Assembly (NCBI GenBank): GCA_009836005.1
Contig: VXWG01000053.1
Coordinates: 45,722-109,721 of the forward strand
Direction: 5' to 3'
DNA: 64,000 bases
Source of the DNA: Candidatus Palauibacter irciniicola
Lineage (GTDB): Bacteria > Gemmatimonadota > Gemmatimonadetes > Palauibacterales > Palauibacteraceae
Shown here: positions 1 through 64,000 of the stretch, one piece after another
Numbering within the stretch: the stretch's first letter is position 1
Layout: each line of letters starts with the position of its first letter
Notes under the pieces: generated by a model
What the model saw: only the letters and a program-made list of their open reading frames with translations
The model's database searches: none
Told to the model about the DNA's origin: nothing
Made by a program: the position numbers and the translations under genes

Positions 1-1
1 C

Positions 2-196
2 CGCTTCGGCCTCACGAACGAGGTCGATCCGCCGAGGGTGGAGAAGGACCTCCTGAGGGTGCTGCCGCGGGAGGAATGGCACCCCTTCGCGTGGCGCTCG
101 ATCCTGCACGGGCGCACCGTGTGCTACGCTCGAAAGCCGCGTTGCGCCGAGTGCCCGGTGGCCGATCTGTGCGCGAGTGCCGGGAAGTTCGGGTGA
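2..196 (+). CDS. nth: Endonuclease III (Nth), C-terminal fragment; the 5-prime end lies outside the window
   Basis: Frame-2 translation ...HGRTVCYARKPRCAECPVADLCASAGKFG* carries the C-x6-C-x2-C-x5-C [4Fe-4S] loop typical of the Nth/MutY C-terminus. The stop is at 194-196. Confidence 0.6.
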   Translation, partial: RFGLTNEVDPPRVEKDLLRVLPREEWHPFAWRSILHGRTVCYARKPRCAECPVADLCASAGKFG

Positions 197-1307
197 GGTG
201 ACCGTCGCCCGCGATGCCGCCGCGCTGAAGCGGGAGGTCCGCGCCGCCGCGCGGGCCGCCGGGTTCGACCAGGTGGGGTTCGCTCCGGCGGCGCCCCCGG
301 CGCACGCGGGCGCATACGAGGCCTGGCTCGCGAACGGCTACCACGGCGAGATGGCCTACATGGCGCGCGAGGACGCGGTGCGCCGCCGCCTCGATCCGCG
401 AGAGGCCCTTCCCGGCTGCCGGACGCTCATCGTCGTGAGCCTCCTGTACGGCTCGACGCCGGCCGGCACGGCGACGCCGGACCGGCGGCGCGTCGGCCGC
501 GGGGACGCCGCCCGGCGCCGCCGGCTGCCGGTCGTCGCCCGCTACGCGCTGGGCCGCGACTACCACGACGTGTTCGAGGAGCGGCTCGACGCGCTCTCCG
601 CCGCCATCGAGGACCTCTCTCCCGGCGCCCGCACGAAGCGCTACGTCGACTACGGCCCCGTCCTCGAGCGGGACCACGCCCAGCGCGCGGGCCTGGGCTG
701 GATCGGCAAGAACACGATGCTCCTCCACCCCGACCTCGGTTCCTACTTCATGCTGGGAGAGCTGCTCACGGACCTCGAGATCGAACCCGATCCCCCGTTC
801 GTCCACGACCGCTGCGGCACCTGCCGCCGCTGCATCGACGCCTGCCCGACGGACGCGATTCTGGACGGCCGGCTCCTCGATGCGCGGCTCTGCATCTCCT
901 ATCTGACGATCGAACTCCGGGGTCCCATCCCCGAGACGCTCCGCCCCGCGATCGGAAACCGGGTGTTCGGCTGCGACATCTGCCAGGAGGTGTGTCCCTG
1001 GAACGCCGAGGCGCCCGTGCCCGCGGAGGCGCCGTTCGCGCCCCGCCCCGGCCAGCCGATGCCGCCGGAGGATATGATTGCGTGGGCCAGGGAACTCGCC
1101 CCCCTCGACGCCGACGAGTTCCGCACGCGCTATCGGGGGACGGCGTTCAGCCGCCCCGGCCGCGAGGGGCTGCTCCGGAATCTGGCGGTCGGCCTCGGCA
1201 ACTCCGGCGGGCCCGGCGCGCGCTCCGTCCTGCGACGTCTGGCGGAGGACCCGTCGCCCCTCGTCCGGGAACACGCCCGGTGGGCGCTCGACGTACTCCA
1301 GCGTTAG
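177..1307 (+). CDS. queG: Epoxyqueuosine reductase QueG
   Basis: Two ferredoxin-type CxxCxxCxxxCP motifs (CGTCRRCIDACP, CDICQEVCPW) plus GLGWIGKN and a C-terminal HEAT-like region. Start is a GTG at 177 or 198, overlapping the nth stop. Confidence 0.85.
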   Translation: MPGSSGEVTVARDAAALKREVRAAARAAGFDQVGFAPAAPPAHAGAYEAWLANGYHGEMAYMAREDAVRRRLDPREALPGCRTLIVVSLLYGSTPAGTATPDRRRVGRGDAARRRRLPVVARYALGRDYHDVFEERLDALSAAIEDLSPGARTKRYVDYGPVLERDHAQRAGLGWIGKNTMLLHPDLGSYFMLGELLTDLEIEPDPPFVHDRCGTCRRCIDACPTDAILDGRLLDARLCISYLTIELRGPIPETLRPAIGNRVFGCDICQEVCPWNAEAPVPAEAPFAPRPGQPMPPEDMIAWARELAPLDADEFRTRYRGTAFSRPGREGLLRNLAVGLGNSGGPGARSVLRRLAEDPSPLVREHARWALDVLQR

Positions 1308-1352
1308 GTTGGAAGCCCGCAGGGAAACGCAGAGAACCGAGGAGAAAAACGC

Positions 1353-2405
1353 ATGCCGGGTTATGCGGTCCTGGGAGAACCGTGGTGGATCGCCCTCGTG
1401 TGGATTCTTGTCGCGGGGCACCTCACGAACATGGTCAACACGCTCTATCTGCACCGCTCGGCGACGCACGGCGGCGTCGTGTTTCATCCGGTCGTCGAAC
1501 ACGCCATGCGGTTCTGGTGCTGGCTCACGACCGGGATCGTGACGAAGGAGTGGGTCGCGATCCACCGAAAGCACCACGCCTACGCCGACCGCGAGGGCGA
1601 TCCCCATTCGCCGACGCTCGAGGGTCTCGCGAACATCGCGTTCGGCGGGCTCTTCTTCTATCGGAAGGCCGCGCAGGACGAGACGCTGCTCGAGAAATAC
1701 GGCAAGGGGACGCCCGACGACTGGGTCGAACGAAACGTCTACACCAGGCGCCGTGGCCTGGGGATCAGAATCATGCTCGTCCTCAATCTGTACCTGTTCG
1801 GGCTCATCCCCGGGCTCATCGTCTGGACGTGCATGGTGTTCTGGATGCCGCTCACGGGGAACATCATCAACGGCCTCGGACACGCGCTCGGCTACCGGAC
1901 CTTCGGGACGCGCGACGACAGCCACAATCTGTATCCGTGGGGGATCTGGATTCTCGGCGAGGAACTCCACAACAACCATCACGCGGACCCGCGCTCGGCC
2001 AAGTTCAAGGCGCACTGGTGGGAGTTCGACATCGGCTGGTTCTACATCCGGATCCTGAGCGTCCTGCGGCTCGCCAACGTGCTCTACGCGCGCACGGCGA
2101 CCCCCCGGGAATTCGCGGCGAAGTTCTACCGCGATTCGGCGGACCGCATGAACCGGCGTCTGGACAGGGCGCTGTCGCGCATCCAGCGGACCCGGGAGGC
2201 CGGACTGCGGCGCATCGAACGCGCCCGCGAGGAACAATCCCTCAAGCGTCTCGACCGCGCCGCCGCCAGAGCGCGGGCCCGGCTCGATCGGGTCCGGCCC
2301 GGCAAGTTCGCGCGCGTGGCCCGGGCGAAGGCCGAGGCCGGCGCCGAACTCGACCGGGCTCGGGAGGCGGCGCGCACCCGCATCCTCCGCGCCGCGGAAG
2401 CATGA
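1353..2405 (+). CDS. Acyl-CoA/acyl-lipid delta-9-type fatty acid desaturase
   Basis: Three His boxes (HRSATH, HRKHHAYADREGDPHSP, HNNHHADP) and membrane helices. The C-terminus is a charged coiled-coil-like tail. Confidence 0.8.
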   Translation: MPGYAVLGEPWWIALVWILVAGHLTNMVNTLYLHRSATHGGVVFHPVVEHAMRFWCWLTTGIVTKEWVAIHRKHHAYADREGDPHSPTLEGLANIAFGGLFFYRKAAQDETLLEKYGKGTPDDWVERNVYTRRRGLGIRIMLVLNLYLFGLIPGLIVWTCMVFWMPLTGNIINGLGHALGYRTFGTRDDSHNLYPWGIWILGEELHNNHHADPRSAKFKAHWWEFDIGWFYIRILSVLRLANVLYARTATPREFAAKFYRDSADRMNRRLDRALSRIQRTREAGLRRIERAREEQSLKRLDRAAARARARLDRVRPGKFARVARAKAEAGAELDRAREAARTRILRAAEA

Positions 2406-2505
2406 TCCTCGAAAACCGGCCCGCCACGGACTGACCCAGCTCACCGCCGACTGACCGGGCGCTTGTTGACGCCGCCCCGGGCTCCGTGCATCTTCCGAAA
2501 AATCA

Positions 2506-2525
2506 TTTTTAGCCTAGGCTAAAAA
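2506..2525. promoter_or_regulatory. 20-bp perfect AT-rich palindrome TTTTTAGCCTAGGCTAAAAA, flanked by AAAAATC direct repeats; candidate operator for the downstream copper-oxidase operon
   Basis: Seen directly in the sequence, 22 bp upstream of the 2547 start codon. It is strikingly AT-rich in a roughly 70% GC background. Confidence 0.5.
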
Positions 2526-2546
2526 TCGCTCCGGGCCGCGGCCCGG

Positions 2547-3683
2547 ATGGGCGTTCGGGGGAAAACCGGAGAACGAGTGAAGCCGGATAGGTTGAGTCGA
2601 CGCGACTGGCTGAAGCTTGGTGCCGCGGGGGTGGCCGGCGTATCGGGCGCGACGGTGCTGGACCTGGCGTCCCGGGGCGGCGCGCGAGATGCCCTGGCGG
2701 CCAGCGGCGCCATGCCGCGCGAGCCGGGAGCGGACGCCGCCGCCGCGGGCCCGCACGCGGGACACCAGGAGGCGATGGGGATCGTCGGCATGCCCGGGCC
2801 CGACGGAGCGTTCGATCCGGCGGCCTTCCTCACGGACTTCGACTACGGGGAGGTCACGACCCGCGCCGACGGCCGCGTCGTGCGACGCTGGCAGATGGTG
2901 GCGCTGGACCGGGAGATCGAGATCGCGCCCGGCGTCTTCTTCCCGGCGTGGACCTACAACGGGCAGGTGCCGGGCCCGACCCTGCGCTGCACCGAGGGGG
3001 ACATCCTCCAGGTCGAGTTTACGAACGCGGGCTCGCACCCCCACACCATCCATTTCCACGGCACGCACCCGCCGGAGATGGACGGCTTCGAACCCATCGT
3101 GGAGCCGGGGCAGCGTTTCACCTACGAGTTCGAGGCGAAGCCGTTCGGGCTCCACCTGTACCACTGCCACACGATGCCGCTCAAGCGGCACATCCATAAG
3201 GGTCTGTATGGGGCGTTCATCGTCGATCCGCCCGAAGGCCGGGAACCGGCGCGGGAGATGGTCATGGTGATGAACGCGTTCGACAGCAACCTGGACGGCG
3301 ACAACGAGGTGTACGCCGTCAACACGTCGGCGTTCTACTACCACCACCATCCCGTGCGCGTGGGCGTGAACGACCTGTGCCGCATCTATCTCGTGAACAC
3401 GACCGAGTTCGACCTCATCAACTCGTTCCACCTGCACGCGGGCATGTTCAAGGTGTTCCGGACCGGTACGCGGCCGGACCAGTACGAACTCACGGACACG
3501 ATCATGATGTGCCAGGGCGAGCGTCACGTCCTCGAGTTCCGGCTCGAGAACCCCGGCATGCACATGTTCCACGCGCACCAGAGCGAGTTCGCGGAACTGG
3601 GGTGGATGGGCTTCTTCGAGGCGGTCGAGCGGCTCGCCGCCGGCGAGGGCGTGCCCGTGGGCCCCGCGCCGAGCGATGTCTGA
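2547..3683 (+). CDS. Tat-exported two-domain cupredoxin / multicopper-oxidase family protein (NirK-like copper motifs)
   Basis: Twin-arginine signal RRDWLKLGAAG. Copper-ligand motifs HPHTIHFHG, YHCHTMP...HIH, HLHAG and MFHAHQ. Size (378 aa) fits a 2-domain MCO/NirK fold. Confidence 0.8.
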   Translation: MGVRGKTGERVKPDRLSRRDWLKLGAAGVAGVSGATVLDLASRGGARDALAASGAMPREPGADAAAAGPHAGHQEAMGIVGMPGPDGAFDPAAFLTDFDYGEVTTRADGRVVRRWQMVALDREIEIAPGVFFPAWTYNGQVPGPTLRCTEGDILQVEFTNAGSHPHTIHFHGTHPPEMDGFEPIVEPGQRFTYEFEAKPFGLHLYHCHTMPLKRHIHKGLYGAFIVDPPEGREPAREMVMVMNAFDSNLDGDNEVYAVNTSAFYYHHHPVRVGVNDLCRIYLVNTTEFDLINSFHLHAGMFKVFRTGTRPDQYELTDTIMMCQGERHVLEFRLENPGMHMFHAHQSEFAELGWMGFFEAVERLAAGEGVPVGPAPSDV

Positions 3684-4902
3684 CGAGCGGTCCGAAGCCG
3701 CTCCGCGCCGGAGCGGCCCGGCGCGCTGGGTCCTGGGCCTCTTCCCGCTCGCGCTGCTGGCGGGGCTCGTCGCGTTTTTCTTCGGCGCCGATCCCACGGC
3801 CCCCTTCCGGGACGCCTTCCCGCCCGTCGAGGACCTCACGATCGAACGCGTGAGCTTCCCGGAGAACGGCGTCATGCGCGTGCACGTCGTGAACGGCGGT
3901 CCCGAGGCGGCCACCATCGCGCAGGTGATCGTCGACGATGCCTACTGGCAGTTCGAGATCGATGGCGATCCGACCCTGCCGCGTCTCGCCCGCGCCACCC
4001 TCGAACTGGACTATCCCTGGGTCGAAGGTGAACTCCACGTCATCCGGCTGGTGACCTCCACGGGACTCACCTTCGACCGCGAGGTGGCGGTAGCGACGCT
4101 CTCGCCGCGCCCCAACGCGCTTTACCTGACCACTTTCGGGCTACTCGGCCTCTACGCGGGCGTGATCCCCGTCCTCGTCGGCCTGTTGTGGTATCCCTTC
4201 CTGCGCCGGATCGACCGCAAGTGGATCCACTTCTATCTCAGCCTCACCGTGGGCCTGCTGGCGTTCCTCGTCGTCGATGCGTTCGAGGACACGCTCGAGG
4301 CGTCGGCGCTCGTGCCGGAGGGATTTCAGGCCGCCGGGCTCATCGCCGTCGGGGTCATCGGCGCCATCGTCGGCCTCAGGGCCCTCGGTAACCTCGGACG
4401 CGGCCGGAGCGGCGGAGACTCCGCGGGCGCGGGCGGCGGTGGGCCGAGCCCCGGGCTCACGGTGGCGTACCTGATCGCCATCAGCATCGGACTGCACAAC
4501 CTCGGCGAGGGGCTCGCGATCGGGGCGGCCTTCTCCCTCGGCGAGATCGCGCTCGGAAGCTTCCTCGTCATCGGCTTCGCGCTCCACAACACGACGGAGG
4601 GGCTGGCGATCGTCGCCCCCGTCGCGGACCGGCGGCCGGCGCTGCGGCACTTCGCCTTCATGGGCGGCATCGCCGGACTGCCGACCGTCCTGGGGGCGTG
4701 GGCGGGCGGTTTCTCCTACTCGCCGACGCTGGCGACCTTCTTCCTCGCCCTCGGCGCCGGAGCCATCCTGCAGGTCATCGTCGAGGTCACCCGGCTGATC
4801 CGGAAGAGCTGGCCGCAGGGCCTGTTCACCCCCCTCAACGCCACGGGCCTCCTCCTCGGCCTGCTGGTCATGTACGGCACCGCGCTCATGGTGACCGCCT
4901 AG
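3676..4902 (+). CDS. ZIP-family metal transporter with an extra N-terminal TM helix plus roughly 130-aa extracytoplasmic domain
   Basis: ZIP signature helices GLHNLGEGLAIG and ALHNTTEGLAI, and a Gly-rich cytoplasmic loop. The start overlaps the MCO stop by 8 nt (translational coupling). Confidence 0.7.
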   Translation: MSDERSEAAPRRSGPARWVLGLFPLALLAGLVAFFFGADPTAPFRDAFPPVEDLTIERVSFPENGVMRVHVVNGGPEAATIAQVIVDDAYWQFEIDGDPTLPRLARATLELDYPWVEGELHVIRLVTSTGLTFDREVAVATLSPRPNALYLTTFGLLGLYAGVIPVLVGLLWYPFLRRIDRKWIHFYLSLTVGLLAFLVVDAFEDTLEASALVPEGFQAAGLIAVGVIGAIVGLRALGNLGRGRSGGDSAGAGGGGPSPGLTVAYLIAISIGLHNLGEGLAIGAAFSLGEIALGSFLVIGFALHNTTEGLAIVAPVADRRPALRHFAFMGGIAGLPTVLGAWAGGFSYSPTLATFFLALGAGAILQVIVEVTRLIRKSWPQGLFTPLNATGLLLGLLVMYGTALMVTA

Positions 4903-4946
4903 CCTGACGGCGTAGACCGGTGTGGTGTCACACCAAAGGAGGCACG

Positions 4947-5378
4947 ATGCTCGGCGGCAGAAACCCCGGCCTCGGTCTGGCCATCCTTCGCGTCGCGGTC
5001 GGACTGATCTTCGTGATGCACGGCTGGCCAAAGCTGGCCGGCGGCATCGAGGGCACCGCGGCCTTCCTCGGGTCGCTCGGCGTCCCGCTCTCGGCGATCG
5101 GGGCGTGGGGGATCGCGCTGGCCGAGACCCTGGGCGGCGCATGCCTGATCGCGGGCCTGTTCGTGACGCCCTTCGCCCTGCTCCTCGCCGCGCACATGCT
5201 GGCGGGGATCTTTCTCGTGCACCTGGCCAACGGCTTCTACGTCGTGGGCCCGGGCCAGGGAGGCTACGAGTTCAACCTGCTCCTGATCGCCGCCCTGCTG
5301 ACCCTCGTGCTGGCCGGATCGGGGATCGCGACGCTCAAGAGCCTCTTCACGAGCGACGTCGAGGTGGTGATCGACTGA
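4947..5378 (+). CDS. DoxX-family membrane protein
   Basis: Roughly 140 aa with four predicted TM helices and an N-terminus LGLAILRVAVGLIFVMHGWPKL typical of DoxX. The ORF track starts at 4920; the ATG at 4947 is preferred. Confidence 0.65.
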   Translation: MLGGRNPGLGLAILRVAVGLIFVMHGWPKLAGGIEGTAAFLGSLGVPLSAIGAWGIALAETLGGACLIAGLFVTPFALLLAAHMLAGIFLVHLANGFYVVGPGQGGYEFNLLLIAALLTLVLAGSGIATLKSLFTSDVEVVID

Positions 5379-5387
5379 GACTTGGCG

Positions 5388-5879
5388 TCAGTCGCCGGGC
5401 GGAGGGCCGAGCGGGCTCGGCTCGCAGTTCTCCGTCTCGCGGGTGTAGGCGATGCTGGAGATCTTCCAGCCGTCGCTCGTGCGCACGAGGCTCACCGCGT
5501 CGATCCCGCAGTGGCTGAACTCGCCGTCCACGTGGAAGTCGTAGGGCGTCCACACGACGGCGATCGGACCCTCGATCATCACGTGCGGTTCCCACATTCG
5601 CTCCAGCAGGGCGGGGCCCGGCTGACCGATGGAGGCGGCGAACTCGGTGCCGGTGCTCTCCCGGACCTGCACGCCGTCCGGGGTCTCCGCCGTAGCCACG
5701 AAGGTGGCGCCGTCGGTGAGCAGGCCGCGGATCGCATCGCCGTCGCGGGCCGCCATGGCGTCGAACAGGGCCTGCACGGCGGCGACCGCCCCCGCCTCGG
5801 CGTCATCCTGCGCGGCGGCGTACGCGGGCGCGGCGAGGGTCACCGCGGCGAGAAGCAACATGGCTTCGAACTTCTTCAT
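5388..5879 (-). CDS. Secreted NTF2-like (SnoaL/DUF4440-type) protein
   Basis: The C-terminal 163 aa of the 631-aa track ORF start MKKFEAMLLLAAVTLAAPAYA (signal peptide) and continue as an NTF2-like fold. The ATG at 5879 was located by codon arithmetic. The upstream part of that long ORF is GC-frame noise. Confidence 0.6.
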   Translation of the reverse strand: MKKFEAMLLLAAVTLAAPAYAAAQDDAEAGAVAAVQALFDAMAARDGDAIRGLLTDGATFVATAETPDGVQVRESTGTEFAASIGQPGPALLERMWEPHVMIEGPIAVVWTPYDFHVDGEFSHCGIDAVSLVRTSDGWKISSIAYTRETENCEPSPLGPPPGD

Positions 5880-5926
5880 GAGATTCTCCCGATTCCTGTG
5901 GTCGGTCGTCGTGGACTTTCCCGGCC

Positions 5927-7717
5927 TCAATACGCGGCCGTGCGAAACACCGGCTGGAAGAGTCGGGTGCGGTGCGCGCAGACGGGGTCCGCGGGGCACG
6001 CCGCGCAGTCGGGTTCCGTCATCTCCGGGCAACGCGTCCGGTTCTGAAAGAAGAACCAGTCCACGGCCCCCATGGAGCGCCCGCTCAGCCGCCGGACCTC
6101 GCCCACCACCTCGTAACAGGCGGCGCGCACGGCCTCCTCCTCCTCCGCGCTCACAACCTCCCGCTTCGCGAGCTTCGCGGCCAGCGTCTCGTCGTTCACG
6201 GAGACGACGCCGAGCCGCAGGCAACTGCGCTGGCAGTGATAGTCGACGATCGGCGGCACGTCCTCCGCCTTCCCGAGCCGCAGGAAGCGTTCCGGCCGCT
6301 GGTTGAGGATCGCCGCGAGGAGGGCGGACTTCTTCCGCCACGGGTCCTCCTTGTAGCCGCCGACCGCATCGAGACGCGCGAGGAAGCGGGCGAGGGGTCG
6401 CTCCGTGGCGTTGGCTTCGGCCAGGAGCGACGCCGGGGTCAGGCCGAGGCCCAGCATGTCGCGGCCGTACGCGCGCGCGCACGCCGGATGGAGGGTGCCC
6501 GCGGGGAGCGGGTTGTGCCCGCCGTCGTCCCGCAGGCGGTGATCGAAGTCCGCGTCGTCGAGAGCGGCCTGACCGGCGGGGGCGAGTTCGTCCGGGGCTT
6601 CGCGGGCCCAGCGCCGGTAGGCGGCCCACAGGTAATCGCTTCCCTTGCGGGTCCGGCCGTCCAGAGAGGCGATCATGGGTTCGCCGTAGCGGCCCGCGCG
6701 CTCGTGCCAGAAACCGAACTGCTGCACGGTCCCGGCGAAGAAGAAATCGAGCGCCGCCGGATCGCCGGGTTCCGGAAAGTCCGCGCCGGTGAAGTCGAAC
6801 GCCGCCGCCTCCGGGGCCGTCGCGATGACCCCGGCCACCCGCCGAAAACGGTCCCGGTCGAGGCGGACCCGAGCATCTCGCGGCGCCGGTGGAGGCGGAC
6901 TGTCCGAGAGGAGCGGCGCCGGACCGATGTCCGTCACCGTCTCCGCGGCACAGGCCGCCGCAACGCGCGCGGCGATGGCGGGATGGTCGCCGGCCGCGAC
7001 CCTGGCCAGCGCCGTCCCGCAGAAGGTGTCGCCGGCGCCCGTCGGATCCACCTGCTCGACCTCGGGGGCGGGGACGTCGATCGCGTGGTCGCCCAGGACG
7101 ACGCGAGCCCCGCGCGGTCCCCGGGTGACGAAGACCGCGCGCCCCGGCGCGACCGCCACCCGATCGAGCGACCCGAAGAGGAGACCGGCCTCCTCTTCGT
7201 TGCAGAAGAAGTAGTGGGACGCTTCCACGACGCGCTCGACGACCTCCGGGTGCGCGCGGATCCCCGGCGCGTACGTCCCGCACCCCACGCGCACGCCCGC
7301 CGCGGCCAGCCGCCGCGCGAACCCCAACTGCAGCTCCGGGTCGAGGAGGGGGACGACGTACGCGAAGGCCCCCGGCCCCGCGTCGGGGATGTCGCCGTAG
7401 CGGATGTCCCCCTCGGAACCGCGCACCGCCTGGCGATAGACGGTCCGGCCGTCGGGGAAGTACTCGATCTCGAAGTGCGGGAGCGCGGAGGGCGGCACCG
7501 GCGGCCCCCGCCAGTCGAGGAGGCGGTCCGCCGGCTCGAGTTCCGCCGGCATGGGATCGGGGCGCGGCGCGACGACCGTGACGGCGGCTCCGACCCGCTG
7601 CGCCGCGAGCGCGGTGTAGAGTCCCGCGCCTCCGGCGGACCGCACGGAGCGGCCGCCGAGGTGCAGGAGGTCCAGTGAGGGGCTCCCGACCACGAGGAGC
7701 CGTGGCCGGGCGCTCAT
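5927..7717 (-). CDS. PfkB-family (ribokinase-like) kinase fused to a roughly 300-aa Cys-rich C-terminal domain of uncertain function
   Basis: The N-terminal half has PfkB motifs (GGxxxN-like region, DPTGAGDTF anion hole). The C-terminal half (FFAGTVQQFGFW...DYHCQRSCLRLGVV...CPEMTEPDCAACPADPVC) matches no family I can name with confidence. Confidence 0.65.
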   Translation of the reverse strand: MSARPRLLVVGSPSLDLLHLGGRSVRSAGGAGLYTALAAQRVGAAVTVVAPRPDPMPAELEPADRLLDWRGPPVPPSALPHFEIEYFPDGRTVYRQAVRGSEGDIRYGDIPDAGPGAFAYVVPLLDPELQLGFARRLAAAGVRVGCGTYAPGIRAHPEVVERVVEASHYFFCNEEEAGLLFGSLDRVAVAPGRAVFVTRGPRGARVVLGDHAIDVPAPEVEQVDPTGAGDTFCGTALARVAAGDHPAIAARVAAACAAETVTDIGPAPLLSDSPPPPAPRDARVRLDRDRFRRVAGVIATAPEAAAFDFTGADFPEPGDPAALDFFFAGTVQQFGFWHERAGRYGEPMIASLDGRTRKGSDYLWAAYRRWAREAPDELAPAGQAALDDADFDHRLRDDGGHNPLPAGTLHPACARAYGRDMLGLGLTPASLLAEANATERPLARFLARLDAVGGYKEDPWRKKSALLAAILNQRPERFLRLGKAEDVPPIVDYHCQRSCLRLGVVSVNDETLAAKLAKREVVSAEEEEAVRAACYEVVGEVRRLSGRSMGAVDWFFFQNRTRCPEMTEPDCAACPADPVCAHRTRLFQPVFRTAAY

Positions 7718-7727
7718 GCCGCCGGCG

Positions 7728-9107
7728 TCAGTCGCCCTGCTGCTGGTCCGTCGTGATGCGCCCGGCGGCGCCGGCGGGCCCGTTGTCCCAGTCCTGGGCG
7801 CTGGAGATGTTCGGCACGCCCCAGTCGTCGCCGTTCCAGCCCTGGAAGCCCTCCATCCGGAAGGTCCACAGACCCGTCGTCATGTCGCTCACCACGATGA
7901 GCCCGTCCGCGTTCCGGATGTCGACCCCGAACGTGCCGTTGAAGACAGGGGTCCGGTCGACGTTCGGCGGCCCCAGGTAGGTGTCGTAGTGGCCCACCGT
8001 CATCGGGTTCTCCGGGTCCATCATGTTGAACACGACGAGCCCGTCCAGGTAGCCGGACACGAACACGAGCGGCCAACGCACCTCGTGGTTGTGCACGAGG
8101 TTCTTCCAGTTCGCCGTCCACGCCGCGATCGGGCGGTTGATCGCGGACACCTCGCCGTTCAGCCCCGGCCTGAGGTCGAAGATCCTGAGCGGCGCGTACT
8201 GATACTCCGTCTCGGCGATCGCGAAGTTGCCGTCCGGCGTGGGCGTGAACGTGTGGCCGCTCCGAATCCCGGAGACCCCGACGATCTGCGTCAGAAGCTG
8301 GGGATCCTGGAGATCCGACACGTCGTAGATGTAGTAGCCGCCGGTGCCGCCGCCGTAGAAGCGGTCCGTCCCGGTTTCCGGGTGGTAGCCGAGATAGAAG
8401 TCGTGGTATCCCCGCCGCCGGTTCCCCTCCATCCCCTGATCCGGGACCGGGATCTGCGCCACCATCTGGTCGCCGCGCCCGTCGACGAGGGCGCCGAGGT
8501 CGTAGACGGCCGCGTACGGTCCCGAGACCGTGGCGACGAGATACACGTTCATGTTCGAGTGCTTGTAGATGAAGATGTTGTGGAAGCCGCCGGGGAGATC
8601 GGGCTCCTTGATGCGGGCCACCTCGCGCACCGTCGAGGCGTCCGGCAGTCCCGTGACGTCGAGGACGACGGCCCCCATGTCGGAGTCCGGGCCGCCCTGC
8701 CCGAACTGGAGCGACTGCACGACGTAGTAGCGGTCGCCCCACTTGAAGTGCTTCACGTCCATCCCGCCGGTGCGCTGGTGGAGGTCCTGGTCCTCGATCC
8801 GCCACTCGTAGAGCACCTCGGGGTTCTCCGGGTCCTCGATCGAGACGATGTCCAGCCCTTTCGGGCCGACCGGTCCGTACTGCATGCGCGCCACGTACGC
8901 GTAGGGCCGGTGCATCTCCTGCTCGATGTCCATGTCCGCGATGCTGAGCCGGGGCCCGAGCGGAATGTGGCCGAGCACTTCCATGTTCCGGCTGCCGCGC
9001 TCGACCACCCCGTCGATGAGCTGCGCGCTCAGCGCGTGCGGCGCGGCGAGAGCCGCTCCGAGCACGGCGGCCGCCGAGAGTGTCAGGGTCCGATTTCCAA
9101 CCTTCAT
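7728..9107 (-). CDS. Secreted beta-propeller-like hypothetical protein
   Basis: Start MKVGNRTLTLSAAAVLGAALAAPHALSA (signal peptide) with a GGAGGAAAGA ribosome-binding site just upstream. The protein is Gly/Asp/Tyr-rich with repeats, consistent with a beta-propeller. No confident family assignment. Confidence 0.5.
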   Translation of the reverse strand: MKVGNRTLTLSAAAVLGAALAAPHALSAQLIDGVVERGSRNMEVLGHIPLGPRLSIADMDIEQEMHRPYAYVARMQYGPVGPKGLDIVSIEDPENPEVLYEWRIEDQDLHQRTGGMDVKHFKWGDRYYVVQSLQFGQGGPDSDMGAVVLDVTGLPDASTVREVARIKEPDLPGGFHNIFIYKHSNMNVYLVATVSGPYAAVYDLGALVDGRGDQMVAQIPVPDQGMEGNRRRGYHDFYLGYHPETGTDRFYGGGTGGYYIYDVSDLQDPQLLTQIVGVSGIRSGHTFTPTPDGNFAIAETEYQYAPLRIFDLRPGLNGEVSAINRPIAAWTANWKNLVHNHEVRWPLVFVSGYLDGLVVFNMMDPENPMTVGHYDTYLGPPNVDRTPVFNGTFGVDIRNADGLIVVSDMTTGLWTFRMEGFQGWNGDDWGVPNISSAQDWDNGPAGAAGRITTDQQQGD

Positions 9108-9141
9108 TCTTTCCTCCGTTTTCGAACTGGCGGCCCGCGAG

Positions 9142-10833
9142 CTAGCCGGGGTCCACCGTGAACAGCATGGACATGCCGGCCTCCAGGTGCTCCGCAATAT
9201 GGCAGTGCGCCATCCAGCGGCCAGAGTTGGAGGCCTCGAGCAGGATGTCGAACGTCGACCCGACCGGGATCACCATCGTGTCCTTCCATGCGAGATTGTC
9301 CGACGGCACCCCGTCCCTCGCGAGAATCAGGAAGCGCTGCCCGTGGATGTGGATCGGGTGCTGCATGGGGTGGAACGAACGGCGCTGGTTGTGGATCCGG
9401 ATCTTGAGGATGTCCCCCTCCGCGAAGCGCCAGTCGATGTCCCCGTTCTCCTTCCCCGTGCGCGTGTCGCGCATGATCCACGTCAGGTTCTCCGACGTCG
9501 AGAGGTAGTTCATCATCGGCATCGCGTCCGTCCATTCGACGGGCGGGAAGTACAGCGTGTCGATCGCCATCACGGCGACGATGTCGCTGGGCAGGTCCCC
9601 CACGCGTGCCGTGAGTTCGATCTCGTGGTCGACGGGCCGGTCGAACTCGGCGCGGTAACGGTCGATGTCCTCGATGACGTCCGCGTGTTCGCGCAGCGTG
9701 GAGAACGCGTCCCCGTGGTCCTCCGCGACCGGTTCGTCGAGGACGGTGATGATCCCGAGCGTGTCCGTCTGCGGATAGAAGCGGCCGTTGAAGTGGTCGA
9801 TGGCCTGGATGGGGTTGAGGAGCGCGTACGTGCCGGGTTCGTCGAACCGCGCATCCACGATGTACCGCTGGGCGGGGGCGAGGACGACGTTGGAGACGAA
9901 GCTCTCGCGCTCGAACTTGCTCACGTCGGCGCCCACCAGCTTCATCTCCGCGCCCACCAGGACGAGGTTGAAGGTGCGCGTGTTCGCGACGTTCGTGAGA
10001 TAGAGCCGGCGGACCTCGCCGCGGCGGACCGTGGCCTCCCAGCGCGGCTCGCCGTTCACGAGCAACTGGTTCCCGAACCGGCCCATCAGCGTCTGGATGG
10101 CGGCTTCGCGTCCCCAGGGGAAGAGTCCGCCTTCGTCGACGAGCAGGTCGTCGAGCATGAGGAAGTCCTCGCCGTTCGCGGGGCCGTAGTAGTCCGCGGC
10201 AGGCGCGTCGACCAGCATGTTCCCGTACAGGCCGAGGTCCTGCTGGATGTCCTCGCGGTGGTGCGGGTGGTACCAGTAAAGACCGGCGTCGGGGAAGTAG
10301 ACCCGGTACATGAACGACTCGCCCGGGGCGACCGGGTCCTGGGTGACGCCGGGCACGCCGTCGAACTCGTTCTCGAGTCGCAGGCCGTGCCAGTGGACCG
10401 CCGTGGGCAGGTCGATGTGGTTCGTGAACAGGACGATGATCTCCGCGCCCTGCGGGACGCGGATGAGGGGTCCGGGATACTGCCCGTTGAAGCCGTACAT
10501 GGTGAAGGTCCGCGTCCCGATCGTGCGCCGGACGAACCCGGCCTCGAGACGGAGCGTGTCGCCGTCGGCCATCTCCACGACCTCGCGGAAGACCGCCTCC
10601 GGAAGCATGGCGGGATCGTGGCCGGGGTCGGGCAGGTACGGGGTCACTCCGGGGACGGCGCCCATCAGGCCCGGGAGCATCATCGGCATCGGGATCGGCT
10701 GCGGCGGCATCCGCCACACGGCCCCGATGCTGTCCGTCGCCATCATGTGGCCCGCGTGCTGTTGCCCCGCGGCCGGGGCGAGGCCCAGCCACAGCGGTGC
10801 GGAGAGGGTCGCGGCGACGGCCAGGTAGCGCAC
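9142..10833 (-). CDS. Three-domain multicopper oxidase, CopA/CueO-like, with a Met-rich segment
   Basis: Copper motifs HWHG, WYHPH, HPIHIHG and HCHIAEHLEAGM. Met-rich stretch MPPQPIPMPMMLPGLMG. N-terminal signal peptide. A GTG start at 10833 is inferred from the 652-aa ORF. Confidence 0.8.
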   Translation of the reverse strand: MRYLAVAATLSAPLWLGLAPAAGQQHAGHMMATDSIGAVWRMPPQPIPMPMMLPGLMGAVPGVTPYLPDPGHDPAMLPEAVFREVVEMADGDTLRLEAGFVRRTIGTRTFTMYGFNGQYPGPLIRVPQGAEIIVLFTNHIDLPTAVHWHGLRLENEFDGVPGVTQDPVAPGESFMYRVYFPDAGLYWYHPHHREDIQQDLGLYGNMLVDAPAADYYGPANGEDFLMLDDLLVDEGGLFPWGREAAIQTLMGRFGNQLLVNGEPRWEATVRRGEVRRLYLTNVANTRTFNLVLVGAEMKLVGADVSKFERESFVSNVVLAPAQRYIVDARFDEPGTYALLNPIQAIDHFNGRFYPQTDTLGIITVLDEPVAEDHGDAFSTLREHADVIEDIDRYRAEFDRPVDHEIELTARVGDLPSDIVAVMAIDTLYFPPVEWTDAMPMMNYLSTSENLTWIMRDTRTGKENGDIDWRFAEGDILKIRIHNQRRSFHPMQHPIHIHGQRFLILARDGVPSDNLAWKDTMVIPVGSTFDILLEASNSGRWMAHCHIAEHLEAGMSMLFTVDPG

Positions 10834-10859
10834 TGTCCTCGGTCGCCGCCCGGGTGGAA

Positions 10860-11453
10860 TCAGAAGTAGAGTTGGCAGTTCATGGCCTCGAACGGGCCGT
10901 GGCCGGCCATCGTGTGCAGCCGGCCGGAGGGGGAGAGGCCGGTGAGCACGATCGGCCCCTGCCAGCGCTCGACGTCGGTCGACGCCTCCTCGCTCACGAA
11001 CACGAGGAACTGGTTCCACGCGAGCCGCGCCGTGAGCCGGTTCTCTTCGCCGAGCGTGCCGAGCTGCACCCACTCGTCGAGTTCGGGCTTCGCGGCCCAC
11101 GCGACGTAGACCGCCTCGCCGCGGCGGCGCAGCCGGTCGACCTGGATCTCGACGTCGAACGTCTGGAAGCCGCCGTCGTCCACGGTGATCTCGAACGGCG
11201 AGCCGGGCTGCGTGAGCGTCATCGACCCGCGGCTCCCGGGGGCGCTCTGCGTGCCCGAGAGGGGAACCACTTCGGGCGTGACGAGGCAGGCGTCGATCCG
11301 GGGCGTTGCGTCAACCCACGGCGCCGCGCCGGCTGGAGCCGGGATGTCACTCGGCCCGGCAGCCCGTGCCTCGCCCGATACGAGCGAGCCGAGGGCGATC
11401 GCGAAGACGGCGGTGGCGCCGATCGCGCCGGTGTGCGGTTTCATGCGCTTCAT
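10860..11453 (-). CDS. Small secreted hypothetical protein
   Basis: The C-terminal 197 aa of the 467-aa track ORF start MKRMKPHTGAIGATAVFAIALGSLVSGEARA (signal peptide), with an ATG at 11453. No recognizable domain. It lies between the dioxygenase and MCO genes. Confidence 0.5.
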   Translation of the reverse strand: MKRMKPHTGAIGATAVFAIALGSLVSGEARAAGPSDIPAPAGAAPWVDATPRIDACLVTPEVVPLSGTQSAPGSRGSMTLTQPGSPFEITVDDGGFQTFDVEIQVDRLRRRGEAVYVAWAAKPELDEWVQLGTLGEENRLTARLAWNQFLVFVSEEASTDVERWQGPIVLTGLSPSGRLHTMAGHGPFEAMNCQLYF

Positions 11454-11527
11454 GTTCGAAAGGTCGATTCCGGCGCCCCGCCTTGCAAGCGCCGGCGGCC
11501 GGGCGCGTGCACCCGGCGGTCGACCCC

Positions 11528-12358
11528 TCAGTCCGACGCGGGCCGCCCGGCCCTCCCGCGTCTGCCGCTGCGGCCGTCGGGCCGGCCGGTCTCGGCATCC
11601 GTGAGATCGAGGCCCAGGTCGAAGGTGGCCGCGTATCCGTGGTCCGTCTCGCTGACCCGGGCCATCAGGCTCTCGCCACCGTCGCGGCGAAAGATGCCGT
11701 CGTCCGCGTTGGTCACGGGGCGCCGCCCGCGCGCCGCGTACGGCGCCTGCGCGTGCACTTCGTCCGTGAGCGCCTCGTCGAAGTAGAGCTGCGAGGTGAA
11801 CTCGTACGGCTGGCCGGAGACGTCGGTGCGCACCTTGAAGTGTACGTGCACGGCGCGCCCGCGGTACCAGCCCGGAAAGATCGTCGTGAAACGGGCCAGC
11901 CCCTCCTCGTCCGTGCGCTGGTAGCCCCGGAGGAAGTGCCGTTCCCTCGCCGATTCGGGCGCGCCGTCGTCCTCCACGCCCGAGTACACGCCGTCGGCGT
12001 CGCACTGCCACACGTCGATCAGCGCGCCGGGAAGCGCCGAACAGTCGCCCCGGGAGATTTGCGAGAGGTTGAACCCGAGCGTCAGCGGGATGCCCTCGCT
12101 CACCGTTCCGGTCGACGGATCGGACCGAATGTCGGAGCGTTCGAGCCGCGCGTCGACGAAGAACGGCCCTTCGGTCTGTTCGGGCTTCGCCACGCAGGCG
12201 GGCAGCGCACGGGCGATCCCGTCCGCCTGGGCGGCGAGAGGGGTGCCCGTTCCCAGAACCCACCGACCGGCGGCCAGCGCCCCGCCCCCGACGCCGAGGG
12301 CGGCGAGAACCTCGCGCCGCGTCAGTACCCGACCCCGTTCAATGTCCTCGTGCTCCAT
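11528..12358 (-). CDS. Tat-exported intradiol ring-cleavage dioxygenase family protein
   Basis: Twin-arginine signal TRREVLAALGVGGG. Dioxygenase_C-type motifs PEQTEGPFF, LIDVWQCDADGVYS and HVHFKV. Confidence 0.75.
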   Translation of the reverse strand: MEHEDIERGRVLTRREVLAALGVGGGALAAGRWVLGTGTPLAAQADGIARALPACVAKPEQTEGPFFVDARLERSDIRSDPSTGTVSEGIPLTLGFNLSQISRGDCSALPGALIDVWQCDADGVYSGVEDDGAPESARERHFLRGYQRTDEEGLARFTTIFPGWYRGRAVHVHFKVRTDVSGQPYEFTSQLYFDEALTDEVHAQAPYAARGRRPVTNADDGIFRRDGGESLMARVSETDHGYAATFDLGLDLTDAETGRPDGRSGRRGRAGRPASD

Positions 12359-12396
12359 TGCCGCACCTCCAGAGTCTCCGGGTCCCGTCCCGGGCG

Positions 12397-12921
12397 TCAG
12401 TCGCCGTCCGGCTCGTTCTCCTCGATGATGACCTCCCGCCGCGAGGTCCGCGCCCCGCCGCCGCGCCCCGATCCGCCGGTCCCGGGGCGCGCCCCGAAGT
12501 TGCCGTACAGGCCGCTGAACCCGCCGCCGGATCCGCTCATCACCTGGATCGTGCCGCGCTCGATCTGGGCGTTGAGCCGCTCCCGGACCCGGGCGATGAG
12601 GCTCCGCCTCACCGGCGGGATGAGCAGCAGGATCCCGGCGATGTCCGTAATGACACCCGGGGTGATCAGCACGATGCCCGCGACGAGGATCAGGAGCGCA
12701 TGGACGAGCGACTCGCCCGGGAGCTGGCCGCCCTGGAGTTCGTCACGGACGGCCAGCCAGCCCCGCAGACCTTCGCGCCGGGCGAGCCACGCGCCGGCGA
12801 ACCCCGTCCCCATGACGAGCAGAAGCGTCGGCCCGAGCCCGAGCAGACCGCCGATTTGAATGAGGAGCGCAAGCTCCACGACGGGCACAATCGTGAACAG
12901 CAGGAACAGCCGCAGGAGCAT
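12397..12921 (-). CDS. fxsA: FxsA-family cytoplasmic membrane protein
   Basis: Two N-terminal TM helices and the FxsA-like segment LLLIPPVRRSLIARVRERL. The C-terminus is a Gly-rich tail. Confidence 0.65.
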   Translation of the reverse strand: MLLRLFLLFTIVPVVELALLIQIGGLLGLGPTLLLVMGTGFAGAWLARREGLRGWLAVRDELQGGQLPGESLVHALLILVAGIVLITPGVITDIAGILLLIPPVRRSLIARVRERLNAQIERGTIQVMSGSGGGFSGLYGNFGARPGTGGSGRGGGARTSRREVIIEENEPDGD

Positions 12922-12957
12922 GGTCAGAACCGCGGGGTCGTCAGAATCCGGACACCG

Positions 12958-13326
12958 TCAGAAGCCCATCATCGCCCGCACGGCCGGGTCGATCCTCTCG
13001 GGCGTCCAGAACGGCTTCCACACGAGGCTCACGACCGCCTCCTCCACCCCGTCCACGGACTCCGCCGCGTCCTTCGCGCCCCCGAGAATCTGTCCGCCCG
13101 CGGGGCAGCCGGGGCTCGTCAGCGTCATCGTGACCTTCGCCTCGCCCTCCTCGACCTCGACATCGTACACGAGTCCGAGATCCACGATGTTGATGCCGAG
13201 TTCGGGATCCGTCACGGTGCGAAGCGCGGTCCGCACCTTCTCCGCGATCTCCGGCGGGGCGTCGTCGGCCGAACCCATGCCGTCCATCGGGTCCCTCGTA
13301 TCCTTCGTTTCCATCGTATCCGTCAC
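12958..13326 (-). CDS. DUF59/SufT-like Fe-S cluster assembly protein (MIP18 family)
   Basis: DUF59 core VTDPELGINIVDLGLVYDVEV...TLTSPGCPAGG. Confidence 0.75.
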   Translation of the reverse strand: MTDTMETKDTRDPMDGMGSADDAPPEIAEKVRTALRTVTDPELGINIVDLGLVYDVEVEEGEAKVTMTLTSPGCPAGGQILGGAKDAAESVDGVEEAVVSLVWKPFWTPERIDPAVRAMMGF

Positions 13327-13353
13327 CTTTCAGCCGTGTCCGTCACCGATCCA

Positions 13354-14589
13354 CTATCCGACCAGCTCGCCGGGGCGCACGCCCGGCTTCTCGAATTCCT
13401 TCAACAGATCCTCCACCGTGGGGCGCGCGCGCACCAGCGCCCGGCAGTCCTCCATCGCGCCGGTCGCGTTGATGAGGATCGTGCCGGTGAGCCGGTTGTC
13501 CGTCACGCAGTACACGATCGACCGGCCGGAGCCGAGTTCGCCGGAGACGATCGTGCGGTCCACATCGGCCGTCTCTCCGAACACGTTGATGCTCAGGTCG
13601 AACACGTGCGTGAAGAAATAGGAGAGATGGTCGAACGTCTCCCTCGCGCCGGCCATGTTGCGGCCCGCATGGCGCCCGTGCGCGCGGGCGTGGTCCCAGT
13701 GCTCGAGGCGCGAAAGCCCGCCTCCCATGGGGTCCGGGAAGCGGGCCACGTCGCCCGCTGCGTAGATGTGGGCGGCCGTCGTCTCCGCGAACCCGTCCAC
13801 CACGATCCCGTCCTGGACCGCGAGGCCGGCCTGTGCGCCGAGCTCATCGTTCGGCGACATCCCGACGCCCACGATCGCGAGGTCGGCGGGAATCTCCTCG
13901 CCGCTGTCGAGCACGACCCGCGCGAGACGTCCCTCGCCTTCGAAGGCGGCCACGCTCGAACCCATCATGAACCGCACGCCGCGTTCCTCGAAGTAGCGGC
14001 GGAGGAAACCGGCGATCGTCTCCGGAAACACCCGGGCCCAGACGCGCGGCTCCACCTCCGCGACGACGGCATCCACATCGAACTTCGACAGCGATGAGGC
14101 GAGCTCCATCCCGATGAAGCCGGCGCCGACGAGCACGACGCGCGACGCCCCGTGGGCCATCTCGCGCAGCTGCTCGGAGTCGGCCGCGGTGCGGAGGGTC
14201 GACACGCCGGGGAGATGGCTTCCCGGCACCTCGAGCCGCTTCGCCCGCCCGCCGGTGGCAATCAGAATACGGCCGCCTCGAATCGCGTCGCCGCCGGCCG
14301 TGTGGACGGTCATGGAGCGGGCATCCAGACGCTCCACCGCCGCGTCCGTGAACAGCTTGAGCCCGTCCGCCCGCTCCTCGAACCAGCGCGCGGGCTTCAC
14401 GTGGAGCAGGGTCCGCGGCGCCCCCTCCGCCTGCAGGAACTCCTTCGACAGGGGGGGCCGGTGATAGGGAGGGTCCGGCTCCTCGGCGAACATGGCGATC
14501 GAGCCTTCGCGGTCGATCTCCCGGATCCCGTCCACCGCCGAGACCGCCGCGAGGCCGCCCCCCACGATGACGTAGTCGAAGGTCCGCAT
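13354..14589 (-). CDS. FAD-dependent pyridine nucleotide-disulfide oxidoreductase (ferredoxin/rubredoxin reductase-like)
   Basis: N-terminal FAD fingerprint VIVGGGLAA. Second Rossmann motif VVLVGAGFIGMELA. YAAGDVA motif and a C-terminal dimerization domain. Confidence 0.8.
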   Translation of the reverse strand: MRTFDYVIVGGGLAAVSAVDGIREIDREGSIAMFAEEPDPPYHRPPLSKEFLQAEGAPRTLLHVKPARWFEERADGLKLFTDAAVERLDARSMTVHTAGGDAIRGGRILIATGGRAKRLEVPGSHLPGVSTLRTAADSEQLREMAHGASRVVLVGAGFIGMELASSLSKFDVDAVVAEVEPRVWARVFPETIAGFLRRYFEERGVRFMMGSSVAAFEGEGRLARVVLDSGEEIPADLAIVGVGMSPNDELGAQAGLAVQDGIVVDGFAETTAAHIYAAGDVARFPDPMGGGLSRLEHWDHARAHGRHAGRNMAGARETFDHLSYFFTHVFDLSINVFGETADVDRTIVSGELGSGRSIVYCVTDNRLTGTILINATGAMEDCRALVRARPTVEDLLKEFEKPGVRPGELVG

Positions 14590-14595
14590 CGGTCG

Positions 14596-15120
14596 TCAGC
14601 CTCCTCCGTCTTCGGCCGACTGGTCGTGGACGATGAGCCAGGCCCCCTCCACGTTCAGCAGGACGAGCGTGAACGGTCCCGTCGACGTGACCGCCCCCTC
14701 GCGTTCGAGGACGTAACGCGCCGTCGCCACGCCGACCCGCTCATCCACCTCCCGAACCCGCAGGCCCTCGAAGCGGAGGCTGTCCCGCGCCGCGCCCTGC
14801 GCGAATCCCGGGGCGTATCGCTCCCGAATCCCGTCGTAGCCCTCGATGAGTCCCGTCGATCCGATATAGGTCGTCGTCGGAGATGGAGAGTAGGCGCTCA
14901 TGAAGCCGTCGAGGTCGCCCCCGTTCCACGCCGCCGCCTGCCGGTCGAGCAGGGAGGCGACCTGCTCGGCGAGATCGGGCCCCTCGTCCGGTGCCGGAGC
15001 GCCGTTGCTGTCCAGCCGCACGAAGCGGCAGCCCCCTGTCACGAGTCCGGCGGTCAGGGCGACCGCCGTCGCCGCCGCGAGCCCTGAACGTCGCCTCCGG
15101 CTCGATCGGTTTCGGGTCAT
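14596..15120 (-). CDS. DUF4440/NTF2-like lipoprotein
   Basis: The C-terminal 174 aa of the 362-aa track ORF start MTRNRSSRRRRSGLAAATAVALTAGLVTGGC (lipobox), followed by an NTF2-like fold (WNGGDLDGFMSAY...). ATG at 15120. Confidence 0.55.
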   Translation of the reverse strand: MTRNRSSRRRRSGLAAATAVALTAGLVTGGCRFVRLDSNGAPAPDEGPDLAEQVASLLDRQAAAWNGGDLDGFMSAYSPSPTTTYIGSTGLIEGYDGIRERYAPGFAQGAARDSLRFEGLRVREVDERVGVATARYVLEREGAVTSTGPFTLVLLNVEGAWLIVHDQSAEDGGG

Positions 15121-15125
15121 TCGTC

Positions 15126-16007
15126 TCACTCGAGTGCGCGCGTGAACAGTTCGACCGAGGCGTTGATCGCCTCGTCGAGTTGAGGCGTCGTCCCCGCGAA
15201 CGGGTGTCCCGCCTGGAACGTGTGCGTACCCCCTTCTACCCCGACGAGCCGCGCGAGGTCTCCTACCGCGTCGGCGATCCGCCAGGCGTCGCTGAACGGT
15301 ACGGACTCGTCGGCCGTCCCGTGCACCACGGCGACCGGAATCCGCAGGCTCGCGGCGCTGGCGAGCACGTCGAGGCGCTCCCGGTTCGCGCGCATGTCGT
15401 CGAGCACGTTTCGCTCGAGCGGCATGTCCTGCTTTGTGCGCGCGTTGGGGATGATCACGGTTTCCCCGGCGTCCCACCGGTCGGCGAAACTCTCGTAGCG
15501 CGTGACCGAGGAGATCGAGGCCCACGTGACGAGCGCCCGGACCTGCGACCGGAGGCCCGCCTTCAGGATGCAGGTGGCGCCGCCGCGGCTGTGTCCGAGC
15601 AGGCCGAAGCGCGTGGCCGCGGCAACCTTGACGTCTCCAAGCCGGCCGCTTGCGAGGCCGTCGAGGATGGCCTCGAGGTCCCACAGTTCGCGCGAGAAGG
15701 TGTTGTGGCTGAACGCCTCCAGGTCATCGAAGTCCGAGTCGCGTACGCCGGAGCCGTCGAAGTTGAAGGAGACGACGGAGATCCCGGTCATCTCGGCGAG
15801 TCGTTCGCAGAGATGGGGGAAGAAGCCCCAGTCCTTGAACCCCTTGAAGCCGTGGCAGACGACGATCGCGGCGTCGGTCGCGGCAGGACCGCCTTCGGTG
15901 GAAGCGGCGGCCGACCAGTAGTCGCCGCGGAGACCGGCGCCCGGCGGCGTGAGTCGAAACGGGGTGCGCGTCACGGTCCGCGGCATGTCTTCACCGTCCG
16001 CCTTCAT
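15126..16007 (-). CDS. Alpha/beta hydrolase family protein
   Basis: GHSRGG nucleophile elbow with downstream Asp/His candidates (VVHGTADESVP, GGTHTF). The start may be the internal ATG at MPRTV. Confidence 0.7.
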   Translation of the reverse strand: MKADGEDMPRTVTRTPFRLTPPGAGLRGDYWSAAASTEGGPAATDAAIVVCHGFKGFKDWGFFPHLCERLAEMTGISVVSFNFDGSGVRDSDFDDLEAFSHNTFSRELWDLEAILDGLASGRLGDVKVAAATRFGLLGHSRGGATCILKAGLRSQVRALVTWASISSVTRYESFADRWDAGETVIIPNARTKQDMPLERNVLDDMRANRERLDVLASAASLRIPVAVVHGTADESVPFSDAWRIADAVGDLARLVGVEGGTHTFQAGHPFAGTTPQLDEAINASVELFTRALE

Positions 16008-16635
16008 CCCGCTGCCGCTGCGGCAGCCACATCGCGTCCTCGCGGCCGGCGCGCCGGTTCGTGGCCCGGGCGAGGGTGAACAGCAGGTCGGAGAGACGGT
16101 TGATGTAGGGGACGACGACTTCGGCGAGGTCCGGCTGCTCGTCGAGGAGAGCCGTGACGCCCCGTTCGGCCCGCCGACAGACGGTGCGCGCGACGTGCAA
16201 CTGCGCGGCGAGGGGCGACCCGCCGGGCAGAACGAAGGCCTCGAGCGCGGGAAGCTCGGCGTCCAGCCCGTCGATCCAGGCCTCGAGCGCGTCGATCCGA
16301 TCGGCGGAGAGCGCGGGAATGGTGCCCTTCCGCAGCAACCGGTCGGGATTGGCGGCGGCGAGGCGGGCCCCGATCGTGAACAGGTCCTCCTGGACGGCGC
16401 CGAGGGCCGGCCCGGATTCGCCGAGCGTCGCGCCGTCCGGGTCGAGGGCGAGCGCCACCCCGATCACGGCGTTGAGTTCGTCGACGGTGCCGTACGCCGC
16501 GACCCGCGCATCGTCCTTCGGAACCCGCGCGCCGCCGAGGAGCGTGGTCTCTCCTCCGTCCCCGCCTTTGGTGTATATCTTCAATCGGGATCGGCCATCA
16601 TGAGATTTGGCCGCGTGCCGCGCGTCGTGCGCCAC
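15991..16635 (-). CDS. Cob(I)yrinic acid a,c-diamide / cob(I)alamin adenosyltransferase, PduO-type
   Basis: PduO/MMAB signature LKIYTKGGDGGETTLLGG. The true start is probably a non-ATG codon near 16584. Confidence 0.8.
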   Translation of the reverse strand: MAHDARHAAKSHDGRSRLKIYTKGGDGGETTLLGGARVPKDDARVAAYGTVDELNAVIGVALALDPDGATLGESGPALGAVQEDLFTIGARLAAANPDRLLRKGTIPALSADRIDALEAWIDGLDAELPALEAFVLPGGSPLAAQLHVARTVCRRAERGVTALLDEQPDLAEVVVPYINRLSDLLFTLARATNRRAGREDAMWLPQRQRDEGGR

Positions 16636-16718
16636 GCTGATGGGCGAACCTTAACAGCCCGCGGCGAAACGCCGCCACCGGGAGCCGCCATCGGGCACCG
16701 CCAACAGGGAGCCGTGAC

Positions 16719-18512
16719 GTGAAGACCGACCGAAGCGATGTCCGGCCCGAGGACCTTCAGTCACGAAGAGCCTTCATCGCGACGGCCGCGGCCGGGGTGG
16801 GTGCCGTCGCCGCGGGATCGCTCGGCGCGTGCAGTCCGGACGGCGAGGAGGCGGCCGCGGGCGCATCGGACAACGGAGCGCCGAACAACGGAGCGCGGGA
16901 CGCCGGCGGCGGGATCGTCGTGGCGCGCGGACCGATCGCTGTGGAGGCCGGAGTCGGGGCCCTCAGGCGCGGCGGCAACGCGATCGACGCGGCCATCGCG
17001 ACGGCGTTCGCGCAGTTCATCACGACGCCGTTCTCCGCCGGCGTGGGCGGCTTCGGCTGCATGGTCGTGTACGACGCGAGCACCGGACGCGCCACGTCCA
17101 TCGACTTCCACGGGCGCGCGGGGACCCGGGCCACCCCCGACATCTACCGCAGCGCCCTCGAGGGGCGGATCTACGGGCACGCCGACCGCTGGAAGGTGCG
17201 CGGCGACATCAACCAGATCGGCTACAAGGCCGTCGTCACGCCCGGTACGATCGCCGGCCTGTGGGAGGCGTGGAGCCGGTTCGGGACCCGGCCGTGGGCG
17301 GAACTCGTCGAGCCGGCGATCCGGCTCGCGTACGACGGGTTCGAGATCCCCGGCGCCCTGGCGCGCGGCTTCACGACCCGGACCGAGTCGTCCTCGGGCG
17401 TCGTCCCGTTCTTCACCAAAGTCCGGACGACCGAGGCCTCCGCGCGCATCTTCCTCAACGACGGCATGCCGTGGCGGGCGGGGGAACGGCTCGTGCAGCG
17501 GGACTACGGCCGCACGCTTGAACTCATCGCTGAGGGCGGCGCCGACGTGGTCTACCGGGGCGAGATCGCCGAGCGCATCGCGGCGGACTTCGAGCGCAAC
17601 GGGGGCCTCCTGACGATGGCCGACCTCGAGGCGTACGCGCCCGATGTCTACGACCCGGTGCACGGCACGTACCGCGGACACGACGTGTTCTCGAACGCTT
17701 TGCCCGGCAGCGGCGCCCAGGTCATCGAGATCCTGAACCTCCTCGAGGGCTACGACGTGCCGGGTCTCGAACACGGGAAGGCGGACCACGTGGAACTCCT
17801 GGGCCGCGCCCAGATCCTCTCCTTCATCGACCGGCGCCGGTACCACGGCGACCCGAAGTTCATCGACGATCCGACGGACATCCTGGTGTCGAAGGACCGC
17901 GCCGCCGAACTGAGGGGCTTCATCGACCGGCGCGAACTCCCGCCCGACGTCGTCGAGGAGCCACCGGAGGGACCGGACACGACGCACCTCTCGACCGCGG
18001 ACCGGGCCGGGAACTGCGTGGCGCTCACGCACACGCTGGGCTCCGCCTCGGGGGTCGTCACCGAAGGTCTCGGCTTCACGTGGAACAACTGCATGTTCCA
18101 GTTCAACCCGGTCGCCGGACGGCCGAACAGCATCGAACCCGGAAAGGCGCGCATCACGGGGATCTCGCCGGCCATCGTGCTGCGGGACGGACAGCCGATC
18201 CTGGTCACGGGCGCGGCGGGCGGCACCCGCATCCTGGGCGCCGTCCAGCACACGATCAGCAATACGGTGGACTTCGGCATGTCGGCGCTCGAGGCCGTCT
18301 CCGTCCCGCGCTGGCACTGGGAGGACCACCTGCTCGAGTTGGAGCCGCAACTGTTCCATCACCTGAGGGAGGAGTTGGAGGGACGCGGCCTGGAGGTCGC
18401 GAACGACGCCTTCGTCGCACAACTCCACGCGGTCGGAATCGACCCGGATACCGGGCGACTCACGGGAGGGCCGGACCCGCGCGGATGGGGCGGCGGATCG
18501 GCCACGGCATAG
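16719..18512 (+). CDS. ggt: Gamma-glutamyltransferase (Tat-exported)
   Basis: Tat signal SRRAFIATAAAG. GGT autoprocessing/catalytic region TTHLSTADRAGNCVALTHTLGSASG and GGTRI. Confidence 0.85.
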   Translation: MKTDRSDVRPEDLQSRRAFIATAAAGVGAVAAGSLGACSPDGEEAAAGASDNGAPNNGARDAGGGIVVARGPIAVEAGVGALRRGGNAIDAAIATAFAQFITTPFSAGVGGFGCMVVYDASTGRATSIDFHGRAGTRATPDIYRSALEGRIYGHADRWKVRGDINQIGYKAVVTPGTIAGLWEAWSRFGTRPWAELVEPAIRLAYDGFEIPGALARGFTTRTESSSGVVPFFTKVRTTEASARIFLNDGMPWRAGERLVQRDYGRTLELIAEGGADVVYRGEIAERIAADFERNGGLLTMADLEAYAPDVYDPVHGTYRGHDVFSNALPGSGAQVIEILNLLEGYDVPGLEHGKADHVELLGRAQILSFIDRRRYHGDPKFIDDPTDILVSKDRAAELRGFIDRRELPPDVVEEPPEGPDTTHLSTADRAGNCVALTHTLGSASGVVTEGLGFTWNNCMFQFNPVAGRPNSIEPGKARITGISPAIVLRDGQPILVTGAAGGTRILGAVQHTISNTVDFGMSALEAVSVPRWHWEDHLLELEPQLFHHLREELEGRGLEVANDAFVAQLHAVGIDPDTGRLTGGPDPRGWGGGSATA

Positions 18513-18570
18513 CCTTCGGGCGCCCGGTTTGAAGCGGCAGGCCGAAGCCGCGCCGGAAGCGGTTTCGAGG

Positions 18571-18599
18571 TTGACACTTTTCCCGTCCCTCTGTATCCT
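18571..18599 (+). promoter_or_regulatory. Sigma70-like promoter for the tRNA array: TTGACA, 17-nt spacer, TATCCT
   Basis: Perfect -35 hexamer and 17-nt spacer, with a -10 matching 4 of 6 positions, roughly 11 nt upstream of the first tRNA. Seen directly in the sequence. Confidence 0.45.
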
Positions 18600-18610
18600 G
18601 CGGGTCGCGC

Positions 18611-18684
<74 letters not shown>

Positions 18685-18689
18685 TCCCT

Positions 18690-18728
18690 CGCCTCGCCTC
18701 GCAAAGCTGCGGGGCGAGGCGTTTTGCT
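18690..18728 (+). terminator. GC-rich hairpin (CGCCTCGCC...GGCGAGGCG) followed by TTTTG, just after tRNA-fMet
   Basis: A 9-bp perfect inverted repeat followed by a T-run. Seen directly in the sequence. Confidence 0.35.
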
Positions 18729-18759
18729 CTCCGATCCCTTTTGCGGGACGGGGATACGA

Positions 18760-18832
18760 TCCGGGGTAGCTCAGTGGCCAGAGCGGGTGGCTGTTAACCA
18801 CTAGGTCGTGGGTTCGAATCCCACCCCCGGAG
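18760..18832 (+). tRNA. tRNA-Asn(GTT)
   Basis: Cloverleaf with anticodon loop CTGTTAA and T-arm GGTTCGAATCC. Confidence 0.8.
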
Positions 18833-18865
18833 TCGGGCAGCAGGGCTCTTGCCACGGGCTGCCAT

Positions 18866-18938
18866 GGCTGGGTAGCTCAGGCGGTAGAGCACGGCGCTGA
18901 AAACGCCGGTGTCGGCGGTTCGACTCCGCCCCCAGCCA
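18866..18938 (+). tRNA. tRNA-Phe(GAA)
   Basis: Cloverleaf with anticodon loop CTGAAAA. Confidence 0.8.
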
Positions 18939-18979
18939 TTGCCACGGGCCGCCGACGGCCGGTTCGCGGGAAGCGGCAG

Positions 18980-19052
18980 AGGGGCGTAGCTCAATTGGTA
19001 GAGCACCGGTCTCCAAAACCGGCGGTTGGGGGTTCGAGTCCCTCCGCCCCTG
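18980..19052 (+). tRNA. tRNA-Trp(CCA)
   Basis: Near-identical to E. coli tRNA-Trp, with anticodon loop CTCCAAA. Confidence 0.8.
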
Positions 19053-19055
19053 TCG

Positions 19056-19127
<72 letters not shown>

Positions 19128-19153
19128 TGGAGCAGCTTGGAACGGGATAGCGG

Positions 19154-19228
19154 GCGCCCGTAGCTCAGTTGGATCAGAGCACCGGCCTTCTAAGCCGGGG
19201 GTCCCAGGTTCGAGTCCTGGCGGGCGCG
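19154..19228 (+). tRNA. tRNA-Arg(TCT)
   Basis: Cloverleaf with anticodon loop CTTCTAA. Confidence 0.8.
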
Positions 19229-19255
19229 TGGCAAAAGGGGACGACAGCGGCACGA

Positions 19256-19327
19256 GCCCCCATCGTCCAACGGCTAGGACACCACTCTTTCAAGGTGGAG
19301 ATAGGGGTTCGATTCCCCTTGGGGGTA
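19256..19327 (+). tRNA. tRNA-Glu(TTC)
   Basis: Cloverleaf with anticodon loop CTTTCAA and a Glu-type D-arm GTCCAACGGCTAGGAC. Confidence 0.75.
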
Positions 19328-19389
19328 CTGGACGGAAGGCAGGACGGGACCGACGCCAGCCCGTCCGCGTGAAGCGACAGTCGAAGCGC

Positions 19390-19462
19390 GGGGCCGTAGC
19401 TCAGCTGGGAGAGCGCTGCAATGGCATTGCAGAGGTCAGGGGTTCGAATCCCCTCGGCTCCA
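19390..19462 (+). tRNA. tRNA-Ala(GGC)
   Basis: Cloverleaf with anticodon loop ATGGCAT and a G3:U70-compatible acceptor stem GGGGCCG/CGGCTCC. Confidence 0.8.
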
Positions 19463-19517
19463 TTTCGCGGCCCGCGGTTTGCCCGCCGAGGCCGCGAACG
19501 AGAGCTTTGAAGCTGTA

Positions 19518-19591
<74 letters not shown>

Positions 19592-19656
19592 TTCTCCAGC
19601 CCGCCTCCTCGTTCCGCCTGCCGCCTCGCCACGCTCACCCGGGGTCGGCTTGCGCC

Positions 19657-20745
19657 TTACCGGTTCTCGCGCTCCTGAGCGCGGGCGCCGAGCAGGACGT
19701 TCTCCAGGGCGTAGTTCGCCTCGTGGCAGGCGTACTCGTAGAGGAGGTCGTCCATCCTCACGAACGGGACCTCGCCGCCCCACGGGGTCTCCCACGTGTC
19801 CGGGTCGTCGATCAGGAACTCGTAGTTGATCGTGTTCGCGTCCACGCGCGTGAGCCGTTCCGTGATCTTCATGCTCGGACTCGCGCCGAAGAACTCGCGA
19901 TAGGCCATGAGCTGCTGCGGGTTGAGCTTCGTCGTCTCGATGACGAGCGTGTCGTCCTCCCACCACCCGCGGGAATCCCCGAACCAGGGCCGGATCTCCT
20001 CCGGAAACGCCGACGGTCCGTCGGCCTCGCCCGTGTCGCCGGAGTCCGGCGACACGCCGATCGGGATGATGCGGGTGTCGTGCACCATCTCCGTCATGAT
20101 CGCGACGTGGTCGGGGGTCTGCACGATGGTGTAATTGTTGTTGTAGAAGTAGTTGGGGAGCATCGGAGGGCCGGCGTTGGACCCGAACGAGACGATGCAG
20201 CGCTCGGAGAGGGGCCGGTTCTCGGGGTTGTCGTACTCGCCGTGCTGGCCGCGGGCGGCCATAAGCAGGCCGAGGCGCTGCTGCGCTTCCGGCGTGCGGG
20301 CGGGGATTCGGCCATCCTCCGGAATCATGAGGAGGGAACTGCGCGGTTCTCCGTTCACAACGGCGACCTGATCTCCCCGGTCCAGATAGAAGAGGTTGTA
20401 GCCGCCCGTGCCGCCGGCCGCCGCCTCCAGGATGAAGTCGCACCCGATGGTGGTGCCGCCCTCCGCCGGCGCGTCACGGTCCGGATCGCTGGATCCCGAG
20501 TGCGCCTCGATGCACTCCTGCCGGCCGCCTTCGATCTGGGCGACCTGCTCGGGCGTGAGCACGGCATCGAACCCCTGGGGCCGCTCGATGGGCGTGATGG
20601 TGCCGTTCGTCCAGTTCCCCTGCAGGTCGGGGCGCCCGTCCGGCGTGCGCGGCACCGCGCCGCCATCCTGCGCCCGCGTGACCGGGATCGACACGGCGGC
20701 GACCAGCGCCACCGCGACTGTTGCGCGCATCATGGTTACCTTCAT
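19657..20745 (-). CDS. Secreted hypothetical protein
   Basis: Signal peptide MKVTMMRATVAVALVAAVSIPVTRAQ, then 362 aa with no recognized domain. Convergent with the tRNA array. Confidence 0.5.
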   Translation of the reverse strand: MKVTMMRATVAVALVAAVSIPVTRAQDGGAVPRTPDGRPDLQGNWTNGTITPIERPQGFDAVLTPEQVAQIEGGRQECIEAHSGSSDPDRDAPAEGGTTIGCDFILEAAAGGTGGYNLFYLDRGDQVAVVNGEPRSSLLMIPEDGRIPARTPEAQQRLGLLMAARGQHGEYDNPENRPLSERCIVSFGSNAGPPMLPNYFYNNNYTIVQTPDHVAIMTEMVHDTRIIPIGVSPDSGDTGEADGPSAFPEEIRPWFGDSRGWWEDDTLVIETTKLNPQQLMAYREFFGASPSMKITERLTRVDANTINYEFLIDDPDTWETPWGGEVPFVRMDDLLYEYACHEANYALENVLLGARAQERENR

Positions 20746-20855
20746 CGGAACTTCCCTCGCGGTTCAGCGTCTCAGCGACACAAAAGGGTCGTCACTTTCT
20801 AATCATAGGGCTCGTTGCGCGATGGTTCACGGGGTGGCCGTCCGCCCGAGCCGGG

Positions 20856-21443
20856 ATGGAGATGCGGATGCCGGACTTCTCGTCCAACCGGGAGAGGCGC
20901 CTGTGGGTGTGGGCGCTGGCCGTGGTCGTGGCGATCTATGCGACGGCCGATCTCGCGCGGACGCTGGCCGACGCGCTCCGCGAGAGCGGGCTGCTCGAAC
21001 TGGTCCCCACGATGTTCAGCGCCGGCATGCTTCTGATCGCGGTGATGATCGTGGTGCAGGGGCTGAGGGAGCGCTCGCGCGGCGTGGAGGTCGGCTTCGC
21101 GCTGGGCGTCGCGGCGATCGCCATCATCGGTTTGGCCCGCGCGATCGATGCCGCGGAGCGTTCCCATCTCATCGAATACGCGGTGCTGGCGCTCATCATC
21201 CACGAGGCCCTGGTGGAACGGAAGGCCCACGGGAAGCGCGTCCCTGTGCCGGCCGTGCTGGCTATCGCCGTGACGACGGCGGTCGGCGTGGTGGACGAAT
21301 GCATCCAGTTCTTCGTGCCCAGCCGCACGTTCGACTGGTTCGACATCGGGTTCGATCTGCTGGCGAGCGTGCTCGCGGTCGGCTCGAGCGTCTCCATCCG
21401 CTGGGTCCGCCGCCTGATCGGAAGGTGGCGGCACCGGACCTAG
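20856..21443 (+). CDS. VanZ-like family membrane protein
   Basis: Four TM helices with a VanZ-like conserved stretch VVDECIQFFVPSRTFDWFDIGFDLLASVLAV. The start is taken at MEMRM rather than the upstream 20721, which would overlap the convergent gene. Confidence 0.6.
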   Translation: MEMRMPDFSSNRERRLWVWALAVVVAIYATADLARTLADALRESGLLELVPTMFSAGMLLIAVMIVVQGLRERSRGVEVGFALGVAAIAIIGLARAIDAAERSHLIEYAVLALIIHEALVERKAHGKRVPVPAVLAIAVTTAVGVVDECIQFFVPSRTFDWFDIGFDLLASVLAVGSSVSIRWVRRLIGRWRHRT

Positions 21444-21546
21444 TTCGAGGAACCGTGTTTGATCGCCCGGCCTCAGATACCCGTGTACCGGCGCGGTGCC
21501 AGTCGTTACGATGCCTCCCGTACTCGATCCGAATCAGGAGGTTCTC

Positions 21547-22833
21547 ATGCGGGGCATGATTCGCGCGCACCGTGGCGCGCTTTGGGCCGGACTTCTTGCC
21601 GTTTCAGCGACGGTCGCGTTTCCGGGCGTCGGGGCCGCGCAGTACCTGCCCGCGCGGGGGGACGCGTGGGAGACGCGCACTCCGGAGCAGGTGGGGATGA
21701 ACGCGGCGGGCGTCCAGGCGGCGGTCGAATACGCCCTCGAGCACGAGACGAGCCAGGCGCGAGACCGGGAGTTCCAGCACAGCCGGAGCTTCGGGCGCGA
21801 ACCGCTCGGGGAGGGGATCGGCCCCTTCAACGTGCGGGGCGGGCCGGCCGGGATGATCGTGCGGCACGGCTACATCGTCGCGGAGTGGGGGGACACGAAG
21901 CGGGTCGACATGACGTACAGCGTGACCAAGTCGTTCCTCTCGACATCCGTGGGACTCGCGTGGGACGAGGGGCTCATCGGCTCGCTCGACGACACGGTGC
22001 GCGAGTACATGGCCCCGATCGACGTGCCGCCGGGCGACGGGGAGCCGGGCGTCGACCGCATCGGCTTCGGGAAGCCCGATCCGACGACGATGTTCGAGTC
22101 CGAGCACAACCGCACGATCACGTGGGACGACCTCCTGCGGCAGACGTCCGACTGGGAGGGCACGCTGTGGGGCAAGCCGGACTGGGCCGACCGTCCGAGC
22201 GGCGACCCGGACACGTGGATGACCCGCGAGCGACACCCCTCGGGGACCGTATACGAGTACAACGACACCCGCGTGAACCTCCTCGCGCTCGCCGCGATGA
22301 GCGTCCTGCGGCGCCCGCTGCCCGAGGTCCTGCACGAACAGGTGATGGGACCGATCGGCGCCTCCCCGACCTGGCGCTGGAACGGCTACGAGAACTCGTG
22401 GGTCACGATCGACGGGCGTCGCGTGCAGTCGGTGAGCGGTGGCGGCCACTGGGGCGGCGGCATGTTCATCAGCGCCCGCGACCAGGCGCGCTTCGGCCTC
22501 TTCACGCTGCGGCGCGGGACGTGGGGAGACCGGCAACTCCTCTCCGAGGAATGGTTCGACCTCGCGACGACGCCGGGCCCGGCGAACGGCTCCTACGGGT
22601 TCATGAACTTCATGCTCAACGTCGCGGACGACGAGGGGAACAAGCGCTATCCGAGCGCGCCCGCGGAGGCGTGGGCCCACCTCGGAAACGGGACGAACAT
22701 GATCTACTGCGACCCGGTGAACGATCTCGTGGTGGTGGCGCGCTGGATCCCCGGAGGGGCGATCGACGGCCTGCTCGACCTCGTCATCGACTCGATCGAC
22801 GACACGGCCGCGACCTCATCCGGATCGCGCTGA
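21547..22833 (+). CDS. Secreted serine hydrolase of the beta-lactamase / transpeptidase-like family
   Basis: SxxK motif in YSVTKSF, plus a signal peptide after MRGMIRAHRGALWAGLLAVSATVAFPGVGAAQ. Confidence 0.75.
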   Translation: MRGMIRAHRGALWAGLLAVSATVAFPGVGAAQYLPARGDAWETRTPEQVGMNAAGVQAAVEYALEHETSQARDREFQHSRSFGREPLGEGIGPFNVRGGPAGMIVRHGYIVAEWGDTKRVDMTYSVTKSFLSTSVGLAWDEGLIGSLDDTVREYMAPIDVPPGDGEPGVDRIGFGKPDPTTMFESEHNRTITWDDLLRQTSDWEGTLWGKPDWADRPSGDPDTWMTRERHPSGTVYEYNDTRVNLLALAAMSVLRRPLPEVLHEQVMGPIGASPTWRWNGYENSWVTIDGRRVQSVSGGGHWGGGMFISARDQARFGLFTLRRGTWGDRQLLSEEWFDLATTPGPANGSYGFMNFMLNVADDEGNKRYPSAPAEAWAHLGNGTNMIYCDPVNDLVVVARWIPGGAIDGLLDLVIDSIDDTAATSSGSR

Positions 22834-22936
22834 ACCGAGTCGGGGTCGGCCCCGTGCGGCAGGTAGACGCTGGGCGCCGGTCCGATTAGATTGCCCGCGC
22901 GGCGCGTCGCCTCTTCCGGCGGCGCGTTTCGTGTCT

Positions 22937-23011
22937 GCGCCCGTAGCTCAGCCTGGATAGAGCGCTTGCCTCCGGAGCAAGAGGTCACAGGTTCGAATCC
23001 TGTCGGGCGCA
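22937..23011 (+). tRNA. tRNA-Arg(CCG)
   Basis: Cloverleaf with anticodon loop CTCCGGA. Confidence 0.8.
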
Positions 23012-23082
23012 CTCGTCCCGGCGGAGCCAGCGGCACCGGTTCTCGGGGGCGACTCCCCGGACCCGAGGGTTCAGGGGCGCAG

Positions 23083-23167
23083 GCTCGGGTGGCGGAAATG
23101 GCAGACGCGCAGGATTCAGGATCCTGTGGGATTAAACTCCCGTGGGGGTTCGACTCCCCCCCCGAGC
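23083..23167 (+). tRNA. tRNA-Leu(CAG)
   Basis: Type II tRNA with a long variable arm and anticodon loop TTCAGGA. The D-arm GGCGGAAATGGCAGACGC is Leu-like. Confidence 0.75.
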
Positions 23168-23173
23168 ATTTCA

Positions 23174-23259
23174 GGCCCAGGTGGCGGAACTGGCAGACGC
23201 GCTAGCTTGAGGGGCTAGTGTCCTTTTACGGACGTGGAGGTTCGAATCCTCTCCTGGGC
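23174..23259 (+). tRNA. tRNA-Leu(GAG)
   Basis: Type II tRNA with anticodon loop CTTGAGG. Similar to E. coli tRNA-Leu. Confidence 0.75.
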
Positions 23260-23300
23260 ATGCAGCACGACATCGCCGATCGCTGTACGACCGGCTCCGA

Positions 23301-23374
23301 GCGCCCGTAGCTCAACTGGATAGAGCACCTGACTACGGATCAGGAGGTTGGGGATTCGAATTCTCCCGGGCGCA
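23301..23374 (+). tRNA. tRNA-Arg(ACG)
   Basis: Cloverleaf with anticodon loop CTACGGA. Confidence 0.8.
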
Positions 23375-23614
23375 TGCTTTCCTTCCTTCGGAAGTCAAAC
23401 CTGCGCCCGCGAGAATTCGGGCGCTCGTGGAGCTTCGCTCCCCTTCGCTGGCCAAATTCTCCCGGGCACGTCCTTGTGGCACACGTGCCGGTCCGCGTTG
23501 TCCGTGGGCTCGCGAAGGGCTTCGCCCCTCTCGCCGAATCAGCGTTGTCCGGGCGATCGTTCACCGGGCGGTCGGTTGTTCAACACACTTCCTCGAGGAC
23601 AGGGGTGCCGTCAT

Positions 23615-24067
23615 ATGCGCGTAAGGCTGGCTGAACGGGGCGATGTGGATCGGCTGTTGGAGTTGATGCGGGGGCTGGCGCGGTTCGAGGAGTACATCGA
23701 CGACTTCGTGGTGACGCGGGAGAGCGTGCTCGAGCACGGGTTCGGGGACGCGCGGCTGTTCACGGCATTCGTGGCCGAGCAGGACGATGATCTCGTCGGG
23801 ATGGCCGTGGCCTACACGATTCCATGGACCTATACGCTGCGCCCGAAGGTCGTGCTCAAGGAGCTGTTCGTCGAAGAGAGTGCGCGCGACGCGGGGGCGG
23901 GGAAGGCCCTGATGGCGGCGGTGGTTTCGCACGCCACATCCATCGGTGCGGCCGAAGTGATCTGGACGGTCATGGACGGGAACCGCGCGGCCGAGGGCTT
24001 CTACAGATCCCTCGGTGCTCTGCCGGACCTCAAGTGGAACAACTGGTCCCTGAGCCTCGACGACTGA
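23615..24067 (+). CDS. GNAT-family N-acetyltransferase
   Basis: MRVRLAERGDVDRLLELM... with a GNAT fold. Acetyl-CoA motif region DAGAGKALMAAVVSHA. The ATG at 23615 was located by codon arithmetic. Confidence 0.7.
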   Translation: MRVRLAERGDVDRLLELMRGLARFEEYIDDFVVTRESVLEHGFGDARLFTAFVAEQDDDLVGMAVAYTIPWTYTLRPKVVLKELFVEESARDAGAGKALMAAVVSHATSIGAAEVIWTVMDGNRAAEGFYRSLGALPDLKWNNWSLSLDD

Positions 24068-24077
24068 ACCGGATCCG

Positions 24078-25694
24078 TCACCGCGTGCTCTGGCCCGAAG
24101 TCCGGGCCGGGGGGCGGCAGTCGGGCCACTGGGTGCCGGGCGGCATGGCGCGCCGGTCGCGGGGCATGCGGTCCGGGTCTTCGGAGGCCAGGTAGGCGAG
24201 CATCGCGGTCATCACGGCGTCGTCGCGCAGGTCCTCGAAGACGATCTTGTCGAAGGTGTCCCGGTTGGTGTGCCAGGTGTAGGTGCTCGTGTCCCAGCGG
24301 TTGTCGGCGATGTTCATCTCGCTCCGGCCGGCCCCGACGTGGAAGCTGAAGGCGGGCACTCCCGCGCACAGGAAGGAGGCGTGGTCGGTCCCGCCGGACT
24401 CGGGCATCCCGGGGACCTCGAGCGTGACTAGGTCGGAGAGTTCGCTGGGGATCTTCGCGAGCCAATCGCCGAAGCGCCCCGCGGCGCCGGCGAAGCCCTG
24501 CATGGGGATGAACGTGACCGGGCCGTTTCCGTGATCGACGTTGAACACGGTGTGGGTGCGCTCGAGGATATCGGGATGATCCTCGACGAAGGCGCGTGAG
24601 CCGTTCAGGCCCTGCTCCTCGCCGTTCCAGAGGGCGCCGATGATCGTGCGGCGGGGGTTCGGGACGGCGCTCTTCAGGATGCGCATCGCTTCCATGATCG
24701 CGACGGCGCCGGTGCCGTTGTCGAGCGCGCCGTCGGAGCCGTCCCAGGAGTCGTAGTGGCCTCCGAGGATCACGTACTCCTCGGGCTCGGCGCTGCCGGG
24801 GATGACGGCGAAGGCGTTGAAAACCGGCACCTCTCCCAGGAAGCGGGCCTGTGCGTCGACGCGCAGCGCCGGCCCCTGATCGTTCTCGGCCAGCCGGTAC
24901 AGGAGCCCGTAGGCCTCGCAGCTCAGGTCCAGGACCGGCGCCCGCTCCGCGCGGGTGCCGAAGATCTTGGTGACGCCCCAGCCCTCGGACCACTGCGAGC
25001 GGATGATCCCGGCGGGTTCGGCTGCGCTCAGCGCTTCCGGCAGCGAGCGCGCATCGAACCCCGTATTCCCCACGCGGTCGCTCCACTCCGCGATGGCGCG
25101 CTCCCGCTCCTCCGCCATGCGGGCCGTCGTCTCGGGCCGCGCGAACCACTCCAGGTTGTCGGGCGCACGGCAACTCGGCTCCGGGCGCGAGACGAGCACG
25201 AACTTGCCGCGCACCTCCGACAGCGCTGCCTCGAAGGCTCCGGGGCTGTCCGCGTCCGGCAGGATCACCACCTCCGCCTCGACGGGCCCGCCCGTGGCCG
25301 GGCTCCACGCGGCCGCCATGCCCTCGAGCGTGCGCATGCGCGGCGCGATGAGATCGATGTGGGTGATCCCCCGCTCCCATCCCCGCCAGGTGCCGTACTG
25401 CTCCTTGTACGCCTCGATGCCCCACCCCTCGTACTTCGCGAGCGCCCAGTCGTTGGCGCCGGCCATCGCGGGCGAGCCGGTCAGCCGCGGCCCGATCGAG
25501 TCCATCATCACCTGGCCGAGTTCGTAGACCTGGGAGCGCTCGACTCCCTCCTCCCAGATCGCCCGAATGACCGGATCGTCGGAGGGAAACGACTGCGCCG
25601 CCGCGCTCCGGGTTACGCCCGGAATCAGCGAAGCCGTCAGAGTGGCGAGGCATGCCAGCGAACAGGCGAGTTCGAGACGAACCGTGCGCTTCAT
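24078..25694 (-). CDS. Secreted M28-family zinc aminopeptidase
   Basis: Signal peptide MKRTVRLELACSLACLATLTASL. M28 zinc-ligand motifs GGHYDSWDGSDGALDNGTG and ALWNGEEQGLNGS. Confidence 0.8.
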   Translation of the reverse strand: MKRTVRLELACSLACLATLTASLIPGVTRSAAAQSFPSDDPVIRAIWEEGVERSQVYELGQVMMDSIGPRLTGSPAMAGANDWALAKYEGWGIEAYKEQYGTWRGWERGITHIDLIAPRMRTLEGMAAAWSPATGGPVEAEVVILPDADSPGAFEAALSEVRGKFVLVSRPEPSCRAPDNLEWFARPETTARMAEERERAIAEWSDRVGNTGFDARSLPEALSAAEPAGIIRSQWSEGWGVTKIFGTRAERAPVLDLSCEAYGLLYRLAENDQGPALRVDAQARFLGEVPVFNAFAVIPGSAEPEEYVILGGHYDSWDGSDGALDNGTGAVAIMEAMRILKSAVPNPRRTIIGALWNGEEQGLNGSRAFVEDHPDILERTHTVFNVDHGNGPVTFIPMQGFAGAAGRFGDWLAKIPSELSDLVTLEVPGMPESGGTDHASFLCAGVPAFSFHVGAGRSEMNIADNRWDTSTYTWHTNRDTFDKIVFEDLRDDAVMTAMLAYLASEDPDRMPRDRRAMPPGTQWPDCRPPARTSGQSTR

Positions 25695-25820
25695 GGGTCG
25701 CTCCCGCGGGAAGATGGAACCTGTTCGAAGGTAGGGGTGCCCACGCGCGTTGCGAATCCCTGTCCACGCCCGGACTTTGCCCACTCGGCATCACACGCGA
25801 ACTCGAATCCCGAATTCCCC

Positions 25821-26585
25821 ATGCGTCTTGACGGCAAGCGTGCTCTGGTTACCGGCGGCTCGCGGAGCATCGGTCGGGCGATCGCCCTCGGACTGGCCCG
25901 CGAGGGGGCGGACGTGGGGGTCAACTACCGGCGGAGTCGCGAGGATGCCGAGAGCGCCGTTCGTGACATCGAGGCGATGGGGCGCCGCGCGGTCGCCGTG
26001 CAGGGCTCGACGGACTCCCGTTCCGACGTCGAACGTTTCGTCGCGGAGGCGGACGACTTCCTGGGTGGCCTCGACATCCTCGCGAACAACGCGGGGATCC
26101 TGAGACGCACGCCCTTCCTCGAGATCGACGAAGGGGAGTGGGACGCCATTCAGGGCGTCAACCTGAAGGGATACTTCCTGGTGGGTCAGGCGGTGGCGCG
26201 CCGCATGGTCGAGGCGGGAACGGCAGGGGCGGTCGTCAACGTATCTTCCGCCGGACAGGCGGTGGCCGCGCCGAACCTCACGCACTACTGCGTGTCGAAG
26301 GCGGGGGTCGAGATGCTCACGAAGCAGATGGCGCTCGAACTCGCGCCGCACGGGATCCGGGTGAACGCTATCGCGCCGGGCCTGATCGAAACCGACCTGA
26401 ACCGCGCCGACATCGCGCGGGACGACTTCCGCGAGGGGCGCCTCGCCCGGATCCCGCTCCGGAAGATCGGCGCGCCGGACGACGTCGTGGGAGCCGTCGT
26501 CTACCTCGCGTCGAACGAGGAGGCGCGACTCGTGACGGGCGCCAGCCTGTTCATCGACGCTGGCCAGACGATCTGGGGTGCCTAG
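25821..26585 (+). CDS. SDR-family oxidoreductase (3-oxoacyl-ACP reductase-like)
   Basis: TGGSRSIGRAIA NAD(P)-binding motif, NNAG, and the catalytic YxxxK in HYCVSKAG. Confidence 0.85.
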   Translation: MRLDGKRALVTGGSRSIGRAIALGLAREGADVGVNYRRSREDAESAVRDIEAMGRRAVAVQGSTDSRSDVERFVAEADDFLGGLDILANNAGILRRTPFLEIDEGEWDAIQGVNLKGYFLVGQAVARRMVEAGTAGAVVNVSSAGQAVAAPNLTHYCVSKAGVEMLTKQMALELAPHGIRVNAIAPGLIETDLNRADIARDDFREGRLARIPLRKIGAPDDVVGAVVYLASNEEARLVTGASLFIDAGQTIWGA

Positions 26586-26588
26586 GTC

Positions 26589-27059
26589 GTGGACACGCGA
26601 GTCCGTGTAGACCGGGCGGGCGGCTTCGTCATGGCCCTGCCGGTTTCGGACGCGTTCCCGCTGTTCAGCGCGGAGGGTGAGCGGCGGTGGGTCGCAGGGT
26701 GGGACCCGCGCTACTTGTCTCCGAACGGGCCCCACGCGCGGGAAGGCCTGGTGTTCCAGACCATCAAGGAAGGCGTGGGAACGGCGACATGGGTCCAGAC
26801 ACGGCATGCGCCCGCCGCGGGCGTCGCTTCGTTCGTGTACATAGTTCCCGACCACCACACCGCCATGGTGGACGTTCGTGTGACTCCCGACAGTGACAAC
26901 CGAAGCCGGGCGTCTGTGAAGTATCGAATGACGTCGCTTTCGTCCGACGCGGACGATTTCGTGCGAGCGTTCGGCGAAGCCTTCGAGGACTTCATGGCCC
27001 AGTGGGCTCAGGCCATCCAGCGACACATCGTGGAAGGTGCCGCACTTACTCGGGAGTGA
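26589..27059 (+). CDS. SRPBCC-like small protein (tentative)
   Basis: Roughly 150 aa with the start/lipid-binding-fold pattern of alternating aromatics. No strong motif. Confidence 0.4.
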   Translation: MDTRVRVDRAGGFVMALPVSDAFPLFSAEGERRWVAGWDPRYLSPNGPHAREGLVFQTIKEGVGTATWVQTRHAPAAGVASFVYIVPDHHTAMVDVRVTPDSDNRSRASVKYRMTSLSSDADDFVRAFGEAFEDFMAQWAQAIQRHIVEGAALTRE

Positions 27060-28098
27060 AGGCGAGGACCTGAACCCTCGGCGCCAGAAGGGGGTGGGCC
27101 TCGGGCTGGCGGTAGCGGCGACGCTACTCGTGGCGTCCTGCGGTGCCCCTGTGCCCCGCGACTCCGAACCGCCTACCTGGGAGGTGCGCTTCTCCCACGT
27201 GCTCTCAACGGGCTCCGAGTTCCACCTCATGGCGGAGCGGTTCCGGGATCTCATGCTCGAGCGCACGGACGGACGGTTCCGGGTCGTCATCTATCCGTCC
27301 GGACAGCTCGGGGGCGAGCGCGTCGCCTTCGAGCAGATCCAGGTCGGCGCGGTGCACATGGCGATCACGGGCACACCGGTGCTCTCGGGCTGGGTGCCCG
27401 AGACGCAGGTATTCGATCTCCCCTTCCTGTTCGAGACGCGGGACCACGGGCTCGCAGCGATGAACGGCCAGGCGGGAGACGGGTGGCGCGACCTCCTCCT
27501 GGAACGCACCGGCGTCCGCTCGCTCGGATTTCTCGACTACGGCTTCCGCCACGTCTACAACACCCGCCGGCCCGTCGAGACGCCCTCGGATCTCGCCGGC
27601 CTCAAGCTCAGGGTCCTCCAGAACGCGACGTACCTGGCGGCCTATTCCGCGCTCGGCGTCCAGGCGACGCCGATGAACTACGGCGAGGTCTACTCCGCGC
27701 TCCAGCAGGGCGTGATCGACGGCGGGGAGGCGAACGCGATCGGCTTCGTGAGCAGCCGGCTCCACGAGGTGGCGAAGTTCTACAGCTTCACATCCATCAC
27801 CTACAACCCGATCACGCTTCTCGTGAACGAGCCGTTCTATCGGGGGCTTCCCGTCGAGATCCGGGAGACCGTCGACCGTTCCGCGGCCGAGGCGCTCGCC
27901 TACCAGAGCGAAGTCGCGCGCCGGATGGAGGCGGACGCCATCGAGGAGATGCGCGAGGCGGGCGTGGAGATCTCGCGCCCGGATCCGGCGCCGTTCGCCG
28001 CGGCCGTGAGACCGCACGTCCGGGATGAACTGGCAAAGCGGCTGCCGGACGGCGAAGCGCTGATCGCGAGGCTGGTGGCGGAAGCGGAGCGTCGGTGA
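27037..28098 (+). CDS. dctP: TRAP transporter solute-binding protein DctP family
   Basis: Lipoprotein signal ...LLVASCG and a DctP-like fold (GTPVLSGWVPE, LKLRV, ANAIGF). The true start is probably a GTG near 27091. Confidence 0.8.
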   Translation: MPHLLGSEGEDLNPRRQKGVGLGLAVAATLLVASCGAPVPRDSEPPTWEVRFSHVLSTGSEFHLMAERFRDLMLERTDGRFRVVIYPSGQLGGERVAFEQIQVGAVHMAITGTPVLSGWVPETQVFDLPFLFETRDHGLAAMNGQAGDGWRDLLLERTGVRSLGFLDYGFRHVYNTRRPVETPSDLAGLKLRVLQNATYLAAYSALGVQATPMNYGEVYSALQQGVIDGGEANAIGFVSSRLHEVAKFYSFTSITYNPITLLVNEPFYRGLPVEIRETVDRSAAEALAYQSEVARRMEADAIEEMREAGVEISRPDPAPFAAAVRPHVRDELAKRLPDGEALIARLVAEAERR

Positions 28099-28619
28099 CA
28101 AAGCGGCTGCGGTCGCTCGACCGGGTGCTGGTCACGCTCGAGACGTGCGCCGTCGGCGTCCTGCTGATCGCGGTCTGCGACGTCGTTCTCCTGCAGGTAC
28201 TGATGCGGTACCTCTTCGCCTGGCCGAATCCGTGGAGCGAGGAGGTGTCGCGCTTCTGCTTCATCTGGCTCTCGCTCCTCGGTGCGTCGCTGGCGGTGGC
28301 GCGGCGGTCTCACTTCAGTTTCGACCAGGTCACGGGGCGGCTGCCTCCGCTCGCGGAGAAGGCCGTGGAGAGGGTCGCGGCGGCGGTCGTGCTGCTGTTC
28401 GCGCTCGTCCTCATCGGCACGGGCATCGCCCTTATGGACCTCACGATGGGAGAGCGCTCCGCGGCGTTGAACCTGCCTGTCGCGCTCGTCTACGCCGCGG
28501 CGCCGGTGTCCGGCGTGCTGATGGTGATCCACCTGCTTGTCGGAGGGGCAGGCGAGGGTGGGAGGACGTCCGCGCCAGCCGTGGCCCGGCAACCGGGTTC
28601 GACCGGGGAGGTCGGCTGA
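28095..28619 (+). CDS. dctQ: TRAP transporter small permease DctQ
   Basis: Four TM helices of typical DctQ size. The stop overlaps the dctM start (ATGA). Confidence 0.75.
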   Translation: MTKRLRSLDRVLVTLETCAVGVLLIAVCDVVLLQVLMRYLFAWPNPWSEEVSRFCFIWLSLLGASLAVARRSHFSFDQVTGRLPPLAEKAVERVAAAVVLLFALVLIGTGIALMDLTMGERSAALNLPVALVYAAAPVSGVLMVIHLLVGGAGEGGRTSAPAVARQPGSTGEVG

Positions 28620-29893
28620 TGGGCGGGCTCCTCCTCGGCGTCTTCGGCCTCCTGGTGCTGGCGGCCGTGCCCATCGGATTCGCGCTCGCAATTGCGGCCG
28701 TCATCGCCATCGTGGTGGCGGATCTCCCGCTCGTCGTCATCCCGCAGCAGATCGTCGCGGGGATGGACTCGTTCCCCATGCTCGCGGTGCCCCTGTTCAT
28801 CCTCGCCGGCTATCTGATGGATGTCGGAGGGATCAGCCGCCGCCTGGTGACGCTGGCCCGCGCACTCGTGGGCCACCTCCCCGGAGGGCTCGGGCAGGTG
28901 GTCGTCATGGCCGAGGTGTTCTTTTCCGGCGTGTCGGGCTCGACGTCTGCGGACGCGGCCGCCGTCGGCGGCATCATGGTGCCCCAGTTGACCGCGAACG
29001 GGTACGGCCGGGCGCGCGCCACGGCGATTGTCTCGGCCGCGTGCGGCATGGGGATCCTCATCCCGCCCGCCATTGTGATGGTCGTCTACGGCGTCATCGG
29101 CAACGTCTCCATCGGCGCCCTGTTCGTCGCCTCGGTCGTGCCCGCGCTCCTCATCGCCACAGGCCTGATGGCGCAGATCGGGTGGCAGGCGCGGAGGGAA
29201 GGGTGGCCGCGCGGGGAGCGCGCCTCGATCGCCGAACTCCGCCGCGCGACGCTCGACGCGGTGCTCCCGCTCTTCATGATCGTCGTCATCCTGGGGGGCA
29301 TCCGCTTCGGACTCTTCACCCCCACGGAGGCCGCCGCCGTCGCCGTCGCCTACGCGCTGCTCCTGGCTGGACTCGTGTACCGATCCCTCACCCTCGCGGA
29401 GCTGTGGCAGAAGGTCGTCCAGACCGCCGTCGTGTCGGGGATGGTGCTGTTCGTCGTCGGCGCCGCGCATCTCCTCGGCTGGGTCCTCGCCGTCCTGCAG
29501 CTGCCACAGACGCTCGCGTCGACCGTCGTGGGGACCGGGGGCGGGCAGATCGGCTTCATGCTCCTCACAATCCTCGTCTTCCTTCCGCTCGGCGCCATCC
29601 TCGAGGGCGTGCCCGCGGTCGTCCTGCTGACGCCGATCCTGCTGCCCCTCGCGACGCAACTCGGGATCGACCCCGTGCACTACGGCGCCGTGATCGTCGC
29701 CACGCAGGGAATCTCCGTGTTCCTGCCGCCCGTCGGCGTGAGCCTGCTCGTGGCCTGTTCGGTGGGAGGCGTGGAGCCGGCCGAGGTCGCGCGCCCGCTC
29801 TGGCCCTACCTCGCGCTCATGCTGGCGCTCACAGTCGCCATCGCGTTCCTGCCCGACGTCGTCCTGTTCCTGCCGGAACTGCTCGGGTACTGA
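28619..29893 (+). CDS. dctM: TRAP transporter large permease DctM
   Basis: Begins MGGLLLGVFGLLVLAAVPIGFALAIAAV, with about 12 TM helices in the DctM pattern. The ATG at 28619 was located by codon arithmetic; the upstream part of the track ORF is frame noise. Confidence 0.85.
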   Translation: MGGLLLGVFGLLVLAAVPIGFALAIAAVIAIVVADLPLVVIPQQIVAGMDSFPMLAVPLFILAGYLMDVGGISRRLVTLARALVGHLPGGLGQVVVMAEVFFSGVSGSTSADAAAVGGIMVPQLTANGYGRARATAIVSAACGMGILIPPAIVMVVYGVIGNVSIGALFVASVVPALLIATGLMAQIGWQARREGWPRGERASIAELRRATLDAVLPLFMIVVILGGIRFGLFTPTEAAAVAVAYALLLAGLVYRSLTLAELWQKVVQTAVVSGMVLFVVGAAHLLGWVLAVLQLPQTLASTVVGTGGGQIGFMLLTILVFLPLGAILEGVPAVVLLTPILLPLATQLGIDPVHYGAVIVATQGISVFLPPVGVSLLVACSVGGVEPAEVARPLWPYLALMLALTVAIAFLPDVVLFLPELLGY

Positions 29894-29945
29894 AGGGTCT
29901 GAGCCACGGATCGTTTCGTGAACGGCATGACCCTGGGACCGGACG

Positions 29946-30491
29946 ATGGAGACACGAGAGTTCGAGATCAGAACGGAGCGGCTGCTGCTCCGGCCGCACC
30001 GTCTGGAAGACGTGGACGACATATTCGAGTTCGCCCGCGACCCGGAGTGGGCCCGATACCTGCCGGTGCCGGTGCCCTACCTCAGGGAACACGCGGAGGA
30101 GTTCGTCGCGCGGCGGATCCTCACGTCCCCGGACGAGTGGCCGGTGTGGGCGATCGTCCTGGCAGGCAAGGTCATCGGCGGCATCGGCATCAGGATCGAC
30201 GCCGAGCATGCGACGGGCGCACTGGGCTACTCGATCGCGAAGGAGCATTGGGGCCGAGGTCTGACCGTGGAGGCGGCCCGCGCCGTCGTCGACTGGGCGT
30301 TCCGCGAGCGCGGGCTCGCGAAGGTGTACGCGTACGCCGATGCGCGGAACACGTCGTCCCTGAGGGTGATGGAAAAGCTGGGCATGACCCGCGAGGGGAC
30401 GTTGCGCAGCCACCGGACGCTGCGGGAGGAGCGGGTCGACGACGTGTACTACGGACTCCTCAGGGAAGAGTGGGAGAGGGACGAACGCTAA
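29946..30491 (+). CDS. GNAT-family N-acetyltransferase (RimJ/RimL-like)
   Basis: N-terminus LLLRPHRLEDVDDIFEFARDPEWARYL and a GNAT core HWGRGLTVEAARAVVDWAF. Confidence 0.75.
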   Translation: METREFEIRTERLLLRPHRLEDVDDIFEFARDPEWARYLPVPVPYLREHAEEFVARRILTSPDEWPVWAIVLAGKVIGGIGIRIDAEHATGALGYSIAKEHWGRGLTVEAARAVVDWAFRERGLAKVYAYADARNTSSLRVMEKLGMTREGTLRSHRTLREERVDDVYYGLLREEWERDER

Positions 30492-30506
30492 GGTGGCTCG
30501 CGCCGC

Positions 30507-31315
30507 TCAAGGCATATCACCCAGCCCCGTGGCCATCCGCCCCACATATTCTACCACTGGATCCCATACCTCATCGAACTCCTCCTCAGCGCCCGGAGGG
30601 AGCAGGTGAGCCAGGTTGCGCTCCCAGTCAGCGTGGAACTCGTCCCTGCGCTCCAGCAGACGACCCGGGTCGATGACCCCCAATTCGACCTCTCTCGCCT
30701 GCAGTTTCCGCGGGAGGTTGACTCGTACCTTCCGCTCATCCACGTGCTCCAGGAGCGAGAAGATGTCGTACACATCTCTCGATACGGCGTGAAGCCGTTG
30801 ACCGAGAACGGCTCGGACCTTCTCGGACATGACTTCTTCCAAGGCATAACACGTCAACTCGCTCTCTCCGAGATCCTCGGCGTCGGAGAAGGGATGGAAT
30901 AGCGGGCGCGACACGGGGCTGAACGTCAGTACTTCGTTCCGCGTGATGTCGAGGCGAAGACCGGGCGGAGATCCGCCCGAAGCATGCGGTCCGCGCCAAT
31001 AGAGAGTGAACTTGAGGCTCTCGCGCCCGTACTCGTCGTCAATGACTCTCCGCTTCGGTTCCCGGGCCGCGAAGTCGATGCCGCTGGCCCCCTGAACCGC
31101 TGCGAATGCCTCGCCGACCGATTTCTCAAACTCCTCCCAACCAAACCACTGGGTTGCTGTGAAGTCGTCCCACCCTTGAAGATCAGCCGCTTCGCCAGAA
31201 AACGGTGTCCCGCGATTCCTCGGAGGGCCCATCCGAGCGCGTAATCCAACTCTACGATGCGAGGCTCGACACTCGCGGCTCGCGCGCGTCGGCGGATCTC
31301 CGCGTCCTGAATCAT
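30507..31315 (-). pseudogene. abiEii: AbiEii/AbiGii-family nucleotidyltransferase toxin (type IV TA), with the reading frame split between two overlapping ORFs
   Basis: The N-terminal NTase signature RIVELDYALGWALRGIAGHRFLAKRLIFKGGTT is in the frame of track ORF 30926..31441. The DUF1814-like body (SGIDFAAREP...KFTLYWRG...YALEEVMSEKVRAVLG...) is in the frame of track ORF 30507..31445. The junction lies between about 31080 and 31170. Confidence 0.5.
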
Positions 31316-32145
31316 GTCTGCTCGCGGAGCCCTTCCTCCGGGAGATTGATTTCGATGCGCCACCGAGTGGCGATCCGATGAGGCTTTCTCGGAGTGGACG
31401 GATCGAGTCGGCTGATGCCGGCAGTGAGGAGATCCAGCCATTCATTCAGCATCGCCTGCTTCGGAGCATGGGTCAGCTTAACGCTCTCGACAAGAAACCC
31501 GAGCCGCTTCACAACCGCGCCGGAGCCAAAGCGGCGCAGATAACTCGTCATGAGGTCCCAATCGAAGTCGCCATCTCCTCCGAGCAGTGCCTCGCTGACC
31601 TGGGCCACTCCTCCGCTTAGCTCGGGCCTGTCGAGGCAATCTATGATCGTTTTTTCGCGATCCGTGACCTTGACCCGGAATTGTCCGGCACGGTATGCGT
31701 GGCAACCGAAGAACTTCCGAGGCTTCACCCGGACGATCCGAAACCGCATCCCGAGAACCTGCGGTGTGCGGCGTTCCTTGCGGGCGGTCGTCTGCACGTA
31801 CGTAACACGGGGGATCTGTTCGGTGAGGTTCCAGTAGTTGAGGGCAGACCAGTAGCCGACCGTGGCGTGACTCACCAGGTGTCCCGCGATGACGTAGGTG
31901 TCCTCGGTCCAAGTGCGACTGGGGCCGGCCTCGAGTGGAACGATGAGGTACTTCCCCTTCTCAAGACGCTCCAGCCAGCCCTTATCAACGAGTCGTGCCA
32001 ACGCATCCCTGGTCGCCTTGCCTTCGCCAAGCACATCGTACGCATCCTTTGTTGCGAAGATCTGCTTCCCGCTCGCGGCCAAGGTGGTAAGGAATGACGC
32101 CTCGGTGTCGCTGAGGCTTATTATATTACGATACGTCATTACCAC
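31312..32145 (-). CDS. abiEi: AbiEi-family antitoxin / transcriptional regulator (type IV TA)
   Basis: N-terminal winged-helix pattern LARLVDKGWLERLEKGKYLIV. Size 277 aa. The stop overlaps the abiEii start. Lower GC than the flanking DNA. Confidence 0.6.
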   Translation of the reverse strand: MVMTYRNIISLSDTEASFLTTLAASGKQIFATKDAYDVLGEGKATRDALARLVDKGWLERLEKGKYLIVPLEAGPSRTWTEDTYVIAGHLVSHATVGYWSALNYWNLTEQIPRVTYVQTTARKERRTPQVLGMRFRIVRVKPRKFFGCHAYRAGQFRVKVTDREKTIIDCLDRPELSGGVAQVSEALLGGDGDFDWDLMTSYLRRFGSGAVVKRLGFLVESVKLTHAPKQAMLNEWLDLLTAGISRLDPSTPRKPHRIATRWRIEINLPEEGLREQT

Positions 32146-32147
32146 TC

Positions 32148-32219
32148 CTGCATGCGTTAATCACGTATCGAAATGTAATCGATATGGACAGCTTCCGCTA
32201 ATACCGTTCCTGCATGCAG
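32148..32219. promoter_or_regulatory. Nested dyad symmetry in the abiEi promoter: CTGCATGC ... TATCGA-N7-TCGATA ... GCATGCAG
   Basis: Seen directly in the sequence, 3-75 bp upstream of the abiEi start codon, in an AT-rich stretch. Confidence 0.4.
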
Positions 32220-32247
32220 AGCGCCCAAGACGCCGGCGCTGGATCCG

Positions 32248-32973
32248 TCAGTACTTGATGTCGGTTCGGCCGACCGTCATCCCGATGTTGCCGACCCGCC
32301 GGCCCATCGTGTAGTGCTCGCCGCTCCCGGCGGTCATCCCGAAGAAGTCCACGGCGGGCACGATCAGGCGGCCGGCGTCGTCGACCGCGCCCTCGATGGC
32401 GGTCGTCGCCACGACCTCCGCGAGGAAGATCTTCCGCTCGGGCGGCACCTCGAGGGAGTCGAAGATCCGGCACTCGCAGTGGATCGGGGACTCCTCCACC
32501 GTGGGCGCATCGACGACCGTCGCCTCGCCTCTCGTCAGCCCCGAGAGTTCGAACTTGTCGGCCACGCGTCCGGAGTTCATGTCGACGGTGTCGAACGCCT
32601 CGACCATCGATGCAAGCGGGACGTTCAGCACGAACTCGTCGTGGATCTCCAGGAGTTCCCTCGCCTGGTGCTCGAAGGCCGCGCTCACCCCGATCTGGGG
32701 CGGGTCGCCGCTCACGACGAACGTCCACAGCACCGAGATCTCGTCCGGGTCGCCGGGCCGGCCGTTCACGGTGAGCAGGATCGCCGGGACGGGCGGAAGC
32801 ATCGGACCCGGCTCCGCAAGCAACCGGCGAGCCCCGGTGAGCGGCGCCGGTGGCCTACCCCCGCCCACAGGCATCCCCTCGTCGGGTGCACATCCCCAAA
32901 CGGCGGCAACCGCGGCGGCCGCCGAGCCACTCCCCAGAAACCGTCTCCTCGACCAGCCGTCCGTTAATGGCAT
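32248..32973 (-). CDS. Flavin-reductase-like (FMN-binding split-barrel) protein with a Tat signal
   Basis: Tat signal SRRRFLGSGSAAAAVAA. Flavin_Reduct-like core ILLTVNGRPGDPDEISVLWTFVVSGDPPQIGVS. Confidence 0.5.
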   Translation of the reverse strand: MPLTDGWSRRRFLGSGSAAAAVAAVWGCAPDEGMPVGGGRPPAPLTGARRLLAEPGPMLPPVPAILLTVNGRPGDPDEISVLWTFVVSGDPPQIGVSAAFEHQARELLEIHDEFVLNVPLASMVEAFDTVDMNSGRVADKFELSGLTRGEATVVDAPTVEESPIHCECRIFDSLEVPPERKIFLAEVVATTAIEGAVDDAGRLIVPAVDFFGMTAGSGEHYTMGRRVGNIGMTVGRTDIKY

Positions 32974-33018
32974 CTTCTTCACCGCCTCCTCGCGCATAGC
33001 CTGCCGTGCGCCCGGGCA

Positions 33019-34158
33019 TCAATAGATGCCGGGGATGATCCGATATTTCACACGCGCCTGGTACTCGGCCCACTTCTCCGGGCCGTATTTTTCGGCGCAG
33101 TACTGGTCGTCGAAGCGCTGTCGGAAAATGAACAGTCCGACGATGAAGACGAAGTAGGTCCAGGCCCAGGGGTTGGCGAAGTAGCCGAACACGAGGGCGA
33201 TGGAGAGGGAGAAGAAGCCCTCGCCCAGGTAGTTGAAGTGGCGGGCGACGCCCCACAGGCCGCTGCACAGGATCTTGCGGTCGCCGGCCTCGATGTACTC
33301 GGGCTCGATGAGGCCGAGGAACTTGCGCTCGGGCCAGCGCTTGAAGGTGTACTTCTGCATGTTGGCGCCGCGCGTGATGCCCCATGCGATGAGGAACAGC
33401 GTGGGTGCGCCGATCAACCACACCTGTCTCCAGGGCGCCGCGAAGCCCGGGTCCGGGTACACGGCCAGGCCCCACAGCGGCAGGATATAGAGCCACCCGT
33501 ACACCATGATTCCGCCCCAGATCATCTTGAAGCCGAGCTTCTCGTGGATCACGTCGTACGTGTACAGCTGGACGCGCTCGAAGATGAAGTAGTCGAAGAC
33601 GTAGAACGTGAGGAACCCCGCGTACAGGAAGACGCCGGGGTTGGAGTCCGCGCCGAAGAGGCCGTAGTGGTACGCGGCTCCGGAGAGGGCGTTCAGCGAA
33701 AGCATGGTCCCGCCGACGACGTACAGGAACATCTTCACGTCGAAGCGTTCGTTGAAGAACGAAAGCTCGAGGACGCGGCCTTCCCAGAGGGCGGCGAGCG
33801 GGCGCTTCACCTTGCCGCGCGACCCTCCGAACACGGCGAGGAGGGCGAAGACCAGGCACATGACCGTGCCGCCCGCGACCTGGTAGACGGTGGACCGGTA
33901 GAACCAGTCTCGCGGCATCCCGGTGAGTTCGAGCGCCCACACAAGTTCCGCGAGCACGAACACCAGCAGGCCGTTCAGCCGGTAGCCGCGGGGCTCGCCG
34001 GTCTCCGCGTCGATGACGTAGCCGGGCACCCGCCTCCCCGGCAGCGCGAGTTGCACTACGAAGAACGCGGCGCAGATCGCGAGCGGGGCGAGGAAGCCGG
34101 CAAGCGCTTCGGTCCCGGAAAGCGCGAACAGGTGCCCGATGCCCAGCCATTCAATCAT
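33019..34158 (-). CDS. ERG4/ERG24-family sterol reductase homolog (7-dehydrocholesterol / C14 / C24(28) reductase-like)
   Basis: Signature LCSGLWGVARHFNYLGEGFFSLSIAL matching the GLWxxSRHPNYxGE family motif, with multiple TM helices. Starts MIEWLGIGHLF; ATG at 34158 by codon arithmetic. Confidence 0.7.
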   Translation of the reverse strand: MIEWLGIGHLFALSGTEALAGFLAPLAICAAFFVVQLALPGRRVPGYVIDAETGEPRGYRLNGLLVFVLAELVWALELTGMPRDWFYRSTVYQVAGGTVMCLVFALLAVFGGSRGKVKRPLAALWEGRVLELSFFNERFDVKMFLYVVGGTMLSLNALSGAAYHYGLFGADSNPGVFLYAGFLTFYVFDYFIFERVQLYTYDVIHEKLGFKMIWGGIMVYGWLYILPLWGLAVYPDPGFAAPWRQVWLIGAPTLFLIAWGITRGANMQKYTFKRWPERKFLGLIEPEYIEAGDRKILCSGLWGVARHFNYLGEGFFSLSIALVFGYFANPWAWTYFVFIVGLFIFRQRFDDQYCAEKYGPEKWAEYQARVKYRIIPGIY

Positions 34159-34481
34159 CAGAAAAGGTCCTCTCCCGGGAGTGCCGCTGCCTGCCGGAGC
34201 CAGCCTGTCAGGAGGTCCTCGTCCAGTGCGTCGTCCTCGTGGATGTGGAAGTAGCGCACCTGCTCCTGCTTCGATTCGACCGGCGGCGCGGGACGCAGCG
34301 AGGCGCCGTTGAGGAAGGTCACCTTGATGTACCGCGTGAAACAATGGAACGAGAGGAACCAGCCCTGGTTCTCGATGCCGTAGAAGGGCGAGTTCCAGCG
34401 GACCGCCCTGCGGACATCGGGCACGCTCCGCTCGATGAGCGCGTCGAGGCGGCGACCGACCTCGCGTTTCCAGCCCGGCAT
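34158..34481 (-). CDS. DUF1801 (YdhG-like) domain protein
   Basis: Pattern RWNSPFYGIENQGWFLSFHCFTRYIKVTFLNG. The stop overlaps the downstream start (TGATG). Confidence 0.6.
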   Translation of the reverse strand: MPGWKREVGRRLDALIERSVPDVRRAVRWNSPFYGIENQGWFLSFHCFTRYIKVTFLNGASLRPAPPVESKQEQVRYFHIHEDDALDEDLLTGWLRQAAALPGEDLF

Positions 34482-34570
34482 GGCCGTGATGTAGTCCTGT
34501 ACCGGCGCATCTCCGTCGCCCTTCGGAATCTGGGGATTGCCGCCGGAGAGGAGTCGCGCGGCCAGGCCCG

Positions 34571-36037
34571 CTATCCCTCCGTCCGCGCGAACCGCAGGTT
34601 CCTGACCCGCCCGGCGTCCACCATCAGCGCCTCGTACCGGCCGCCGACGAGTTCGGAGAAGCGGAGGGTCGGCCCGTCCTCGGTCGTGAGTTGTCCGTCG
34701 GCTTCGGCCACGAGTGCGACGGGGTCCCGCCGCCCAACGTGCAGCATGAGCCCGGAGGCGCCTTCCTCCACGATCCGATACGTGGCGTGCAGTTCCGGGC
34801 TGTAGAAGGATCCGGCGTAGCGCGCGCGATTCGGAACGTCGTGGTCCGGCGGAGCCTCCCCGGCAGCCTCTTCCTCCGCAGCCTCCTCGTCCTCGCCTTC
34901 CGCGACGTCCTCGGGCGGGGCCATCGCGTCTTCCAGGTAGATCTCGGCCGTGCTCGCGATCAGGGACATGGGATCGCTCCGCGACCGGTTACACAGGGCG
35001 ACGAACGAGTAGCCGGCGTCAGGATAGCGGGACATGCCCGTGCGGTAGCCGACCCACGAGCCGCTGTGCCCGACGGTGGCCAGCCCCCGGTGCTCGCCGT
35101 GCGAGAGACCGAAGGCGTAGGGAATCGTGTCGCCGGAAGTGAGCACGCCCCGTTCGTGCATCAGCGCGACCCATTCGGGCCCGCCGACCGTGCCCTCGGT
35201 GAGGTTGCGGTCCCATGCGGGCCACTCCTCCACCGAAGTGTAGATGCCGCCGTCTCCGACGACGTCGAGCGTCGTCATGTTGATCCGGAAGCCGTCATCG
35301 GTGGGCGAATAACCGGTCGCCCGGCCGGGGACGACTTCGTTGTGGTCGTCGTGGAAGTGCGTGCGCGGCATGCCCAGAGGATCGAAGAACTCGGTCCGGG
35401 CGAACTCCCTCAGGCTTTGTCCCGAAACCTCGGCCACGATCTCGGCGAGCAGGACGTAGCCGGAGTTGCTGTACAGGTACTCGGAGCCCGGAGGAAAGTT
35501 GAGTTCGCGCTGTCGGTGGATCGCGTCGAGGATGTCCTGATTCGTGATGAAATCCTCGCTCCGGTTCCCCGCCAGGGTGAAGAGCCCGAGGTAGTCGCGC
35601 ACGCCGGACGTGTGGTGGATCAGGTGTCGGACGGTGGGAGAGTCGGCGTAGTCGGGGAATTCGGGGACGTAGCGCTGGACGGGAGCATCCAGATCCACCT
35701 CTCCCCGGAGGGCGAGCAGGGCGACCGCGCCGGCCGTGAACTGCTTGGAGACGGACGCGATGCGGTAGATGGTCTCGGGGCCGTTCGGGATGCCGTGGTC
35801 GAGGTTGGCGGTGCCGTAGCCGGCCGCATGGACAAGGCGGCCGTCCCGGATCACGCCCAGGGAGCAGCCGGGTCCGTCGGCGCTGGCGTAGTCGGCGAAG
35901 ACCGCGTCGACCCGGGCCGACAGCCCGGCGTCCCCGTCGGGGGCGCAGCCTGCGAGTGCGCCCACCAGGACCGCGGCGATCACGGCCACGCCGGTCGGAT
36001 GACGGCAGACGCCCCGCGACTGCGTGGTCAGGATCAC
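34571..36037 (-). CDS. Lipoprotein serine hydrolase of the beta-lactamase family
   Basis: Lipobox ...VAVIAAVLVGALAGC, SxxK in ASVSKQF, a YxN-like YSNSGY motif and HSGSWVGY near the C-terminus. A GTG start at 36037 overlaps the HD gene stop. Upstream of that, the 762-aa track ORF is noise. Confidence 0.7.
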   Translation of the reverse strand: MILTTQSRGVCRHPTGVAVIAAVLVGALAGCAPDGDAGLSARVDAVFADYASADGPGCSLGVIRDGRLVHAAGYGTANLDHGIPNGPETIYRIASVSKQFTAGAVALLALRGEVDLDAPVQRYVPEFPDYADSPTVRHLIHHTSGVRDYLGLFTLAGNRSEDFITNQDILDAIHRQRELNFPPGSEYLYSNSGYVLLAEIVAEVSGQSLREFARTEFFDPLGMPRTHFHDDHNEVVPGRATGYSPTDDGFRINMTTLDVVGDGGIYTSVEEWPAWDRNLTEGTVGGPEWVALMHERGVLTSGDTIPYAFGLSHGEHRGLATVGHSGSWVGYRTGMSRYPDAGYSFVALCNRSRSDPMSLIASTAEIYLEDAMAPPEDVAEGEDEEAAEEEAAGEAPPDHDVPNRARYAGSFYSPELHATYRIVEEGASGLMLHVGRRDPVALVAEADGQLTTEDGPTLRFSELVGGRYEALMVDAGRVRNLRFARTEG

Positions 36038-36717
36038 CCCCTCGGCCAGAGGCTGAACGGTTCGCGCGCGAAGATCCGGCGGACCATCGGTTCGAAGAAC
36101 TCGAGCGGCAGCGACTCGTAGTCGGGGTCGAACGAGGACTGGTCCCAGCGGTGGCAGAAGTCCACCGCGTCCTGGTACCAGGGGTGGTCGCGGTATCGGT
36201 CGCGCGCGTTGCGGTCGCGGCCCAGGTGGTGGGCGTAGTAGACGAGCTGGAACAGGCCGTGGTGCCGGACGATCCAGTGCGTGCGCTCGGTGACGAAGGG
36301 GCGGAGCAGCAGGGCGGCCAGTTCGCCGTGGCTGTGCGGAGCCAGCAGATCGTCGATGTCGTGCAGGAGTGCGGCCACGACCATCTCCTCGTCCGCACCG
36401 TCCCGGTGGGCGCGGGTCGCGCTCTGCAGGGAATGTTCCAGCCGGTCGACCTGGTAGCCGCCGACGGAGCCGGACAGCTGGCGGAGGTGCGCCAGTACGC
36501 GGTCGGCGGTGCGCGCGGCGAACTCGTCCTCGAGGCGCGAGAGCAGTTCGTAGTCCTCGCGGGTGCCGTCCTCCATGCGGGTGAAGCTCACGACGGGGCC
36601 GCTCGGCTCTGTGCCGGCCTCCGTGCTCGTCCCGGCCGTACGGGGCATGCCGGTCACTCTCCGCTGAGGGTTCGATCGGGGATTCCTCGCCGCAGCGTCG
36701 GCCCAAGCGAAGGGCAT
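36034..36717 (-). CDS. HD-domain protein with extra His ligands (PhnZ/TmpB/MIOX-like candidate diiron oxygenase)
   Basis: HD motif LLHDIDD plus upstream H (EHSLQ, AHRDG) and downstream H/HH/D series (PHSHGE, THWIVRHHG, YAHH, DHP, HRWD). Roughly 200-228 aa; start is ambiguous (TTG 36723, ATG 36717 or ATG 36648). Confidence 0.6.
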   Translation of the reverse strand: MPFAWADAAARNPRSNPQRRVTGMPRTAGTSTEAGTEPSGPVVSFTRMEDGTREDYELLSRLEDEFAARTADRVLAHLRQLSGSVGGYQVDRLEHSLQSATRAHRDGADEEMVVAALLHDIDDLLAPHSHGELAALLLRPFVTERTHWIVRHHGLFQLVYYAHHLGRDRNARDRYRDHPWYQDAVDFCHRWDQSSFDPDYESLPLEFFEPMVRRIFAREPFSLWPRG

Positions 36718-36785
36718 TGTCAAGATCGCTCGGGCGTCCGTAGCGTTCGCTGCAGGCCGGTAACCACGGACTGGGAGGATCGACC

Positions 36786-37901
36786 ATGGGTGCCTCGATC
36801 AGCAGCCTCGCGCAGAATGGCGACGCCCTGACGGCGGTCTGGAGCGACGGCGAACGCACCGATCTCCCCTACCTCTGGCTGCGGGACAACTGCGGCTGCG
36901 GCGAGTGCTGCGTGGAGCAGACCACGGAGAAACGGTTCCATGTCTTCCGCGTCCCCAGCGACCTGAAGCCGTCGAAGGTCGAGATCGAAGCCGCCGGATC
37001 CGACGACGAGGCGATTTCCATCGCGTGGCCGGACGGACACCGCACGCGCCACCGGTCGAGCGACGTCCGCGGCCTCCTGAGCCGGCCTCGTCTCGAGTTG
37101 CAGTACTGGGACGGGCAGTTCCAGCCGCGGAGGTTCAACTACCAGCGGTTCCTGGCGGACGACAGCGCGGCGGCGGAGTTGATCGAGGAGTTTCTGCGCA
37201 CCGGGGTCTGCGTGCTGGTCGACGCCCCCACCGAACCGGATTCGCTGGAGGAACTCGCGCCCCGGCTGGGTCCGGTCCGGGAGGTCCTGTTCGAGCGCAT
37301 CCACAACGTCAAGCTCGATCCGAAGGGATACAACATCGCGCACACGGCTCTGGCCGTCGGCGTGCACAACGACTTCACCAGCTACACGTGGCCCCCGAGC
37401 GTGCAGGCGTTGCACATGCTGGTGAACGAGTGCGAGGGCGGCGCGTCGACGGTCGTGGACGGCTTCGGCCTGCTCGAGGCGCTACGGAGCGAGCACCCGG
37501 ACAAGTTCGACGTGCTGTGCTCGGTGCAGGTGCCGTTCCGCATCTTCAGCGACGAATACGAGTGCTACGCGGCCAATCCCATGGTCGACCTCGACAGCGA
37601 CGGGGAGATCAGGATGATCCGCTTCAACACGGCGCAGATGCAGGCCGTTCCCCTGTCGGAGCCCCGGCTGGGCGAGTTCTATGCCGCCTACCACGAACTG
37701 TCGAGCCGCGTCAACGACCCCGGTGCCCAGGTGACCTTCCGGCTGGAGGGCGGGATGATCCTGCTGTGTGCCGGGCACCGCGTCCTCCACGGCCGGACCG
37801 AGATGGTGTCGAACGGGGCGCGCCACCTGCAGGACGCCTACTTCGAACACGACAACGTCCGCACCCACCTCAGGCTCCTCCGCCGCACCGGCCGCGCCTG
37901 A
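36786..37901 (+). CDS. Gamma-butyrobetaine-hydroxylase-like Fe(II)/2-oxoglutarate dioxygenase (TauD/TfdA fold) with an N-terminal Cys-rich DUF971-type domain
   Basis: N-terminus WLRDNCGCGECC (Zn-ribbon-like). The C-terminal TauD-like region contains HNDFTSYTW...D and HRVLHGR. Confidence 0.7.
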   Translation: MGASISSLAQNGDALTAVWSDGERTDLPYLWLRDNCGCGECCVEQTTEKRFHVFRVPSDLKPSKVEIEAAGSDDEAISIAWPDGHRTRHRSSDVRGLLSRPRLELQYWDGQFQPRRFNYQRFLADDSAAAELIEEFLRTGVCVLVDAPTEPDSLEELAPRLGPVREVLFERIHNVKLDPKGYNIAHTALAVGVHNDFTSYTWPPSVQALHMLVNECEGGASTVVDGFGLLEALRSEHPDKFDVLCSVQVPFRIFSDEYECYAANPMVDLDSDGEIRMIRFNTAQMQAVPLSEPRLGEFYAAYHELSSRVNDPGAQVTFRLEGGMILLCAGHRVLHGRTEMVSNGARHLQDAYFEHDNVRTHLRLLRRTGRA

Positions 37902-37953
37902 GAACCCGGGTCAGCCCAATGCACGGACCAATACCATGCCGAAGGAGAGTCTC

Positions 37954-38892
37954 ATGAAGAGTCCGGGCGATACGACACGCCGCGACTTCCTGTCTTGCCT
38001 GGCGGGGGCCGGCGCCGTGCTGGCTGCCCCGCGCGCCCTGTTCGGGAGCACGCCCCCGGTCCAGGAGACGCTTCCCACGCGCCCCATCCCGGGAACGGAG
38101 GAGACGCTGCCCATCGTGGGCTTCGGCTCCTCGAAGCCCGTGCTCGAGATCCCGACCGAAGGGACGGAGCCCGTGGCGAACGTGATCCGCATGCTCCTCG
38201 AGCATGGGGGCCGCGTCGTCGATACCTCGCCGCGCACGCCGGAGATCGACGCGGAGTTCGGCACGGTCCTGACGGCGCCGGAGTTCAGCGGCCGCCTCTT
38301 CGTCGCGACGAAGATCAACACGGACGGGGAAGCCTCGGGCATCGAACAGATGCGGCAGAACCAGCGGCTCGTCGGCAGCCGCACCCTGGACCTGCTCGAG
38401 GTCGAGAGCATGCGCGACCTGGAGGTGCACTGGCCCAACGTGCTCCGCTGGAAGGACTCGGGCGAGGCGCGCTACATCGGCGTCACCACGTCCAGCATCC
38501 CCCAGCACGAGGCGTTCGAGTCGTTCATGCGGACGCAGCCCCTCGACTTCGTGCAGGTCAACTACTCGGTGATGGAACCGAACGCGGAGGATCGTCTCCT
38601 GCCGCTCGCGCAGGATCTCGGGCTCGCCGTCCTCATCAACCGTCCGTTCATGAACGGTACCTACTTCCCCCGCGTGAGCGGACACGAGCTGCCCGAATGG
38701 GCGGCCGAGTTCGACTGCGCGAGCTGGGCGCAGTTCTCCCTCAAGTACATCCTCGCCCATCCCGCCGTGACGTGCGCCCTCACGGAGACGACGAATCCGG
38801 ATCACATGGCGGAGAACATCGGCGCTGCCTTCGGCCGCCTGCCGGACGAGGCCACCAAGCGCCGCATGCGGGAACTGGTTCAGGACTTCTGA
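37954..38892 (+). CDS. Aldo/keto reductase with a Tat signal
   Basis: Tat signal TRRDFLSCLAGAGAVLAAP. AKR fold (LLEHGGRVVDTSP, WKDSGEARYIGVTTSS). A GGAGAG ribosome-binding site sits 5 nt before the ATG at 37954. Confidence 0.7.
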   Translation: MKSPGDTTRRDFLSCLAGAGAVLAAPRALFGSTPPVQETLPTRPIPGTEETLPIVGFGSSKPVLEIPTEGTEPVANVIRMLLEHGGRVVDTSPRTPEIDAEFGTVLTAPEFSGRLFVATKINTDGEASGIEQMRQNQRLVGSRTLDLLEVESMRDLEVHWPNVLRWKDSGEARYIGVTTSSIPQHEAFESFMRTQPLDFVQVNYSVMEPNAEDRLLPLAQDLGLAVLINRPFMNGTYFPRVSGHELPEWAAEFDCASWAQFSLKYILAHPAVTCALTETTNPDHMAENIGAAFGRLPDEATKRRMRELVQDF

Positions 38893-38904
38893 GCCCTCGT
38901 CCGT

Positions 38905-39867
38905 TCAGCGGTCGGCCGGGATCTTTCCCCCGCAGAGGACGAGTTCGTCGTCGATCCAGACCGTGGGCGTGCGGTTGACGGCGTCGAAATGGGTTTTGGC
39001 GGAGACGGTGCCGCCGAGGTTGGCGGAGGTGCCGATGCCGATGTGGACGGTGCCGTTCACGCCCTCGTCGTTGAGCATCTCGCCGGTGAACTCGGTGCAG
39101 GCGGGATTCAGGCCGAAGGCGAACTGGGCGAGGTTGTAAACCCAGGGGTCGTCCTGTCTGGCCAGCAGGTCCGCGAGGAAGTCGGCCTGGTCGCCGCCCT
39201 CGATGTCGGTGACGAAGCCCTTCGAGACGCGGAACGTCACGGGTTCGCGGATCGGGCCCACGCCGTAGTACGGGATGCTCCCATCGCACACGAACACGCC
39301 TTCGGCGGTGCCCTGTGCCGGAGCGCAGTTCGCTTCGATGTTGGGGACGGCCGAGAAGCCGGGGCCGTCCAGCAGGCAGGCGTGGCTGTTCCCGGCGACG
39401 CCTTCGAGGCTCATGGTGAGATCGGTGCCGGCGGGGTTCGTCACCCGCAGGCGCTCGCCAGCCGTGAGCTTCGCCGCGATGGCGTCGCACAGCGGCTTGC
39501 GCGCTCGGAAGTCCGTGAACAGCCCGCCCTCGCGCATCATCCGCTCGGTGAACGCGGTCATGGAGAGAACTCGGGCTCCGGCGGCTATGGCCTCGCGGAC
39601 CGCGCGGGTGTGCGCCAGCGCCAGCGTCACGGGCAGGAAGGCGACGTCGGCGGCCGAGAGCGCCGCGGCCACCGCGGGTCCCGGCTCCTCGTTATCGATC
39701 GACCGCTCGGGCGGGACGACGATACTCGCGACGGCGCCGGCCTCTAGCGCAGCGTCGGCGACGGCCCGCGCGATCGCCATCCGCTCCGGATCCGTGACGA
39801 TGACCACGTCCTCAGCGGGCCGCACGTTGGCGCAGGTCCGCACCAGGATCTCCGCGCCTCGTCTCAT
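38905..39867 (-). CDS. M29 (aminopeptidase T/NicX)-like family protein, paralog 2 (tentative family)
   Basis: C-terminal EMLNDEGVNGTVHIGIGTS...KTHFDAV fits the E..E..H / HxD ligand pattern of Peptidase_M29. The ATG at 39867 overlaps the stop of paralog 1 (ATGA). Confidence 0.45.
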   Translation of the reverse strand: MRRGAEILVRTCANVRPAEDVVIVTDPERMAIARAVADAALEAGAVASIVVPPERSIDNEEPGPAVAAALSAADVAFLPVTLALAHTRAVREAIAAGARVLSMTAFTERMMREGGLFTDFRARKPLCDAIAAKLTAGERLRVTNPAGTDLTMSLEGVAGNSHACLLDGPGFSAVPNIEANCAPAQGTAEGVFVCDGSIPYYGVGPIREPVTFRVSKGFVTDIEGGDQADFLADLLARQDDPWVYNLAQFAFGLNPACTEFTGEMLNDEGVNGTVHIGIGTSANLGGTVSAKTHFDAVNRTPTVWIDDELVLCGGKIPADR

Positions 39868-40826
39868 GCCAGAACCTGCTTGGCGCGCTGGACGACGCGC
39901 CCGTCGACGGTGATGGTCGGTTCCCACATCAGCAGGTCGTAGTGGGTCGGGGCCACGATCTCGCCTCCGAGGGTATGGCTCGTTCCGATGCCGATGTGGA
40001 TCGTGCCCATGACGCCCTCGTCCTCGAGCATCTCTCCGGTGAGGCGGGCGTTCGGGTTCAGGCCGACGCCGAGTTCCGCGACGTTGAAGCAGTGCGGATC
40101 CCCGAAGGATTCCAGGTGCTCGCGCAGGAAATCGGCCTGCGGACCGCCGGCCATCTCCACGATGGCGCCTTCGCGCACGGAGCAGACGATGGGCTCCTCC
40201 AGGATGCCGATGCCGAGGTAGGGGACCGAGGCATCGAAGATGAGCGTGCCCTCGGCCGAACCGGTCACCGGCACGACGTTGACCTCGATGTCGGGGACGG
40301 GAGCGAGTTCTCCGGGATCGGGGATGTTGGTCAGCACGTTCGCGACGCGACCTGCGATCCCGAAGCGGAGATCCGTGCCGCGGGGTGAAGTGAGCCGCAC
40401 GGACTCGCCTTCCGTGAACGCCGCGCCGAGGCGGCGGCAGACATCGGCCTGCGCCTCGAAGTCGGTCTCGAGCAGGGCGGGGCTGGTCATGATCGCGTCG
40501 GTGTACGCCGTCATCATGCAGACGCGCGCGCCCGCCTCGAGGGCGGCCCGCATCGCGCGCGTGTGGGTGATCGAGATGCGCACGGGGGAGAAAATCACGG
40601 CGGCCTCGGCCATGGCCCGGGCGACCGGAGGGGGCGGCTCCTGCCCGTCCTGGTCCCGCATGGGAATAATGCACACGGTGACGTCGGCGCCGGCGTCGCG
40701 GGCGGCCGTGGCCACGGCATCCGCGTACCGCCCCATCGTCGGGTCCGCCACGATCACGACGACTTCACCCGGTCGCACCCGTCCGTTCACGTGCACGAGC
40801 CGCCGCGCGCCGGGCGAGAGATCCAT
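39864..40826 (-). CDS. M29 (aminopeptidase T/NicX)-like family protein, paralog 1 (tentative family)
   Basis: Co-linear with paralog 2 (EMLEDEGVMGTIHIGIGTS...PTHYDLL). Start is near MDLSPGARRLVHVNG. Confidence 0.45.
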   Translation of the reverse strand: MDLSPGARRLVHVNGRVRPGEVVVIVADPTMGRYADAVATAARDAGADVTVCIIPMRDQDGQEPPPPVARAMAEAAVIFSPVRISITHTRAMRAALEAGARVCMMTAYTDAIMTSPALLETDFEAQADVCRRLGAAFTEGESVRLTSPRGTDLRFGIAGRVANVLTNIPDPGELAPVPDIEVNVVPVTGSAEGTLIFDASVPYLGIGILEEPIVCSVREGAIVEMAGGPQADFLREHLESFGDPHCFNVAELGVGLNPNARLTGEMLEDEGVMGTIHIGIGTSHTLGGEIVAPTHYDLLMWEPTITVDGRVVQRAKQVLA

Positions 40827-40848
40827 CCCCGCCTCAGCCACGGCCCCG

Positions 40849-42036
40849 TCAGCCACGGTCCCTCGCGAAGAACTCATCGAAGCGGCCGTCGAAGATGATC
40901 GCGGTGTAGCCATCTCCGGTCGTGTTGGTCGCCGTGCGCAGCATGTCGGGGATGCCGCCGGAGAGCGCGATCCAGCTCGCGATGAACTCGCCCTGAGCCT
41001 GACCTTCCAGTCCCAGCATGCTCGCGAACAGCGTCGCGCTCCACAGCGCCGTCCCCATCCCGGCCGGGAGCCCGGGAGCCGCGATCGTGAACAGGACGAC
41101 GGCGGGCCACGCGGCGAGCATCATCATCCAGCTCAATTCCAGGCCGAACACGTAGCTGACGACGAAGGGTCCGTACGCGACGTAGGCCAGCGCGCTCGCG
41201 TCCAGGTTCGCGACGGCGCCGAACGGGAGGACGAAGTCGGCCACCTCGTCGCGGACACCGACCTTCTTCGCGTTCCCGAGGTTGACGGGGAGCGTCGCCA
41301 GCGAGGAACACGTGCCCGCGGCGAAGACCGCGGTGGGCACGTAGTACCCGCTCAGGACGGGCCCCACCGGCCGGCGTCCGACCCTCCGCACGAGCACGAA
41401 CGTGTAGAACGCCCACCAGATGAGGACGAGGGCGCCGGTGTAGGCGGCCATCGTCAGATAGTGGGAGAGCCCCAGGCTCGCGCCGAAGCGCACGCCCAGC
41501 GTGATCCCGAAGGCGAGGATGAGCGGGAGCATGACGTAGGCCAGCTTGCCGCCCGCCTTCTCGATCGAGTCGGCGACTCGTCGAAGTACGCGGTAGGTCG
41601 GATCGTGCCGGGCGCCGAAGGCTCCGAGCAGGACTCCGGCGAGGATCGCGAGCAGCGGCCAGGAGGCCCCGCCGTCGCCGAGGCTCCGCAGCATGGCCGC
41701 GGCTTCGGTCCACACCCCCCGGTCCCCGGTGGTCAGCGGGATGCGAAAGATCGTGGCGGAAGTCACGACGGCGATGAGCCCGGCGACCGTCGACGTGAAG
41801 ACGTACCAGAGGACGACCGCGCCGGCGAAGCGCCCGGCAAGCCCGCGACGAATCAGGGTCGCGATGGCCGGGCTGAGGGCCGCGAGGATCAGCAGCGGCA
41901 CGACGGCGACAACCCAGGCGATAAGCGTGCCCGTGGCGTCGGCCACCGGCGCCAGCGGCACGGGGAGGGACCCGCCGGCGGCCAGGCCCGCCACCAGCGC
42001 CAGCAGGGTCCACACATACGTCGGAACCCTGCGCAT
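40849..42036 (-). CDS. Dicarboxylate/amino acid:cation symporter (DAACS / GltP family)
   Basis: Begins MRRVPTYVWTLLALVAGLAAG with 8 or more TM helices and reentrant loops, including LPVNLGNAKKVG-type segments. ATG at 42036 by codon arithmetic. Confidence 0.75.
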   Translation of the reverse strand: MRRVPTYVWTLLALVAGLAAGGSLPVPLAPVADATGTLIAWVVAVVPLLILAALSPAIATLIRRGLAGRFAGAVVLWYVFTSTVAGLIAVVTSATIFRIPLTTGDRGVWTEAAAMLRSLGDGGASWPLLAILAGVLLGAFGARHDPTYRVLRRVADSIEKAGGKLAYVMLPLILAFGITLGVRFGASLGLSHYLTMAAYTGALVLIWWAFYTFVLVRRVGRRPVGPVLSGYYVPTAVFAAGTCSSLATLPVNLGNAKKVGVRDEVADFVLPFGAVANLDASALAYVAYGPFVVSYVFGLELSWMMMLAAWPAVVLFTIAAPGLPAGMGTALWSATLFASMLGLEGQAQGEFIASWIALSGGIPDMLRTATNTTGDGYTAIIFDGRFDEFFARDRG

Positions 42037-42199
42037 GACCCCCGGCGTCACTCCTCGGCGTGTCGGTGAACTCGGGCGCGCAACGTCTCGAAGCAGGGCG
42101 AGATGTTGATGGTGTTCATGGCGGAAGCGTAGTGTCTTCAGGAAAATGAAGGCAACGCCAAGCGCAGTCTGTATTGCCCCGCTAAGCCCGGAGGGCCCA

Positions 42200-43468
42200 A
42201 TGGATCGCCCGTCATCACCGCTCCCGCGCCGCCGCTTTCTCCACCTGACCGGTGCCGCCCTGGGCCTCGCCGCGACCTCCGGCTGCGCAACCGCCGGGAG
42301 GACGCGCAGTACGGGGGCCGGCCTGCTGTCTGCCGGTGCAGCCACGGACCGCACCTGGACTCCCGATCGCTTCGATCCGTGGATCGAACTCGACCGCGCC
42401 GCCTGGGCCCACAACGTCCGCGAGGCCGCGCGGCTGGCGGGCGGCCGCCCCATCCTCGCGGTCGTGAAGAACAACGCCTACGGCCTGGGGGATCGTGCGG
42501 TCGGGCCGCTCCTCGCCGGGATGCCCGAGGTGGGCGGCATCGCCGCCGTGCGCGCCGAGGAGGCGCTCGCCATGCGGGAGGCGGGCGTGACCAAGCCGAT
42601 CGTGGTCATGGCCGAGGGATCCGAGGCCGAGATCGAGGAGCTGGCGAGGCGCGACGTGCTCCCGTCCGTGTGGCTGGACGATGCGCCCGCGCGGCTGCGG
42701 AGCGTGTCCAGGCGACTCGGCCGTCCCGTGCCCGTCCAGCTCTTCATCGATACGGGGATGAACCGGGAGGGGATGCCGTACACCCGCGCCCGCGGCTGGA
42801 TCGAGGAGCTGGTGCAGAGCGAATACGTCGACGTGAACGGCACCTACACCATGTTCATTCACGATCTCGACTTCAATCGGGAGCAGCTCGCGCGCTTCGA
42901 GGAACTCCTCGCCTGGGCCCGCGGGAAGAACCTTCCCCTCGGCACCCTCCACGCTTCACCCTCCTTCGAGCTGTTCAACTTGCCCGAGGCGCACTACGAC
43001 ATGGTGCGTCCCGGGAACGCACTGTTCGGGAACCACCTTTCCGGCGGCGAGGGCGCCCGGGAGATGGCCGACCTCAGGCCCGTGTTTCGCATGAACGCGC
43101 GCGTGGTGCGGGTCGAACGCCTGGAGCCGGGCGACGGCGCGGGCTTCCGTCACACCTTCACCGCCGACCGGGCGACCTGGGTCGCACTGCTGCCGGTCGG
43201 CCGCACCGACGGCTATCCGTCCGAAGCAAACGGGACCTGCGAGGTGCTGATCAACGGCCGTCTGTATCCGGTCGCCGGAGGCGTCAACTCCGCGCACACG
43301 ATTCTCGACATCGGTCCGGAGAAGACGGTCGAGGTCGGCGATGTCGCGACCCTCATCGGCCCCGACCATCCATCCGTGCTTCCCCACACCGTCGCCGAGC
43401 GGACGGGCCGCGGCTTCCTCGGCATCATCCAGTCCATGAATCCGCGGCTCCCGAGACGGGTGGTGTAA
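42200..43468 (+). CDS. Alanine-racemase-family PLP enzyme with a Tat-lipoprotein signal (periplasmic racemase, BsrV-like)
   Basis: Tat plus lipobox PRRRFLHLTGAALGLAATSGC. PLP-Lys motif AVVKNNAYGLG and a C-terminal beta domain. A GGAGGG ribosome-binding site precedes the ATG at 42200. Confidence 0.75.
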   Translation: MDRPSSPLPRRRFLHLTGAALGLAATSGCATAGRTRSTGAGLLSAGAATDRTWTPDRFDPWIELDRAAWAHNVREAARLAGGRPILAVVKNNAYGLGDRAVGPLLAGMPEVGGIAAVRAEEALAMREAGVTKPIVVMAEGSEAEIEELARRDVLPSVWLDDAPARLRSVSRRLGRPVPVQLFIDTGMNREGMPYTRARGWIEELVQSEYVDVNGTYTMFIHDLDFNREQLARFEELLAWARGKNLPLGTLHASPSFELFNLPEAHYDMVRPGNALFGNHLSGGEGAREMADLRPVFRMNARVVRVERLEPGDGAGFRHTFTADRATWVALLPVGRTDGYPSEANGTCEVLINGRLYPVAGGVNSAHTILDIGPEKTVEVGDVATLIGPDHPSVLPHTVAERTGRGFLGIIQSMNPRLPRRVV

Positions 43469-43477
43469 GGCCCCTCC

Positions 43478-44770
43478 CTATCGGCAGCGCTCCACGATGG
43501 CCGCGATCGCGGTGTCGATCTCGTCGCGGGTGTTGAAGAAGTGGATGGATAGCCGGAAGTCGCGCTCCTCCCGGACGGGAGAGGCGAGGATCTCTTCGTC
43601 TTCGCGCAAGTCGCTGTAGAGCTGCGTGGCGTCGCACCCCTCCGGGAGTTGCACGACGAACACGCCCGAGCGGTCCGGGCGCGCCCGCGGAGACGACACG
43701 TCCAGCCCTTCCGTGCGGTCGACAATCTCGATCGCGTGGTCGACGAGCGACTGAATCCGGCCCTCGATCCTCTCCAGGCCGACATCCTCCATCCACGCCA
43801 CCGCGCGGGCGAAGCCGGCGAAGTCCGCCAGCGCTCGAGTGCCGAACTCGTACCTCGCGGCGCTGGGGAGCAGGGTGTAGGCACCCTCGTAGTCCATCGT
43901 CGCGTGGCTGTGGGAACCGGCCCAGCTGAGCTGCACGTCGTCCAGCATTTCGTGACGCACGAAGAGCGCGCCGGTGCCCTTTGGGCCGAGCAGCCACTTG
44001 TGGCCGCAGGTCGAATAGCCGTCGCAGCCGAGCGCGCGGAAGTCGGTCGCGACGCAGCCGGGGCCCTGTGCGCCGTCGAGGTGGTAGCGCACGCCGCGGG
44101 AGCGCAGCAGGTCGCCCAGTTCGGCGGACTCGTCGGTCCGCAGCGTCCGCCCGTTGTTCCGCGACACGTGACTGATACTCACCATCCGCGTGCGGTCGGA
44201 GAGTTGGCCGCGAACCTCGTCGATGAGTCCGGTGCCGGGGCTCAGGTCGATCTCGCGGATCGCGATCCCGAACCGGTCCCGCAGGACGTACCACGGGACG
44301 ACGTTGGCGGGGTGTTCCGTGTTGGAGATCACGACCTCGTCGCCCGGCTCCCAGTTCAGGCTCCAGGCGAGGATGGAGATCCCCTCGGAGGTGCTGTGCG
44401 TGAGCGCGACTTCCTCCGTCTCGGCCCCGAATACGCGCCCCAACTGCGCCCGCAGGTCGGGCTCGATCCGCGCCATCTCGTCCGAGATGCGGGGCTCGGC
44501 CGGACTCCGGTTCTGGAAGGCGAGCCGTTCATGGACGTGGTCGATGACGGCGTTCGGAGCGGGGCCGATCCCGCCCGTCTGGAAATAAAGGCTCTCCGTC
44601 GAGGCGGGGATCTCGGCGCGCGCGCGGGCCACCCAGGCTTCCTGCGGGCGACTCGAATCAGCGGGCCGGGAAGCCGGATCGGCCAGGGCGAGCCGCCCGA
44701 CGGGCACGATCGGGGCCAGCGCCAGCGCGCTCGCGGACCGGCGGAGGAAGTGGCGTCGACTCGTGTTCAT
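43478..44770 (-). CDS. Class V aminotransferase-fold PLP enzyme (cysteine desulfurase / isopenicillin-N-epimerase-like) with a Tat signal
   Basis: Tat signal SRRHFLRRSASALALAP. PLP-Lys motif STCGHKWLLGPKGTGALFV. ATG at 44770 by codon arithmetic; it overlaps the APC permease stop. Confidence 0.7.
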   Translation of the reverse strand: MNTSRRHFLRRSASALALAPIVPVGRLALADPASRPADSSRPQEAWVARARAEIPASTESLYFQTGGIGPAPNAVIDHVHERLAFQNRSPAEPRISDEMARIEPDLRAQLGRVFGAETEEVALTHSTSEGISILAWSLNWEPGDEVVISNTEHPANVVPWYVLRDRFGIAIREIDLSPGTGLIDEVRGQLSDRTRMVSISHVSRNNGRTLRTDESAELGDLLRSRGVRYHLDGAQGPGCVATDFRALGCDGYSTCGHKWLLGPKGTGALFVRHEMLDDVQLSWAGSHSHATMDYEGAYTLLPSAARYEFGTRALADFAGFARAVAWMEDVGLERIEGRIQSLVDHAIEIVDRTEGLDVSSPRARPDRSGVFVVQLPEGCDATQLYSDLREDEEILASPVREERDFRLSIHFFNTRDEIDTAIAAIVERCR

Positions 44771-46227
44771 TCCGGCTCCTCGTCGCTGAGGATGAGCCAG
44801 CGGAGCCTCCTGTCGCTCACCTCGCGGCGGAGGGGCGCGGCGGCGCGGTAGAAGACGAGCCCCAGCGCCGCCCAGACGACGAGGACGATCCACTCGGCGG
44901 GGATCCGGCCGCCCGCGCCATGGAAGGGTTCCCAGATCGAAGCTCCGAGCAGCCCCAGCGCGATGACGGCACTGAGAACCAGGAAGCCCCGGCCGCCGGG
45001 CACGGTGTAGGGACGTGGATGGTCGGGGCGCGTCTTCCGCAGCCGCAGGACGCCCAGCACGACGACGAGGAAGACGATCATGGCCGAGATCGCGGCGCCT
45101 CCGACGATGACGAGGATGGCGTTGCGGCCGAACAGCGCCCCGACGCTCCCCATGACGGCCACGAAGATGACCGCGGCGGACGGCGAGCCGTAGCGGTCGT
45201 GCACCCTGGCGAGGCGGTGGGGGATCATGTGCGCGCGAGCCATGGCGAAGACGATCCGCGTGGAGGCGAAGAAGATCGCGTTCCACGTCGTGATGAGTCC
45301 GCAGAGTCCGGCGAACAGCACGATCCGGCCCAGGAACGGCGAGCCGAGCGCGGCCTCGATCGCCGCCGCGGCCGGAAGCTCGGAGGCGAGCAGTTCCGCG
45401 CGGGGCATGCTCATGGCCGTCGCCAGAATCACGAGACAGTAGAAGACGAGCGCGAACAGGATCGAGGCACCCATGACGCGGGGCAGGAGCCGCAGCTTCG
45501 CGCCCTCCTCCACCTCCTCCATCGCCTGGGGAATCGTGTCGAAGCCGGCGAACCAGAACGCGGCGGTCCCGAGCACGATGCCCACGCCGACGAGGGCCGC
45601 CCCCGGCGTCGTCCCGCTGAACATGGGCTCCAGGTTCGCGACGCTGCCGCCCACGACCCCCGCGACGACGAAGATGAGGGTGAGGATGATGAGTCCGGCC
45701 GTCATCAGGTCCTGGAACCAGGCGGCCGTCTTTCCGCCGCGGTAGTTGATGAACGTGATCGCGGCCATCACGGCGAGTCCGAGGGCGAGGCTCCACAGCC
45801 GCACCTCCTGCCCCAGCAGCGTGTAGATGACCGGACCGCCGAACCCCGGGACGAGAGCCGACACGACCCATTCCACGGAGATCGCCTCGAAGGAGGTCGT
45901 GAAGATGTAGGAGAAGGCGAGGAACCACGCGGCGGCGAAACTCCAGCGCGCTCCCCACGCCTCGAACACGTACGCGACCTCGCCGCCGGTGACCGGGTAC
46001 GCGGCCGCCATCTCCGAGTAGCAGAGCCCGATCGCGAGAATGCCGAGGCCGCCGAGCACGAACGCGATGATGGCCCCGACCGCGCCGGCGCCGCTCAGCC
46101 ACGCCCCCATGACCGTGATCCAGCCGACGCCGATGATGGTGCCGAAGGCGAGCGAGAAGAGCGACCGGAGCCGGATCCCTCGCCCGAGTTCCTCGCGCCC
46201 GCCCTTTGCCCCCGGCTGGCCCGACAC
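44767..46227 (-). CDS. APC-family amino acid permease
   Basis: 12 TM helices with an N-terminal LFSLAFGTIIGVGW APC signature. A GTG start near 46227 overlaps the kce stop. Confidence 0.8.
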   Translation of the reverse strand: MSGQPGAKGGREELGRGIRLRSLFSLAFGTIIGVGWITVMGAWLSGAGAVGAIIAFVLGGLGILAIGLCYSEMAAAYPVTGGEVAYVFEAWGARWSFAAAWFLAFSYIFTTSFEAISVEWVVSALVPGFGGPVIYTLLGQEVRLWSLALGLAVMAAITFINYRGGKTAAWFQDLMTAGLIILTLIFVVAGVVGGSVANLEPMFSGTTPGAALVGVGIVLGTAAFWFAGFDTIPQAMEEVEEGAKLRLLPRVMGASILFALVFYCLVILATAMSMPRAELLASELPAAAAIEAALGSPFLGRIVLFAGLCGLITTWNAIFFASTRIVFAMARAHMIPHRLARVHDRYGSPSAAVIFVAVMGSVGALFGRNAILVIVGGAAISAMIVFLVVVLGVLRLRKTRPDHPRPYTVPGGRGFLVLSAVIALGLLGASIWEPFHGAGGRIPAEWIVLVVWAALGLVFYRAAAPLRREVSDRRLRWLILSDEEPE

Positions 46228-47186
46228 TAGCTGTACCGTGTCGGCGTGGCCGAGAGCCCGAGCATTTCGCGCGCCTGCGCGGGCGTGGCGACCTCGCGGT
46301 TCAGTTCGTGCGCGATCCGGACGGCGCGCTCCACGAGCTGGCGGTTGCTCGCCACCTTCTGGCCGCGACGGTAGTAGATGTTGTCCTCGAGGCCGACGCG
46401 GACATGGCCTCCCATGAGGGTGGCGAGCGTGGTCATGGGAAGCTGGTGCGGCCCGATGCCGGAGCACAGCCAGACGGAACCCTCCGGGAACTCCCGGACC
46501 ATGTTCACGACGTTGTCGACGGTCGGCCAGCTCGACGTCTGGTAGCCCATCACGGTCTGGACCCAGTAGGGCGCCTCGATGAGGCCCTGCGCCATCAGGT
46601 CCCGGATCACCCACCCGCAGCCGGGGTGGTAGGTCTCGAGTTCGGGCTTGATGCCGCGCGCCTTCATCTCCGCCGCGAAGTGCGCGATCTGCCTGTAGGA
46701 GAACGGCGTGCAGTCGTCGAAGTCGATCGCGGGGCGCGGGTGCGTGTACTCCTCTCCCCGCGGCTTCAGTTTGAACTTGCCCATGTCCGGGGCGAGGTTC
46801 AGCGACGCGACCTCGGGGTTGGCGTCGAGGCAGGACAGGCGCTGTTCATCGTCCATCCACAGGTCGCCGCCGGTCGTGTTGTTGATGATGATCTCGGGGC
46901 AGCGCTCGCGCAGGCGGCGGTTCGCCTCCAGCCACACCTCCGTCGTCGTCGCCCCCTTCCACAGCGTCTCGGGGTTGCGGGCGTGGATGTGCACCATCGA
47001 GGCGCCCGCGTCGTATGCCTCGCCGACGGATTCGGCGAGTTCCTCGGACGTCTCCGGGAGGGCCTCGTTATACTCCTTGCCCTGGATGCCGCCGTTCGCG
47101 GCCAGGCAGATGATGACGGGGGGCATGCCGCCGGCGACCCTGTCCATGTAGGCGTAGGGGTCGCCGTAGTTCCAGGTCGTGGTCAT
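46227..47186 (-). CDS. Beta-keto acid cleavage enzyme (BKACE/DUF849; 3-keto-5-aminohexanoate cleavage enzyme Kce-like)
   Basis: Starts MTTTWNYGDPYAYMDRVAGGMPPVIICLAANGG. TIM-barrel BKACE signatures HIHARNPE and GLEDNIYY. Confidence 0.75.
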   Translation of the reverse strand: MTTTWNYGDPYAYMDRVAGGMPPVIICLAANGGIQGKEYNEALPETSEELAESVGEAYDAGASMVHIHARNPETLWKGATTTEVWLEANRRLRERCPEIIINNTTGGDLWMDDEQRLSCLDANPEVASLNLAPDMGKFKLKPRGEEYTHPRPAIDFDDCTPFSYRQIAHFAAEMKARGIKPELETYHPGCGWVIRDLMAQGLIEAPYWVQTVMGYQTSSWPTVDNVVNMVREFPEGSVWLCSGIGPHQLPMTTLATLMGGHVRVGLEDNIYYRRGQKVASNRQLVERAVRIAHELNREVATPAQAREMLGLSATPTRYS

Positions 47187-47278
47187 GTGCTCCTCGGCGG
47201 GCTGTTGTCGTCTCGGGAGGCTGTTCTCGTTTCGTCTGGGACGCTCGGCCATCTCACACCGATTCACAAGAGGATGCC

Positions 47279-48175
47279 ATGTCCGGTACGGAACGCGTCG
47301 CAGGGATCGTAGCCATCATCGGCGCGGGAACGATGGGGCGACGGATCGCCTACGGCTGTGCGGTGCGGGGGGTGCCCGCGCGGCTGCACGATATCTCGGA
47401 GGAGGCGCTCGCCGGAGCGATCGAAGACGTGCGCGCGCTGCTCGAGGCCGCGGACGACGGGCACGGGGCCGGCGCGACACATGGCGTCGTGGAGGCGTGC
47501 GGGGATCTCGAGGACTGCGTGCGGGAGGCGGACTGGGTCATCGAGACGGTCCACGAAGACCTCGAACTGAAACGCGTCGTCCTCGGGCGAATCGGCGCGG
47601 CGGCGCCGCCGGAGGCGTTCATCGCCTCCAACACCTCCTCGCTGCCGGGTTCGTGGATGGCGGAGTCGACGGGCCGTCCCGGGCGGTTCACGAACATGAA
47701 CTTCGGCCCGCCGGAGGACCTCAAGGTCGAGGTCATGGGGCACCCCGGTACCGACCCCGCGACGGTCGATGCGGCGAAGCGGTTCCTGCGCGGGCTCGGC
47801 CTCGTGCCGATCGTCGCCCGTCGCGAGATCCAGGGCTATCCGACGAACCGGATCTGGCGCGCCATCAAGAAGGAGTCGCTGCACCTGGTCGCCGGCGGAT
47901 ACCTGAGCGCCGAAGAGATCGACCGGGCGTGGATGCTCGACTGGGGCACGCCGATTGGGCCGTGCGGACTCATGGATGTGGTCGGACTCGACGTCGTGCG
48001 TGACATCGAGAACGTGTACTACGAGGCCTCCGGTGACCCGTCCGACAAGCCGCCCGGCTTCCTCGACCGGATGGTCGAGCGCGGGGAACTGGGCGTGAAG
48101 TCGGGGAAGGGGTTCTACACCTACCCGTCGCCCGCCTTCGAGCGGGACGGTTGGCTCACGGCCTCCGACGACTGA
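47279..48175 (+). CDS. 3-hydroxyacyl-CoA dehydrogenase family protein (L-carnitine / 3-hydroxybutyryl-CoA dehydrogenase-like)
   Basis: Rossmann motif IIGAGTMGRRIA, NTSSL, and a C-terminal 3HCDH_C domain. Confidence 0.8.
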   Translation: MSGTERVAGIVAIIGAGTMGRRIAYGCAVRGVPARLHDISEEALAGAIEDVRALLEAADDGHGAGATHGVVEACGDLEDCVREADWVIETVHEDLELKRVVLGRIGAAAPPEAFIASNTSSLPGSWMAESTGRPGRFTNMNFGPPEDLKVEVMGHPGTDPATVDAAKRFLRGLGLVPIVARREIQGYPTNRIWRAIKKESLHLVAGGYLSAEEIDRAWMLDWGTPIGPCGLMDVVGLDVVRDIENVYYEASGDPSDKPPGFLDRMVERGELGVKSGKGFYTYPSPAFERDGWLTASDD

Positions 48176-48178
48176 CGC

Positions 48179-48616
48179 CTACCAGGTCACGACGCCGTCG
48201 CGGCCGACCCGCAGTTCGTCGCCGGTCTCGACCCGGTCGAGCAGTTCGGGCCCCAGCCGATCCACGCACACGATCGCCGTGTCGAGCCAGACATCGGCCA
48301 GGATCAGGCCGCCGGCCGTGAGCGGATCCACCTCCCCGGGCAGGAGGAGTCCGGCGGGGGCGAGACCGAGTTCCGCGATGCGCTCCCAGCAGGGCCCGGC
48401 GGACGTCGAGCCCACGCAGAAGGGCGCGAGGACGATCCGTCCGGTGAGCGGTTCGCCGAAGAGTTCGGTGTTCTGCGGATCCCCGCACACGGCCGCGTCG
48501 ATCCCTCCGTCGAACTGGTCGCAGAAGCTCGCGAAGGGGTTGAACCCGACCCGGGATACGGCGGCGGGCGCCGCGACCTCCCCGCCGATGACCGCCCGGC
48601 CCTGGAGGCGGGGCAT
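48179..48616 (-). CDS. Aconitase X swivel-domain small subunit (DUF126)
   Basis: Roughly 145 aa. Adjacent to and overlapping the DUF521 gene (its start overlaps the large-subunit stop). Confidence 0.55.
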   Translation of the reverse strand: MPRLQGRAVIGGEVAAPAAVSRVGFNPFASFCDQFDGGIDAAVCGDPQNTELFGEPLTGRIVLAPFCVGSTSAGPCWERIAELGLAPAGLLLPGEVDPLTAGGLILADVWLDTAIVCVDRLGPELLDRVETGDELRVGRDGVVTW

Positions 48617-49974
48617 CAGGCGTGACTCCCGGAGGAGGTCCCCGAGGGGCCCGTCGTGGAGGCCGCGGCGGCACCCTCCGTGCCGCCTGTCACCATCACC
48701 CGGAGGAGTGCCTCATCGTCGAGCATGTACACGTTGCGACTGTAGTAGCGAAGCTTGTTCGAATTCGTGACGACGCAGGCGGGCGCGAGGATCGGGTCCT
48801 GCATGAACGCCTCCAGGCAGAAGGACCCCACGTGTCCTCCCGCGACGGCGAGGGTCGCGAAGCCCGGATGTTCGGCGCGGAAGCGGGACACCACGTCGGG
48901 GGCCGCGACGAAGACCGTCTCCACCGCGAGGCGGTCGCGTCCGGCGCGCGCGAGTTCGCCCTCCACCGCATCGGTCCACGCGCACAACTGGTCGTAGGTG
49001 AGGTGTGGGCAGCCGAGCAGGACCTTGTTCGGCCGCAGTTCCTCGACCGGGCGGTCGGCGCGCAGCGACGCTCCGACCGACTCGATCTGTCCCTCGTCGA
49101 TCGTCAGCCGGCGAGCGTCGTCGCGGATGAGCCGCCGGCCGTACCGCTTCGCCTCCACGGTGACGCCTTCCACGTGGAAGAGGCCGACCCCGCCCCCCAC
49201 GGAAGCGTTCGTCCCGAAGTCGCGCAGGAACTTCCCGCTGGCCGGGTGTTCGCCACCTTCGAGCATGTCCGCGAGGCCCGTCAACCAGGGGATCCCGGCT
49301 CCGACTTCCCGCCCGACGATGTAGCCGAGCACCTGGCCGTTGATCGGCCCCGCCGCCTCGACCTCGACGAGCCAGCTCGCGCGCCGCCCCTCGTCCGTCA
49401 GCAGACCGGCGAGCGGCGTCTTGCCGACGACGTTGGAGATGAGATCGAGGATCCCGGGATTCCGGTGCGTGCGCGCGCCGATGACGGAGTTCGCGTACAC
49501 CACCGCGGAGGATTCCGCCCACGCCACGATCTGGCCGTACGAGGGCCGGTTCGCGACCTCCTCGAACCACGGCGTGCAGGTCAGGCCGCCCGCGTCGCGC
49601 AGGCCCAGCTTCGTGAGCGCCTCCCGGTAGCGCACCTCGGTTGGGTAGGCGCGGGCGAGCCGCTTCCGCTGGTCGTCTGTCAGATCCGACAGCGTCTCGT
49701 TGAGGATCGTGGCCGGGTCGGCCGTGAAGGGAAGCGCGGCCCGGACCCCGGCGTCGACGAGCGACTCGAGAAACTCCGTCCGCGCCCCGACCCCGGGCTT
49801 GGACTCCGGAATCACGAGGTGCCCCGGACCCTCCACCGGCACGAGCCGCTCCGCATCCATCGCCTCGCCGAAGCGGACCATGGTGAGGAGGAGCTTCCGG
49901 GGGATCTCCCCTCGGCTCCCGTCGAGGACCTCTCGCTCGTCTCGGGTCAGATCCATCGTACCGTCGGCTGTCAC
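48616..49974 (-). CDS. Aconitase X catalytic large subunit (DUF521; cis-3-hydroxy-L-proline dehydratase-like)
   Basis: Roughly 450 aa with a Cys-containing AcnX-like core. The pair with the DUF126 gene is diagnostic of type II AcnX. Confidence 0.65.
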   Translation of the reverse strand: MTADGTMDLTRDEREVLDGSRGEIPRKLLLTMVRFGEAMDAERLVPVEGPGHLVIPESKPGVGARTEFLESLVDAGVRAALPFTADPATILNETLSDLTDDQRKRLARAYPTEVRYREALTKLGLRDAGGLTCTPWFEEVANRPSYGQIVAWAESSAVVYANSVIGARTHRNPGILDLISNVVGKTPLAGLLTDEGRRASWLVEVEAAGPINGQVLGYIVGREVGAGIPWLTGLADMLEGGEHPASGKFLRDFGTNASVGGGVGLFHVEGVTVEAKRYGRRLIRDDARRLTIDEGQIESVGASLRADRPVEELRPNKVLLGCPHLTYDQLCAWTDAVEGELARAGRDRLAVETVFVAAPDVVSRFRAEHPGFATLAVAGGHVGSFCLEAFMQDPILAPACVVTNSNKLRYYSRNVYMLDDEALLRVMVTGGTEGAAAASTTGPSGTSSGSHA

Positions 49975-50125
49975 CTCTTTGGACGTTCTCGGCCGTTCCC
50001 GGAGGCTCGGTCGCGGGCTGCGGATTCACAAGGCCGGCGCATGGTACGAAGATCTTCGTTGACAGGGCGGGCCGAACCACGTATCCTTTCGTACGAAGAT
50101 ATTCGTACATGCTTGCGCGGGGACG

Positions 50126-50521
50126 TTGCCAGGAGGGGGTGAAGCCTTGAGGGATCCGACATTCAGCGACCGGGAGCTGGACATCATGAGTGTCCTGTGG
50201 CGCCGCGGGTCCGGCTCCGTGAGCGAGGTCATGGAGGCGCTCGAGGACGAGGTCGGCTATACGACCGTTCTCAAGTTCCTTCAGATCCTCGAAAAGAAAG
50301 GTGCCGTCCGGCACGAGGCGGAGGGCCGCGCGTATCGGTACTTCCCGCTCGTCGCCTCCGAAACGGCGGGGGAGACGGCCCTGGCCCGGATCCGGGACAA
50401 GATCTTCGGCGGGTCGGCGGAACTCGTCCTCGCCCAACTCATCTCGGGCCGGGAGGTGTCGCCGGAGGAACTGGAGCGCATGCGGCGGATCCTCGATGAA
50501 CTGGAGGAGGGCGAGCCATGA
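50126..50521 (+). CDS. BlaI/MecI/CopY-family transcriptional repressor
   Basis: Winged-helix pattern DIMSVLWRRGSGSVSEVMEAL...YTTVLKFLQILEKKGAV. Start is probably a non-ATG codon. Confidence 0.7.
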   Translation: MPGGGEALRDPTFSDRELDIMSVLWRRGSGSVSEVMEALEDEVGYTTVLKFLQILEKKGAVRHEAEGRAYRYFPLVASETAGETALARIRDKIFGGSAELVLAQLISGREVSPEELERMRRILDELEEGEP

Positions 50522-52041
50522 CTCTCGCCACGATGATGTACGGGTTGATCGTCGCCGTCCTCGTCGCCGGGGCCGCGTGGTGCCTCGACCGGGGTCTGCG
50601 GACCCACGGGCGGCCGACCCGGTGGGTCTGGCTCGGCGCCCTCGGGGTCGGCGCGCTGGCGCCGTTTCTTCCCCGATTCCTTCCGGCCGCGGCAACCGCC
50701 GCCGGTCCCGGACCCTTCGCCCTTCCCGTCGGCGTCCTGTACGAACTCGGAACGGCGGCTCCCTCGCTTCCCGTGCAGGGCGGGAGCCTCCTCGCGGGGA
50801 TCGGGATCGAGGACGTCCTCGGAGCCCTGTGGGTCGTGGGTTCCGCCGTCGTCCTCATCCTCTTCGTTCTGATCTGCCTCCGGCTGCGGCGCCTGCGCGC
50901 GGCGTGGGAGCCTCGGGACGTCTGCGGCGAGGAGGTGCTGCGCTCGAAGCGGTTCGGGCCGGCCGTCGTGGGGCTCATCCGGTCACGGATCGTCCTTCCG
51001 TCGTGGGCCTTCGGCCTCGGCGAGAAGGAACTCGAGATGGTCGTGCTGCACGAGCGGGAACACGTGCGGGCGCGCGATCCGGTCCTCCTGACGGCGGGGC
51101 TCCTGCTCGCGGCGCTCTCGCCCTGGAATCCGGCGGTCTGGTGGTCGCTCGCCAGGCTCCGGCTCGCCGTGGAAGGGGACTGCGATCGCCGCGTCCTGGC
51201 CCGCGGCGCCTCCGCGCGGAGCTACGCGCGCCTTCTCTTGACAGTCGCCGCCGGATCCCGGCACACCCCGGAGCCGGCGCCTGCCCTGATTCGCGGCGGC
51301 CCCTCGGTAATCGAAAGGAGACTCATGATGATCAGGACCGCGACGAGGAAGCCTCGAATCCGGGCTTCCATCCTCACCGCCGCCGCCGGGTTGGGCCTGT
51401 TCGCCCTGGCTTGCGACACCCCAATTCCGCAGAGCCCGACCGACCCCGAGCGCGCCTCGCGCGTGGAGGGTGTCGTCGGTTCGGAAGGCGTCGTCAGCGT
51501 GGAGGGCGTCATCGGCTCCGAAGCTGCCGCCGGCCTGGAAGCAGCGGTCGGTCTGCAAGCGGAGATCGGGTACGTGGACGAAGATGGAACCTACCGGGTC
51601 CACGCGGGGAAATGGGCGGTGGACCCGGAAGCAGGCTTCGGATACGTGGACGAAGACGGGATCTTCCAGGCGGTCGATCTCGACCCGGAAGCCAAGGCGC
51701 GCATCCGCGCGACGGTCGAGCGCCTCGAGCACGCCAAGCGGGAAATCGAAATCACGCGCGAGAGGCTCGACCAGCGCCTGCAATCGGGCGAAATCACGGA
51801 AAAGGAGATCCCCAGGGATCTGTGGCTGCGTCTGGGAAATGTGACGGAGCAGCTCGAGGAGTTGCCGGATATTGAGTGGGAGGAATGGGAGGAGATTATG
51901 ACCGAGTTGGCCATGGAGGTCCGGCGGCTCCACGCGGCCTTCGAGGCAGGCGAGATCACGCGCGACGAGGCGGAGCAAATGCTACGGACCCACATGGAGG
52001 CCCGTAGCGCCCGTCTGCGGTGGCCCGACAGGCCGCGCTGA
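50518..52041 (+). CDS. BlaR1/MecR1-like M56 peptidase-domain signal transducer with a non-canonical C-terminal domain
   Basis: Four N-terminal TM helices, a HExxH zinc motif (VVLHEREHVRARD), then a C-terminus with tandem repeats (EGVVGSEGVVSVEGVIGSE; GYVDEDGTYRV / GYVDEDGIFQAV) and coiled coil. The start overlaps the BlaI stop (ATGA). Confidence 0.7.
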   Translation: MTLATMMYGLIVAVLVAGAAWCLDRGLRTHGRPTRWVWLGALGVGALAPFLPRFLPAAATAAGPGPFALPVGVLYELGTAAPSLPVQGGSLLAGIGIEDVLGALWVVGSAVVLILFVLICLRLRRLRAAWEPRDVCGEEVLRSKRFGPAVVGLIRSRIVLPSWAFGLGEKELEMVVLHEREHVRARDPVLLTAGLLLAALSPWNPAVWWSLARLRLAVEGDCDRRVLARGASARSYARLLLTVAAGSRHTPEPAPALIRGGPSVIERRLMMIRTATRKPRIRASILTAAAGLGLFALACDTPIPQSPTDPERASRVEGVVGSEGVVSVEGVIGSEAAAGLEAAVGLQAEIGYVDEDGTYRVHAGKWAVDPEAGFGYVDEDGIFQAVDLDPEAKARIRATVERLEHAKREIEITRERLDQRLQSGEITEKEIPRDLWLRLGNVTEQLEELPDIEWEEWEEIMTELAMEVRRLHAAFEAGEITRDEAEQMLRTHMEARSARLRWPDRPR

Positions 52042-52183
52042 TCCCCGACCCCGGCGCCGGAGACCGTTGCGGCCCGGCGTCCCCGGCGGCACCGTAACTC
52101 CGTTCGGTTGCGCCTCCGAGCCCTGACCCGAGGGTCGGGCCCGGAGGCGCCAGTCGCGGGACACTCCGACCCGGGGAACTCAC

Positions 52184-53713
52184 ATGACTCCGTCGCGCCG
52201 CCTCGCGGTTTCGTCCGCCGCCGTCCTGACCCTGACCGCCTTCGCTCCCGCCCCCACGGTCGACCTCGTCCCCGCCCTCGCGTGCGATGAACTGACCGCC
52301 ATGTCCTGGAGCGGTTTCACGCTGGACGAGGTGTCGGAGGTCGAGGCCGGAGCCAACGACCCGGCGCACTGCCGCGTGCGCGGGACGATCGACGAGGAGA
52401 TCCACTTCGAACTCCTCCTCCCGCTGGCCGAAGACTGGAACGGCCGCTTCCTCATGGGCGGCGGCGGTGGGTTCGTGGGGAGCGTACAGAACCAGGCGCT
52501 CCAGTTCGCGGGGCCGGTCTCGGTCCTGACCCGAGGGTTCGCCACGGTGGGGACGGACACGGGACACCAGGGCCCGGGCATCGACGCGAGCTGGGCGCTG
52601 AACCGGCCCGACCGCGAGGTGAACTTCGGCCACCGGGCGGTGCACGTGACGGCGGAAACGGCGAAGACGATCGTCCGCCTCTTCTACGGCCGCGACATCG
52701 AATACTCCTACTTCATCGGCTGCTCGCGCGGCGGGGGCCAGGCGATGATGTCGTCGCAGCGCTACCCGGACGACTTCGACGGCATCGTGTCCGGGGCGCC
52801 GGCCTACGACTGGCCCGGCCTCGGCGCCTTCTTCCTCCAGACCCAGCAGGCCCTGTATCCCGATCCGAACGACCTCGCGACCCCGGTGATCACCGACGAG
52901 GCGGCGGCCATCCTCGAAGCCGCGATTCTCGAGGCGTGCGACGCGAACGACGGCGTGGAGGACGGGTTCATGACGAACCCTCTGGCATGCGATATCGACA
53001 TCGCTTCGATCGAGGGACTGACCGACGAACAGCGGGCGGCCGCGGAAGTGGTCTACGGCGGCGCCCGCGTGGGAGATCGGCACGTTTACCCCGGCTTCCC
53101 GTTCGGGGGCGAGACCGACCAGGGCGGATGGAGGAGTTGGGTCACGGGGCGCGAGATGCAGCTGGGTCCGGCCGGACCCAACCTCCACTACGCCTTCGGC
53201 ACGCAGATGTACAAGTACATCATCTTCGACGACCCGGAGTTCGACTACTCCACGTACGACTTCAGCGACTACTTCTCGTGGGAGGAGGACACGCGCCGCG
53301 CCCGCGCGATCCTGAACGCGACGGACACGGACCTGAGCGGCTTCAAGACGGCGGGTGGGAAGCTGATCCTGTGGACCGGCTGGTCGGACTCGGCGATTCC
53401 CGCCAGCGGCACGATCGCCTACTACGAGAGCGTGGCCGCGGGCGACGAGGAGGCGGACGACTACACGCGGCTGTTCATGCTGCCCGGTGTGCTGCACTGC
53501 GCGGGTGGCCCGGGTCCCGACTTCGTCGACTGGATCGCCGCCATCCAGTCGTGGGTGGAGGAGGACGAGGCCCCCGAGCGGCTCGTCGCGTCGAAGTTCG
53601 GCGAGTCCGGCGTCGAGATGCAGCGGCCCGTGTGCCCGTGGCCGGCCTACGCCGCCTACAACGGCACCGGAGACCCGAAGCAGGAGGACAGCTTCGAATG
53701 CGTCGCACCGTGA
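52184..53713 (+). CDS. Secreted tannase / feruloyl-esterase family alpha/beta hydrolase
   Basis: Signal peptide. GCSRGG nucleophile motif in the tannase-family context, plus Cys residues typical of the lid disulfide. Confidence 0.7.
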
Positions 53714-54165
53714 TTACGCTCAGAGTGAATGGCGAGACGCACTCGCTGGACGTGGAACCCTCGACCCCGCTGCTCTACGTCCTCCGGAACGACCTCGGAC
53801 TCAGGGGGCCCCGGTTCGGCTGCGGCCTCGGCCAGTGCGGGACGTGCACGGTCCTCATGGACGGCCGCGCCATCCGCTCGTGCATGCGGCCGGTGTCCCG
53901 CGCGGAGGGCGAGATCACCACGCTCGAGGGACTCTCTGCCGACGGAGAGCTGGATCCCGTGCAGCAGGCGTGGATCGACGAGCAGGTGCCGCAGTGCGGG
54001 TACTGCCAGAACGGCCAGATTCTCACGGCCAAGGCGCTCCTCGACCGCAATCCGGACCCGAGTGACGAGGAGATTCGGCAGGGGATGAACGGCGCCCTCT
54101 GCCGCTGCATGACGTACTACCGGATCCAGTCCGCCGTGAGACGCGCCGCGGAGGCGAACCGATGA
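53698..54165 (+). CDS. [2Fe-2S]-binding small subunit of a molybdenum hydroxylase (IorA/CoxS-like)
   Basis: Plant-type ferredoxin cluster [12 protein letters not shown] and a second cluster QCGYCQNGQ...CRCMTY. Overlaps the tannase stop by 16 nt. Confidence 0.8.
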
Positions 54166-56564
54166 AGCGCCCCGAGGAGTTCCCGGCGGGGATGGAAGAG
54201 GCCCTCGTCCCGTGGGAGGGAAGCACCTCCCGCCGTGACTTCGTCAAGACGTCGGGGCTCTTCGTCCTCGGCTTCAGCAGCGTGGGCTTCAGCGGCGTGG
54301 GCGGCATCGGCCGGAACGGGTCCGGCGACCCCGGCGAGGCGAACCCGTATCCGGACCCGGATTATCTCCAGCTCGACTCGTGGCTCGTCGTGCACGAGGA
54401 CGGCACGGCCACCTTCTACGTCGGCAAGACCGACGGCGGGCAGGGGACCGGGACCGCCATGCGCCAGATGATGTGCGACGAACTCGACCTCGCCTACGAC
54501 CGGGCCACGCTCGTCATGGGCCGCACGGACATGACGGTGGACCAGGGCGGTTCGGGCGGTTCGGACGCGATCGAGCGGGATGCCCTGGCGGCGCGGCGGG
54601 TCGCGGCGGAGGCGCGCCGTGTCCTGCTGGAACTGGCTTCGGAGCGCTTCGAGGTCCCCGCCGACGAACTTGCCGTCAGCGAAGGCGTCATCTCCGTGGC
54701 CGCGGAGCCCGCCCGCACGGCCACGTACGGCCAGCTGATCGGCGGCCGACGCTTCGATGTTGCCCTCACGGGAAGGAACGTCAACGAGACGACCGGCCTC
54801 GCGGCCGTGAAGCCGGTCCGGGAACTGAAGATCGTCGGGCAGTCCGTCCCGCGGTACGACATCCCCGCCAAGGTCGACGGATCGCTCGAGTGGGCGGTCG
54901 ACGTGCGGCTCCCCGGCATGGTCCACGCGCGGAACGTGCGGCCGCCCTTCGCGGGCGCGCGGCTCGTCTCCATCGACGAATCTTCGGTGCGCGACATCCC
55001 CGGCTTCATCCGCGTCTTCCGTGAGGGGAACTACGTCGCGGTCGTCTGCGAGCGGGAGGAACAGGCGATCCAGGCGGCGGAGAGCCTCGCCCTCGAGTGG
55101 GAGCAGCCGGAAACGGCGCCGTTCCCGTCCTCCGAGGACCTTTTCGACTACATGCGGGGCGCGACCCCGGTCGGCGCGGGGACCGGAACATCTCCTCGTC
55201 CCCGCGTGGAGGGGGATCCCGACGCGGCGCTGGCGGGCGCGGCGTCGGTCGTTGAAGCCGGCTACGACATCCCCTTCCAGGGACACACGGCGATCGGGCC
55301 CGCCCACGCCGTGGCCGACCCCTCGGACGGGCAGATGACGGTCTACACGAACGACATGAAGCCCTACAGCCACCGCACAGGGATCGCCGAGTTCCTCGGC
55401 ATGCCGCCGGAGCGGGTGCGGGTGATCTGGATGGAGGGTCCGCAGCTCTACGGGCGCACGGCGGCGGACGACGCGGGCTTCGAGGCGGCGTACCTGGCCC
55501 GCGAGCTGGGCCGCCCCGTGCGGATGCAGTGGATGCGGCACGAGGAGACGGCCTGGGACACGAAGGGCCCGGCCTTCGCCATCGACCTGCGCGGGGGGCT
55601 GGACGACGCCGGCAACGTGGTCGCGCTCGACTATCGCGCCCGGATCGCGAACTACGCGCACGTCGGCTACAACCAGGCCGACACGGTGCTCATCGCCCAG
55701 CTCATGGGCATCCGGCCCGAGCGGCCGTCTCCCGGCGGCGGCCGGGGCCCGGACGAGATGTACCACATCCCGAACCGGCGGGAGGAGACGCGGGCCGTCC
55801 GCTTCCCGCTCGCCTTCGAGACGCCGCTCCGCACCGGCAACCTGCGCGACCCCAACGGGCCGCAGACGACCTTCGCCGGCGAATCGTTCATCGATGAGAT
55901 GGCCGCGGCCGCGAACGCGGACCCGGTCGAGTTCCGCCTCCGTCTCCTGCGCGGGACGACGGAGGACGACGCGACGTTCCGCCGGGCCCGCTCCATCGCC
56001 GTCGTCGAGGCGGCGGCCGAGGCGTTCGGCTGGGAGCCGCGACCCTCGCCCCGGGAGCCGGGCGACGGGCCCATCCTCACCGGGCGCGGCATCTCCTACG
56101 GGTACCGCGTACAGACGGCCGTCGCGACGGTCGCGGAGGTGGAGGTCGACCGGGAGAGCGGGCGCGTGTGGGTCAAGCGCATGGTGTGTGCGCACGACTG
56201 CGGCCTCGTGATCAACCCCGACGGTCTTGAAAGCACGATCCAGGGGAACCTCCTGCACGGGATCAGCCGGACCCTGTACGAGGAGGTGCAGTTCGACGGC
56301 GAGCGGGTGACCAGCGTCGACTGGCGCACGCACCCGACGCTGACGCACCGGGACGCGCCCGAGCAGATCGATGTCGTGATCGTGAACGGCGACCCGAACC
56401 CGGACCGGCCGGACCTGCCGCACTACGGAGCGGGGGAGCCCTCGCACCGCACGGTCCCCGCGGCGATCGCGAACGCGATCCACGACGCGACCGGCGTGCG
56501 CATGCGCCGCATCCCGCTGCGCCCGGAGCGTGTGCTCGCGGAACTCACGGCGGCGGGAGCGTAG
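54162..56564 (+). CDS. Molybdopterin-binding large subunit of a xanthine-dehydrogenase-family oxidoreductase (IorB / aldehyde oxidoreductase-like), Tat-exported
   Basis: Tat signal [15 protein letters not shown] with MoCo-binding domains. ATGA overlap with the small-subunit stop. No FAD subunit present. Confidence 0.8.
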
Positions 56565-56579
56565 GTTCTCCCGCGCAGG

Positions 56580-57665
56580 TCAGATCTTGATGTAGATGCG
56601 GCGGCGGTGAAGGACCCACATGATGCCCAGCCAGAAGGTGACCTGGGCCAGCGCCATCGCGAGCGATCCACCGTAGTCGCCCGCCCACGACCGGAACGCG
56701 TTCTCGTACAGCCACGCGCTCAGCGGCATGCCCCCGTCGCCCCCGACCCGGATCCGGGCCAGCGTCTTGGCGAACATGCCGGAGGCGACGAACACGGCGA
56801 TCGAGTTCATTCCGTAGATGACGAAGGGCGTCACCCACCCCCCGCGCAGCCGCTTCACGTCGATGAGCCAGTACATGGCGCCGAACAGGAGGAGCGCCGT
56901 CCCAGCCGTGAAGAGGACGTAGGAACTCGACCACAGGTTCTTGTTGATCGGGAACACCGTGTCCCACAGGAATCCCAGCACGACGAGCCAGGCGCCGACG
57001 ATCCACATTCCGCGCGAGAGCTCCCCGCCGGAGCGGTCCGACCGCAGCCACTCGCCGCAGAAGATCCCCAGGAGGCACGTCCCGATGGCCGGTAGCGTCG
57101 AGAGGAGTCCCTCCGGATCCCACGTTCCCTGCCACAGCCGGTCGCCCATGAGGAACCGGTCGATCCGGGCCCCGAGATTCCCGTCCGGCGTCAGGTCTCC
57201 CGCGACGAGGGCCCAGTACCCGAAGAGGAGCACCCCCACCGCGATCCACCGCACGCGCGCGGAGCCCCACAGGTAGAGCGCCGCCGCCGCGCAGTAGACG
57301 AGGCCGATCCGCTGCAGCACACCGTAGAGGCGCATGTCGAACAGGTCGAAGTCGGGAATCGCCCGCATCGCGAGCCCGAGCCCGATGAGGATGAGCGAGC
57401 GCCGGACCACGTGCCGGAACAGCCGACCCCGTCCGGCGCCCTCCGCGAGGCGGCGCGAGAAGGAGAAGGGGATGGCGACGCCGACGATGAAGAGGAAGTA
57501 GGGGAAGATGAGGTCGGTCGGGGTCCACCCGTGCCATTCCGCGTGGGCCAGTGGCGCGTAGACGTAGGCCCAACTGCCGGGGTTGTTGACGAGGATCATC
57601 GCCGCGATCGTCAGGCCCCGGAACGCGTCCAGCGAGACGACGCGCCCGCCTGTCGGTTCGGTCAT
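56580..57665 (-). CDS. DUF1624 / acyltransferase-3-like membrane protein (HGSNAT-like)
   Basis: 10-11 TM helices with the N-terminal motif VVSLDAFRGLTIAAMILVNNPG. Confidence 0.6.
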   Translation of the reverse strand: MTEPTGGRVVSLDAFRGLTIAAMILVNNPGSWAYVYAPLAHAEWHGWTPTDLIFPYFLFIVGVAIPFSFSRRLAEGAGRGRLFRHVVRRSLILIGLGLAMRAIPDFDLFDMRLYGVLQRIGLVYCAAAALYLWGSARVRWIAVGVLLFGYWALVAGDLTPDGNLGARIDRFLMGDRLWQGTWDPEGLLSTLPAIGTCLLGIFCGEWLRSDRSGGELSRGMWIVGAWLVVLGFLWDTVFPINKNLWSSSYVLFTAGTALLLFGAMYWLIDVKRLRGGWVTPFVIYGMNSIAVFVASGMFAKTLARIRVGGDGGMPLSAWLYENAFRSWAGDYGGSLAMALAQVTFWLGIMWVLHRRRIYIKI

Positions 57666-57701
57666 GACGACCCCCGCGCTATGCCGGAAGCTCTCTTCGG
57701 G

Positions 57702-60548
57702 CTACCTGCGGAAGCGGTCTCCGCCGCGATCCCTGCCACCCCCGCCGGCCATCGAACGGTTCCCGAGATACCAGGTGAAGTTCAGCATCACGTACTGCGT
57801 AAGCGACTCGACCCGGCGCTCCTGGATGAAGCCGGGCGAGTTCGTGTACGTCACCCCCTGATTCTGGCCCAGAAGGTCGAACGCCACCAGCCGGATCTCG
57901 GCCTGGTCGTTGAGGATGCGGCGCTGCAACGAAGCCTCCCACAGCGCGACGTTCCGCCCCGGGCCGAACAGATCCTGGTCGTAGAGCCGCCACTGGAACT
58001 CCGTACCCAGCGTCCACGCACCGAGGTAGAAGTCGGCGCTCCCGTACAGCGTCGAGTTGACGTAGTCCTCGTTCAACTCCTCGTTCAGGGAATAGCTGAC
58101 GTCGCTGAGCGTCAGCTTGGCGCCGCCGCGCACGTCGTAGTCCTCCTTGGCGCGGTTCTCGAGCTCGATCCCGAACGTGTGCGACAGCGACCGGCTCCGG
58201 TTCTCGACCTGGTTCACGAACTCGTTCGAACTGGAGTAGCGGAGATCGTAGTTCAGGTCCACCTGCCCGCCCAGCCAGCGCAGCGGCCGCCCGAAGCTTC
58301 CGCCGCCGTTCGCCGACCACGCGTTCCCGAGGTTCACCGGCGAGATCGTCTGGAGTCCCCGCTGCGTCACCGTGCGGGACTGGGCGATGTCGTTCGTCGT
58401 GACGCTGACGTTCGCCCACGTGAACAGGTTGACGAAGCTGAACGTGTCGAAGAAACGGTACTCCGTCCGCAGGCGGTGTGTGTATTCGGGCTGCAGGTCC
58501 GGGTTCCCCACCCGGATCCGCAGCGGGTCGCGGTTGTCGACGAAGGGCTGGAGATCCGTCATGCGCGGTTCGCGCGTCGACGTCGAGTACCGGAACTGGA
58601 GCGTGCGCATGTCGTCGACCTGCATCCGGTATTCGGCGTTGGGCAGGACGTGCGTGTACCCGTTGGCGATCTCCTCGCTCCGGTCGAGGATCGTCCCCTC
58701 CAGATTCGAGCCCTGCAGGCGCAGTCCGAGCACGAACCGTCCGGCCTCGCTCGTGCGGTTGAAGCGAAAACCTCCGCGCAGATAGCTGTACGTCCGCTCG
58801 AACCCGGAGGTGAGCAGAGGGTTCAGCGTGCGGCCGTCAGGCCCGATGTCGAACACCGACTGGTTCTCGTCCTCGGCGGTCGCGCTCCGCTCGCCGTAGA
58901 CCTCGAGCATGGATTCCCAGGGCATGGGCTGGGTCATCGAGAGGCGGACGGAGTGCGTCAGCGTCTGACCGACATTCGTCTGCTCCTGCAGTACGTCGCC
59001 GGCCCGTGCCCGCGGGTTCTCCACGTTGCCCTCGATCGACGACGCGAGGTTCGTCAGACGGTCCGAATCGCTGAGGTTCACCCGGGCCTCCGCGAAGAGG
59101 CTCCGCCCGCTGTCGTCGAGCCGCTTGCGCCACGTGAGCCGGGCATCGCCGCCCACATCATCGCTGTCCACGTCGTAGTTCGTCGCCGCGGCCGTGAGAA
59201 ACTGCCCGGTGCCGGAGCGCGTGTCCTGGAAGTCGACGCGGTCGAGGAGCGAGGCGCGGGCGTTCAGATTTCCGCGCAGCCGCAGTTCGTGGCCCTCGGC
59301 GAGCGTGAACTGGGAGTTCAGGTTGACGCGGTGCGACGAGTTCTCGGTGTCCGTGCGCGTGGCTCGGTCGACGAGGGATGACGCGCTCGTGCCGAGGAGT
59401 TGCTCCTGCTGTCGCGTCTCGTTCTGGAAGTTGTCGAGCGTGCTGATGCGGTAGCTCGTCCGGATCCAGTGGTCGTCGTTCCCGCCGAAGTCGTGGTTGA
59501 CGTTGAACGCCAGCATGCGGGTCTCGGTGAGCCCGTCGTCGCCCCCGCCGCCTCGACCGAAATCCCGTCCGCCGAACGACATGGCGTCGCCCCACCCGAA
59601 CCCGGCCTGGTTCACGTTGTTCGCGCTCCCGAGGAGGGCAAGCTGCGTGGTGGGCGAAAAGCGGTTGATCGACACGGCGCCCGCGTACGGAATCCCGCCG
59701 GCCACCGTCCCGGATTCGCCGCCGGCCAGCCGCCGCGCGGCCACCGACTCGCCGAATCCGGGCGCCGCGGACGCGTTGTCCACGTCCGCCCCGAGTCCGC
59801 CCGACGTGCGGCCGAAGTAGCCCGAGCGCGCCTCTTCCTTGAGTTCCAGGTTGATCGTCCGCTCTTCCTCGCCATCGGCGATGCCCGTGAACTCGGCCAT
59901 GTCCGACTCTTTGTCGTAGACCTCCACCTTCTCCACGGCCTCGGCGGGCAGGTTCTGGGTCGCCATCGTGGGGTCGCCCCCGAAGAACTCCCGCCCGTCG
60001 ACGAGGACGTTCTCGACCTCTTCGCCCTGCGCCGTGATCGATCCGTCGGTCTCGACCTCGATCCCCGGAAGCTGCCGGAGGAGGTCCTCCACCGTGGCGT
60101 TGGGCCGGGTCCGGAAGGCGAGCGCGTTGTACCCGAGGGTGTCCCGCCGGTTCAGGAAGGGGACGTGGTCGAGGGTGACGACGAGCGGGTCCACCTCCAC
60201 CGCCATCACCTCGAGGTTGATCGTGCCGACGTTCACGTCCTCGCCCGCCAGGGAGAGGTCCTGCCGCACCGTGCCGTATCCGAGCAGGGTGACCTGCAGG
60301 ATGTATTCCCCGGGTCCGAGATCTCCGAGGGCGAAGACGCCGTCTCCGTTGGAGGTCGTGAACCGGGTGAGGACCGAGTCGGGTTTCGCCAGCGCCACGA
60401 CCATGGCGCCGTTCAGCCCCGCGCCGTCCGTGTCGGCGATCACGCCGCTCACGGTGTACTCGGCCTGGGCCTCCGCGGCGCGGGGCGAGACCGCCGCGAA
60501 CGCCACCCCGATCGCGAGCAGCGCCAGGATCCGTGCCGGCCGCCTCAT
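57702..60548 (-). CDS. TonB-dependent outer-membrane receptor with an N-terminal carboxypeptidase-regulatory-like domain
   Basis: Signal peptide MRRPARILALLAIGVAFAAVSPRAAEAQA. CarbopepD_reg-like beta-sandwich, a plug domain (DLLRQLPGIEV) and a long beta-barrel ending in an aromatic residue. ATG at 60548 by codon arithmetic. Confidence 0.8.
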   Translation of the reverse strand: MRRPARILALLAIGVAFAAVSPRAAEAQAEYTVSGVIADTDGAGLNGAMVVALAKPDSVLTRFTTSNGDGVFALGDLGPGEYILQVTLLGYGTVRQDLSLAGEDVNVGTINLEVMAVEVDPLVVTLDHVPFLNRRDTLGYNALAFRTRPNATVEDLLRQLPGIEVETDGSITAQGEEVENVLVDGREFFGGDPTMATQNLPAEAVEKVEVYDKESDMAEFTGIADGEEERTINLELKEEARSGYFGRTSGGLGADVDNASAAPGFGESVAARRLAGGESGTVAGGIPYAGAVSINRFSPTTQLALLGSANNVNQAGFGWGDAMSFGGRDFGRGGGGDDGLTETRMLAFNVNHDFGGNDDHWIRTSYRISTLDNFQNETRQQEQLLGTSASSLVDRATRTDTENSSHRVNLNSQFTLAEGHELRLRGNLNARASLLDRVDFQDTRSGTGQFLTAAATNYDVDSDDVGGDARLTWRKRLDDSGRSLFAEARVNLSDSDRLTNLASSIEGNVENPRARAGDVLQEQTNVGQTLTHSVRLSMTQPMPWESMLEVYGERSATAEDENQSVFDIGPDGRTLNPLLTSGFERTYSYLRGGFRFNRTSEAGRFVLGLRLQGSNLEGTILDRSEEIANGYTHVLPNAEYRMQVDDMRTLQFRYSTSTREPRMTDLQPFVDNRDPLRIRVGNPDLQPEYTHRLRTEYRFFDTFSFVNLFTWANVSVTTNDIAQSRTVTQRGLQTISPVNLGNAWSANGGGSFGRPLRWLGGQVDLNYDLRYSSSNEFVNQVENRSRSLSHTFGIELENRAKEDYDVRGGAKLTLSDVSYSLNEELNEDYVNSTLYGSADFYLGAWTLGTEFQWRLYDQDLFGPGRNVALWEASLQRRILNDQAEIRLVAFDLLGQNQGVTYTNSPGFIQERRVESLTQYVMLNFTWYLGNRSMAGGGGRDRGGDRFRR

Positions 60549-61384
60549 CGGAGCCCTCCGTCGAAGGGACGGCGCCGGTTGCCGGCCCCGCGCGTGGCCC
60601 GGATCTCCTCGAGCTTCTCCGCCACTAGGGCTTCGTACTCCTCGCGCGTGACCATCTCCCCGTCCGTCGGCGGGGCGATCGCGACATCGCCGAGGCCATC
60701 GAGGTTCACCTCGGTCGCCGAGTAGAGGAGGTCTCCACCGTCGACCGTGAGCACGAGGATGAGGCCGGGGAGCCCGCCGTACTGGCCGGGGCCCGCCTGC
60801 ACCGGGATCTGGGGCGTGAACCAGGCTTCGATCTCCGATCCGTCGTGGACGGCCGTCGCCTGCTGCACCATGTAGCCGAGGAACTCGCGCTGTTCGGTTC
60901 CGAGCTTCCATGCATACGCAGGCCGGTCTCCGGCGATCAGGAACGTGCGCCCCATGAACTCGCGGGTCTCCGTCATCGCGCCGCTCCCGAAGTCCACATA
61001 GGCCTGAACCACATCCTCCTGGTCGCTGCGGGAGGCCGAGCCCATTCTGAGCCGCATCGCCAGCCCGAGGGCGCGGCGATCCATGCGGTCGGAGTCGCGA
61101 GCGCCGCCGCGGGGGGCCGCCGCTTCCTCATCGGGGTCCGGCATCATGATGGATCGGGCGCCGTCGAAGCGGAGGACCATGGAGGCCGTGTTCTGCGCCG
61201 CAAGGCGGTCGCGGAACGCCGCCATGCGCTCCGGCACCTCGAAGTCGAACTGCACCGAACGCAGGTAGTGAACATTCCCCGCCTGCGCGCCGAGCGCCGC
61301 CGGCGCGAAGCCCGCAACGGCCACCGGGAGGGCCGCCCGAAGGGAGAATTGGAACCGTTGCCGCAACCGTCGTCGTGTACTCAT
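60545..61384 (-). CDS. GLPGLI-family protein
   Basis: Contains the literal GLPGLI motif (YGGLPGLILVLTVDGGDLLYSATEV) and a signal peptide. The stop overlaps the receptor start (ATGA). Confidence 0.65.
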   Translation of the reverse strand: MSTRRRLRQRFQFSLRAALPVAVAGFAPAALGAQAGNVHYLRSVQFDFEVPERMAAFRDRLAAQNTASMVLRFDGARSIMMPDPDEEAAAPRGGARDSDRMDRRALGLAMRLRMGSASRSDQEDVVQAYVDFGSGAMTETREFMGRTFLIAGDRPAYAWKLGTEQREFLGYMVQQATAVHDGSEIEAWFTPQIPVQAGPGQYGGLPGLILVLTVDGGDLLYSATEVNLDGLGDVAIAPPTDGEMVTREEYEALVAEKLEEIRATRGAGNRRRPFDGGLR

Positions 61385-61438
61385 GAAATCCGTCGCTTGT
61401 CGTCCGTCATCCATTAGATCGGACACACGGCGCTACGG

Positions 61439-62800
61439 TCACGTTGTAGAGTCGATGGCCACCCGGCGCACCTCGCGGCCGAGGACTCGACGCAGGCGGG
61501 CGAAGAGGAGGACGGCCACGACGGCGAGTCCGGCGGCCAGGCCCCACCACAGGCCGCGCGGGCCCCAGTCGGCACGGAAGGCGAGGAAGTAGCTGACCGG
61601 GACGCCGAGCAGCCAGAAGCCGAGGGCGTTGACCAGGAAGGGCGTGAAGGTGTTTCCGGCGCCGCGAAAGACGCCGGCCGCGACGGTCTGGAGGCCATCG
61701 GCGACCTGGAAGACGCCGGCGATCGGGATCAGGGAGGCCGCGATCGCGATGACCGCGAGATCGTGCGAGTAGAGGCCGGCCCAGAAGCGCGGGAAGGCGA
61801 GAAAGGCGCCCGCGGTCGCGAGCATGAAGACGCCGCTGAGCTGGATCCCCGCGGCGGCGGCCCGCCGCGCCCCGTCCATGTCCTCCTGTCCGACCGCGTG
61901 TCCCACGCGTACGGCGGAAGCGGCCGCGATCCCGAACGGCACCATGAAGGTGAGCGCGGCGAGGTTGAGCGCGATCTGGTGCCCCGCCATCGCCTCGGTG
62001 CCCAGCCAGCCCATCATGACGCCGATCACGGCGAACGCGCCGAACTCGAGTTGCTGCTGGAAGCCGATCGGGGTGCCGAGCCGCACCATGCGCACGAGCG
62101 CGCCCCGATCGAGCGCCTCGCGCCGGAACCGGCCCAGATAGGGACGCATGGAGGACCAGGACAGCCAGAGAAGCGCGACCGCCATGCACCAGCGCGCCAG
62201 GCTCGACCCCCACGCCGAGCCCACGGCCCCCAACCGCGGAACCCCGAGATTGCCGTAGATCAGCACCCAGTTGAGGAAGGCGTTCAGGACGTTCGCCCCC
62301 GCGATCGTCCACACGATCGGCGCCACGCGATGCATCGCCTGCAGACTCTGCCGGAGCACGACGAACGCGTAGAAGGGGAGCATCCCGAGGATCGACCCCA
62401 GCGCGTATCCGCCGGCCACGGGCACGACATCCGCGGGCTGCCGCAGCAGGGCGAACACGCGCGCCGCGGGCAGGAAGAGCAGGGACGTGATCGCCGTCAG
62501 AAACAGGGTGAGGACGAACGCCCGCTGAATCCCCCGGGCGGCGGCTTCATGGTCCCCCGCCCCCACGCCCTGCGCGACGATGGGATCGAGGGACATGAGC
62601 ACGCCCATCCCGAACACGGCGATCTGGAAGAAGTAGATGTTGCCCAGGCCGACGGCGGCGAGATCGGTCGCCGACAGGCGGCCGACCATGAGCGTGTCCA
62701 CGACGCCCAGCATCATGATGCCGACCTGAACCGTCACGATCGGGAGGGCCAGATCCAGCATGCGCGCGAGGTCCGCGCGGCGGGGGGTGAGGTTCATCGC
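61439..62800 (-). CDS. MATE-family efflux transporter
   Basis: 12 TM helices with MATE N-terminal pattern LALPIVTVQVGIMMLGVVDTLMVGRL. ATG at 62800 preferred. Confidence 0.8.
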   Translation of the reverse strand, partial: AMNLTPRRADLARMLDLALPIVTVQVGIMMLGVVDTLMVGRLSATDLAAVGLGNIYFFQIAVFGMGVLMSLDPIVAQGVGAGDHEAAARGIQRAFVLTLFLTAITSLLFLPAARVFALLRQPADVVPVAGGYALGSILGMLPFYAFVVLRQSLQAMHRVAPIVWTIAGANVLNAFLNWVLIYGNLGVPRLGAVGSAWGSSLARWCMAVALLWLSWSSMRPYLGRFRREALDRGALVRMVRLGTPIGFQQQLEFGAFAVIGVMMGWLGTEAMAGHQIALNLAALTFMVPFGIAAASAVRVGHAVGQEDMDGARRAAAAGIQLSGVFMLATAGAFLAFPRFWAGLYSHDLAVIAIAASLIPIAGVFQVADGLQTVAAGVFRGAGNTFTPFLVNALGFWLLGVPVSYFLAFRADWGPRGLWWGLAAGLAVVAVLLFARLRRVLGREVRRVAIDSTT

Positions 62801-62994
62801 GCCATCATCGCGGGGCGCCTCGCGGCGCGCAAATCCGTGAAGATCCGCCGAAATTCCGTTGCCGCCCCGCAGCGCCGCGGATAGACTCCGCCTCACCCGC
62901 CGGAGCACCGCTCGAACGCAGCGGGGCTCTTGCCACCGGCTGCTGGATCGAGGGGGAGAACATCGAGATTCTGACGTTCACAGGCGGACCTTTC

Positions 62995-63612
62995 GTGCAG
63001 AACACGCTGCTTGTGGTGTGCGAGGACGGCCGCACCGGGCTTCTGGTCGATCCCGGAGCCGCGACACCCGAGGCGCTGGCCGAGGCGCGCGCCCGCGACC
63101 TGGACATCGCGGCACTCCTCGTCACACACGCCCACCTGGATCACATCGATGGCTTGAAGGAGGCGAAGGCGGAGACCGGGGCCCCCATCTACCTCCACCC
63201 GCTGGACCGGCCGCTCTACGACAACATCGCGAACCAGGCCCTCGCGTTCGGCGTGCCCTGCGTGGAGCCGCCGCCGCCCGACATCGACCTGGTCCCCGGC
63301 ACGAACATCGTCTTCGGAGGCTCGGAATTCGAGGTCCTGTTCGCGCCCGGCCACGCGCCCGGGCACGTGATCTTCGTCTCCACGTTGCACCCCGTCGCGC
63401 TCGTGGGCGACGTGATCTTCCGCGGGTCGATCGGACGGACGGATCTCCCGAACGGGAACTACGGCGTGCTCATGGAGTCCATCCGGTCGCAGGTGCTGAC
63501 GCTACCGCCCGAGACCCGCCTCTACCCCGGCCACGGCCCGGAGACCACCGTGGCGCTGGAGCGCGATACCAACCCCTTCGTCCTCCAACTCCACGGCGGC
63601 CGCTGGGTCTGA
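62995..63612 (+). CDS. MBL-fold metallo-hydrolase (glyoxalase II-like)
   Basis: THAHLDH motif, FAPGHAPGH, and RTDLPNGN. The in-frame upstream sequence ENIEILTFTGGPF looks like the true N-terminus, but no canonical start codon is present there. Confidence 0.7.
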   Translation: MQNTLLVVCEDGRTGLLVDPGAATPEALAEARARDLDIAALLVTHAHLDHIDGLKEAKAETGAPIYLHPLDRPLYDNIANQALAFGVPCVEPPPPDIDLVPGTNIVFGGSEFEVLFAPGHAPGHVIFVSTLHPVALVGDVIFRGSIGRTDLPNGNYGVLMESIRSQVLTLPPETRLYPGHGPETTVALERDTNPFVLQLHGGRWV

Positions 63613-63646
63613 CCCTAGCTGGACCCGACCCCGGTGCCGTGTGGCG

Positions 63647-64000
63647 TCAGGGGTTCGTGGCGACGGGTTCGAACGCCTTGAGGACCTCCCGCGTCATGTC
63701 CCACCGGTCGAAGCCCTGCCGGCCGTAATCGAGCCCTCGCCGGACGATGACGACGTCGTGCGACGGGACGATGACGACGAACTGGCCGCGGTTGCCGGCG
63801 GTGGAGTAGGCGTCCTTCGGCACGTCCGTGCGGTCGTCCGGCACGAGCCAGAACTGGCCGCCGTAGAAGTTGCCGGTCTCGGAGGTGGCGGGGGCCGGCG
63901 TCCGCACGAAGTCGATCCACTCCTCGGAGATCAGGCGCTCGTCCTTCCACATCCCGTTCTGCGCGTAGAGGAGCCCGAAGCGGGCCAGGTCCCGGGCCGT
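63647..64000 (-). CDS. Serine hydrolase (beta-lactamase family), C-terminal part; the 5-prime end lies outside the window
   Basis: The in-frame translation continues past the track start to the window edge: ...ARDLARFGLLYAQNGMWKDERLISEEWIDFVRTP..., a typical class-C-like C-terminal region. Confidence 0.5.
   Translation of the reverse strand, partial: TARDLARFGLLYAQNGMWKDERLISEEWIDFVRTPAPATSETGNFYGGQFWLVPDDRTDVPKDAYSTAGNRGQFVVIVPSHDVVIVRRGLDYGRQGFDRWDMTREVLKAFEPVATNP

What the first reader, a model, noticed from the sequence alone, without database searches (positions are those of the whole stretch)
2496..5378. AT-rich 20-bp perfect palindrome controlling a Tat-cupredoxin oxidase / N-terminally extended ZIP / DoxX operon
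- **Palindrome:** TTTTTAGCCTAGGCTAAAAA, flanked by AAAAATC direct repeats, is an obvious operator-like element in GC-rich DNA, 22 bp before the first gene.
- **Oxidase:** a 2-domain cupredoxin oxidase with NirK-like rather than classical MCO T1-site spacing.
- **Transporter:** an 8-nt overlapping ZIP-family transporter whose N-terminus has an extra TM helix and a roughly 130-aa extracytoplasmic domain. It is coupled to a DoxX gene downstream.
- **Implication:** a ZIP importer translationally coupled to a secreted copper enzyme is not a described copper-handling arrangement. It may deliver metal for enzyme maturation or couple sensing to oxidation.
Basis: partly seen in the sequence, partly recalled or inferred. 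Interest (0 to 1): 0.55.

Follow-up and report, generated by a model that had tools for sequence, protein, structure and literature searches.

The report
Manganese-sensor operator before oxidase–ZIP importer operon
The AT-rich palindrome is real and is almost certainly the binding site of a manganese-sensing (MntR/DtxR-family) repressor, not a copper regulator, and it controls a copper oxidase plus ZIP metal importer gene pair that is conserved in hundreds of bacterial and some archaeal species but whose joint job has never been tested.

Summary
A perfect palindrome (window 2505-2526) lies upstream of a Tat-signal two-domain multicopper oxidase (MCO, 2577-3683). A ZIP transporter with an extra N-terminal helix and a ~100-aa ectodomain overlaps it by 8 nt (3676-4902). 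DoxX follows (4947-5378).

The copper reading does not hold.
- **Box identity:** TTTAG-N6-CTAAA has the same half-sites and spacing as the crystallographically defined operator of the Deinococcus manganese sensor DR2539.
- **Conservation:** the box sits at the 5' end of MCO-ZIP operons in 58 of 81 related loci across about ten phyla, inside or just after a conserved promoter-like element.
- **Linked regulators:** 29 of 80 genome loci carry an adjacent DtxR-family regulator with a manganese-type metal site. Sinorhizobium and Pseudosulfitobacter plasmids instead carry a short-type mntR. The Sinorhizobium intergenic region has enterobacterial-type MntR boxes.
- **Independent check:** a metagenome scan finds the box upstream of mntR-type regulator, Nramp/mntH-like and ZnuA/TroA-family binding-protein genes.

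MCO-ZIP adjacency is already noted in ammonia-oxidising archaea. Manganese control and the breadth of the bacterial and haloarchaeal distribution appear undescribed.

The most likely function is a manganese-starvation-induced, oxidase-assisted divalent-metal import module. The oxidase's role is inferred only. No regulator gene was found in this window.

The parts
2466..2494 (+). Promoter-like element: TTGACG (2466-2471), a 17-nt spacer, then CATCTT (2489-2494)
   Evidence: TTGAC is invariant and CATCTT is kept in 8 of 10 close relatives. A TTGAC hexamer lies 16, 26-30 or 37-42 nt upstream of the box in most of 58 loci, against 7 scattered hits in the mirror control. The consensus promoter scan does not call it, because the -10 matches only 3 of 6. 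The transcription start is inferred, not shown.
2505..2526 (.). 22-bp perfect palindrome ATTTTTAGCCTAGGCTAAAAAT: predicted operator of an MntR/DR2539-type (DtxR-family) manganese-dependent repressor
   Evidence: Unique in the window. Conserved at orthologous positions. Same TTTAG-N6-CTAAA layout as the DR2539 operator ATTTTAGTCGCGCCTAAAAT. 60 of 66 matches at up to 1 mismatch fall in the 2.8% of sequence that is the operon 5' end. The same box class lies upstream of mntR-type regulator, Nramp/mntH-like and ZnuA/TroA-family genes in metagenomes.
2530..2547 (+). GC-rich perfect palindrome TCCGGGCCGCGGCCCGGA in the predicted 5' leader; role unknown
   Evidence: Read. Pairing is kept in L008-L011, altered in L012, and absent in L013 and L005. 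It folds as a hairpin in the leader RNA. The scan flags it as terminator-like only on the minus strand, where no gene ends.
2577..3683 (+). Tat-signal two-domain multicopper oxidase (368 aa from GTG 2577), with T1 copper in domain 1 only and a complete trinuclear cluster
   Evidence: Pfam Cu-oxidase_3 and Cu-oxidase_2. Closest solved chains are 7RAB (E 2e-108) and 3GDC (E 4e-103), then 9CCK, the N. maritimus MCO4. H159, H161, H196, C197, H198, H205, L210, H285, H287, H332 and H334 are invariant in 34 relatives. The NirK model scores 98.8 bits against a cut-off of 296.
3676..4902 (+). ZIP-family importer (408 aa) with an N-terminal anchor helix, a FlaF/archaellin-like beta-sandwich ectodomain and an eight-helix ZIP core carrying two HNxxEG motifs
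4947..5378 (+). DoxX-family membrane protein (143 aa), a lineage-specific third gene
   Evidence: Pfam DoxX 57.9 bits. Present after ZIP only in Palauibacter-like and a few other Gemmatimonadota loci. A DoxD/DoxX gene is divergent from the pair in Deinococcus sp. QL22.

Best explanation
The palindrome is the operator of a manganese-sensing repressor of the DtxR family, of the MntR/DR2539 type.

**Proposed regulation**
- The box lies immediately after a conserved promoter-like element.
- When cytoplasmic Mn2+ is sufficient, a metal-loaded repressor dimer would occupy the TTTAG-N6-CTAAA half-sites and block transcription of the mco-zip(-doxX) operon.
- When manganese runs low, the repressor releases and the operon is expressed.

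**Proposed products and function**
- A Tat-exported two-domain multicopper oxidase that reduces O2 to water.
- A ZIP importer whose FlaF-like ectodomain faces the same compartment as the oxidase.
- The two act together as a divalent-metal acquisition module, most likely for Mn2+.

**What is shown**
- The box, its conservation and its position.
- Its match to a solved Mn-sensor operator.
- Its linkage to manganese-type regulators.
- The copper-site and ZIP-fold assignments.

**What is inferred**
- Repression rather than activation.
- Manganese as both signal and cargo.
- Physical or functional coupling of the oxidase to the importer.

My preferred guess for the oxidase is that it removes competing or toxic reduced metals (Fe2+, Cu+) at the mouth of a poorly selective importer. 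It may draw on a variable small redox partner.
For: **The box**
- Its half-sites and spacing match the DR2539 operator solved in complex with the protein.
- It also contains the TAGC-N4-GCTA core of the enterobacterial MntR consensus.
- It is conserved upstream of MCO-ZIP in close relatives with non-compensatory changes.
- It occurs in 58 of 81 loci from about ten phyla, with roughly 350-fold positional enrichment.
- It lies within or just after a TTGAC-containing promoter-like element.

**The regulators**
- A DtxR-family gene is adjacent in 29 of 80 genome loci and in L007.
- Its best solved matches are 5ZR4 (E 1e-46), which I recall to be M. tuberculosis MntR, and DR2539 (E 1e-44).
- All 30 have Asp or Asn at the position of DtxR Met10 and Glu or Asp at the position of Cys102.
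- The four Asn-type regulators coincide with a variant box or no standard box: TTTTGAC-N2-GTCAAAA in two loci, a degenerate version in a third.

**Cultured organisms**
- The same trio is annotated in Deinococcus sp. QL22, Arthrobacter sp. Rue61a, Halomarina and Haloferax mediterranei. All but Arthrobacter, whose best match has one mismatch, carry a perfect TTAG-N6-CTAA core upstream.
- Two alphaproteobacterial plasmids carry a short mntR. The S. meliloti intergenic region has ATAGC-N4-GCTAT boxes; Pseudosulfitobacter has a TTAG-N6-CTAA box.

**Independent scan**
- Of 120 metagenome loci with the box, the only recurrent flanking genes of known metal function are mntR-type regulators (about 20 loci), Nramp (4) and ZnuA/TroA-family binding proteins (3). 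A pterin-4a dehydratase (3 loci, divergent from mntR) and an outer-membrane channel family (2) also recur.
- One locus has mntR-MCO-ZIP-Nramp in a row.
Against: - No DtxR/MntR gene lies in the 64-kb window, and none could be located for the genus.
- No transcription start, binding or expression data exist for this operon.
- DR2539 has been reported to respond to both Mn and Fe (title of PMC3327659), so the signal could be Fe or mixed.
- Multicopper oxidases are better known for oxidising Mn(II), which would work against manganese uptake.
- Some plasmid copies sit in copper or heavy-metal resistance regions and lack a recognisable box (Rhodococcus ruber, Gloeocapsa).
- In Nitrososphaera viennensis the analogous pair rises mildly under copper limitation.
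- 23 of 81 loci lack a match at up to 1 mismatch in the scanned 5' windows.
Confidence: 0.72

Rival explanations
1. The palindrome is the operator of a copper-responsive regulator, and the operon is a copper-handling unit. In this reading the ZIP brings in copper to load the Tat-exported oxidase, or, as proposed for archaea, the oxidase converts Cu+ to Cu2+ for ZIP uptake.
For: - The oxidase needs four coppers and is Tat-targeted, so it may fold with cofactor in the cytoplasm.
- Archaeal MCO1 and its adjacent permease are mildly induced under copper limitation and were proposed as a copper-uptake pair.
- Some plasmid copies lie near copper-resistance genes or a copper ATPase.
- Cupredoxin genes follow the pair in several lineages.
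Against: - The box does not resemble CsoR, CopY or CueR sites as I recall them. It matches a manganese-sensor operator exactly in layout.
- Every regulator found linked to the pair is DtxR/MntR type, apart from ArsR-ATPase pairs that look like separate units. None is a copper sensor.
- The same box class sits before mntH-like, mntR-type and ZnuA/TroA-family genes.
Confidence: 0.1
2. The regulator senses Fe2+ (IdeR/DtxR-like), and the pair is a ferroxidase-permease iron-uptake system. It would be analogous to yeast Fet3-Ftr1, with a ZIP taking the permease role.
For: - The regulator belongs to the DtxR family and carries the FeoA/SH3-like third domain.
- DR2539 was described as a dual Mn(II)/Fe(II) repressor.
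- The oxidase-plus-permease logic is established for iron, and a Fet3-plus-ZIP idea exists for Paracoccidioides.
Against: - The primary metal site lacks the Met/Cys ligands typical of iron sensors in all 30 linked regulators.
- The box co-occurs with Nramp and with a short-type mntR.
- ZIP transporters carry divalent ions, so Fe3+ made by a ferroxidase would not be an expected cargo (established knowledge of the family).
Confidence: 0.13
3. The palindrome acts at the RNA level, as a leader hairpin, attenuator or terminator, rather than as a protein-binding DNA site.
For: The leader can fold into two hairpins, with MFE -32.1 kcal/mol and z-score -2.2. A terminator-like call exists on the minus strand.
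Against: - Any palindrome folds, so the fold itself carries little weight.
- Substitutions in relatives are not compensatory, and the central 6 nt are free and often asymmetric, while the outer TTTAG/CTAAA stay fixed.
- No Rfam family matches.
- No minus-strand gene ends here, and there is no U-run on the plus strand.
Confidence: 0.03

Closest known systems
DR2539 (Deinococcus radiodurans Mn sensor, DtxR family) and its operator in the mntH (dr1709) promoter
   Same: The half-sites and spacing are the same: ATTTTAG-N6-CTAAAAT against ATTTTTAG-N6-CTAAAAAT here. Regulators linked to the gene pair elsewhere match DR2539 at E 1e-44 and share its Asp/Glu/Glu/His primary site.
   Different: The target here is an oxidase-ZIP operon rather than an Nramp gene. 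The cognate regulator of this genome was not found. No binding data exist.
Enterobacterial and alphaproteobacterial MntR box (AACATAGCnnnnGCTATGTT)
   Same: The TAGC-N4-GCTA core is shared. The S. meliloti plasmid copy of the same gene pair carries this box type, and both alphaproteobacterial plasmids carry a gene PGAP names mntR.
   Different: The flanks here are T/A runs rather than AACA/TGTT. That matches the three-domain DR2539/Mtb-MntR-type regulators rather than the short MntR.
'MCO1 + ZIP' gene pair of ammonia-oxidising archaea (Kerou et al. 2016, as cited in PMC7785015 and PMC5817080)
   Same: A two-domain MCO lies directly next to a ZIP permease. Leucine is at the axial T1 position. 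The function is untested.
   Different: Its proposed role was copper uptake and no regulator was assigned. Whether the archaeal ZIP has the same ectodomain, or the same box, was not tested here. MCO1 was reported as restricted to Thaumarchaeota, so the bacterial oxidases are probably a sister group.
Fet3-Ftr1, EfeUOB and FtrABCD oxidase-coupled iron permeases
   Same: A secreted copper oxidase is genetically coupled to an importer and induced by metal starvation.
   Different: The permease is a ZIP, not an Ftr1/EfeU type with REXXE motifs. The regulator is a manganese sensor. The oxidised product would not be a normal ZIP substrate, so the coupling logic must differ.
Type C two-domain multicopper oxidases (PDB 3GDC, 7RAB; more distantly 2ZWN, 3G5W) and N. 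maritimus MCO4 (9CCK)
   Same: Two cupredoxin domains, T1 copper in domain 1 only, eight-histidine trinuclear cluster, and NirK-like Cys-His spacing.
   Different: No substrate is known for the closest structures. MCO4 oxidises hydroxylamine and has an extra cupredoxin domain that this protein lacks.

Membership tests
MntR/DR2539-type (DtxR-family) operator | Inverted repeat with TTTAG and CTAAA half-sites separated by 6 nt, as in the operator solved with DR2539 | tested here: met
   The window has ATTTTTAGCCTAGGCTAAAAAT. The DR2539 site is ATTTTAGTCGCGCCTAAAAT.
MntR/DR2539-type (DtxR-family) operator | Position overlapping or abutting the core promoter of the regulated gene | tested here: inconclusive
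   A conserved TTGACG-N17-CATCTT ends 10 nt before the box, and a TTGAC hexamer lies at fixed distances in most loci. However, the consensus scan calls no promoter and no transcription start is known.
MntR/DR2539-type (DtxR-family) operator | A cognate DtxR-family regulator with an acidic (Mn-type) primary site in the same genome | tested here: inconclusive
   None is present in the 64-kb window, and none was retrieved for the genus. One is present next to the same operon in 29 of 80 other genomes and on several plasmids.
MntR/DR2539-type (DtxR-family) operator | Recurrence of the same box before other manganese-homeostasis genes | tested here: met
   In the metagenome scan the box lies within 250 bp of the start of mntR-type genes (about 20 loci), Nramp (4) and ZnuA/TroA-family binding proteins (3). 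This was not testable within this organism's own genome.
MntR/DR2539-type (DtxR-family) operator | Mn2+-dependent protein binding | not testable with these tools
   Requires EMSA or footprinting.
Two-domain multicopper oxidase, T1 in domain 1 only (type C) | Two cupredoxin domains; H-C-H in domain 1 and H-x-H without Cys in domain 2; eight His for the trinuclear cluster | tested here: met
   Pfam shows two domains. H196-C197-H198 lies in domain 1 and H332-A-H334 in domain 2. All eight His are invariant.
Two-domain multicopper oxidase, T1 in domain 1 only (type C) | Homotrimer with the trinuclear cluster at subunit interfaces | not tested
   Only inferred from close homology to 3GDC and 7RAB.
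Copper nitrite reductase (NirK) | Catalytic Asp/His pair, a single T2 copper, and the family's equivalog score | tested here: not met
   TIGR02376 scores 98.8 bits against a cut-off of 296.3 and covers domain 1 only. Thr occupies the position where I place the NirK Asp (HPHTIH). A full trinuclear His set is present.
ZIP (Zrt/Irt-like) transporters | Eight-helix core with metal-binding motifs on helices 4 and 5 | tested here: met
   The model matches BbZIP with probability 1.0 and TM-score 0.66. GLHNLGEG and ALHNTTEG are invariant.
ZIP (Zrt/Irt-like) transporters | Pfam PF02535 gathering score | tested here: not met
   23.2 bits against a cut-off of 35.1 for this protein. Many close relatives do carry the precomputed PF02535 hit. 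This is a divergent subfamily.
Tat-exported protein | Twin-arginine motif S/T-R-R-x-F-L-K before a hydrophobic stretch | tested here: met
   SRRDWLKLGAAGVAG. R8 and R9 are at least 90% conserved. A tatA gene follows the pair in Cytobacillus. No dedicated predictor was run.
DoxX | Pfam PF07681 above the gathering score | tested here: met
   57.9 bits against 23.6. The HvfX equivalog is not met, at 38 bits against 80.
Archaeal 'MCO1 + ZIP' pair | Orthology of both proteins to the thaumarchaeal pair | not tested
   No thaumarchaeal sequence could be obtained. The names seen in searches were bacterial or haloarchaeal.

The most novel reading that the evidence does not exclude
The two-domain oxidase and the ectodomain-bearing ZIP form a physical, oxidase-gated import machine. 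This would be a third kind of oxidase-coupled metal uptake system, after Fet3-Ftr1 and EfeUOB/FtrABCD.
- The oxidase docks on the FlaF-like ectodomain and conditions what reaches the pore. For example, it could burn off Fe2+ and Cu+ so that only Mn2+ enters. It would be fed or relieved by an interchangeable redox partner (DoxX, cupredoxin or Rieske protein).
- The module is a mobile, manganese-regulated unit present in more than 500 bacterial species and in haloarchaea.
- By extension, the long-puzzling MCO1-ZIP pair of ammonia-oxidising archaea would serve manganese rather than copper.
Probability: 0.25. Interest if true: 0.8.

Novelty: new variant of a known kind. Interest (0 to 1): 0.6.

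Why it matters
- **A copper enzyme in a manganese regulon.** Manganese regulons are thought to consist of importers, exporters and a few sparing enzymes. A copper oxidase locked to an importer under a manganese sensor does not fit that picture, because such oxidases are usually discussed as manganese oxidisers or copper detoxifiers.
- **Breadth.** The pair is conserved with overlapping genes in at least 592 species-level genomes, 551 sequence clusters and 149 plasmids, half of them conjugative.
- **Testability.** Carriers include tractable organisms (Sinorhizobium meliloti, Deinococcus, Arthrobacter, Haloferax mediterranei), so the function can be tested directly.
- **Archaeal link.** The result gives a concrete alternative hypothesis for the uncharacterised MCO1-ZIP pair of ammonia-oxidising archaea.
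- **Ectodomain.** It flags an undescribed prokaryotic ZIP ectodomain.

Tried and rejected
- **Rfam:** a scan of the leader found nothing relevant.
- **Promoter scan:** the consensus scan calls no promoter. The promoter is therefore inferred from conservation only.
- **RNA or terminator reading:** rejected. See the rival explanations.
- **NirK reading:** rejected.
- **Regulator in this organism:** tblastn of the whole window found nothing. A profile search returned only Gemmatimonadales proteins in the top 120.
- **Archaeal members:** a look-up of ten distant family representatives gave only bacterial or unnamed entries. Haloarchaeal members turned up later through the plasmid search.
- **AlphaFold database fold library:** unavailable.
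- **Neighbour census by ORF clustering:** partly swamped by spurious high-GC ORFs. A targeted 'third gene' census worked better.
- **P-type ATPase link:** P1B ATPases occur in only about 10 loci and carry mixed motifs. They are not part of the core.
- **Literature:** searches for an MntR-controlled oxidase or MCO-ZIP pair found nothing. No paper on PDB 7RAB was found.


Full report
**1. What is in the window**

The sequence at 2505-2526 is a perfect 22-bp palindrome, ATTTTTAGCCTAGGCTAAAAAT, sitting in roughly 70% G+C DNA. It is unique in the 64-kb window at up to three mismatches, and no shuffle produced a match. No looser TTTAG-N6-CTAAA or TAG-N6-CTA pattern occurs elsewhere in the window.

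The genes on the plus strand run as follows.
- queG (177-1307).
- A fatty-acid desaturase (1353-2405).
- A two-domain multicopper oxidase (MCO).
- A ZIP-like transporter that overlaps the MCO by 8 nt (ATGTCTGA).
- A DoxX gene starting 44 nt after the ZIP stop.

Gene calls in relatives and a GGAG-N5 Shine-Dalgarno place the oxidase start at GTG 2577 rather than ATG 2547. The palindrome therefore ends 51 nt, not 22 nt, before the start. Best hits at 94-98% identity are named Gemmatimonadota / Candidatus Palauibacter.

**2. The proteins**

*Oxidase.*
- It has Cu-oxidase_3 and Cu-oxidase_2 domains and the twin-arginine motif SRRDWLK.
- Thirty-four relatives keep the eight histidines of a trinuclear cluster invariant: H159, H161, H196, H198, H285, H287, H332 and H334. 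They also keep C197, H205 (Cys+8) and L210.
- Type 1 copper is therefore in domain 1 only, with NirK-like spacing and a non-coordinating axial leucine.
- It is not a nitrite reductase. The NirK equivalog scores 98.8 bits against a cut-off of 296, and the position I align with the NirK catalytic Asp holds Thr.
- The closest solved chains are 7RAB and 3GDC (E about 1e-108 and 1e-103). Next comes 9CCK, the Nitrosopumilus MCO4 that oxidises hydroxylamine.

*Transporter.*
- It scores below the Pfam Zip threshold (23.2 against 35.1). It nevertheless has both HNxxEG motifs, and its model matches BbZIP (probability 1.0, TM-score 0.66).
- In front of the eight-helix core lie a helix (residues 15-38) and a beta-sandwich (residues 54-138).
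- This layout puts the sandwich outside the cytoplasm, in the compartment to which Tat delivers the oxidase.

**3. Conservation of the pair**

- A profile scan of one genome per species found at least 592 loci encoding this ectodomain-ZIP.
- The best 80 loci span Gemmatimonadota, Acidobacteriota, Chloroflexota, Armatimonadota, Latescibacterota, Poribacteria, NC10, Fraserbacteria, Actinomycetes and others.
- The oxidase lies directly upstream of the ZIP in all 78 loci that contain upstream DNA.
- A profile search of 1.84 billion representative proteins gives 551 clusters at E ≤ 1e-30.
- 149 plasmids carry the ZIP, 74 of them conjugative. Hosts include cultured Deinococcus, Rubrobacter, Arthrobacter, Rhodococcus, Sinorhizobium, Pseudosulfitobacter, Cytobacillus, cyanobacteria and haloarchaea.
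- DoxX is not part of the core. It follows the ZIP only in Palauibacter-like lineages and a few others.
- The third gene varies between lineages:

| Third gene | Where found |
|---|---|
| Outer-membrane channel family (Phenol_MetA_deg) | 14 Gemmatimonadales loci |
| DoxX | 10 loci |
| Cupredoxin_1 | 6 loci |
| YceI | 5 loci |
| Regulator gene | 4 loci |
| Plastocyanin-like protein | haloarchaea |
| Rieske protein | Rhodococcus, Gloeocapsa |
| TatA | Cytobacillus |
| Nramp | 1 locus (L061) |

**4. What the palindrome is**

*Close relatives.* The box is kept with one to three substitutions that do not compensate each other. TTGAC, the flanking ATTTTT, and CTAAA are invariant.

*All related loci.* A TTTAG-N6-CTAAA match with at most one mismatch lies at the 5' end of the operon in 58 of 81 loci. 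When a regulator gene leads the operon, the match lies in front of that gene. Sixty of 66 such matches, and 37 of 39 perfect ones, fall in the 2.8% of sequence that forms these 5' regions. The central six bases vary freely. This pattern fits a protein site with two half-sites, not an RNA stem.

*Promoter context.* A TTGAC hexamer lies 16, 26-30 or 37-42 nt upstream of the box in most loci. A mirrored control gives seven scattered hits. The box thus sits inside or just after the core promoter, which is the position of a repressor site. This step is inferred, because no transcription start is known.

**5. Which regulator**

- In 29 of 80 genome loci, and in the metagenome locus L007, a DtxR-family gene lies next to the pair. 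It may be upstream, divergent or downstream.
- Its best solved relatives are 5ZR4 (E 1e-46), which I recall to be Mycobacterium tuberculosis MntR, and the Deinococcus radiodurans manganese sensor DR2539 (8PVT, E 1e-44).
- DR2539 was crystallised on its operator from the mntH promoter, ATTTTAGTCGCGCCTAAAAT. That site has the same half-sites and spacing as the window's box.
- The DR2539 paper states that an acidic primary site (Asp11, Glu102, Glu105, His106) marks manganese-specific members, whereas iron sensors use sulphur ligands.
- All 30 linked regulators have Asp (26) or Asn (4) at the first of these positions and Glu or Asp at the second. Glu and His at the remaining two positions are invariant.
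- In two of the four Asn-type loci the best match upstream of the oxidase is the variant TTTTGAC-N2-GTCAAAA. A third has a degenerate version, and the fourth has no match there. This hints at co-variation of regulator and site.

**6. Cultured organisms**

| Organism (replicon) | Regulator next to MCO-ZIP | Box found upstream |
|---|---|---|
| Deinococcus sp. QL22 (plasmid) | 'metal-dependent transcriptional regulator', with DoxD, divergent | TTTTTAGGCAGACCTAATAT and GTTAGGGCACCCTAAAA |
| Arthrobacter sp. Rue61a (p232) | 'metal-dependent transcriptional regulator', divergent | one-mismatch match |
| Halomarina sp. BCD28 (plasmid) | 'metal-dependent transcriptional regulator', leads the operon | ATTTTAGACGCGTCTAAATA |
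| Haloferax mediterranei (pHME322) | 'metal-dependent transcriptional regulator', downstream | AGTTTAGACATGTCTAAGTA |
| Sinorhizobium meliloti HM006 (accessory plasmid) | gene PGAP names mntR (short type), divergent | AGTATAGCCGCGGCTATTAT and GTTATAGCCCTTGCTATAAT |
| Pseudosulfitobacter (plasmid P3) | gene PGAP names mntR (short type), divergent | TTATTAGCCTATGCTAACTT |

Sources for the table are.

The two S. meliloti sites match the enterobacterial MntR consensus AACATAGCnnnnGCTATGTT. Two different MntR subtypes have therefore been recruited to the same gene pair.

**7. Independent test of the box class**

Most are chance hits in AT-rich DNA. Five gene families recur starting within 250 bp of the site.
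- DtxR/MntR-type regulators: 17 loci by clustering, about 20 by tblastn.
- Nramp: 4 loci, three of them on contigs with G+C above 60%.
- A ZnuA/TroA-family binding protein: 3 loci.
- A pterin-4a dehydratase divergent from mntR: 3 loci.
- An outer-membrane channel family (Phenol_MetA_deg): 2 loci.

**8. Mechanism**

*Best supported.* A manganese-loaded repressor binds the box and shuts the operon. Manganese shortage opens it. This yields a periplasmic O2-reducing copper oxidase and a ZIP importer that work together.

*Direction of transport.* ZIPs move divalent metals into the cytoplasm (established family knowledge), so manganese import fits both the regulator and the transporter.

*Role of the oxidase.* This is the weak step. 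My preferred inference is that it oxidises Fe2+ or Cu+ at the entrance of a poorly selective importer. That would prevent mis-import and oxidative damage when manganese is scarce. The recurrent small redox partners suggest electron exchange with the oxidase, but the chemistry is unknown.

*Alternatives.* Copper supply for the oxidase and a ferroxidase-permease iron system are given as rivals.

*Evidence that cuts against the manganese reading.*
- No regulator gene was found in this window or for this genus.
- DR2539 has been described as a dual Mn/Fe repressor.
- Some plasmid copies lack a box and sit in copper or heavy-metal resistance regions.
- The archaeal pair rises mildly under copper limitation.

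**9. Comparison with what is known, and novelty**

- The box is a new member of a known operator class.
- The adjacency of a two-domain oxidase and a ZIP is recorded for ammonia-oxidising archaea as 'MCO1 + ZIP', with a proposed copper-uptake role.
- In the held library I found no paper that describes any of the following:
  - manganese-sensor control of such a pair;
  - its wide bacterial and haloarchaeal distribution;
  - the ZIP ectodomain.
- The Haloferax mediterranei copper survey lists a pHME322 copper nitrite reductase, probably this oxidase, without noting a cluster. [quoted passage not shown]
- I rate the system as a new variant of a known kind, with moderate to high interest. The interest comes mainly from how conserved, mobile and directly testable it is.

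Noticed in passing
window 9142-11100 (-): A second, three-domain multicopper oxidase (Cu-oxidase_3, Cu-oxidase, Cu-oxidase_2) lies about 4 kb downstream on the other strand. The same neighbour is kept in related Palauibacter-like loci (L001, L005, L008, L010, L011).
   Followed up: partly
window 2530-2547: An 18-bp perfect GC-rich palindrome, TCCGGGCCGCGGCCCGGA, sits in the leader right after the AT-rich box. Pairing is kept in the closest relatives but the element is absent in L013 and L005. Its role is unknown.
   Followed up: partly
[not shown]
   Followed up: partly
L049, L069, L074, L085 (Acidobacteriota loci): Regulators with Asn instead of Asp at the first metal ligand (ENYLK) are divergently oriented. 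In L074 and L085 the best match upstream of the oxidase is a different palindrome, TTTTGAC-N2-GTCAAAA. L069 has a degenerate version and L049 has no match there. This suggests a co-varying regulator and operator subtype.
   Followed up: partly
L021-L035, L054, L062 (third gene after ZIP); L181, L196 (next to box): An outer-membrane channel family (Pfam Phenol_MetA_deg) follows the ZIP in 14 Gemmatimonadales loci. It also starts next to the same box in two metagenome contigs. It is a candidate outer-membrane manganese channel.
   Followed up: partly
L132, L178, L191 (high-GC metagenome contigs): A pterin-4a-carbinolamine dehydratase gene is divergently paired with an MntR-type gene, with the box between them. 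L191 carries exactly the box variant seen in L010 and L013 (ATTTTTAGCCTAGACTAAAAAT).
   Followed up: no
L012, L013 9700-11740 (and L002-L004): In some Palauibacter genomes a P1B ATPase with a CPCALVIA motif (I read this as Zn/Cd/Pb-type) directly follows DoxX. An AbiEii-type toxin-antitoxin pair comes next. Both are absent from the window.
   Followed up: partly
window 5927-7717 (-) and 7728-9197 (-): A 596-aa protein has only a central PfkB kinase match and a long unassigned remainder. Next to it is a 489-aa protein with no Pfam match. Both are conserved next to the operon in relatives.
   Followed up: no
PLSDB plasmids: The oxidase-ZIP pair is carried on 149 plasmids, 74 of them predicted conjugative. 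They include 37 near-identical Pseudosulfitobacter plasmids from diatom cultures and many Rhodococcus plasmids. The module is therefore mobile.
   Followed up: partly

What the first reader, a model, noticed from the sequence alone, without database searches (positions are those of the whole stretch)
5388..12358. Six-gene minus-strand operon of exported phenol/copper oxidation enzymes
- **Gene order:** Tat-signal intradiol ring-cleavage dioxygenase, small secreted protein, Met-rich CopA/CueO-like 3-domain MCO, secreted beta-propeller, PfkB-kinase fusion, secreted NTF2-like protein.
- **Spacing:** all are co-directional with 3-50 bp gaps.
- **Interpretation:** a periplasmic catechol-cleaving dioxygenase next to a laccase-like MCO suggests an extracytoplasmic phenolic / lignin-fragment oxidation module rather than simple copper resistance.
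- **Open question:** the 197-aa secreted protein between them has no recognizable domain. It could be a copper chaperone or a substrate-binding partner.
Basis: inference. Interest (0 to 1): 0.5.

Follow-up and report, generated by a model that had tools for sequence, protein, structure and literature searches.

The report
Conserved copper-oxidase trio, plus unrelated neighbours
The six genes are real, but the conserved unit is only three of them: a multicopper oxidase always found with two uncharacterised secreted partners in several bacterial phyla, which points to copper handling more than phenol or lignin breakdown.

Summary
All six minus-strand genes exist at 5388-12358 with the predicted identities. 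The source is a sponge-associated Gemmatimonadota genome (Ca. Palauibacter). The "six-gene operon" is a slice of a 12-gene co-directional block, and it is a mosaic.

Among 62 related loci with enough flank, the 197-aa protein lies beside this oxidase type in 62 and beside the beta-propeller in 61. These loci span Gemmatimonadota, Rhodothermales and Acidobacteriota. The dioxygenase is present in only 10, all Palauibacter-like, and its relatives elsewhere have unrelated neighbours.

A 45-nt element unique in the window sits directly upstream of the small gene in about 20 genomes, whether the dioxygenase or FxsA precedes it. That suggests an own promoter.

- **Small protein:** a beta-sandwich with an invariant H-x-M-x-x-H...C tail. 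One lineage fuses it in frame to the oxidase.
- **Oxidase:** conserved His/Met-rich segments.
- **Propeller:** one subfamily-specific His per blade.

Best reading: a periplasmic copper-oxidase system with two new partner families. This function is inferred, not shown. The phenolic-module reading is not supported.

The parts
11528..12358 (-). Secreted (Tat-like signal) intradiol ring-cleavage dioxygenase, 276 aa. A lineage-specific neighbour, not part of the conserved core.
   Evidence: PF00775 scores 37.2 bits against a cut-off of 27.3. The best solved relatives are the spider-mite secreted dioxygenase 6BDJ/5VG2 (E 2e-24) and Streptomyces 4ILT/4ILV. Y125, Y165, H171 and H173 align with the conserved Tyr/Tyr/His/His. 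It is present next to the trio in 10 of 62 loci.
11454..11490 (-). Conserved non-coding element GCTTGCR-N17-ACCTTTCGA-N1-2, directly upstream of the small gene's ATG. Probably the module's own promoter or operator. There is no Shine-Dalgarno sequence, so the mRNA may be leaderless.
   Evidence: The invariant columns cluster in the last ~45 nt before the ATG in 17 genomes, while the sequence further upstream is unalignable. The element is kept whether the upstream gene is the dioxygenase or FxsA. It occurs once in the 64-kb window against 0.01 expected. It occurs once per locus, always at this position, in 20 loci.
10860..11453 (-). 197-aa secreted partner protein. It is a Greek-key beta-sandwich with a C-terminal H180-T-M182-A-G-H185-G...C193 tail. 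Proposed copper-binding partner of the oxidase.
9142..10833 (-). Three-domain multicopper oxidase, 563 aa, with a Sec-type signal, a His/Met-rich mature N-terminus, a WRMPP...MPMMLPGL motif and a ~110-aa insert carrying MPMMN.
   Evidence: Three Cu-oxidase Pfam domains. The HWHG, WYHPHH, HPIHIHG and HCHIAEHLEAGM motifs are present and conserved in 72 family members. The nearest structures are 4F7K, 6VOW, Thermus MCO and CueO. It scores below the CueO and CopA equivalog cut-offs. Family N-termini are shown.
7728..9107 (-). Secreted seven-bladed beta-propeller, 459 aa, of LVIVD type, with one subfamily-specific His per blade. It is the most conserved member of the trio.
5927..7717 (-). Cytoplasmic PfkB-kinase fusion, 596 aa. 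It starts 10 nt after the propeller gene and travels with the trio only in Gemmatimonadota.
   Evidence: PF00294 matches residues 158-267. The C-terminal ~310 aa has no Pfam, NCBIfam or PDB hit. It has no signal peptide. It is present in 24/62 loci.
5388..5879 (-). Secreted NTF2/SnoaL-like (DUF4440) protein, 163 aa, the last gene of the block. It is convergent with DoxX.
   Evidence: DUF4440 scores 25.6 bits and SnoaL_3 24.8 bits. The signal peptide is MKKFEAMLLLAAVTLAAPAYAAA. It is present in 19/62 loci.

Best explanation
The region is a mosaic, not one six-gene pathway.

**Shown**
- The evolutionarily conserved unit is a three-gene module: the small beta-sandwich protein, a three-domain multicopper oxidase and a seven-bladed propeller.
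- The module recurs as a tight, same-strand cluster in Gemmatimonadota, Rhodothermales and Acidobacteriota. The order is either small-MCO-propeller or propeller-small-MCO, among otherwise unrelated neighbours.
- In Palauibacter it has its own conserved upstream element.
- The dioxygenase is a lineage-specific gene sitting upstream of that element.
- The PfkB fusion and the NTF2-like gene are Gemmatimonadota-specific downstream passengers.

**Inferred mechanism**
- The three proteins are exported and act together in the periplasm as a copper-oxidising or copper-handling system.
- The small protein binds Cu through its H-x-M-x-x-H...C tail. It docks on the oxidase so that this tail lies next to the oxidase's His/Met-rich N-terminus. 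The natural fusion joins exactly these two segments.
- The oxidase oxidises Cu(I), or a Cu-bound substrate, at a Met-rich-shielded T1 site and reduces O2 at the trinuclear centre.
- The propeller contributes a subfamily-specific ring of histidines. This ring forms either a further metal site or the docking face for the conserved WRMPP/MPM peptide of the oxidase.
For: **Synteny**
- 319 tblastn-confirmed relatives of the small protein were found in GTDB species genomes.
- In the 62 loci with at least 4.5 kb on both sides, the MCO is present in 62, the propeller in 61 and the dioxygenase in 10.
- Propeller-anchored look-ups give the same trio. So does the cultured Rubrivirga sp. IMCC43871.
- Gaps can be as short as 7 and 13 nt.
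- No other gene family is shared across the distant loci.

**Fusion**
- A small-like domain continues in frame into the MCO in L080, L082 and L060.

**Copper-type features**
- H180, M182, H185 and C193 are invariant in the small protein.
- The MCO mature N-termini are rich in His and Met (QQHAGHMM, QHHHHGH, QHEHHHH). WRMPP...MPMxPGL and MPxMN are conserved, and all four Cu motifs are intact.
- A Tat-exported two-domain MCO, translationally coupled to a ZIP-like transporter, lies convergent to the block.

**Propeller**
- The per-blade His residues are conserved only in the MCO-linked subfamily.
- The closest solved relative by Foldseek E-value and by profile is a propeller with a binuclear metal centre (paper title cited in PMC11656708). 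Both matches are weak.

**Own cis-element**
-.
Against: - No experiment exists, and no paper in the searched library links these families.
- No copper regulator (CueR, CopRS or CsoR) and no CopB, CopC or CopD lies in the annotated 20 kb.
- The fused small-like domain has lost H180 and C193. The tail motif is therefore not indispensable for the sandwich's role.
- I could not inspect model coordinates, so the histidine "ring" geometry is inferred from sequence periodicity only.
- The propeller is the most conserved of the three: about 70% identity, against about 57% for the MCO and about 40% for the small protein. That fits a catalytic role better than an accessory one.
- The His/Met-rich argument for cuprous oxidase activity is by analogy with CueO and PcoA, from established knowledge and not tested here.
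Confidence: 0.5

Rival explanations
1. Two-enzyme periplasmic oxidation system. The propeller is the primary catalyst, a metalloenzyme with a His-liganded metal centre in its central channel. It transforms an unknown small substrate. The MCO acts as its oxidase partner, either as an electron sink to O2 or as the oxidiser of the propeller's product. The small protein is an adaptor or metallochaperone.
For: - The propeller is the most conserved component, at about 70% identity across phyla.
- Its per-blade His residues are subfamily-specific, not fold-determining.
- The top Foldseek and profile hit is the Sphingobium propeller phosphotriesterase with a binuclear metal centre.
- Some genomes carry two propeller paralogues beside one small protein and one MCO.
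Against: - The match to 5HRM is weak. The profile E-value is 0.096, identity is 14% and the TM-score is 0.39.
- No ligand correspondence could be checked.
- No substrate clue comes from the neighbours.
- The His/Met-rich features of the MCO and the small protein are explained more simply by copper handling.
Confidence: 0.27
2. The Tat-exported catechol-cleaving dioxygenase and the laccase-like MCO, with their neighbours, form one extracytoplasmic module for oxidising phenolics or lignin fragments.
For: - The dioxygenase belongs to the secreted intradiol family. Its characterised members cleave catechols and plant catecholics (PMC9167512).
- The ligand positions are intact.
- In this genome and 9 related loci it lies 74 nt upstream on the same strand.
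- No terminator-like site lies in the gap.
- The host is a sponge symbiont, and sponges are rich in phenolics (my own knowledge).
Against: - The adjacency is restricted to one genus-level clade (10/62 loci).
- Sister genomes lack the dioxygenase at this site yet keep the trio and its upstream element.
- Dioxygenase relatives elsewhere have no MCO neighbour.
- No downstream muconate or beta-ketoadipate genes are in the annotated 20 kb.
- The MCO family's distinctive features are His/Met-rich, not an open phenol pocket. That last point is an inference.
Confidence: 0.1
3. Oxidase maturation only. The small protein and the propeller are dedicated assembly factors that load four coppers into a Sec-exported apo-oxidase. 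The oxidase's physiological substrate is something else, such as Mn(II), Fe(II) or an organic compound.
For: - Most family members with unambiguous starts have Sec-type rather than twin-arginine signal peptides, so folding and metallation must occur in the periplasm.
- The small protein combines a CCS-domain-2-like fold with a flexible Cys/His tail. This mirrors the architecture of the copper chaperone for SOD (CCS architecture from established knowledge).
Against: - Assembly factors are usually less conserved than their client. Here the propeller is more conserved than the MCO.
- The fused paralogue lacks the tail ligands.
- Tat-exported CueO is also thought to receive copper in the periplasm without such factors (my knowledge), so the need for dedicated factors is not evident.
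Confidence: 0.13

Closest known systems
CueO / PcoA-PcoC (CopA-CopC) periplasmic copper-oxidase systems
   Same: - It is a periplasmic three-domain MCO with Met/His-rich segments, next to a small periplasmic His/Met copper-binding partner.
- The best NCBIfam partial hits are CueO and CopA, and CueO is among the solved relatives.
   Different: - It scores far below both equivalog cut-offs: 140 against 525 and 131 against 479.
- It has no CopB, CopC or CopD.
- The partner has a different fold (a SOD-like sandwich, not the CopC cupredoxin-like fold) and a different motif.
- A beta-propeller partner is unknown in Pco/Cop systems.
- Most members have a Sec-type rather than a Tat signal.
MnxEFG manganese-oxidase complex of Bacillus (an MCO with two small accessory subunits)
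   Same: The principle is shared: an MCO that works as an obligate complex with co-encoded small proteins that themselves bind copper (from established knowledge).
   Different: - No sequence or fold relation to MnxE or MnxF was found.
- There is a propeller here and none in Mnx.
- The MCO here has three domains, not six.
Copper chaperone for SOD (CCS), domains 2 and 3
   Different: - Identity is 13-15%.
- The tail motif is H-x-M-x-x-H...C, not CXC.
- The client would be an MCO, not SOD.
- The fold score barely exceeds generic Ig-like sandwiches.
Sphingobium sp. TCM1 phosphotriesterase (5HRM), a seven-bladed propeller with a binuclear metal centre
   Same: - It is the top Foldseek hit by E-value (1e-11) and the top, though non-significant, profile hit.
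- It shares LVIVD-type strand motifs.
- It is a precedent for a metal centre in this kind of propeller.
   Different: - Identity is 14% and the TM-score is 0.39.
- Ligand equivalence was not testable.
- It has no MCO partner.
Secreted intradiol ring-cleavage dioxygenases (spider-mite DOGs 6BDJ/5VG2; Streptomyces SACTE_2871 4ILT/4ILV)
   Same: The window's dioxygenase aligns over about 180 residues at E 2e-24, with the Tyr/Tyr/His/His positions conserved, and it carries an export signal.
   Different: - It is a bacterial, Tat-type protein with no carbohydrate-binding module.
- Its substrate is unknown.
- It is not part of the conserved trio.

Membership tests
Intradiol ring-cleavage dioxygenase (PF00775) | Dioxygenase_C domain above Pfam's gathering score | tested here: met
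   37.2 bits against 27.3. Homologues carry a precomputed PF00775 annotation.
Intradiol ring-cleavage dioxygenase (PF00775) | Fe(III) ligands: two Tyr and two His | tested here: met
   Y125 (GVYSG), Y165 (PGWY) and H171/H173 (AVHVH) align with GIYSG, PGHY and PHIH of 6BDJ/5VG2. That these positions are the ligands comes from established knowledge of the family.
Classical protocatechuate 3,4- or catechol 1,2-dioxygenase (NCBIfam equivalogs) | Score above the equivalog cut-off | tested here: not met
   The best hit, TIGR02423, scores 40.4 against 126. The catechol 1,2-dioxygenase models score 22-35 against 359-404.
Three-domain multicopper oxidase | Three cupredoxin domains and the four His-rich copper motifs, including HCH...H...M | tested here: met
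   PF07732, PF00394 and PF07731 are all above cut-off. HWHG at 147, YHPHH at 188, HPIHIHG at 492 and HCHIAEH...M at 543-554 are conserved in 72 relatives.
CueO (NF008205) / CopA-PcoA (TIGR01480) | Score above the curated cut-off | tested here: not met
   139.8 against 525 and 131.4 against 479.
Pco/Cop copper-resistance operon | Co-encoded CopB (outer membrane), CopC and CopD | tested here: not met
   None appears among the called genes and Pfam hits of the 20.6-kb locus around the module, nor in the distant loci.
LVIVD repeat / choice-of-anchor B propellers | Match to PF08309 or TIGR04312 above cut-off | tested here: not met
   There is no Pfam hit at E<=10. TIGR04312 scores 49.9 against 100 and covers only the C-terminal part. 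NCBI nevertheless names close homologues 'LVIVD repeat-containing protein', and the repeat strands are visible by eye.
Cu,Zn superoxide dismutase / CCS domain 2 | SOD-type Greek-key fold | tested here: inconclusive
Cu,Zn superoxide dismutase / CCS domain 2 | Conserved active-site His cluster within the sandwich | tested here: not met
   There is no invariant His inside residues 60-175. The only invariant His, Met and Cys residues are in the C-terminal tail.
Metal-centre beta-propellers (Sb-PTE, NosZ CuZ, thiocyanate dehydrogenase) | His ligands converging on the central channel | not testable with these tools
Only the sequence periodicity is available: one His just before the second DSSP strand of each LVIVD repeat unit (by analogy with the WD40 GH position, the innermost strand A). 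The 5HRM match is weak.
Single operon of six genes | Co-transcription from one promoter | not testable with these tools
   No terminator-like sites lie in the gaps. However, a conserved, locus-specific element lies upstream of the small gene, and the block extends six genes further upstream.

The most novel reading that the evidence does not exclude
The propeller is a previously unrecognised metalloenzyme. It would be an LVIVD-type seven-bladed propeller with a multi-histidine, possibly copper, centre. It would be functionally wired to a dedicated multicopper oxidase through a small adaptor protein. Together they would form a new kind of two-component periplasmic oxidase for a small, still unknown substrate, widespread in marine and sponge-associated Gemmatimonadota, Rhodothermales and Acidobacteriota.
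Probability: 0.22. Interest if true: 0.75.

Novelty: new variant of a known kind. Interest (0 to 1): 0.5.

Why it matters
- **A better-defined object than the original finding.** Multicopper oxidases are usually treated as stand-alone enzymes or as part of Pco/Cop systems. Here one clade is locked across phyla to two secreted partner families that have no Pfam model and no literature in the library searched. The evidence includes a natural fusion and partner-specific conserved metal-type residues.
- **What it would add if the trio is a complex.** It would be a new architecture for periplasmic copper oxidation or for oxidase-coupled catalysis. It would also give functions to two sizeable "hypothetical" families: more than 2,300 propeller clusters passed E<=1e-5 in a capped search, and the small protein has relatives in 319 species genomes.
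- **It is testable.** The module is present in a cultured Rubrivirga isolate.
- **A caution for annotation.** The dioxygenase-laccase adjacency that suggests lignin or phenol chemistry is a clade-specific accident of gene order.

Tried and rejected
- **Known families for the two partners.** Pfam at E<=10, NCBIfam and PDB sequence or profile searches gave nothing significant for the small protein, the propeller or the PfkB C-terminal domain.
- **Literature.** There are no papers with 'multicopper oxidase' plus LVIVD. The 29 LVIVD papers are irrelevant (mostly cardiology) or only call it a surface repeat. The Palauibacterales ecogenomics paper does not mention copper, laccase or dioxygenase.
- **Further conserved neighbours.** Clustering all ORFs of 83 loci found no other family shared by the distant loci. 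A 443-aa protein coupled to HupE/UreJ in L086 is not a propeller paralogue. The unknown proteins beside the dioxygenase in L092 and L094 are unrelated to the trio.
- **Structural role for the propeller's His residues (WD40 'GH' type).** Rejected as the sole explanation, because family members of 45% identity or less keep the fold-type Asp residues and H183 but replace these His residues.
- **The upstream element as sigma-54, RNA hairpin or coding sequence.**
  - The GG/GC spacing does not fit sigma-54.
  - The arms of the apparent hairpin do not co-vary.
  - 1-nt indels before the ATG rule out coding (my reading).
- **Rfam.** There are no RNA families in the region.
- **Inverted repeats and terminators.** None lies in the gaps.
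- **Gammaproteobacterial occurrence (L060).** I do not rely on it, because its MCO N-terminus is nearly identical to the Gemmatimonadota/Longimicrobiales-type loci L074 and L082. The contig is probably mis-binned.

Full report
**Source and gene map**

The window matches an ENA metagenome scaffold exactly. Its proteins are named Gemmatimonadales / Candidatus Palauibacter, and related MAGs come from sponges. GC content is about 70%.

Reading the minus strand, checking GC3 and comparing with independent gene calls on the identical contig gives six genes:

| Gene | Coordinates (minus strand) | Length |
|---|---|---|
| Dioxygenase | 11528-12358 | 276 aa |
| Small protein | 10860-11453 | 197 aa |
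| Multicopper oxidase (GTG start) | 9142-10833 | 563 aa |
| Beta-propeller | 7728-9107 | 459 aa |
| PfkB fusion | 5927-7717 | 596 aa |
| NTF2-like protein | 5388-5879 | 163 aa |

- The gaps are 74, 26, 34, 10 and 47 nt.
- The block does not start at the dioxygenase. FxsA ends 38 nt upstream. Five more co-directional genes precede FxsA: a Cob_adeno_trans-domain protein, a hydrolase, a DUF4440 protein, an FAD reductase and a DUF59 protein. The run therefore has 12 genes, reaching about 16650.
- The block ends convergent with DoxX, a ZIP-like transporter and a two-domain MCO on the plus strand.

**Check of the observation**

- Pfam and NCBIfam confirm the stated identities.
- The dioxygenase has a Tat-like TRREVL motif.
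- The small protein, MCO, propeller and NTF2-like protein have Sec-type signal peptides.
- The PfkB fusion has none and is cytoplasmic, so "exported enzymes" does not describe all six.
- The 197-aa protein and the propeller have no Pfam hit even at E<=10.
- Consensus scans found no terminator in any gap and no sigma-70-like promoter. This has little weight in this phylum.

**What is conserved**

The small protein has 121 homologues, almost all unnamed. A pattern scan of one genome per GTDB species found 319 encoded relatives, and 80 loci were fetched.

I ran tblastn with all window proteins against these loci. Counts for the 62 loci with at least 4.5 kb on both sides:

| Neighbour on the same strand | Loci out of 62 |
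|---|---|
| MCO of this type | 62 |
| Propeller | 61 |
| PfkB fusion | 24 |
| FxsA | 22 |
| NTF2-like protein | 19 |
| Dioxygenase | 10 |

- Gene order is small-MCO-propeller in 33 loci and propeller-small-MCO in 28.
- The trio occurs in Palauibacter, other Gemmatimonadota, Longimicrobiales, Rhodothermales and Acidobacteriota. This includes the cultured Rubrivirga sp. IMCC43871.
- The surrounding genes are unrelated. Clustering all ORFs found no other family shared by the distant loci.
- Look-ups anchored on the propeller instead of the small protein give the same trio.
- Gaps can be as short as 7 and 13 nt.

**The dioxygenase is a separate, lineage-specific neighbour**

- It is a genuine member of the secreted intradiol dioxygenase family.
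  - The best solved relatives are the spider-mite enzyme 6BDJ/5VG2 (E 2e-24) and Streptomyces 4ILT/4ILV.
  - Y125, Y165, H171 and H173 occupy the conserved Tyr/Tyr/His/His positions.
  - Characterised members cleave catechols (PMC9167512).
- In several sister genomes (L006, L016, L018, L019, L021) FxsA abuts the small gene directly.
- Dioxygenase relatives of 56-73% identity in other lineages have unrelated neighbours and no MCO.

**A conserved element upstream of the small gene**

- The roughly 45 nt before the small gene's ATG read GCTTGCR-N17-ACCTTTCGA-N1-2-ATG.
- They are nearly invariant in 17 genomes, while everything further upstream is unalignable. They are retained whether the upstream gene is the dioxygenase or FxsA.
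- The pattern occurs once in the 64-kb window against 0.01 expected. It occurs once per locus, always at this position, in 20 loci.
- One-nucleotide indels just before the ATG exclude coding.
- The small gene and the PfkB fusion are the only genes of the six without a Shine-Dalgarno-like sequence. The PfkB fusion starts only 10 nt after the propeller's stop codon.
- My inference is a dedicated promoter or operator, possibly giving a leaderless transcript. This reads TTGCAA, a 17-nt spacer and GACCTT, with the A2 and T6 positions ending 7 nt before the ATG.

**The small protein**

- AlphaFold2 gives a confident beta-sandwich for residues 60-175 (pLDDT above 90) and a low-confidence C-terminal tail.
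- The sandwich has no invariant His. The invariant metal-type residues H180, M182, H185 and C193 all lie in the tail (GLSPSGRxHTMAGHGPFE..C).
- In L080, L082 and L060, and probably L074, a paralogous small-like domain with a lipobox continues in frame into an MCO of the same family.
- This is one lineage, so probably one fusion event. It still argues for physical association.
- The junction joins the small protein's tail to the oxidase's His/Met-rich N-terminus. The fused copy has lost H180 and C193.

**The oxidase**

- All four copper motifs are present and conserved in 72 relatives.
- The nearest structures are 4F7K, 6VOW/6VOX, Thermus MCO and CueO.
- It scores far below the CueO and CopA equivalog cut-offs.
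- Family-specific features:
  - mostly Sec-type signal peptides;
  - mature N-termini beginning with Gln and rich in His and Met;
  - a conserved WRMPP...MPMxPGL...P(Y/F)LP motif;
  - an insert of about 110 aa before domain 3 with a conserved MPxMN.
- By analogy with CueO and PcoA (established knowledge), such segments bind Cu(I) near the T1 site.

**The propeller**

- AlphaFold2 gives a seven-bladed propeller with pTM 0.82.
- Foldseek's top hit by E-value, and the top (non-significant) profile hit, is 5HRM, the Sphingobium phosphotriesterase. It has LVIVD-like strands. Its paper title describes a binuclear metal centre in a seven-bladed propeller (reference list of PMC11656708). The TM-score of this match is low (0.39).
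- The family is large: 1,833 clusters at 50% identity.
- The MCO-linked subfamily is about 70% identical across phyla. This is more conserved than the MCO (about 57%) or the small protein (about 40%).
- H47, H110, H176, H235, H285, H339 and H341 are at least 94% conserved in 78 MCO-linked members. Most lie just before the second DSSP strand of successive repeat units; by analogy with the WD40 GH position I read that strand as the innermost strand A.
- In family members of 45% identity or less these His residues are replaced by varied residues, while H183 and the repeat Asp residues persist. They are therefore not needed for the fold and mark a subfamily-specific site.
- I could not access coordinates to test whether they converge.

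**Interpretation**

| Reading | Probability |
|---|---|
| Periplasmic copper-oxidase or copper-handling system; the small protein is the copper-binding partner and the propeller provides a histidine site or docking face | about 0.5 |
| The propeller is the primary metalloenzyme and the MCO is its oxidase partner | about 0.27 |
| The two partners are assembly factors only | about 0.13 |

That the trio is the unit of selection is well supported. All functional statements are inference.

**Comparison with known systems**

- The system works most like CueO or PcoA-PcoC. It fails their membership tests on score cut-offs, on the absence of CopB, CopC and CopD, on the partner's fold and on the presence of a propeller.
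- It resembles the MnxEFG complex only in principle.
- Both partner families are unannotated, and I found no literature on them.
- I therefore class it as a new variant of a known kind.

Noticed in passing
window 2577-5378 (+): A Tat-signal two-domain multicopper oxidase (2577-3683) overlaps by 8 nt a 408-aa ZIP-like transporter with an extra N-terminal domain (3676-4902). DoxX follows (4947-5378; weak HvfX-family hit). This set is convergent with the block. The MCO2/ZIP pair travels with the trio in about 12 Gemmatimonadota loci.
   Followed up: partly
L080:4341-6596(-), L082:4362-6641(-), L060:4436-8461(-): In-frame fusions of a small-protein-like domain to an MCO of the same family (L082's ORF begins with a lipobox-like LAGFLPGC). 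They lie 4-5 kb from an unfused propeller-small-MCO trio in the same locus. The fused domain has lost H180 and C193 of the tail motif.
   Followed up: partly
window 5927-6860 (-): The C-terminal ~310 aa of the PfkB fusion has no family or structure hit. It ends in C-x8-C-x2-C-x5-C, a spacing reminiscent of the [4Fe-4S] loop of HhH-GPD glycosylases (from memory). The gene starts only 10 nt after the propeller gene although its product is cytoplasmic.
   Followed up: partly
window 18611-19591 and 22937-23374 (+): Two tRNA gene arrays, of nine and four tRNAs, lie close together.
   Followed up: no
window 14596-15021 (-) and 5388-5879 (-): Two different DUF4440/SnoaL-like genes lie in the 12-gene co-directional block, one upstream of the FAD reductase and one as the last gene.
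   Followed up: no
L084:7175-9891 (Rubrivirga sp. IMCC43871) and several Rhodothermales loci: Two tandem propeller paralogues (62% and 68% identical to the window's propeller) precede one small protein and one MCO.
   Followed up: partly
L060 (VXMG01000042.1, labelled Gammaproteobacteria): Its MCO N-terminal region is nearly identical to those of the Gemmatimonadota/Longimicrobiales-type loci L074 and L082. The contig is probably mis-binned, so the module's presence in Gammaproteobacteria is doubtful.
   Followed up: no
L089-L091: 7927-10374 (-): In one lineage a spermine/spermidine-synthase-like membrane protein gene is inserted on the opposite strand between the small gene and the MCO. The trio is otherwise kept.
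   Followed up: no

Follow-up and report, generated by a model that had tools for sequence, protein, structure and literature searches.

A resident AbiE module with a 49-nt catalytic-centre deletion in its toxin gene and an intact antitoxin gene in a Gemmatimonadota sponge symbiont

What might explain why an uncultured sponge symbiont carries an abiE pair whose antitoxin gene is whole and whose toxin gene is divided between two reading frames? Within the window, i.e. the whole 64,000-nt stretch of DNA that was analysed, the pair is encoded on the minus strand and is flanked by a GNAT gene and a flavin-reductase-like gene. It is a chromosomal AbiE module, made up of an AbiEi antitoxin/repressor and an AbiEii DUF1814 nucleotidyltransferase toxin, and its host is a Candidatus Palauibacter irciniicola-like sponge symbiont (Gemmatimonadota). 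A preliminary description had recognised the two genes, their overlapping stop and start and their neighbours, and this is borne out by the ATGA at 31312-31315, common to the abiEi stop and the abiEii start, and by Pfam and PADLOC matches. The antitoxin gene stands upstream of the toxin gene, with overlap, in all orthologous loci. The borders of the cassette (Table 1) were taken from the clean, empty GNAT-flavin reductase junctions of the related loci L013, L015, L027, L057, L067 and L024, and they enclose abiEi, abiEii and the upstream region only. Neither target-site duplications nor terminal (inverted) repeats were seen at these borders, and there is no integrase or transposase within the cassette or at its edges. 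The flavin-reductase-like gene, 184 aa as called elsewhere but with an open frame that reaches 32997, is syntenic at every related locus. A sigma-70 promoter scan of positions 30400-32400 gave 0 sites, and the two terminator-like matches are within chance expectation.

Table 1. Coordinates of the AbiE cassette, its parts and its neighbours in the window.
Feature	Position	Strand	Basis and remarks
GNAT acetyltransferase gene, 181 aa	29946..30491	+	Pfam PF13302, 4.4e-35; left flank of cassette
AbiE cassette, ~1.75 kb	30497..32243	.	Borders set by comparison with empty sites
AbiEii toxin body (residues 67-285 of intact protein)	30507..31166	-	Stop 30507-30509; out of frame with start codon
49-nt deletion junction, GGTGGGA(C)GACTTC, one base ambiguity	31166..31168	-	Within toxin codon 50; DNA alignment
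AbiEii start and first ~50 codons (MIQDAEI...RLIFKGGT, motif I glycines)	31167..31315	-	PADLOC profile, translation
abiEi, 275 aa from ATG 32139, intact	31312..32139	-	AbiEi_4 and PADLOC profile matches
Candidate AbiEi operator, 22-nt inverted repeat	32120..32179	-	Repeat search
16-nt direct repeat upstream of abiEi	32140..32217	-	88% identity, repeat search
Flavin-reductase-like gene	32248..32802	-	Pfam PF01613, 6.8e-17; right flank of cassette

The division of the toxin over two frames, with the N-terminus in one and the PF08843 body in the other, had likewise been noticed in the preliminary description, and the profile comparison proposed there confirms it. From the toxin ATG at 31315, the N-terminal frame matches positions 1-50 of the PADLOC AbiEii profile (2.5e-12) and past the junction encodes nonsense sequence until a stop at 30926. 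The body frame matches Pfam PF08843 (4.5e-17, 63.2 bits, cutoff 22.5) and positions 66-257 of the same PADLOC profile, and tblastn places residues 67-285 there at 98% identity. Motif III (SEKVRAVLGQR) and motif IV (SRDVYD), both invariant in the homologue alignment, are found in this body and are untranslatable from the toxin start codon; gene callers elsewhere call the body as a 241-aa ORF, P0008. The frame switch, earlier placed between about 31080 and 31170, does fall in that range, but as a single sharp junction at its top end, with the sequence GGGACGACTTC.

The intact state is represented by the orthologue of 285 aa that a closed Ca. Palauibacter irciniicola genome (L005, a 3.42-Mb contig) has at this locus; gene order there is the same as in the window, and DNA identity between the two is 97.7% over 18 kb. 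DNA alignment with the intact alleles of L005 and L006 leaves a clean 49-nt gap in the window, and the missing nucleotides encode C51-L66, CLRKCYFPNYRFSEDL. In the protein alignment, 16 residues are missing precisely where GGT meets DFT; elsewhere identity to intact P0001 and P0002 is 99%, and PADLOC profile positions 51-65 are absent between the two frames. An indel conserved among orthologous loci, which the preliminary description had asked about, is not what we find: the sister strain is intact, and the 49 nt are present in both L005 and L006. A one-base indel was ruled out by the roughly 15 missing PADLOC profile positions and by the 49-nt alignment gap. Microhomology-mediated deletion was considered and rejected, as the ambiguity at the junction is only 1 nt and the junction is not the one expected from a nearby GACCT repeat.

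The segment that was lost is the catalytic centre. The deletion takes out R61, S63 and D65 of the hGGx15DhD centre, D65 being its first aspartate, and puts the rest out of frame, so that motifs I and II (hG[G/S]x15DhD) no longer occur intact in one reading frame. These three residues are the positional equivalents of R63, T65 and D67 of Streptococcus agalactiae AbiEii, in which R63A, D67A and D69A each abolish toxicity and GTP binding (PMC3985639), and T65 serves as phospho-acceptor (bioRxiv 10.64898/2026.01.19.700257). When the intact orthologue is compared with the solved homologue 6y56, similarity is strongest in residues 38-71, where the deletion falls. Intact orthologues are single ORFs of 281-298 aa, and the full motif stands in a single ORF in 113 of the 120 homologues listed, P0001 and P0002 among them. 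Judged from its sequence, the window toxin gene is most simply regarded as a pseudogene, the product of which would have lost its toxicity. Because 16 catalytic-centre codons have been removed, neither frameshifting nor a one-base correction could restore a functional toxin.

In abiEi, by comparison with the toxin gene, nothing is damaged. The protein matches Pfam AbiEi_4 (PF13338, an N-terminal winged-HTH domain) at 8.9e-09, above the cutoff of that model, and positions 2-248 of the 252 in the PADLOC AbiEi model (7.3e-75); with the C-terminal antitoxin domain PF09407 it scores 19.5 bits, just under the cutoff of 22.2. By tblastn it has 100% amino-acid identity to the AbiEi that adjoins the intact toxin in L005. 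A PDB sequence search with AbiEi gave no match at E <= 0.01. The mechanical ORF begins at an alternative GTG at 32145 and encodes 277 aa; an exact-sequence look-up of this longer form was without result, gene callers using the 275-aa ATG start. Upstream, an inverted repeat with arms at 32120-32141 and 32158-32179 and a 16-nt spacer encloses the AGGAG ribosome-binding site together with the start codon of abiEi, one arm being coding sequence. The arms are complementary at 19/22 positions, which was reached in 0/300 shuffles, and eight orthologous cassettes, which diverge in the nearby upstream DNA, all have its core hexamers GATACG and CGTATC unchanged. The repeat is a candidate AbiEi operator, by analogy with IR1/IR2 of S. 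agalactiae (PMC3985639). A direct repeat is also present, the copies of which read GCATGCAGGAGTGGTA and GCATGCAGGAACGGTA on the gene strand and are 62 nt apart; the proximal copy includes the ribosome-binding site, and conservation of the distal copy is limited to the closer orthologues.

It is very probable that a resident AbiE module has lost its toxin to the 49-bp deletion, that abiEi has remained intact, and that the module is being lost piecemeal across lineages. The cassette would have resided for a long time at a variable spot, with DctPQM transporter and GNAT genes on one side and the flavin-reductase gene on the other. The deletion within abiEii would have removed C51-L66 and shifted the frame, creating a toxin pseudogene and leaving abiEi and its upstream inverted repeat untouched, and the locus would now most likely express only an orphan AbiEi that represses its own synthesis. 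The probable order of decay is inactivation of the toxin followed by deletion of the whole cassette, giving the empty sites of sister lineages; the toxin would go first because loss of the antitoxin first would be lethal. Of the explanations offered in the preliminary description, natural inactivation that leaves an orphan antitoxin or regulator is the one that stands, with the amendment that the frame was broken by a 49-nt deletion and not by a single-base frameshift.

How long the cassette has been at this site bears on a reading that was also put forward from the outset, namely that its lower GC content reflects horizontal acquisition. The compositional anomaly is real, and the GC profile of the cassette does differ from that of the flanks, although the cassette value is 60.4-60.7% and not about 57%; the flanks have 68.6% and the whole window 69.1%. 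No other 1.75-kb stretch of the 64 kb has a GC content as low (z = -4.2), and GC3 in the cassette is 72%, compared with 89-95% in neighbouring genes. On these grounds, and from the empty sites in closely related genomes, which do mark the cassette as accessory, it could be argued that a new mobile island arrived recently, with its toxin broken before or on arrival. We regard this as unlikely. Several Palauibacter lineages have an orthologous cassette at this site, in all of them with the same low values (GC 60-62%, GC3 71-76%). Between the window and L016, dS is 0.21 for abiEi and 0.21 for abiEii, compared with 0.21, 0.13 and 0.27 for the flanking DctM, FlavRed and ERG4 genes; between the window and L008 the corresponding values are 0.32 and 0.42 for the cassette and 0.39, 0.31 and 0.34 for the flanks. 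Cassette divergence thus approximates that of the flanking genes, at 0.2-0.4, at a shared site, and dN/dS of abiEi and abiEii between lineages is 0.2-0.3. The absence of an integrase, a target-site duplication or a terminal repeat also argues against recent arrival, as do the searches for a source: no toxin relatives were found among IMG/VR viral contigs, plasmids yielded relatives only at <=37% identity, and no donor was identified. Of the features of a genomic island, atypical composition and presence or absence among relatives are found here, and mobility signatures and divergence decoupled from the flanks are not.

By these sequence distances, the cassette is an old resident of foreign composition, and across Palauibacter lineages it and its flanks have diverged together. 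Since low GC3 persists in a co-diverged cassette, a GC deviation alone should not be taken for recent transfer. One comparison departs from this pattern: between the window and L005, dS is 0.005-0.03 in the cassette (0.005 in abiEi) and 0.065-0.14 in the flanks, which is compatible with recent recombinational transfer within the species. A partial FlavRed duplication in L007 and DctM fragments in L009-L012 both point to recombination. In the light of these rearrangements, and of the window and L005 cassettes being closer than their flanks, the patchy presence of the cassette could also come from interspecies homologous recombination in the highly conserved flanks, and not from vertical inheritance and loss alone.

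Related lineages display other toxin lesions, and these are independent of the deletion in the window. In L014 (Ca. P. ramosifaciens) an in-frame 165-nt deletion has removed toxin residues 24-78, leaving a 230-aa ORF next to an intact 275-aa AbiEi; in L093 there is a nonsense codon at the Y56 position; and in L096 the toxin gives way to transposase-like sequence near residue 44. At the empty sites, the GNAT stop is only 18-54 nt from the flavin-reductase stop, and in the flank-gene tree these sites are nested among cassette carriers. The related loci can therefore be read as a natural loss series, consisting of an intact gene, a catalytic-site deletion with frameshift, an in-frame deletion, a nonsense codon, a transposase-like junction and an empty site.

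Might the orphan antitoxin have been domesticated? The toxin lesions recur independently and all fall in the N-terminal catalytic part; abiEi is full length in the window, in L014 and in L093, the three lesion loci that show the upstream gene; and the L014 lesion is in frame. Selection could be maintaining AbiEi, and perhaps a catalytically dead remnant of the toxin with it, either for a role in regulation or for immunity or anti-addiction when AbiE-bearing elements come in, but we consider this quite improbable. Neutral decay of any toxin-antitoxin pair predicts the same toxin-first loss, antitoxin-first loss being lethal, and the whole cassette has been lost in several lineages, which suggests that the orphan is not strongly needed. 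The deletion in the window is too recent for a test of selection, the window-L005 pair (abiEi dS 0.005) having too few substitutions for dN/dS to gauge relaxed selection on AbiEi since the deletion. We give equally little credence to the more specific proposal that repeated removal of the catalytic segment reflects selection in sponge symbionts for disarming the toxin, with AbiEi kept against AbiE-bearing elements or phages or as a regulator; under selective disarming, the dead 230-aa toxin remnant of L014 may be kept too.

Is the deleted allele real? Indel errors do occur in short-read metagenome-assembled genomes, and the window is a single assembly, being 100% identical to one metagenome scaffold (L001), so that an artefact of that assembly could in principle have split the frame of a toxin that is really intact. 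This sequencing-error explanation, one of those first proposed, is highly implausible. The lesion is 49 nt long, unlike a homopolymer slip, and no flanking repeat of more than 1 nt is present at the junction to mislead an assembler. L002, the assembly of a second BioSample, has the same junction, and so do two Logan assemblies, L003 and L004, which were built independently from raw runs with other software; all three agree with the window at 100% identity along 1933-1951 nt that span the junction. The Logan runs may share BioSamples with the ENA assemblies, and the certain biological samples are two. Intact and deleted alleles may coexist as a polymorphism within the symbiont population of the same sponge. 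Programmed ribosomal frameshifting or recoding, another early suggestion, whereby the overlapping N-terminal and body frames would be joined by a shift at the junction into a continuous 269-aa product, is close to inconceivable, given that the two-frame arrangement is not conserved and the gene is intact in the sister strain, that none of the motif exceptions examined (P0008, P0082, P0116, P0118; seven in all) has a recoding-like two-frame arrangement, and that the fusion would still be without the 16 catalytic-centre residues, including R61, S63 and D65, whose equivalents are essential for toxicity in S. agalactiae (PMC3985639).

The AbiE module of S. agalactiae and Lactococcus is an abortive-infection toxin-antitoxin system (Dy et al. 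2014, PMC3985639), now reclassified as Type VII (bioRxiv 10.64898/2026.01.19.700257). Growth arrest, neutralisation via induced auto-phosphorylation, and phage defence or plasmid stabilisation are known only for the S. agalactiae, lactococcal and Mycobacterium tuberculosis members (PMC3985639; bioRxiv 10.64898/2026.01.19.700257). Like these streptococcal and lactococcal loci, the window locus is bicistronic, the antitoxin gene preceding the toxin gene and its stop codon overlapping the toxin start; it likewise encodes an AbiEi of the COG5340 type, with a winged helix at the N-terminus, and a DUF1814/PF08843 toxin, the intact orthologue of which possesses hGGx15DhD and motifs III and IV, and it has a long inverted repeat upstream of abiEi. 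Unlike them, its toxin is frameshifted and without 16 catalytic-centre residues, and its inverted repeat, which encloses the ribosome-binding site and start codon and has a spacer of 16 nt, differs from the N3/N27 arrangement of the S. agalactiae promoter. Identity to characterised AbiE proteins is low, being limited to a 34-residue stretch with PDB 6y56 and a weak match to 9hlo.

The MenAT systems of M. tuberculosis have a toxin of what is, to judge by shared DUF1814/PF08843 membership, the same superfamily, with a Ser/Thr phospho-acceptor two residues ahead of DxD. A COG5340 antitoxin is found in MenAT only as MenA3, the partner of MenT3, and for S. agalactiae AbiEii itself, identity to MenT1 and MenT3 is just ~16-17%. 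Nucleotidylation of the tRNA acceptor stem is known for MenT toxins; on its sequence, the window copy would not be active. The locus should be annotated as an abiEii pseudogene with an orphan abiEi, and not as a working defence or toxin-antitoxin system or a candidate for recoding, and the 241-aa 'AbiEii' ORF P0008, which derives from the window allele, is a fragment. A further parallel is with decaying chromosomal toxin-antitoxin loci and orphan antitoxins, in which the toxin is dead, the antitoxin is kept, and intact, degraded and absent states are found at one locus. The window locus is a case of this routine toxin-first decay of a resident module: it does not differ in any essential way from toxin-antitoxin decay in general, of which it provides a well-resolved example in an uncultured sponge symbiont.

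The abiEii gene of the window lacks exactly 49 nt found in intact alleles of the same species, with the junction at 31166-31168 (one base ambiguous). The preliminary description had recognized an abiEi-abiEii pair with overlapping stop and start codons between a GNAT gene and a flavin-reductase-like gene, and a toxin in two reading frames; translation and the Pfam and PADLOC profiles agree, with both toxin frames matching the AbiEii profile. The abiEi stop and the abiEii ATG overlap as ATGA, and mechanical calling of the abiEi ORF takes a GTG start 6 bases upstream of the ATG, giving 277 aa. The frame opened by the abiEii ATG translates as MIQDAEIRRRARAASVEPRIVELDYALGWALRGIAGHRFLAKRLIFKGGT, then runs into nonsense sequence and a stop at 30926, and approximately 15 PADLOC AbiEii profile positions are absent between the N-terminal and body pieces. 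With the N-terminal and body pieces joined into one query, a search of a protein collection retrieved two intact homologues of 285 aa, P0001 and P0002, which show 99% identity wherever they align; for P0002, the NCBI annotation is AbiEii/AbiGII family toxin, from Candidatus Palauibacter irciniicola. Aligned with these proteins, the window toxin has a single 16-residue gap, CLRKCYFPNYRFSEDL, which falls between GGT and DFT. In the DNA alignment the intact allele reads GGTGGGAC-CTGCCTGCGG...GAAGACCTC-GACTTCACA and the window GGTGGGACGACTTCACA. The toxin body falls in a different frame because 49 = 3 x 16 + 1, and this deletion is the cause of the frame switch formerly placed between about 31080 and 31170. 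The lesion is a 49-bp deletion of the catalytic site and not a simple frameshift.

Features of the AbiE cassette and its neighbours (window positions)
Feature	Position	Strand	Description
GNAT gene	29946-30491	plus	cassette neighbour
AbiEii body frame	31166 to stop 30507-30509	minus	PF08843 4.5e-17; PADLOC AbiEii positions 66-257, 1.9e-29
AbiEii N-terminal frame	from ATG 31315	minus	50 residues; PADLOC AbiEii positions 1-50, 2.5e-12
abiEi	31312-32139	minus	275 aa; Pfam AbiEi_4 8.9e-09; PADLOC AbiEi 7.3e-75 (profile 2-248 of 252)
Inverted repeat, 22 nt	arms 32120-32141 and 32158-32179		brackets AGGAG ribosome-binding site and abiEi start codon
Flavin-reductase-like gene	32248-32802	minus	cassette neighbour

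The intact reference alleles are L005, on a closed 3.42-Mb contig, and L006, from another strain of that sample. Both occupy the same site without the 49-nt deletion, in the gene order of the window (ERG4-like, flavin reductase, AbiEi, AbiEii, GNAT, DctMQP), and show 97.7% DNA identity to it over ~18 kb; AbiEi of the intact-toxin locus is 100% identical in amino acids by tblastn. Between the window and L005, dS is 0.005 for abiEi and 0.032 for abiEii, compared with 0.065-0.14 for flanking genes, so either the deletion is very recent or the cassette was lately exchanged within the species; with an abiEi dS of 0.005, this pair gives no reading of selection on the orphan abiEi. The neighbouring GNAT gene evolves much faster than the genes around it (dN/dS 0.3-0.44), with 82-87% amino-acid identity between the window and L005, L006, L014 and L016, compared with 96-98% for DctM and flavin reductase. 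Identity of L006 to the window is 97.3% on the side of the cassette that holds the flavin reductase and 95.0% across GNAT and DctM, its GNAT sharing only 82% of amino acids; this drop points to a recombination boundary where the toxin gene has its 3' end.

Could the split frame be an error of sequencing or assembly, or a programmed frameshift? The body frame is recorded as a 241-aa 'AbiEii' (P0008) called on five contigs. One of these loci, L001, matches the window at 100% identity for 20.7 kb and is evidently the same scaffold, hence not independent. L002 comes from a different BioSample (SAMN12347687), and the Logan assemblies L003 and L004 were made independently from runs SRR9841433 and SRR9841444, which may share BioSamples with ENA assemblies; all three match the window at 100% identity over 1933-1951 nt, junction included. 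Two assemblers thus recover the deletion, and at least two samples contain it, which makes the error explanation offered earlier very unlikely. In the 3.6-kb L002 contig, GNAT looks split (2425-2914, orthologous to window 29946-30491), with tblastn residues 1-99 and 99-172 in separate pieces and a gene call of only 85 aa; either another lesion or a fault of assembly could account for this.

The deletion removes key residues of the toxin. The intact orthologue reads F-K-G48-G49-(x15)-D65-L-D67, the hG[G/S]x15DhD arrangement given for AbiEii/DUF1814 by Dy et al. (PMC3985639), whose full motif is present in 113 of the 120 listed homologues; R61, S63 and D65 are lost. From their position in the motif, counting from DxD, these would correspond to R63, T65 and D67 of Streptococcus agalactiae AbiEii, in which R63A, D67A and D69A each end toxicity and GTP binding (PMC3985639) and T65 accepts the phosphate by which AbiEi neutralizes the toxin (bioRxiv 10.64898/2026.01.19.700257). 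Compared with the solved homologue 6y56, the intact orthologue is most similar in residues 38-71, the segment affected by the deletion. Because catalytic residues are deleted, fusing the frames by recoding would still give a dead enzyme, and this, with the finding that the homologues are single ORFs, rules out a programmed frameshift. Natural inactivation is the explanation that stands.

The cassette is the lowest-GC 1.75-kb stretch within the 64 kb (z = -4.2), every other being at least 64%. The anomaly noticed initially is real, although its size was overstated: 57% against 70% had been proposed, and we measured 60.4-60.7%, with 68.6% in ~10 kb on each side and 69.1% for the whole window. 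GC3 is 72% in both AbiE genes and 89-95% in DctM, GNAT, flavin reductase and the ERG4-like gene.

A scan with the DctM protein, one genome per species, gave 80 loci, which were searched by tblastn with six locus proteins. Clean empty sites, with 18-54 nt between the GNAT and flavin-reductase stops, were found in L013, L015 (Ca. P. rhopaloidicola), L067 (Ca. P. denitrificans), L027, L057 and L024. Comparison with them sets the cassette limits at ~30497-32243, enclosing only the two genes and their upstream region, and revealed no integrase, target-site duplication or terminal repeats at the cassette. At this site the cassette is also present in L014 (Ca. P. ramosifaciens), L016, L008, L007/L038, L009-L012 and L040, and its synonymous divergence follows that of the flanks: dS from the window to L016 is 0.21 for abiEi, 0.21 for abiEii, 0.21 for DctM, 0.13 for flavin reductase and 0.27 for ERG4, and to L008 0.32, 0.42, 0.39, 0.31 and 0.34, respectively. 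With dN/dS of 0.2-0.3, abiEi and abiEii are under purifying selection. Orthologous cassettes are all low in GC (60-62%) and GC3 (71-76%), and in a neighbour-joining tree built from flank genes the empty sites fall within groups of carriers. No relatives were found on viral contigs, and plasmid relatives share 37% identity or less. Horizontal acquisition is therefore supported in part only: the cassette is accessory (empty sites) and compositionally foreign, but, given the shared site and the dS that tracks the flanks, it is no recent arrival. The simplest reading is old acquisition, with foreign composition un-ameliorated, then repeated loss. Another possible source of the patchy presence is homologous recombination between lineages within the highly conserved flanks, hinted at by a partial flavin-reductase duplicate beyond the cassette in L007 (L007/L038 8994-9392, residues 52-184), by DctM fragments in L009-L012 (~4260-4860), and by the within-species cassette dS being lower than that of the flanks.

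The DctM-flavin reductase interval is a variable hotspot among related loci: PIN and PhoX genes occur in L009-L012, HicAB or HicB in L008 and L007, IS transposases in L007, and a CRISPR-Cas (Cas1/2/4/3) block adjoins a truncated DctM in L010 (10733-16864). In 14 loci of the DctM scan (L028, L032, L034, L041, L044, L054, L055, L062, L068, L072, L075, L085, L089 and L091), DctM, and usually the adjacent flavin reductase, shows 86-91% amino-acid identity to the window's copy. The labels of these MAGs are Vicinamibacteria, Acidobacteriota, 'Candidatus Marinacidobacterium' or Gammaproteobacteria; assembly is at chromosome level for some, and some group with AbiE-bearing L009 on the flank tree. Either the labels are wrong or the transporter region moves between sponge-symbiont phyla. 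The flavin-reductase frame itself is open for 249 aa (32248-32997, minus), its start mostly called at an internal Met (184 aa) and, in related locus L012, at 250 aa. In the N-terminal extension, ...WSRRRFLGSGSAAAAVAAVWGC..., an apparent twin-arginine signal precedes a lipobox-like Cys; export of a flavin reductase would, to our knowledge, be unusual.

Other toxins of the clade carry lesions independent of the window's deletion. L014 has an in-frame 165-nt deletion (residues 24-78, motifs I and II lost) that leaves a 230-aa ORF beside an intact 275-aa AbiEi, and L093 has a stop codon at the Y56 position (…GGTSLRKC-stop-FPNYRFSEDLDF…) adjoining an intact AbiEi. The L096 toxin is joined at ~residue 44 to another reading frame, one that seems to resemble a transposase C-terminus, and those of L094/L095 start at ~residue 100, preceded by unrelated sequence. 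L093 (1230-1834) also holds a second AbiEi_4 fragment, truncated at 76 aa, with an rve_3 integrase-core ORF after it; a Transposase_mut ORF is located further upstream, on the other strand. IS elements are disrupting the AbiE cassettes of this genome. Together with the empty sites, the lesions make plausible a series from intact cassette to disabled toxin to cassette gone. Loss of the toxin is safe and loss of the antitoxin first is lethal, so neutral decay predicts a toxin-first order; because it already does so, domestication of the orphan AbiEi is a low-probability alternative.

The inverted repeat upstream of abiEi is complementary at 19 of 22 positions across a 16-nt spacer, a score reached by none of 300 shuffles, and 8 orthologous cassettes all keep its core hexamers, GATACG and CGTATC, unchanged, whereas other upstream DNA diverges; one arm is coding sequence. 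A scan of 30400-32400 found no sigma-70-like promoter. In S. agalactiae, AbiEi binds a pair of inverted repeats (11-23 bp) and thereby represses its own promoter (PMC3985639). The 22-nt repeat is, by analogy, a likely candidate AbiEi operator, in which case the orphan AbiEi is probably still autoregulated.

The cassette is an old, syntenically conserved accessory module that is currently decaying. It is a degraded member of a well-known family. The locus helps to get annotation right and illustrates toxin-antitoxin decay neatly, but it will not surprise specialists.
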